IMG/VR virus record: IMGVR_UViG_3300045988_113289
Location: 1-13,719 of that record
Strand: one strand, 5' to 3'
From: a virus
DNA: 13,719 nt
Part shown: in pieces, positions 1 through 13,719 of the stretch
Position numbering within the stretch: position 1 is the stretch's first letter
Layout of the letters: each line of letters begins with the position of its first letter
The notes under the pieces: generated by a model
The model's database searches: none
What the model saw: the letters and a program-made list of their open reading frames with translations, nothing else
Told to the model about the DNA's origin: nothing
Translations under genes and position numbers: made by a program

Positions 1-55
1 GCTATTATATACAATGTAGAGAGGAAGGAAAACCTCACAAAACCAGAAAGGGAAA
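1..55. repeat. Left inverted terminal repeat (ITR), 55 bp
   Basis: Bases 1-55 (GCTATTATATACAATGTAGAGAGGAAGGAAAACCTCACAAAACCAGAAAGGGAAA) are the exact reverse complement of 13665-13719. Identity ends at base 56. A protein-primed polB is encoded in the same window. Confidence 0.95.
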
Positions 56-59
56 TACC

Positions 60-281
60 ATGAAGACCGCTTATTTCGAACGCCGTGCCATTAACCAGCT
101 GAACCATGACAGCATCTACGACACTGCCAGTTATCGTTACTTTATGGAGGAAGATGCTGTGTACCGCCTTAATCGTGATTACCTTGGCACAACTGTCGCC
201 TTGTCCCACAAAAGCGACAGCAACCCTAACGGCTGGGAACTGGTCGAAATCCGTGTGAAGGGGATGAAGAAGAATGTCTGA
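60..281 (+). CDS. Hypothetical small protein (73 aa), first gene of the left arm
   Basis: ORF starts 4 nt after the ITR. The weak SD AAGGGAAA lies inside the ITR. 8-nt ATGTCTGA overlap with the next gene. No recognisable motif. Confidence 0.6.
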   Translation: MKTAYFERRAINQLNHDSIYDTASYRYFMEEDAVYRLNRDYLGTTVALSHKSDSNPNGWELVEIRVKGMKKNV

Positions 282-477
282 TTTCCGGTTTGTGGCTGTA
301 CAGTATCTCCGTGCTCAAACGCTAACCCAAATAACAGATTTAACTCGTAGAAGCTACAAGGGTTACACCGCAGAGGAGCGTGAAGCCCTGAAGCTCATTG
401 CCCGTGTTGTCGCCCGCGAATTGCTTGAAAAGCGAAAGGCTGAACGTTTGAATGAAGCAAGTAAAGCTAACACGTGA
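274..477 (+). CDS. Hypothetical small helical, basic protein (67 aa)
   Basis: ATG at 274 overlaps the upstream stop (ATGTCTGA). GGGGA lies upstream. Predicted helical, Arg/Lys/Glu-rich C-terminus. Confidence 0.55.
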   Translation: MSDFRFVAVQYLRAQTLTQITDLTRRSYKGYTAEEREALKLIARVVARELLEKRKAERLNEASKANT

Positions 478-649
478 ACAGATTAACGACTTGAATACTA
501 AGGGCTACACCTTTACAAGCTATTACTATTACTGGACAGTTTGGGAGGATACAAATATAGTAAACCGCATAACCCGTGCGGAATTTATGGCACGTTCAAT
601 TGCCGAACCGCTCCATGGGGTGGAGCAAGTACGAATTTATGAGAGGTGA
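452..649 (+). CDS. Hypothetical small protein (65 aa) with a YYYYW aromatic run
   Basis: ORF in the same orientation as the operon. Weak SD (AAAGG, 12 nt upstream). 26-nt overlap with the preceding gene. Confidence 0.45.
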   Translation: MKQVKLTREQINDLNTKGYTFTSYYYYWTVWEDTNIVNRITRAEFMARSIAEPLHGVEQVRIYER

Positions 650-653
650 TTAC

Positions 654-872
654 ATGGAGATTAGGGCATTAATTTTGTGGGAAGATGGCGTATTTACACT
701 TAATGATATGAGCGGCGAAGGCGGGATTAATGAGGCGGAACAACTTTGCCGCGCCCTCATTAGTCACGAAGGAGATGACCCGCGTTATGTAGCAAAAGAA
801 ATACAGCTTTTTACAGTAAATGGTCGTGTGATAAAAAGAGTGTATAATGGGAGGAAATCAGATGAACGCTAA
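654..872 (+). CDS. Hypothetical small protein (72 aa)
   Basis: GAGAGGTGA SD lies 4 nt upstream of ATG 654. The longer 576 start overlaps the previous gene and has no SD. Confidence 0.6.
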   Translation: MEIRALILWEDGVFTLNDMSGEGGINEAEQLCRALISHEGDDPRYVAKEIQLFTVNGRVIKRVYNGRKSDER

Positions 873-1107
873 TTACATCCTTGTTCGTCTCGATTCTGAC
901 GGAAACGAACTGCTTGCAAAAGCAGGCGGCAAAACCCGCTTCCAGTTTTTCAGCCGGACGACGGCGGTTAAGGCTATGGAGATGGCAATCGAGTGTAACC
1001 CCGATGTACATTACACAAAATTGTATCGTAGACACCGGGCGGGCGGTTATCGTTGGGTGGCATCCCGTTTCCGGGATGGTTCGCACTTATCCACATGGGG
1101 TGAATAA
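862..1107 (+). CDS. Hypothetical small basic protein (81 aa)
   Basis: GGGAGG SD lies 7 nt upstream of ATG 862 and is preferred over ATG 847. The stop is followed immediately by the terminator hairpin. Confidence 0.6.
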   Translation: MNANYILVRLDSDGNELLAKAGGKTRFQFFSRTTAVKAMEMAIECNPDVHYTKLYRRHRAGGYRWVASRFRDGSHLSTWGE

Positions 1108-1108
1108 G

Positions 1109-1145
1109 AATAAGAGGAGGGCACTGCCCTCCTCTTATTTTATAC
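1109..1145. terminator. Bidirectional rho-independent terminator between the convergent left-arm and late operons
   Basis: Perfect stem AAGAGGAGGGC (1112-1122) / GCCCTCCTCTT (1126-1136), extendable to 1109-1139, with a 3-nt loop. Flanked by ATTTTAT on + and TATTCTTATT on -. It sits between stop 1107 (+) and stop 1140 (-). Confidence 0.85.
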
Positions 1146-2594
1146 ACCAACAGCAATCCAGTCTACCGCGAACTGCTCGTGTGTGGATGTCCCAGATAGC
1201 CGGATTTTTGCAGAACTTGTTGTTTTTGCAAAAATCAGCTGTGAACGTGTTACGCTGTCCGCTGTTGCGCCCGTGTTGGAAAAGGTTGCTACCACCGTGG
1301 GAATCTCTGTAAATCCTGCGGCAGTATAATCAATCACGCTGTCTTGGTCTTGGTATGCCAGCACGTTGCCCCTTGCAATTTTTGGCATATTCTGGAATTT
1401 AGAAATAGCAGTTTCCAAATCAGATAGCCGGGAATTTATAGGGGCTTTATCGGTGGGGTACTCTGAGGTGCCATTGATAGCAGTCCGATTATTACAGCTC
1501 CAATTATAGGCCGGATTGATTCTGAGTGCCATTGGCACATTTTCTGACCAAATGCCGATAGTATCCCACAATGTATTATATTTCGATTCTGCCGGTCTCG
1601 TGCCGATTTTTTCCAGTGCGGAAGAAGCAGTAGAAGCAGCCGTTGTCGCGGTTGACTTGGCAATAGCGGCATTATTGTCTGCCGTTTCCGCCTTGGTATA
1701 TGCATCTTGCACTTCCGCCTCTACGTTAGCCAATTCTGTTGCAAGCTGTCCAGTTTTTTCATCCACATAGGAGGTGGTTGCGTACTGTTCCCCGCCGCTA
1801 TTTCCCGCCACAAATACAAATGTACGAACTCTTACGCGCATATAGTCAGCGGTTGTTGCATCCTTACAATTAGCTTCCAACACATAATTGTTGTACTTTG
1901 CGCCCACCTTTGTAATTAGCGGAGAACACAGAAGAATAATGTTGTCAGAATTTCCAATATCTGTTGAAACTGCCGTTTCTCGTTCCGCAATAGCAAAGTC
2001 AAATTCTGGAACTGTTGACGCGGGCTTGAATCGTGTTCCGCGCGCTGTGCCTTTAGGAATCGCAATAAAGCCTGTGCTGTTTTGCTTTACAAGGCTTCCC
2101 GGTTTCAGCGCGTCCTCAATCGTGTTAAGACGTGCTTGAATTGTTCCCTTAGTAATATCATACACACCATTAGTTCCAGCGATAGAACGTCGATTTTCTT
2201 TTTCCTCCGTCTGCACTTGGAGCAATTTGCCGCCGATTGCCTGAGTTGCGGAATAATCTCCGATAGCACTCCAAACGCTGGTGAAATTAGGCACATTCTG
2301 TTTCACGCCTATGTTCTTTTCAGCCTCAAACATTCTTCCATTAAGACCGCTGATGCTTGTCGTGTGCGCTGTAATTTGGTTTTGCAGTTCTTGGTCAGCG
2401 GTTGTTCGCGCTGAGCGTTCGCCAGAAATTTTTTCGTCAAGTAGTGCATCTTGTTCGTCCACATATTTTTTACTAACGCTTCCGCTCTGTTCCAGCGCGT
2501 CCACTCTGCCATCAAGTTCTTTAATGGACTTATACGCCCAGTCCAGATTTTCCTCATGGAAATTTGTAAACGGGAATTGTTCCCAAATGCCCAT
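1140..2594 (-). CDS. Tail fibre / receptor-binding appendage (484 aa) with coiled-coil segments and two repeated modules
   Basis: Last gene of the structural operon. AGGAGGTG SD lies 6 nt upstream of the ATG. Has an Ala/Thr/Ser/Glu-rich heptad-like stretch. The C-terminal beta-rich domain ends in WIAVG, an H-type-lectin-like pattern. The internal duplication is described in findings. Confidence 0.6.
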   Translation of the reverse strand: MGIWEQFPFTNFHEENLDWAYKSIKELDGRVDALEQSGSVSKKYVDEQDALLDEKISGERSARTTADQELQNQITAHTTSISGLNGRMFEAEKNIGVKQNVPNFTSVWSAIGDYSATQAIGGKLLQVQTEEKENRRSIAGTNGVYDITKGTIQARLNTIEDALKPGSLVKQNSTGFIAIPKGTARGTRFKPASTVPEFDFAIAERETAVSTDIGNSDNIILLCSPLITKVGAKYNNYVLEANCKDATTADYMRVRVRTFVFVAGNSGGEQYATTSYVDEKTGQLATELANVEAEVQDAYTKAETADNNAAIAKSTATTAASTASSALEKIGTRPAESKYNTLWDTIGIWSENVPMALRINPAYNWSCNNRTAINGTSEYPTDKAPINSRLSDLETAISKFQNMPKIARGNVLAYQDQDSVIDYTAAGFTEIPTVVATFSNTGATADSVTRSQLIFAKTTSSAKIRLSGTSTHEQFAVDWIAVGV

Positions 2595-2609
2595 ATTTTA
2601 CACCTCCTA

Positions 2610-3203
2610 TTAGTACACCCAAATTAGAAAACGCCGCTGGAAATCCCTTACAACTGTATCATAGAAATTGAACATTGCTACACGTCGTTCGCTTTCCAAC
2701 ATTTCCTGCGTGGTAGTCACGCCGATGTTACCATGTGCGCGGCCTTTTCGGGTTCCGGCGCTTGTGCCTGTTCCGGCACTGTCGCTTGTGTCCACGCCGG
2801 TGCTGGTGCTGGTGCTTGCGTTATTGTCAGATGGTGTTTGTAAATCGTTGTAACCATATACTTGTTCTTTTGTTGTGCCGCTGGAAGTGTTATTAGCAGA
2901 ATTTGTATAGTGGGATGTGTTTGTGCTATTATCCTCCCATTCTTCCGTTCTGTCATAATTTTCTATCGGATTGTATTCAGCCGCCAGCGTTTCTGACAAA
3001 TGTTTCCATGTATACTGTGACACGTTGCTCCATGTGGAAATAAGCGATTTAATTAGAGGCGGCGACGAATACAGCACAGGCATTTCCCCGCATTGCATCA
3101 GCAGAGTGTTTACAAAATCTTGCACCGATAGATTAGCGGGAAATTCTACGCCCTCGAAAATGGAGGGGTCGAAATTATACATTGTCGCCAGCTTCACGCT
3201 CAA
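2610..3203 (-). CDS. Putative lower collar / head-tail adaptor protein (phi29 gp11 position), about 197 aa
   Basis: Lies directly after the portal gene. Contains the YNPIENYDR...HGNIGVTTTQEM pattern and an Asn/Ser/Thr-rich middle. Start chosen as TTG 3203, 5 nt after GGAGGTGA. ATG 3182 (ATGTATAA overlap with the portal stop) is an alternative. GTG 3251 has no SD. Confidence 0.5.
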   Translation of the reverse strand: MSVKLATMYNFDPSIFEGVEFPANLSVQDFVNTLLMQCGEMPVLYSSPPLIKSLISTWSNVSQYTWKHLSETLAAEYNPIENYDRTEEWEDNSTNTSHYTNSANNTSSGTTKEQVYGYNDLQTPSDNNASTSTSTGVDTSDSAGTGTSAGTRKGRAHGNIGVTTTQEMLESERRVAMFNFYDTVVRDFQRRFLIWVY

Positions 3204-4101
3204 TTTTGTCACCTCCGTTCGTGTCATGGTCAATCGGGTAGCGGCGCTCACAAGTGATTGTGATACCGTATGCGGACTTTACCTGTTTGATACAATCCTG
3301 TATCGTATCATACCATTGTGCAACAATGCTATCTGTTTCTACGTCATTCCGTTCTGCTTCTGCCGTAATCAACCGTTCTTTTTTGTCAACGTTACAAGAG
3401 GGGATACCGACACGAGTGTCAAATTCTGCTTCAATTTGCCTCATGTTGGAAAGAATACGGTCTGCGATATAGTTTTGTCCTACGTTTTGCGCAAACGGCG
3501 CCCATGTAGGCGTCCCGTCGTCGCGGAATAAATCCTTATCAACCCACACCGCAAGTTCGCCAGATGTTACCCTATCCATTAGTGCCTTGCCTGTTTGAGC
3601 GGCATTTTTTGAACCACACGCAAACACATAGGATAATTTAGAATTCATTATGTTCATTGCAAGAGATTCGACCGACGTAGCTAACAAGTCCGCATAGTAA
3701 TTCACAAGGTCAAGTGCCCCATGATAATCACGCTGAAGTCGGAAAAGCACACAATCTTTGCCAATCTCCAGATTCATAGGCGGCAAAAGTGGGTTCTCGA
3801 CCATTACGGTTGTCGGCTGATAAAATACATTGTATCCATACAGCGCGCCGGCTTGTGGAATCACGCCGAATTTCCGGCTGTTGAAAATAGCCACACTTCC
3901 CCAGCCGTACAAGCAACCGAGAAAATAAGTATCACTCCAATCTTCCGGAAATTTCCACTTGAATTGACTTGTAAGTTTCTGGAATAAGTACCGCTGGTAG
4001 TACTGGAAAAGTGCTGTATTTTTTGTGTGGCAAGTAGAGGGGGAAATACTCGATTCGTATGCGTTCACATAATTGTAGTCAAAAGGGGGATTATTAGCCA
4101 T
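3175..4101 (-). CDS. Portal / upper collar connector protein (phi29 gp10-like), 308 aa
   Basis: NVDKKERLITAEAERNDVETDS closely parallels phi29 gp10 [22 protein letters not shown]. The size (308 aa) matches gp10 (309 aa). GAAGGTGA SD lies 5 nt before ATG 4101. 8-nt ATGGCTAA overlap with the upstream stop. Confidence 0.88.
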   Translation of the reverse strand: MANNPPFDYNYVNAYESSISPSTCHTKNTALFQYYQRYLFQKLTSQFKWKFPEDWSDTYFLGCLYGWGSVAIFNSRKFGVIPQAGALYGYNVFYQPTTVMVENPLLPPMNLEIGKDCVLFRLQRDYHGALDLVNYYADLLATSVESLAMNIMNSKLSYVFACGSKNAAQTGKALMDRVTSGELAVWVDKDLFRDDGTPTWAPFAQNVGQNYIADRILSNMRQIEAEFDTRVGIPSCNVDKKERLITAEAERNDVETDSIVAQWYDTIQDCIKQVKSAYGITITCERRYPIDHDTNGGDKIEREAGDNV

Positions 4102-5608
4102 CAGATTCACCTTCTTCAATAAAAAATCCATTTGACAGGTACGAAGTTAATGCAGCGATTTCCGGTTGTGTCGCAAGAACGGTATCAATATCGGGGCGCA
4201 TAACAGTAGTAAATCCTGATAGGGTAGATAGCTTTAATTTTTTACAGCATGGAGTTCCTAAATCCTCATTGTCAGCCGAAACAATATTTGCAAACTGATA
4301 GCAAAGCGCTGGAGTTGCTCTATAATCAGCTATGCCGCCATTCTGCCCCTTAACAGATAATTCCGCGTTTGCCGCTAACGCCGCTGAACCGACATTGGAA
4401 AAATCTCCTGTTGCAACGCCTTGAATCAGCCCTGTTAGAGCGCCCTGCGCCGTTGGGGATGAAAGTAGTGCGGAAGAAGCTCCTAATGCCGCGCCTACTT
4501 TACCGCCAGTCATTGCCCCCTGTGTAATCGAGCCGACAATGTTTTGGACATCTGACAGAATCGACTTTGCCACGGTTTGCTGTGCCAACTGTATATCAAC
4601 GCCAATATTACAATCAGCAGAATATATAAGTGGCGCACCACTTCCTTGCCCGTTTATTTGTAGGTGACCGATTCCAGATATACAGTCAATCCTAACAAAC
4701 ACGTCAAGTTTGCGGTTTGCAGTGAATTTTGATGGGTCGATGGGGATTACTCCAAATGGAGGAAACAAAAAATAAAAATTTGAATATGGCCTGAAATCGA
4801 GCCATTTTCCGCGTGCAATTTGCGGATGCGTAGGAATATCAATTGTGAATTGTTTTACAATAACTGCAGAGGATGCAAGTTTTGATGCGCTTCCACCTGT
4901 GAAATCCCAACCAGAAACGGAAATTGTGTGGACTTCTCCCGCAGTCGGCGGTTTTTCAGGAAACCATTTACATGAAACGATATATTGAAAAGGGTTTATG
5001 ATGGCTCTCGAAAGCTCCTGTGAAATTTCTGTAGCGCTTATTCCCATGTATGCATAATCTGTCATCAGCGCAGAACGTAATCCCGCGAACTGGGCGTTTG
5101 ACATGACATAATAAGATACACATCCTACTGTGTCAGTAGCTTTATTTATAATCCCCAAAACATAATAGCCTGTTGACAGAGAATCAAAACTCCATCCAGT
5201 CGCAAGGGAATATCCGTGTGAAATATTTGATGTTACTGGATATAGAGGATCGACTATTGACAAGTCCCCTGCACTTGCGGAACGCAGTATATATTGCTCT
5301 GTTTCCTTTAGCGTCGCCCAATAGGAAGCCAGAACGTCACACGCCAGCGTGTACACCACACGGTTTTGAACAAAAGTAATATCAGTGACGAAATAATATC
5401 TGTGAAAATAAGGAATGTAGGCGTAATTATAAGAAGAGGGCGAAAGAAGCCCGTTCGGGAAAATGAGCGTAATTTGGGGGGCAATTGCGCTGGTGCTTTC
5501 TTTAAGTACGCAATCAGTAAAAAATGATAATTGTCCTTCCGCATCTTTTTGAGTAGGAGTTTTAGTCGAATTTATCCGTTTACGGAAAGCATAAAACCGA
5601 ACCTGCAT
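4094..5608 (-). CDS. Tail knob / distal tube protein (phi29 gp9-like), 504 aa
   Basis: N-terminal pattern NYAYIPYFHRYYFVTDITFVQNRVVYTLACDVLASYW resembles gp9 ...KWFYAFVTELEFKN..FEIDVLQTW. Lies upstream of the portal as in phi29. GGAGGTGA SD lies 4 nt before ATG 5608. The Gly/Ala-rich segment lies at about 70-84% of the protein length. Confidence 0.65.
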   Translation of the reverse strand: MQVRFYAFRKRINSTKTPTQKDAEGQLSFFTDCVLKESTSAIAPQITLIFPNGLLSPSSYNYAYIPYFHRYYFVTDITFVQNRVVYTLACDVLASYWATLKETEQYILRSASAGDLSIVDPLYPVTSNISHGYSLATGWSFDSLSTGYYVLGIINKATDTVGCVSYYVMSNAQFAGLRSALMTDYAYMGISATEISQELSRAIINPFQYIVSCKWFPEKPPTAGEVHTISVSGWDFTGGSASKLASSAVIVKQFTIDIPTHPQIARGKWLDFRPYSNFYFLFPPFGVIPIDPSKFTANRKLDVFVRIDCISGIGHLQINGQGSGAPLIYSADCNIGVDIQLAQQTVAKSILSDVQNIVGSITQGAMTGGKVGAALGASSALLSSPTAQGALTGLIQGVATGDFSNVGSAALAANAELSVKGQNGGIADYRATPALCYQFANIVSADNEDLGTPCCKKLKLSTLSGFTTVMRPDIDTVLATQPEIAALTSYLSNGFFIEEGESDG

Positions 5609-5612
5609 GCTC

Positions 5613-6353
5613 TCACCTCCATTTATTAGCCGCCTTGCAGATAAACCAGATAGGCAAGCTATCAAGATTTATTTTTTGTAATTTATCATACCAATAATTT
5701 GCCCATTGTATGCGGTATTTGGCAGTAGCTTCCCAGTCTGTAATAGCAGGCCTTTCGTAGCAGAGACAAAAACTTTTTGTCAATTGCTCAATATCTTTAC
5801 TATCAGAAAAGTAAAAATCTTGAAAGTCCGGGTATATAGTTCCCCCCTCCCACTGATAGTTGTGCTCAACCTCGTACATGATGCGCGCAATTTGGATACT
5901 ACCGTTATACCAACAGTCAAGCCCAGCATATGCGCCATTTGTACCAAATATTTCAAGCGCCCAATCAATATATTTGTCTGCGCCCGTCCATTGTACAAGC
6001 CCAAAACCGTATTTCTTTTCTGTGTTCTGTTTGTAATTATTTGGGTCAGGGCTTGGTGCATGACCGCCCTGCCACAATGCAGGATTAAGCGTAGATTCGC
6101 GGCACATATTGCCGAGAATTGCCGATATTTGGGGGATTTTCCAACCATTTTTATACAGCCCAGTTGCAATCAGCACCCCGTTAGTTTCGCTTTCAACTAC
6201 ATGATTCTGGTAAACGAAATAAGGTTTGTCATAAATCGAATAATACCAATATTCTGGAAGGCGAAACGGTTTATACCAGTGTGGGTAACGAGTGGCGCTC
6301 GAATCAACCGCAGGTATAATATAGTTGCCCGGCATTCTCAATCTTTCCGCCAC
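5613..6353 (-). CDS. Tail-associated peptidoglycan hydrolase (phage tail lysozyme family), 246 aa
   Basis: Motifs ILGNMCRESTLNP ... YGFGLVQWTG ... FCLCYERP match the GNxxxES / GxGxxQWT / YERP signature of phage tail lysozyme domains. GTG start lies 6 nt after AAAGGAGGGG. Embedded in the structural module. Confidence 0.7.
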   Translation of the reverse strand: MAERLRMPGNYIIPAVDSSATRYPHWYKPFRLPEYWYYSIYDKPYFVYQNHVVESETNGVLIATGLYKNGWKIPQISAILGNMCRESTLNPALWQGGHAPSPDPNNYKQNTEKKYGFGLVQWTGADKYIDWALEIFGTNGAYAGLDCWYNGSIQIARIMYEVEHNYQWEGGTIYPDFQDFYFSDSKDIEQLTKSFCLCYERPAITDWEATAKYRIQWANYWYDKLQKINLDSLPIWFICKAANKWR

Positions 6354-6371
6354 TCGTTACCCCTCCTTTAA

Positions 6372-7547
6372 TTAGTCCATCAGAATAACGACGCCCTTTT
6401 CCGTAAAGTCAATGGCGTGCCGCTCATTGTACTTCCAGAAAATATTGTAATATTCCCCCTTGGCATTCGGGGGCGTGACACGCTGTCGCGTCAAAATCGG
6501 GCTATATCCGAATGCGTCACGGTCACAAATAATGCCAAGAACATTCCCCTGATTTACATCATCCGTAGCCGTTGTAATGGTTCCATCCGCCGCAAGGTAT
6601 TGTGGCTTTACAACATTGATTTTCTGCGGGTCAGTCATAATCTGCCAGTAATTGACATATTCAACGTCACCTGCCAACTTCAGGAAATTGTCATGATATG
6701 TGTCCGCAAGCGCCATCATATCAGTCTGGTGCATAAACATAGAATTAAGATAAACACGCTGTTCCTGCTTCGGGGTGTGCTGTAGGAAAACACCATCAGA
6801 GGTGTTCGTCTGATAAAGACTGGAATATTCTGTCAACATATCGGACAAGTTAGCAAGGCGCGAAAACGCCCACTGGGTAAACGCCTTATAGTTTGCCGGT
6901 TGCATTACGGTAGTAGCAGTAAGTTTCAACCCGGTCGCGGCATTGTACTCCGTCAGCAGATGGATAACATCGGTTTTCTGTGCAATCTTGCCAGCGGCAA
7001 ACCCCGCGACAGTTGCACGTGCAGTTTCTTCGTGCGTCTTCTCGATTTTGTTATTCATGTTTGTCAAAATCATAGAAATAAACGCGCCGAAATCTTCCGC
7101 CGACCTGAAAGCCGTGTTCAACTGCGTTTCAAAAATAGTTTTTTCGTACTCGTACGCCTGCTGCCCGTAGAAGTTAAACTGCGCAACCTTAGGTTTGCGA
7201 ATCGTGTACTGGTCAACACTCTGCCCGTCTGCCAAGTCGCAATACGGGTTGTCGGTCAGGTCGTCCGGGTCGTCGATTGTCTTAATTTTCCGCACCCAGT
7301 TTCCCCACTGGTCGCCGGGAATACGCATCCCCTCAAACTTTGCTTTATAGGGCCGGCTGGAAAAAATTGTTCTCGAAAGAAGCTGAGAAATCGCGCTCAT
7401 AACAGGGTCAGCGCCAGTTTTGAGCGCCTTCTGACCGAGCGTCAAAAGTTGCTTCGTGTCGAGCGCGGCAGTGTCCTGCCCTGTCGCATCCTTTAGCACT
7501 GCTTTTAGCAGAGTGCTAATCTTATCAATTGTCAGCGTGTTAGCCAT
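6372..7547 (-). CDS. Major capsid protein (phi29 gp8-like HK97 fold, no BIG2 domain), 391 aa
   Basis: [23 protein letters not shown] parallels gp8 [37 protein letters not shown] parallels RNPRGLYWNYYYHVW. GGAGGTG SD present. Follows the scaffold-like gene with an 8-nt ATGGCTAA overlap. Confidence 0.85.
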   Translation of the reverse strand: [391 protein letters not shown]

Positions 7548-7953
7548 TGTTTACACCTCCATTGTTCGGGCGGATAATCTCCGCGAGCACGTCCTCCGCA
7601 GTCAGTGTCTTTGCTTCCGGCTGATGCAAGTTGTTAATATTTCCCTTCTGCACAATGCCAGTCAGTGCGGAAATCTGCTGGAAAATCTTGTCAAACTGCG
7701 CCTGAGTATCATTCGGCGCAGGAGCAGGTGCAGGAGCAGGAGCAGGAGCTGGTGCCGGTGCAGGTGCAGGTGCCGGTGCAGGTGCCGGTGCGGGTGCCGG
7801 TGCAGGTGCAGGTGCGGGTGCCGGTGCTGGTGCAGGTGCAGGTGCAGGTGCTGGTGCAGGTGCAGGTGCAGGTGCATCAATCGTCATCAGCTTACCAATC
7901 TGTTCTGCCGTGAAGCCAGCTTTTGCCAGCGTCAAAATGTCAGATACATTCAT
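7540..7953 (-). CDS. Putative scaffolding protein with a central (Ala-Pro)27 linker, 137 aa
   Basis: Lies immediately upstream of, and translationally coupled to, the MCP gene. GGAGGT SD present. Consists of a 26-aa N-terminal helical module (ILTLAKAGFTAEQIGKLM), 54 aa of strict AP dipeptide repeat and a 57-aa C-terminal module. The function is assigned from gene position only. Confidence 0.55.
   Translation of the reverse strand: MNVSDILTLAKAGFTAEQIGKLMTIDAPAPAPAPAPAPAPAPAPAPAPAPAPAPAPAPAPAPAPAPAPAPAPAPAPAPAPNDTQAQFDKIFQQISALTGIVQKGNINNLHQPEAKTLTAEDVLAEIIRPNNGGVNNG
7714..7875 (-). repeat. Imperfect hexanucleotide tandem repeat (27 units, GCN-CCN on the coding strand) encoding (AP)27
   Basis: The + strand reads as GGTGCA/GGTGCC/GGAGCA/GGTGCG/GGTGCT units for 162 nt. 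It is in frame with 7540-7953. All six frames are open across it. Confidence 0.95.
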
Positions 7954-8438
7954 TGTTTGTTACCTCCATATTTATTTACCAATGCTACAAGGTCGCTATA
8001 CAGGTCGTTACAACTATTTTCTTTTGTCTCCACATCCGCGGCATAATCGAGGCAATTTGATTTTGCGTGATGTGTCCAACGCTTACTGGTAATTTTATCC
8101 AACTGCACCCCGCCCGTGGTAGAATGCATAACCTCCCCATTGCCGATGTAGATGCCGACGTGTGCAGCGTTTACACCATCGGTGTAACGCTTAGGCTCTT
8201 TGCCATCATTTTTGATGGTAAATACCCATTCGCCAGCTTCGATGCTTCCAAAATCTGCCAACTTATCATGCACAGCGTTGCGCCACATGTCATTTGAGCC
8301 GCGCCAGTTTTTGGAAATTCCTGCGTATTTTTTCAGGCAAAATTCGACAAATGCTTGACAATCGAGTGTTGTATAAGGGATGCCGATTAGAGTATTACGG
8401 TCTGCGCTGATTTTTTCTGCCCATTTCTCAGCAATCAA
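7950..8438 (-). CDS. NlpC/P60-family cell-wall endopeptidase (probable endolysin), 162 aa
   Basis: Catalytic-Cys motif TLDCQAFVE and His motif AHVGIYIGNGEVMHS. Directly follows the holin. Only a TTG start (8438, GGTGA 6 nt upstream) precedes the catalytic Cys, and it overlaps the holin stop. No obvious wall-binding domain. Confidence 0.8.
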   Translation of the reverse strand: MIAEKWAEKISADRNTLIGIPYTTLDCQAFVEFCLKKYAGISKNWRGSNDMWRNAVHDKLADFGSIEAGEWVFTIKNDGKEPKRYTDGVNAAHVGIYIGNGEVMHSTTGGVQLDKITSKRWTHHAKSNCLDYAADVETKENSCNDLYSDLVALVNKYGGNKQ

Positions 8439-8629
8439 TTAGCGTCACCATCCATTTTATCAATCAATTTTTGGATAACAAGCGTGTTGTTGTTCAGCGC
8501 ATCCTTCAGCTCTTTTGTTTCTGATGCGTGCTGTTCCCGCTCCTTGTTAAGATACGAAAACAATACAAATGTACAAGCAATGGGGAAACCGACAGTAGTT
8601 ACAAGTTGCGTGATTGCCGTTACATCCAC
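8435..8629 (-). CDS. BhlA/UviB-type holin (64 aa)
   Basis: GTG 8629 lies 7 nt after GGGAGG. The product is VDVTAITQLVTTVGFPIACTFVLFSYLNKEREQH..., an N-terminal TM helix plus a C-terminal charged coiled coil. Length and architecture fit the BhlA/UviB family. The upstream 47 codons of the tracked ORF start at a TTG that is the -35 box and have no SD. Confidence 0.7.
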   Translation of the reverse strand: MDVTAITQLVTTVGFPIACTFVLFSYLNKEREQHASETKELKDALNNNTLVIQKLIDKMDGDAN

Positions 8630-8650
8630 AAAATAACCTCCCGTCTCCCG

Positions 8651-8735
8651 GAAAACAAAATGGCAATAGGGGTCGCGGCATCCGACTATGCCCTGCTCAC
8701 CCTTCCGGGGTTGTCGTTTGAGCCTCCCTACTGCC
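8651..8735 (-). ncRNA. Structured leader or small RNA: 74-nt three-way-junction fold closed by a 10-bp helix and followed by a U-tract
   Basis: On the - strand, GGCAGUAGGG (8735-8726) pairs with CCCUAUUGCC (8671-8662), with one G.U pair. Internal helices are GCUC/GAGC (8723-8720 / 8698-8695), CCC-GGAA-GGG (8709-8700), and GGCAU/AUGCC (8692-8688 / 8681-8677) or the alternative GUCG/CGAC. AUUUUGUUUUC follows (8661-8651). The fold starts at the predicted TSS of the adjacent promoter. Confidence 0.5.
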
Positions 8736-8741
8736 ACAATC

Positions 8742-8770
8742 AATGTACCATAATTTTTTAATTTTGTCAA
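8742..8770 (-). promoter_or_regulatory. Near-consensus sigma-A/sigma-70 promoter with extended -10 (candidate late promoter)
   Basis: On the - strand: TTGACA (8770-8765), a 17-nt spacer, then TGg-TACATT (8750-8742). It starts 3 nt after the ATPase stop codon. My by-eye scan for TTGACA found this to be the only one with a properly spaced -10 hexamer. Confidence 0.7.
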
Positions 8771-8773
8771 GGC

Positions 8774-9793
8774 TTATTTAACTATTCCGAAATATTGACA
8801 GAAAACAATTTCACACGCGGGCGATTCACAATAGATTCTGCGCTCAATATATTCCAGCATTAGATAGCGATAAAGCGTGCGGAAACGCAAACAATCATTT
8901 TCCGTTGTACTGTATATCGGACGTGTTCCCTGCCCGTGCGGACTTATATAAAATGTGTGGTTGCTCTTGTGCCTGTAAACGGTAATTTCACCACAAGTTA
9001 CTACAGGCGTGTACTCTTTTAGGTTCGCGCTCATAGTCTGCAATACAGGTTTATCCAAAAATCTGTTTTCCAGCGACATATCTTTTATCTTGTTATCTTT
9101 GAGCAATCTATAAAGCGCGGTTTCGCCCTTCTTTTGGCTGATAGGGCTATTGCGCAAGTTTATAAGATACAATCCGCGTTCACCATCTTTATATTCCTGC
9201 GTAGCATTCTCTGCCATCTTATAAGCAATCGTGATAAGCCCTAAACTTTGGAAAATCGGGTTTACAATGCTATTGCTATTAGCAAGGCACAGGCATTTAA
9301 CAGGTGGTTTACCGTCTAATTCCCGGTTGCGATTTATAGTTTCGTACGCATTAAAAAATGCATCACCCTCATTTTTTATTCTTCGCTCATGTGATTCGGG
9401 GATAAATTCATCAAATATAATAATTTCTATATTATGAGCTGAAAAACCGCGAATGTTTGACACGCCTGACAGCGCCATGATATACCCGGCAGGGTTGCTT
9501 TCCTCATTGATATATATGGCAGTCGCTTCTTTAGAAACTTTATCCATTTCAAAAGGCACATTTATATCTTCGAACACTGGAGCAAACGGTGACATTTCTG
9601 GCACGCTGATAACATCTGCTTGCAGTTTTGTCCGCCTCATATAGATAAATTTCATTTTGTGTTCAATGACATATTTAAGGGCGCCGTACGTCTTTCCTGT
9701 ACCGCGGGCACCCGTCATCAGTATAAATGGATATTTTTGCTCTATGATTCGTGTCATATCAACATAGCCATTTTCCAAAAATAGGTTATTCAT
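8774..9793 (-). CDS. DNA packaging (encapsidation) ATPase, phi29 gp16-like, 339 aa
   Basis: Walker A LMTGARGTGKTY (gp16 VIGARGIGKSY), FIYMRRTK (FIYVRRYK), Walker B IIIFDEFI (IVFDEFI), CLCLANSNSIVNPIF (CICLSNAVSVVNPYF), MSLENRF (MSLDNQF). AGGAGGG SD lies 4 nt before ATG 9793. The 24-codon upstream extension runs through the terminator hairpin. Confidence 0.92.
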   Translation of the reverse strand: MNNLFLENGYVDMTRIIEQKYPFILMTGARGTGKTYGALKYVIEHKMKFIYMRRTKLQADVISVPEMSPFAPVFEDINVPFEMDKVSKEATAIYINEESNPAGYIMALSGVSNIRGFSAHNIEIIIFDEFIPESHERRIKNEGDAFFNAYETINRNRELDGKPPVKCLCLANSNSIVNPIFQSLGLITIAYKMAENATQEYKDGERGLYLINLRNSPISQKKGETALYRLLKDNKIKDMSLENRFLDKPVLQTMSANLKEYTPVVTCGEITVYRHKSNHTFYISPHGQGTRPIYSTTENDCLRFRTLYRYLMLEYIERRIYCESPACEIVFCQYFGIVK

Positions 9794-9803
9794 ACGCCCT
9801 CCT

Positions 9804-9838
9804 AAAAATAAAAGGCAGGGGTATTCGCCCTGCCTTTT
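9804..9838 (-). terminator. Rho-independent terminator ending the replication (early) operon
   Basis: On the - strand: AAAAGGCAGGG - CGAATAC - CCCTGCCTTTT (11-bp stem, 9838-9810) followed by ATTTTT (9809-9804). It lies between the SSB-like stop (9844) and the ATPase SD. There is no T-run on the + strand, so it is unidirectional. Confidence 0.85.
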
Positions 9839-9843
9839 ATGCG

Positions 9844-10194
9844 TCAATCGAAAATCAATTCGCAAGACGTATAGTTGCGGTTATTCTTACTCCGAATCTG
9901 GGTAACCTGAAGGTTAAAACCCACATCGTCCATGCCCGCCTGACACAGATAATCGACAATGGCAAGAAGACGTTCACTGAACGCCCTGCCGTTAGTGATG
10001 TAAGGCTCCCCCTCAACAATAATTCCGCAACGTGGCTTATACTCACCGTTGCTGTCAACCGTTTCGGAAACCCCCCACGCATCAACGCGAACAGTCTTTC
10101 CCATCAACTCCGACATGGTGTGCCCGTCGCGGGAAAGCGTCAGCTTGTACAGTTCCGCGGGTGAAATGCTCTGATTAGTCTTAGTGTTACTCAT
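9844..10194 (-). CDS. Putative ssDNA-binding protein (phage SSB-like OB fold), 116 aa
   Basis: AGGAGG SD lies 7 nt before the ATG and the gene sits immediately downstream of polB. The pattern GKTVRVDAWGV..DSNGE....IIVEGEPYITNG......SKNNRNYTSCELI recalls lactococcal-phage-type SSBs. Assigned by pattern and position only. Confidence 0.4.
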   Translation of the reverse strand: MSNTKTNQSISPAELYKLTLSRDGHTMSELMGKTVRVDAWGVSETVDSNGEYKPRCGIIVEGEPYITNGRAFSERLLAIVDYLCQAGMDDVGFNLQVTQIRSKNNRNYTSCELIFD

Positions 10195-10221
10195 GATACA
10201 ACCTCCTAATATTTGTTGGCG

Positions 10222-12246
10222 TTATCGCCTAATAAGATTATAGCACAGACTACGGTCTGCGTCAATGCTTATATAAGTGTCTTGTAGTGCATCCAGTAAG
10301 TTAGCGTATTTGTAAGTAATTCCCACTGCATACGTTGATGGCCGTAGGCATACGTTTCGGGTTATGATGAGTTCGTGCCCCTCAACATTGATTTTCTTGT
10401 ATACATGGTCGTTGTAAACGCTTTCAAGCCCTCCCGCTTTTCGGAATACAAAACCGGGCGCGAATTTCACAAGTCCGCCGGCGTCTTCCAGCTCATCGGC
10501 TCCTCCCCACTCCACAATGTCGCCGGCGGCGTTTTTGGTGGATTTTTTACGCACGCCTGCAATTGTTATATCTATATGCCCCTGAGCATCCTGTGAAGCA
10601 TATTTTTTCGCGCCCCATGTTAAAAACTGATAATATTCGCCCTCCGTCTCCGCAACGCCCATGTAATGCGTTATACCGTGCTTGTCTACGGCATATGCGC
10701 CATGCTCAATAGATGCCGTTTTGCATCTATTATTATAGGATTCATAACTGATTGATTCTGATTTTATAAATTTACAGCTATCAGTGTCGGCGTAAACGAA
10801 ATTATTCCCTACAATCTTTATCATTTCTTCCAGCTCCTGCCGTGCGTACGCGGTAACCCACACGCCCCACTGATAGGGGAGAAATGACTTTTTGATATTT
10901 TTGATTACGTCTGTTTCCTGCTGAATATATTCACCCGAATCAGCATCAAATATAATATCATCTTTTCCGGGGTCTGTGGCTGTCATACCATAAAGACTAT
11001 TTAACAGATTTTTGCTTTTCATGTATTCATATTCGCTTCCTTCGATACCTTTAAGCGCTGTTTTGTTTTTGTAGTAGCGCTTTATACAGTCGGTAAAAGG
11101 TTCCGGCAAATAGTCCTTCTGTGCCGTGTAAATGTCTGTAAAATCAAAAGCACCGTCATACTCTTCAAGAATTATCTGCATATCTACATCCGTTACTTCA
11201 ATCGTCAGTGCATCCGCCTCAAGTACACGCCCGTTGTCTTCAAGCGGATTTATCAACATTTGACATTTACTAACAGGGATATATGGGCATCCCCATAACG
11301 GATTACGCAGGGTTGCACCTTTTATCGTCATCGTGCAAAGGATTGCAAGCCCGGAAAGTAAAGCCCGCCGAACAGTTACGATTCCGTCAGGGCATTTTTT
11401 GAATGGCTTCATCGGGAACTTTTTGTTGACCATTACGTCGGGATAGCTGGAGGAGCGGTCGACCGATTGAACCCCAGACAATACCTTTCCCGCAAAATAT
11501 CTATTTGCGTGCGTATTGCCGCCACGAAATGCCATGCGTAATTTTTTGTAAATTTCTTCAGTGGGTTTAAGCGCCCCCAGCGGTGTTTGACTTAACGCCT
11601 GTTTCGCGTCACGCCGCACATACCCTGTGGAGGTTCGCGGAACTGTATATAGCGTGTCGCCATCTTGCGCAATCTTCTTCACTGCCGCTTCCAACAACCC
11701 GATAACGTCATTTTGGCAGTATTCAATCTCTGCTTCCGTTAGTGCCGTCCAAGGATAACGGGTTTTGGTATAGTCAAATTCAGCGCCCGACTTCTTCAAG
11801 TGGCTGACATTCATTTCCTGCAAAAATTTTGAAAGCGTCTTATTTGTCCAAATGTACGAACAGCGGTATTCGATGCAACCACATGTCGCTGACAAGATTT
11901 TTCGGGATTTAAGGCACTTTACGTCTGAGAATTCATAAAGCCCTGCGAGAAATTGAAATTCATACGAAAGATTGTGAACAAGGCATATTATTGTAATTCC
12001 GCCCAGCCTTGCGTTTAACGCATCCTGCAAAGCAGTCCATTCTTCCCACGTTCTGCCGTATGTGATATAGTAATCGTCATCCACATACAGCCCGCACTGC
12101 CAGATATACATTACAGAGTTGTCATCGTCAAGGCGCGTTGTCTCTATGTCAAACGCCATCAGCGCATTAGCGTATACGATTTTTGCCCGTGGATTATCAG
12201 GCGTTAATGCCGTTATTTTTTGGATTCCATCATATACGCTATTCAT
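10222..12246 (-). CDS. Protein-primed family-B DNA polymerase (phi29 gp2-like), 674 aa
   Basis: Exo I FDIETT, Exo II HNLSYE, Exo III YCQNDV, AFRGGNT (phi29 AYRGGFT), motif A VDRSSSYPDVM, motif B KNLLNSLYGM, motif C VYADTDSC, KxY GAKKYA. Confidence 0.95.
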   Translation of the reverse strand: MNSVYDGIQKITALTPDNPRAKIVYANALMAFDIETTRLDDDNSVMYIWQCGLYVDDDYYITYGRTWEEWTALQDALNARLGGITIICLVHNLSYEFQFLAGLYEFSDVKCLKSRKILSATCGCIEYRCSYIWTNKTLSKFLQEMNVSHLKKSGAEFDYTKTRYPWTALTEAEIEYCQNDVIGLLEAAVKKIAQDGDTLYTVPRTSTGYVRRDAKQALSQTPLGALKPTEEIYKKLRMAFRGGNTHANRYFAGKVLSGVQSVDRSSSYPDVMVNKKFPMKPFKKCPDGIVTVRRALLSGLAILCTMTIKGATLRNPLWGCPYIPVSKCQMLINPLEDNGRVLEADALTIEVTDVDMQIILEEYDGAFDFTDIYTAQKDYLPEPFTDCIKRYYKNKTALKGIEGSEYEYMKSKNLLNSLYGMTATDPGKDDIIFDADSGEYIQQETDVIKNIKKSFLPYQWGVWVTAYARQELEEMIKIVGNNFVYADTDSCKFIKSESISYESYNNRCKTASIEHGAYAVDKHGITHYMGVAETEGEYYQFLTWGAKKYASQDAQGHIDITIAGVRKKSTKNAAGDIVEWGGADELEDAGGLVKFAPGFVFRKAGGLESVYNDHVYKKINVEGHELIITRNVCLRPSTYAVGITYKYANLLDALQDTYISIDADRSLCYNLIRR

Positions 12247-12248
12247 TG

Positions 12249-12950
12249 CTAAATCTTCCCTTCCCTTTTGGCTTTTTCAAAAATGGCGCGTACGGTTGCA
12301 CCATTTACAAATTCGCCCGCTTTCAGACGCTGTTTATAGCGCGCACGCGCCTTGTCCGCCTGTCTCTCCCAGTAGTCCCACCGTTTCATGAGGTCTTCCC
12401 AGTCAGATTTTGCAAATTTACGTTTAACGCTTGTCGTCCCCTCCTGAGATATATCAATAATATCTTGCAGGATGTAATAATATTGTGCCTCTTTATTCGC
12501 ATCAGCATAAACCGCGAAAAATTTGCGAAACTGCAAGAAGTCTTCGTATGTAAAGTTTTCTTCCGTGAACCACCCTCGTTGTAAAAGTGTTTTGTACTCC
12601 ATCTTCCATTGATTTTGTTGTGCGAAAAACAATTGTTGTGGAGTCTTCGTGCCGGATACCACCTTCCACATGGAGCGAATCTGCCGGACGCCCTCCTCCA
12701 CTGTGCGGACAGTGGAGGGTTTATCCCAGTAGTGGCGCTCATACTGTTTAATGCTTTCGTATTCGATTCCCTTTTTCTTCGCCGCCTTAAAACGCTTGTC
12801 CATTAGGTCAATAAGCGCTTTCATTTCTTTGCGAACTGCTTTAAGCGTTAGCCCTTCTTTTGGGATTTTTGTACCCGCATACACGGATGCGGGAAGCGGG
12901 CGATTTTCAAGCGCCGTGCTTTGCGCGAATCGTTTATTCCACCTTGCCAT
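12249..12950 (-). CDS. Candidate terminal protein (233 aa)
   Basis: Lies immediately upstream of polB with a 2-nt gap, as phi29 gene 3 lies upstream of gene 2. Basic, helical and similar in size to known TPs (230-270 aa). AAGGGGGA SD present. The genome has ITRs and a protein-primed polB. No direct sequence match recognised. Confidence 0.5.
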   Translation of the reverse strand: MARWNKRFAQSTALENRPLPASVYAGTKIPKEGLTLKAVRKEMKALIDLMDKRFKAAKKKGIEYESIKQYERHYWDKPSTVRTVEEGVRQIRSMWKVVSGTKTPQQLFFAQQNQWKMEYKTLLQRGWFTEENFTYEDFLQFRKFFAVYADANKEAQYYYILQDIIDISQEGTTSVKRKFAKSDWEDLMKRWDYWERQADKARARYKQRLKAGEFVNGATVRAIFEKAKREGKI

Positions 12951-13122
12951 TTTTTACAATCCCCCTTCTTAACAGTTCGTTATAAACGGTTTTGATGCAG
13001 AGCCGACAGGTTTTCGAAAAATTCCCCATCTTCGTAATATCGCTAATTTCCTTCAGCCGTTTCAGGTCTTCCGGAAACATGGATAAAGATATCACTTTAT
13101 ACTTGCGTTCTCTCTTGTTCAT
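12934..13122 (-). CDS. Ribbon-helix-helix (Arc/MetJ/CopG-like) DNA-binding protein, 62 aa
   Basis: Beta strand KYKVISLSMFPED, helix LKRLKEISDITKM, the G-N-F-S turn (GxS/T/N) and helix KTCRLCIKTVYNELL. ATG 13122 (GGGGG upstream) is preferred over ATG 13137. It overlaps the TP start by 17 nt. Confidence 0.6.
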   Translation of the reverse strand: MNKRERKYKVISLSMFPEDLKRLKEISDITKMGNFSKTCRLCIKTVYNELLRRGIVKNGKVE

Positions 13123-13177
13123 TGTCCCAGCCCCCATGTAACAAGGATAATAAGCATGATTGCCACTAACAACATTT

Positions 13178-13408
13178 TTATTCCCTCCAAACGTAACGGG
13201 TCAGATTGTAGTAACGCGCAAGAGGTTCGACACGTTCATAGCCATAAACAGTGCCATTCTTCGCGATAACCTTGTGCGGGTACAGCTTGACGTTCAAACG
13301 GTCATATTTGTCTGCGACACCGTAGAGAATTCTGCCGTTCTCGATGTAGTACCGGAAACCGTGATTCGTGGTGTGCCAACCTTCGCGGGTGATAATTGAT
13401 TTATTCAT
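13178..13408 (-). CDS. Hypothetical small protein (76 aa), Tyr/Arg-rich, probably beta-rich
   Basis: AAAGGAAA SD lies 6 nt before the ATG. Second gene of the right-arm operon. No recognised motif. Confidence 0.55.
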   Translation of the reverse strand: MNKSIITREGWHTTNHGFRYYIENGRILYGVADKYDRLNVKLYPHKVIAKNGTVYGYERVEPLARYYNLTRYVWRE

Positions 13409-13453
13409 GATGTTTCCTTTCTCCCCGTAAAGCCGATAGGTCAGCTGTGTTTT

Positions 13454-13663
13454 TCAAACAGTTGTTACTATTACGTTTACAACTTCCTCCGCTTTATCAT
13501 ATGTAAATCGCCCTACACGCTTCACCTGTAGCGGATGAATCTCATCAGGCATTTCCAATACATCATAATCATAATCGGTTGTTCGAAGAAATCCACTCTT
13601 TACCAATTCATTATACTTGTGCCTATGCATCATAATCGTTGGGACGTAATCTTTACGCATCAT
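13454..13663 (-). CDS. Hypothetical small protein (69 aa), first gene of the right arm
   Basis: The ATG starts 1 nt after the right ITR (tandem ATGATG) and uses the same ITR-encoded AAGGGAAA SD as the left-arm first gene. Confidence 0.55.
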   Translation of the reverse strand: MMRKDYVPTIMMHRHKYNELVKSGFLRTTDYDYDVLEMPDEIHPLQVKRVGRFTYDKAEEVVNVIVTTV

Positions 13664-13664
13664 C

Positions 13665-13719
13665 TTTCCCTTTCTGGTTTTGTGAGGTTTTCCTTCCTCT
13701 CTACATTGTATATAATAGC
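13665..13719. repeat. Right inverted terminal repeat (ITR), 55 bp
   Basis: Exact reverse complement of bases 1-55. Confidence 0.95.

What the first reader, a model, noticed from the sequence alone, without database searches (positions are those of the whole stretch)
8630..8773. Consensus promoter firing straight into a multi-branched RNA plus U-tract that gates the whole late operon, directly 3' of the packaging ATPase gene
Seen in sequence: the 144 nt between the ATPase stop (8774) and the SD-supported holin GTG (8629) has no SD-preceded start.
- It carries TTGACA-17 nt-TGgTACATT on the - strand.
- The predicted TSS (about 8735) is the first base of a 10-bp helix (8735-8726 / 8671-8662).
- That helix closes a 54-nt interior holding two or three hairpins, including a GNRA-type GGAA loop.
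- There are two mutually exclusive pairings: GGCAU/AUGCC versus GUCG/CGAC. GGCAUAG 8692-8686 can also replace GGCAGUAG as partner of the 3' arm.
- AUUUUGUUUUC follows.
- Three GGGAG motifs (one is the holin SD) and two CCCC motifs allow further alternative pairings.

I found no other promoter between the U-tract and gene 1140-2594. About 7.5 kb of lysis and morphogenesis genes therefore have to be transcribed through this element.

Inference, two non-exclusive readings:
1. A constitutive promoter plus immediate terminator that needs a phage antiterminator or RNA switch. This is analogous to lambda PR'-6S RNA-tR' with Q, or to HK022 put RNA. It would be a different late-switch logic from the p4-activated A3 promoter of phi29.
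2. A discrete RNA of about 85 nt. A 5'/3'-paired helix plus a three-way junction beside a gp16-type ATPase gene recalls phi29 pRNA, which I know only from Bacillus phi29-like phages.

By eye it did not match any riboswitch consensus I could recall (purine, c-di-GMP-I, ykkC, ZTP, fluoride, glnA).
Basis: partly seen in the sequence, partly recalled or inferred. Interest (0 to 1): 0.8.

Follow-up and report, generated by a model that had tools for sequence, protein, structure and literature searches.

The report
Miniature pRNA-like RNA in gut phage
Between the DNA-packaging ATPase gene and the late genes of this small phi29-like gut phage lies a gene for a roughly 75-nucleotide folded RNA that is conserved in many related phages; it has the same architecture as the packaging RNA (pRNA) of phage phi29 at about two-thirds the size, so RNA-containing packaging motors may be common outside Bacillus phages.

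Summary
On the - strand, a near-consensus promoter (TTGACA, 17 nt, TGgTACATT) starts transcription at about 8735. That is the first base of a 10-bp helix that closes a three-way junction (8662-8735).

A covariance model finds exactly one copy per related phage locus (84 hits in 414 kb):
- 24 of 26 base pairs show compensatory changes.
- A 5' bulge and a hairpin loop keep 4-6 complementary bases in 60 of 68 distinct sequences, using 25 different sequences.
- One hairpin carries a near-invariant CGGAA pentaloop.

The order of elements, the bulge geometry and the loop sizes match phi29 pRNA. Neither the Rfam pRNA model nor any other Rfam family matches. Larger RNAs of the same topology occur in cultured Clostridium, Eggerthella and Streptococcus phi29-like phages.

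Best reading (confidence about 0.6): a miniature pRNA-type RNA of the packaging motor.

The U-tract is confined to some clades. In one clade where gene order is broken, the RNA stays with the head of the late operon rather than with the ATPase gene. A cis-acting leader role therefore remains a serious rival.

Verdict: new variant of a known kind, with high interest.

The parts
8765..8770 (-). -35 hexamer TTGACA
   Evidence: Read and listed. An equivalent promoter scoring at least 9 of 12 is present in 76 of 81 distinct related contexts.
8742..8750 (-). Extended -10, TGgTACATT. The predicted transcription start is about 8735 (8735-8737).
   Evidence: In relatives the -10 ends 3-11 nt (mode 6) before the first paired base of the closing helix.
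8726..8735 (-). A helix, 5' arm (GGCAGUAGGG)
   Evidence: Fold. In the model alignment the A helix is 95% paired and all 8 scored pairs show compensatory changes.
8720..8723 (-). C helix, 5' arm (GCUC). It pairs with 8695-8698 (GAGC).
   Evidence: All 5 pairs of this helix show compensatory changes.
8711..8719 (-). 5' bulge AAACGACAA, equivalent to the phi29 CE (right-hand) loop. CGAC at 8716-8713 is complementary to GUCG at 8686-8683.
   Evidence: In relatives the bulge is complementary to the D loop over at least 4 contiguous Watson-Crick pairs in 60 of 68 distinct sequences. Non-cognate bulge/loop combinations reach this in 10.7%.
8700..8710 (-). E hairpin: stem CCC/GGG (8708-8710 with 8700-8702; A8711-U8699 may add a fourth pair) and pentaloop CGGAA (8707-8703).
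   Evidence: The stem is 100% paired and all 4 pairs covary. The C(G>A)GAA loop is near-invariant while the stem sequence varies freely.
8677..8692 (-). D hairpin: stem GGCAU/AUGCC and loop AGUCGG (8687-8682), equivalent to the phi29 D (left-hand) loop.
   Evidence: The model alignment is one column out of register for this clade, so the 76% paired figure for this helix is an underestimate.
8672..8676 (-). Junction strand between the D and A helices (GCGAC here; AAGAA-like in most relatives).
   Evidence: Alignment A3.
8662..8671 (-). A helix, 3' arm (CCCUAUUGCC)
8652..8660 (-). U-rich tract UUUUGUUUU. It probably acts as a leaky intrinsic terminator in this clade.
   Evidence: 7 T in the 9 nt after the extended helix here. 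Only 21 of 81 related contexts have 6 or more.
8648..8653 (-). UUCCGG box, complementary to the E loop plus its closing C (CCGGAA). Role unknown.
   Evidence: A complement of at least 5 nt is present in 27 of 80 contexts, against 1.8% of shuffled downstream sequences.
8774..9865 (-). gp16-type packaging ATPase gene, directly upstream.
   Evidence: Pfam Podovirus_Gp16 E=1e-21; phrog_2150; 29% identity to phi29 gp16.
8435..8629 (-). Holin-like first late gene (GTG 8629), directly downstream.
   Evidence: phrog_4898 holin E=3.8e-5.

Best explanation
The region encodes a small structured RNA of about 74 nt (8662-8735, - strand). It is transcribed by host RNA polymerase from its own strong promoter, so that its first base pairs with its 3' end.

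The fold, in order:
- a closing helix (A);
- one arm made of a short helix (C), a 7-9-nt bulge on the 5' side only, and a hairpin (E) with a CGGAA pentaloop;
- a second hairpin (D) whose loop is complementary to the bulge.

This is the architecture of phi29 prohead RNA in miniature. I propose that it does the same job. Bulge and D loop would pair between molecules to form a ring on the connector of the empty prohead. The closing helix and the E loop would hold the gp16-type ATPase and the shell, and the RNA would leave after packaging.

In this clade the closing helix plus U-tract would end most transcripts. That gives many copies of the small RNA, while read-through supplies the late mRNA.

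Shown here: the promoter, the fold, its conservation and covariation, the bulge/loop complementarity, and the phi29-type phage context.

Inferred: that the pairing is intermolecular, that the RNA binds the motor, and that it ends at the U-tract.
For: Phage context:
- The window encodes Pfam Podovirus_Gp16, Phi29_MCP, Phage_connector (GP10) and a protein-primed-type polymerase (DNA_pol_B_2).

The RNA is real and conserved:
- Model R1 finds one copy per locus, always on the transcribed strand (84 hits in 414 kb; window 53.5 bits, E=5.6e-11).
- 85.9% of cells are paired against 53.1% in shuffles. 24 of 26 pairs show compensatory change. The covariation score is 0.779, against 0.174 in shuffles and at most 0.156 in slid controls.
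- Bulge and D loop share at least 4 contiguous Watson-Crick pairs in 60 of 68 distinct sequences (at least 5 in 42 of 68). Non-cognate pairs reach this in 10.7% (1.9% for 5). 25 different sequences are used.

Fine-scale match to phi29 pRNA (secondary structure from my knowledge; sequence and position confirmed):
- The bulge is on the 5' side only, with the pairing bases next to the E helix.
- The E stem is 4 bp.
- The D loop is 6-7 nt.

It looks like a separate gene:
- The promoter is placed so that transcription starts at the helix in 76 of 81 contexts.

RNAs of intermediate size, with the same topology, in other phi29-like phages:
- Eggerthella phage LE1-1 class: about 103 nt, long bulged A helix, own terminator hairpin, directly upstream of the ATPase gene. 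The pairing bases change from GGGC/GCCC to GUGCA/UGCAC between subgroups.
- Clostridium phage CI461P1 class: about 105 nt, between the polymerase and ATPase genes, with compensatory stem changes.
- Streptococcus phage Cp-1: 4687-4802(-), with a 6-bp complementarity.

Specificity of the topology:
- A topology descriptor returns only the known pRNA in phi29 and only this element in the window.
Against: - No sequence-level membership: Rfam RF00044 scores 145 bits on phi29 but finds nothing here even at E up to 10.
- The A helix is short (8-15 bp) and continuous. It lacks the bulges that, to my knowledge, phi29 needs for ATPase binding.
- The junction strands are distributed differently: 0-1 / 1-2 / 5 nt here, against 1 / 3 / 0 in phi29.
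- The window's connector lacks a basic N-terminus of the phi29 kind (MDFLLKKVNL... against MARKRSNTYRS...).
- In the MT835998 clade the RNA stays with the promoter and the first late gene, not with the ATPase gene.
- Most relatives lack a clear terminator, and the next start codon follows 27-33 nt later. Many copies would therefore be made as the 5' end of a long mRNA.
- The UUCCGG box suggests the E loop can pair with that leader.
- Covariation cannot tell intramolecular from intermolecular pairing. The matched lengths of the C and D helices (about 5 bp each) would allow an intramolecular kiss.
Confidence: 0.6

Rival explanations
1. A cis-acting 5' leader of the late operon. The folded RNA stays attached to the late mRNA and controls it. 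The CGGAA hairpin would be bound by an early phage protein or would pair with the UUCCGG box. That would set termination at the closing helix, make the polymerase terminator-resistant (as with lambda N/boxB or HK022 put), or open the ribosome-binding site of the first late gene. The bulge/loop pairing would then be an intramolecular pseudoknot that builds a compact fold.
For: - When gene order is broken (MT835998), the RNA stays with the promoter and the holin-first late operon.
- In Clostridium phage CI461P1 it again sits at the boundary between early and late genes.
- The next start codon lies a tight 27-33 nt after the helix.
- The UUCCGG box complementary to the E loop is enriched (27 of 80 against 1.8%). 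There are hints of matching changes: loop CAGAA with box UCUG in L018, and UCGGAA with UUCCGA in L067.
- In the window, UUUUCCG can also pair with the Shine-Dalgarno sequence GGGAGG (hairpin 8656-8636).
- The window clade has a terminator-like U-tract.
Against: - The U-tract is present in only 21 of 81 contexts, and the box is absent in about half of the lineages.
- The downstream gene differs between lineages: holin, a scaffold-like protein, ATPase, or a small ORF.
- In the LE1-1 class the RNA carries its own terminator hairpin and lies late in the late region, not at its head.
- In Cp-1 the equivalent fold lies on the strand opposite to both flanking operons.
- There is no excess of internal terminators that would call for antitermination (17 found, 14.1 +/- 4.6 expected).
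- put and nut sites have no closing helix or kissing loops (my knowledge).
Confidence: 0.25
2. A trans-acting phage RNA with another job. Examples would be a decoy or inhibitor aimed at a host protein or defence system, or an RNA that binds another phage protein through the CGGAA loop, unrelated to packaging.
For: - It has its own strong promoter and a compact conserved fold with an exposed near-invariant loop.
- No known RNA family matches.
Against: - Nothing points to a specific target.
- The element order and loop geometry match pRNA in detail.
- Its occurrence tracks phages with gp16-type ATPase and gp10-type connector in every class examined.
- Accessory anti-host RNAs are usually patchy. 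This RNA was found by model R1 or by eye in 92 of the 93 distinct loci examined, including the MT835998 clade represented by that whole genome.
Confidence: 0.1
3. A riboswitch-type aptamer: a three-way junction with loop-loop docking, as in purine riboswitches, sensing a metabolite to control the late genes.
For: - About 70 nt, with a closing helix, two arms and a tertiary loop contact.
- The closing helix doubles as a terminator stem in the window clade.
Against: - No Rfam hit at E up to 10.
- The junction strands are short and poorly conserved. The conserved bases are in a hairpin loop, not in the junction core.
- No conserved expression platform.
- The element is not found outside phi29-like phages in the loci examined.
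Confidence: 0.03

Closest known systems
phi29 prohead/packaging RNA (pRNA; Rfam RF00044 Phage_pRNA)
   Same: - Encoded by a phi29-type phage with a gp16-type ATPase, gp10-type connector and protein-primed polymerase.
- Transcription starts at the first base of a helix formed by the 5' and 3' ends.
- Three-way junction.
- One arm with a bulge on the 5' side only, followed by a 4-bp hairpin.
- A second hairpin with a 6-7-nt loop.
- 4-6 bases of the bulge, next to the E helix, are complementary to the hairpin loop and covary with it.
- One copy per genome.
   Different: - 62-85 nt instead of 117-174 nt.
- No detectable sequence or covariance-model similarity.
- C helix of 5 bp instead of 9-10 bp.
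- A helix of 8-15 bp without bulges.
- Junction strands of 0-1 / 1-2 / 5 nt instead of 1 / 3 / 0.
- A near-invariant CGGAA pentaloop in the E hairpin.
- The gene sits at the boundary between the early and late operons and reads into the late genes, rather than at the left genome end.
- Function is untested.
Larger pRNA-like RNAs found here in Eggerthella phage LE1-1, Clostridium phage CI461P1 and Streptococcus phage Cp-1. A 'packaging RNA' is also annotated in the Actinomyces phage Av-1 GenBank record, and I recall a pRNA prediction for Cp-1 by Martin et al. 1996 (paper not held).
   Same: - Same topology and bulge/loop complementarity.
- A promoter fires into the closing helix in LE1-1 (-35 and -10) and, with a -10 only, in CI461P1. 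No promoter was looked for in Cp-1.
- Non-Bacillus phi29-like phages.
   Different: - They are about 100-115 nt, with long bulged A helices and 10-11-bp C helices, so closer in size to phi29 pRNA.
- Different E loops.
- Different genomic positions.
- None has been tested experimentally, as far as the held literature shows.
HK022 put RNA and lambda nut/boxB (cis-acting antitermination RNAs)
   Same: - A short structured RNA made directly from a strong promoter at the head of a long operon.
- The E hairpin, a short stem with a purine-rich pentaloop, resembles boxB in form.
   Different: - put is two adjacent stem-loops, and nut is boxA plus a single hairpin. Neither has a closing helix, a three-way junction or kissing loops (my knowledge).
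- No evidence here of terminators that need to be overridden.
Purine-riboswitch-type three-way-junction aptamers
   Same: About 70 nt, with a closing P1-like helix and two arms that touch through their loops.
   Different: - No conserved junction core.
- No conserved expression platform.
- No Rfam match.
- The contact is a 4-6-bp Watson-Crick helix between a bulge and a loop.

Membership tests
phi29-type pRNA | Encoded by a phage with a gp16-type packaging ATPase and a gp10-type connector | tested here: met
   Pfam Podovirus_Gp16 (E=1e-21), Phage_connector (E=2.9e-16) and Phi29_MCP.
phi29-type pRNA | Match to the curated covariance model (Rfam RF00044) | tested here: not met
   No hit at the gathering threshold in the whole window, nor at E up to 10 in 8560-8860. 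The same library scores phi29 at 145 bits.
phi29-type pRNA | Helix formed by the 5' and 3' ends, closing a three-way junction with a C-bulge-E arm and a D hairpin, in that order | tested here: met
   Fold. 24 of 26 pairs show compensatory change across 68 distinct sequences.
phi29-type pRNA | Right-hand (CE bulge) and left-hand (D loop) sequences are complementary and covary | tested here: met
   At least 4 Watson-Crick pairs in 60 of 68 cognate pairs against 10.7% of non-cognate pairs. 25 distinct pairing sequences.
phi29-type pRNA | The loop pairing is intermolecular and builds an oligomeric ring | not testable with these tools
   Covariation is the same for intramolecular and intermolecular pairing. 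This needs native gels, trans-complementation of loop mutants, or cryo-EM.
phi29-type pRNA | Long A helix with bulges that dock the ATPase | tested here: not met
   In this class the A helix is 8-15 continuous base pairs. The LE1-1 and CI461P1 classes do have long bulged A helices.
phi29-type pRNA | Binds proheads and is required for DNA packaging; absent from mature virions | not testable with these tools
   Experimental only.
phi29-type pRNA | Made as a discrete small RNA from its own promoter | tested here: inconclusive
   - The promoter is conserved in 76 of 81 contexts.
- A terminator-like U-tract is present in only 21 of 81.
- A separate terminator hairpin follows the RNA in the L032 clade and in the LE1-1 class.
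Intrinsic terminator / attenuator gating the late operon | G+C-rich stem followed directly by a U-tract, conserved among relatives | tested here: not met
   Met in the window clade (6-8 T in 9 nt) but not as a family feature.
Riboswitch | Conserved ligand-binding core, an expression platform, and a match to a known class | tested here: not met
   No Rfam match. Conservation lies in a hairpin loop rather than the junction. No conserved platform.
put/nut-type antitermination RNA | Acts in cis on RNA polymerase to read through downstream terminators | tested here: inconclusive
   Its position at the operon head fits. No excess of terminators in the late operon. The architecture differs. The function needs in vitro transcription.

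The most novel reading that the evidence does not exclude
A minimal pRNA of 62-85 nt serves the packaging motors of a large group of gut phi29-like phages. It is made as the 5' end of the late transcript. Copies that terminate or are cut off would form the ring on the prohead. In read-through copies the CGGAA loop would pair with the UUCCGG box in the leader. One RNA would then couple the supply of motor RNA to late gene expression. If so, an RNA component would be an ancestral and general feature of phi29-type motors rather than a Bacillus-phage oddity, and the essential core of a pRNA would be defined by nature at about half the size used in RNA nanotechnology.
Probability: 0.2. Interest if true: 0.95.

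Novelty: new variant of a known kind. Interest (0 to 1): 0.85.

Why it matters
Reviews held here state that pRNA is unique to phi29 and related Bacillus phages (PMC11476376, 2024; PMC5066667, 2016). A 2025 covariance-model survey added only Bacillus and Cytobacillus phages (PMC12670572).

How gp16-type ATPases dock on the portal in other phi29-like phages is therefore an open question.

This window leads to a conserved RNA family with pRNA topology:
- The ATPase scan of IMG/VR matched at least 583 relatives.
- The RNA was confirmed in the roughly 90 related loci examined.
- RNAs of intermediate size occur in cultured Clostridium, Eggerthella, Amedibacillus and Streptococcus phages.

That makes the question directly testable in culturable systems. 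It also offers a natural series from about 62 to 120 nt for working out which parts of pRNA are essential, and gives new self-assembling three-way-junction scaffolds.

Even if the RNA turns out to be a late-operon control element, it would be an undescribed, widespread structured RNA class in gut phages.

Tried and rejected
- **tRNA or tmRNA.** The 7-bp end helix plus a discriminator-like A looked tRNA-like. ARAGORN finds nothing.
- **Any Rfam family**, including pRNA, riboswitches and small ribozymes. No hits at the gathering threshold or at E up to 10.
- **Coding region.** The mechanical 111-aa ORF from TTG 8770 begins in the -35 hexamer and has no Shine-Dalgarno sequence. Relatives differ by compensatory base changes and by length changes that break the frame.
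The downstream partner varies among the closest relatives, while the upstream bulge partner is conserved and covaries across clades.
- **Model R1 on cultured phage genomes** (AD70P3, CI461P1, LE1-1, phi29). It was too narrow and found nothing convincing. Their RNAs were found by eye, by folding, and partly by a topology descriptor.
- **The topology descriptor.** It recovers the window, LE1-1, phi29 and Cp-1 RNAs but misses MT835998, AD70P3 and CI461P1. Its negative results for Actinomyces, Enterococcus, Bifidobacterium, Microbacterium and Curtobacterium phages therefore mean little.
- **RNAalifold on the MAFFT alignment of the LE1-1 class.** It chose the kissing pairing over the nested helices, because MAFFT put the two subgroups out of structural register. 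Single-sequence folds were used instead.
- **Basic N-terminus of the connector as a marker of RNA binding.** Present in phi29 and CI461P1, weak in LE1-1, absent in the window. It is not usable as support.
- **The Cp-1 genome paper (PMC190243).** It could not be read.
Full report
**What the window is**

The 13.7-kb window is close to a complete genome of a small phi29-type phage. Almost all genes are on the - strand.
- A 233-aa ORF with no family match (12249-12950), in the position where the AD70P3 and CI461P1 records also have an unnamed gene just upstream of the polymerase and phi29 has its terminal protein gene.
- Protein-primed-type DNA polymerase (10222-12246, Pfam DNA_pol_B_2).
- A 116-aa ORF.
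- gp16-type packaging ATPase (8774-9865, Pfam Podovirus_Gp16, E=1e-21).
- A holin-like gene (GTG 8629), then a protein matching tail proteins with lysin activity.
- Phi29_MCP capsid protein (6372-7547) and a tail lysozyme.
- gp10-type connector (3175-4131).

The nearest database records are unannotated human-gut phage contigs. The cultured relatives are Amedibacillus phages AD70P2 and AD70P3 (the AD70P3 record is classed in Guelinviridae).

**Checking the observation**

- TTGACA 8770-8765, 17 nt, TGgTACATT 8750-8742.
- A 10-bp helix 8735-8726 / 8671-8662 that closes a multibranch interior.
- AUUUUGUUUUC at 8661-8651.

Taken alone, the fold is only modestly better than shuffled sequence (z = -1.76). 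The single sequence is therefore not proof. There is no tRNA. No Rfam family matches, either at the gathering threshold or at E up to 10.

**Comparative evidence that the RNA is real**

Thirteen close relatives (ATPase 90-96% identical) keep both the promoter and the RNA almost unchanged. Variation is concentrated in the junction strands.

Distant relatives (ATPase 32-47% identical) have a different sequence with the same plan at the same place.

A covariance model built from 59 sequences (R1) was searched over the window and 94 loci, 414 kb on both strands.
- It gave 84 hits, exactly one per locus, all on the transcribed strand.
- The window scored 53.5 bits, E=5.6e-11.

On the resulting alignment (68 distinct rows):
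- 85.9% of cells are standard pairs, against 53.1% in shuffles.
- 24 of 26 pairs show changes on both sides.
- The covariation score is 0.779, against 0.174 in shuffles and at most 0.156 when partners are slid by 1-3 columns.
- The E stem is paired in every sequence, and all four of its pairs covary.
- G-U pairs occur in the orientation expected only for the transcribed strand.

**Anatomy (window coordinates, - strand)**
- A helix: 8735-8726 with 8671-8662.
- C helix: 8723-8720 with 8698-8695.
- Bulge on the 5' side only: 8719-8711.
- E hairpin: stem 8710-8708 / 8702-8700, loop CGGAA 8707-8703.
- D hairpin: stem 8692-8688 / 8681-8677, loop AGUCGG 8687-8682.
- Five-nucleotide strand 8676-8672 leading back to the A helix.

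Two features stand out across the family.

First, the loop C(G>A)GAA is almost invariant, while its stem is free to change.

Second, the last 4-6 bases of the bulge, next to the E helix, are complementary to the D loop. In the window this is CGAC 8716-8713 with GUCG 8686-8683. A register-free test gave:
- at least 4 contiguous Watson-Crick pairs in 60 of 68 cognate bulge/loop pairs, and at least 5 in 42 of 68;
- the same in only 10.7% and 1.9% of non-cognate combinations;
- 25 different pairing sequences.

The partner of GUCG is the upstream bulge, not the downstream CGAC, which varies even among the closest relatives.

**Comparison with phi29 pRNA**

The pRNA secondary structure is from my own knowledge. 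Its position and sequence in phi29 were confirmed.

Both RNAs read, 5' to 3': A, C, bulge, E hairpin, C', D hairpin, A'.

| Feature | phi29 pRNA | This RNA |
|---|---|---|
| Bulge | 9 nt on the 5' side, 0 nt opposite | 7-9 nt on the 5' side, 0 nt opposite |
| Pairing bases | AACC, abutting the E helix, pair with GGUU in the D loop | 4-6 nt abutting the E helix pair with the D loop |
| E hairpin | 4 bp, 6-nt loop | 4 bp, 5-nt loop |
| D hairpin | 5 bp, 7-nt loop | 4-5 bp, 6-7-nt loop |
| C helix | 9-10 bp | 5 bp |
| A helix | about 25 bp with bulges | 8-15 bp, continuous |
| Junction strands (A-C / C-D / D-A) | 1 / 3 / 0 nt | 0-1 / 1-2 / 5 nt |
| Sequence or model similarity | RF00044 scores 145 bits | none detected |

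A topology descriptor run on locally stable folds returns only the known pRNA in the phi29 genome. It returns only 8660-8737(-) in the window. Shuffled windows give 0.22 loci each.

To my knowledge, the same kind of covariation in the phi29 family was first read as an intramolecular pseudoknot. Trans-complementation later showed it to be intermolecular. The covariation found here cannot decide that point either.

**RNAs of intermediate size in other phi29-like phages**

*Eggerthella phage LE1-1 and 34 IMG/VR relatives.*
- A promoter fires into a 103-nt RNA with a long bulged A helix, a 10-bp C helix, a 5-nt bulge, an E hairpin and a D hairpin.
- A second hairpin follows. In one subgroup it carries a U-run, so it is an intrinsic terminator.
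- The whole unit lies just upstream of the ATPase gene, with or without an inserted small ORF.
- Between subgroups the C and E stems are replaced by different sequences. The pairing bases change from GGGC/GCCC to GUGCA/UGCAC.

*Clostridium phage CI461P1 and 13 IMG/VR relatives.*
- A 105-nt RNA of the same topology lies between the polymerase and ATPase genes.
- Stem changes are compensatory (CAG/CUG to CGG/CCG; GCA/UGC to GCG/CGC).
- ACCA/UGGU complementarity is kept, and a U-tract follows.

*Streptococcus phage Cp-1.*
- It folds cleanly (z = -3.2) into the same plan at 4687-4802(-), with a 6-bp complementarity UGGUUA/UAACCA.

*Precedent.*
- The GenBank record of Actinomyces phage Av-1 annotates a 'packaging RNA'.
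- I recall that the 1996 Cp-1 genome paper predicted a pRNA. I could not read that paper.
- The idea of pRNA outside Bacillus phages therefore has scattered precedent.
- Reviews and a 2025 survey held here still describe pRNA as confined to phi29 and related Bacillus or Cytobacillus phages.
- None of them describes the family found here.

**Evidence that cuts the other way**

*Gene order.* In MT835998 and its clade the ATPase gene lies on the other strand and is followed by a plain terminator. The RNA (48.9 bits) lies 8.3 kb away, behind its own TTGACA promoter and directly in front of the holin-like first gene of the late operon. When gene order breaks, the RNA stays with the start of the late operon. 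It does not stay with the ATPase gene.

*Terminator.* The U-tract is not a family feature. Only 21 of 81 contexts have at least 6 T in the 9 nt after the helix. The next start codon usually follows 27-33 nt later. In many lineages the RNA must therefore be made, at least in part, as the 5' end of the late mRNA.

*UUCCGG box.* A UCCGG or UUCCGG box lies 6-12 nt after the helix (window 8653-8648).
- It is complementary to the E loop plus its closing C.
- It is strongly enriched: a complement of at least 5 nt in 27 of 80 contexts, against 1.8% of shuffled controls.
- There are a few possible matching changes in loop and box.
- It is absent in about half of the lineages. In one clade it lies beyond a separate terminator.
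- Its meaning is unexplained.

*Connector.* The window's connector lacks the basic N-terminus that phi29 and CI461P1 have.

**Weighing the explanations**

Arguments for a pRNA-type motor RNA:
- The detailed match of architecture.
- The restriction to phages with gp16-type ATPase and gp10-type connector.
- One copy per genome wherever whole genomes were searched, and detection in 92 of the 93 distinct loci examined.
- A promoter placed so that the RNA begins at the helix.
- Related classes in which the RNA is clearly its own gene: its own terminator in the LE1-1 class, and the opposite strand in Cp-1.
- A series of sizes running from about 62 to 120 nt.

Arguments for a cis-acting leader:
- The MT835998 arrangement.
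- The missing terminators.
- The UUCCGG box.

Arguments against a cis-acting leader:
- The downstream gene differs between lineages.
- There is no excess of internal terminators to override.
- Known antitermination RNAs are built differently.

My estimates are about 0.6 for a pRNA-type function, 0.25 for a cis regulatory leader, 0.1 for another trans-acting role and 0.03 for a riboswitch. The remainder is left open. The first two explanations are not exclusive.

The pRNA-like reading is supported in structure. The 'terminator that gates the late operon and needs an antiterminator' reading holds at most for this clade.

**Novelty**

This is a new variant of a known kind. It is a structured RNA family of phi29-like gut phages that is not in Rfam and not described in the literature held here. 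It has pRNA topology at roughly half to two-thirds of the size.

Whether it is a member of the pRNA family by descent remains open.
- The curated Rfam model does not match it.
- The feature that defines pRNA function (ring formation and motor binding) could not be tested here.

Noticed in passing
window 8648-8653 (- strand): A UUCCGG box lies 6-12 nt after the closing helix and is complementary to the near-invariant E loop plus its closing C (CCGGAA). It is present with at least 5 nt of complementarity in 27 of 80 related contexts, against 1.8% of shuffled controls, and absent in about half of the lineages. In the L032 clade it lies after a separate terminator, next to the Shine-Dalgarno sequence. 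Meaning unknown.
   Followed up: partly
window 8636-8656 (- strand): A weak hairpin can form in which UUUUCCG pairs with the holin Shine-Dalgarno sequence GGGAGG. It could compete with E-loop/box pairing and affect holin translation.
   Followed up: no
window 10237-10265 (- strand): This is the best promoter match in the window: TTGACG, 17 nt, TATAAT with a TG extension (11 of 12). It lies inside the 3' end of the polymerase gene, just upstream of the 116-aa ORF and the ATPase gene. It is a possible separate start for the ATPase transcript.
   Followed up: no
window 60-1107 (+ strand) and 1112-1136: A block of small + strand ORFs converges on the end of the - strand late operon. A bidirectional terminator-like hairpin (AGGAGGGCAGTGCCCTCCT) lies between them. 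None of the four + strand ORFs searched (60-281, 274-477, 576-872, 847-1107) has a PHROG match.
   Followed up: no
L101 (MT835998.1) 1051-1119 (+): This clade has a rearranged genome, with the ATPase and replication genes on one strand and the late genes on the other. The RNA sits at the head of the late operon, 8.3 kb from the ATPase gene.
   Followed up: yes
L015 (MT837693.1) about 2585-2700 (+): A variant of the RNA in which the CGGAA hairpin is replaced by a 33-nt two-hairpin insert. The bulge/D-loop complementarity (UGUGC/GCACA) is kept. The E arm is therefore the replaceable part.
   Followed up: partly
L104 (Eggerthella phage LE1-1) 12538-12641 (+); L103 (Clostridium phage CI461P1) about 9905-10010 (-): Larger (100-105 nt) RNAs of pRNA topology in cultured non-Bacillus phages. 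They show compensatory changes among IMG/VR relatives. Neither is annotated in its record.
   Followed up: partly
L159 (Streptococcus phage Cp-1) 4687-4802 (-): A clean pRNA-like fold with a 6-bp bulge/loop complementarity (UGGUUA/UAACCA). It lies in the early/late intergenic region, on the strand opposite to the mapped late promoters. It is not annotated in the record.
   Followed up: partly
L154 (Actinomyces phage Av-1) 16295-16402 (+): The GenBank record annotates a 'packaging RNA' that overlaps ORFs on the other strand. It did not fold into the pRNA topology in my hands.
   Followed up: no
window 3175-4131 (- strand): The gp10-type connector has no basic N-terminal segment (MDFLLKKVNLMANN...). 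This differs from phi29 (MARKRSNTYRS...) and CI461P1 (MSSKRRKIKA...). If the RNA binds the connector, it must do so differently.
   Followed up: partly
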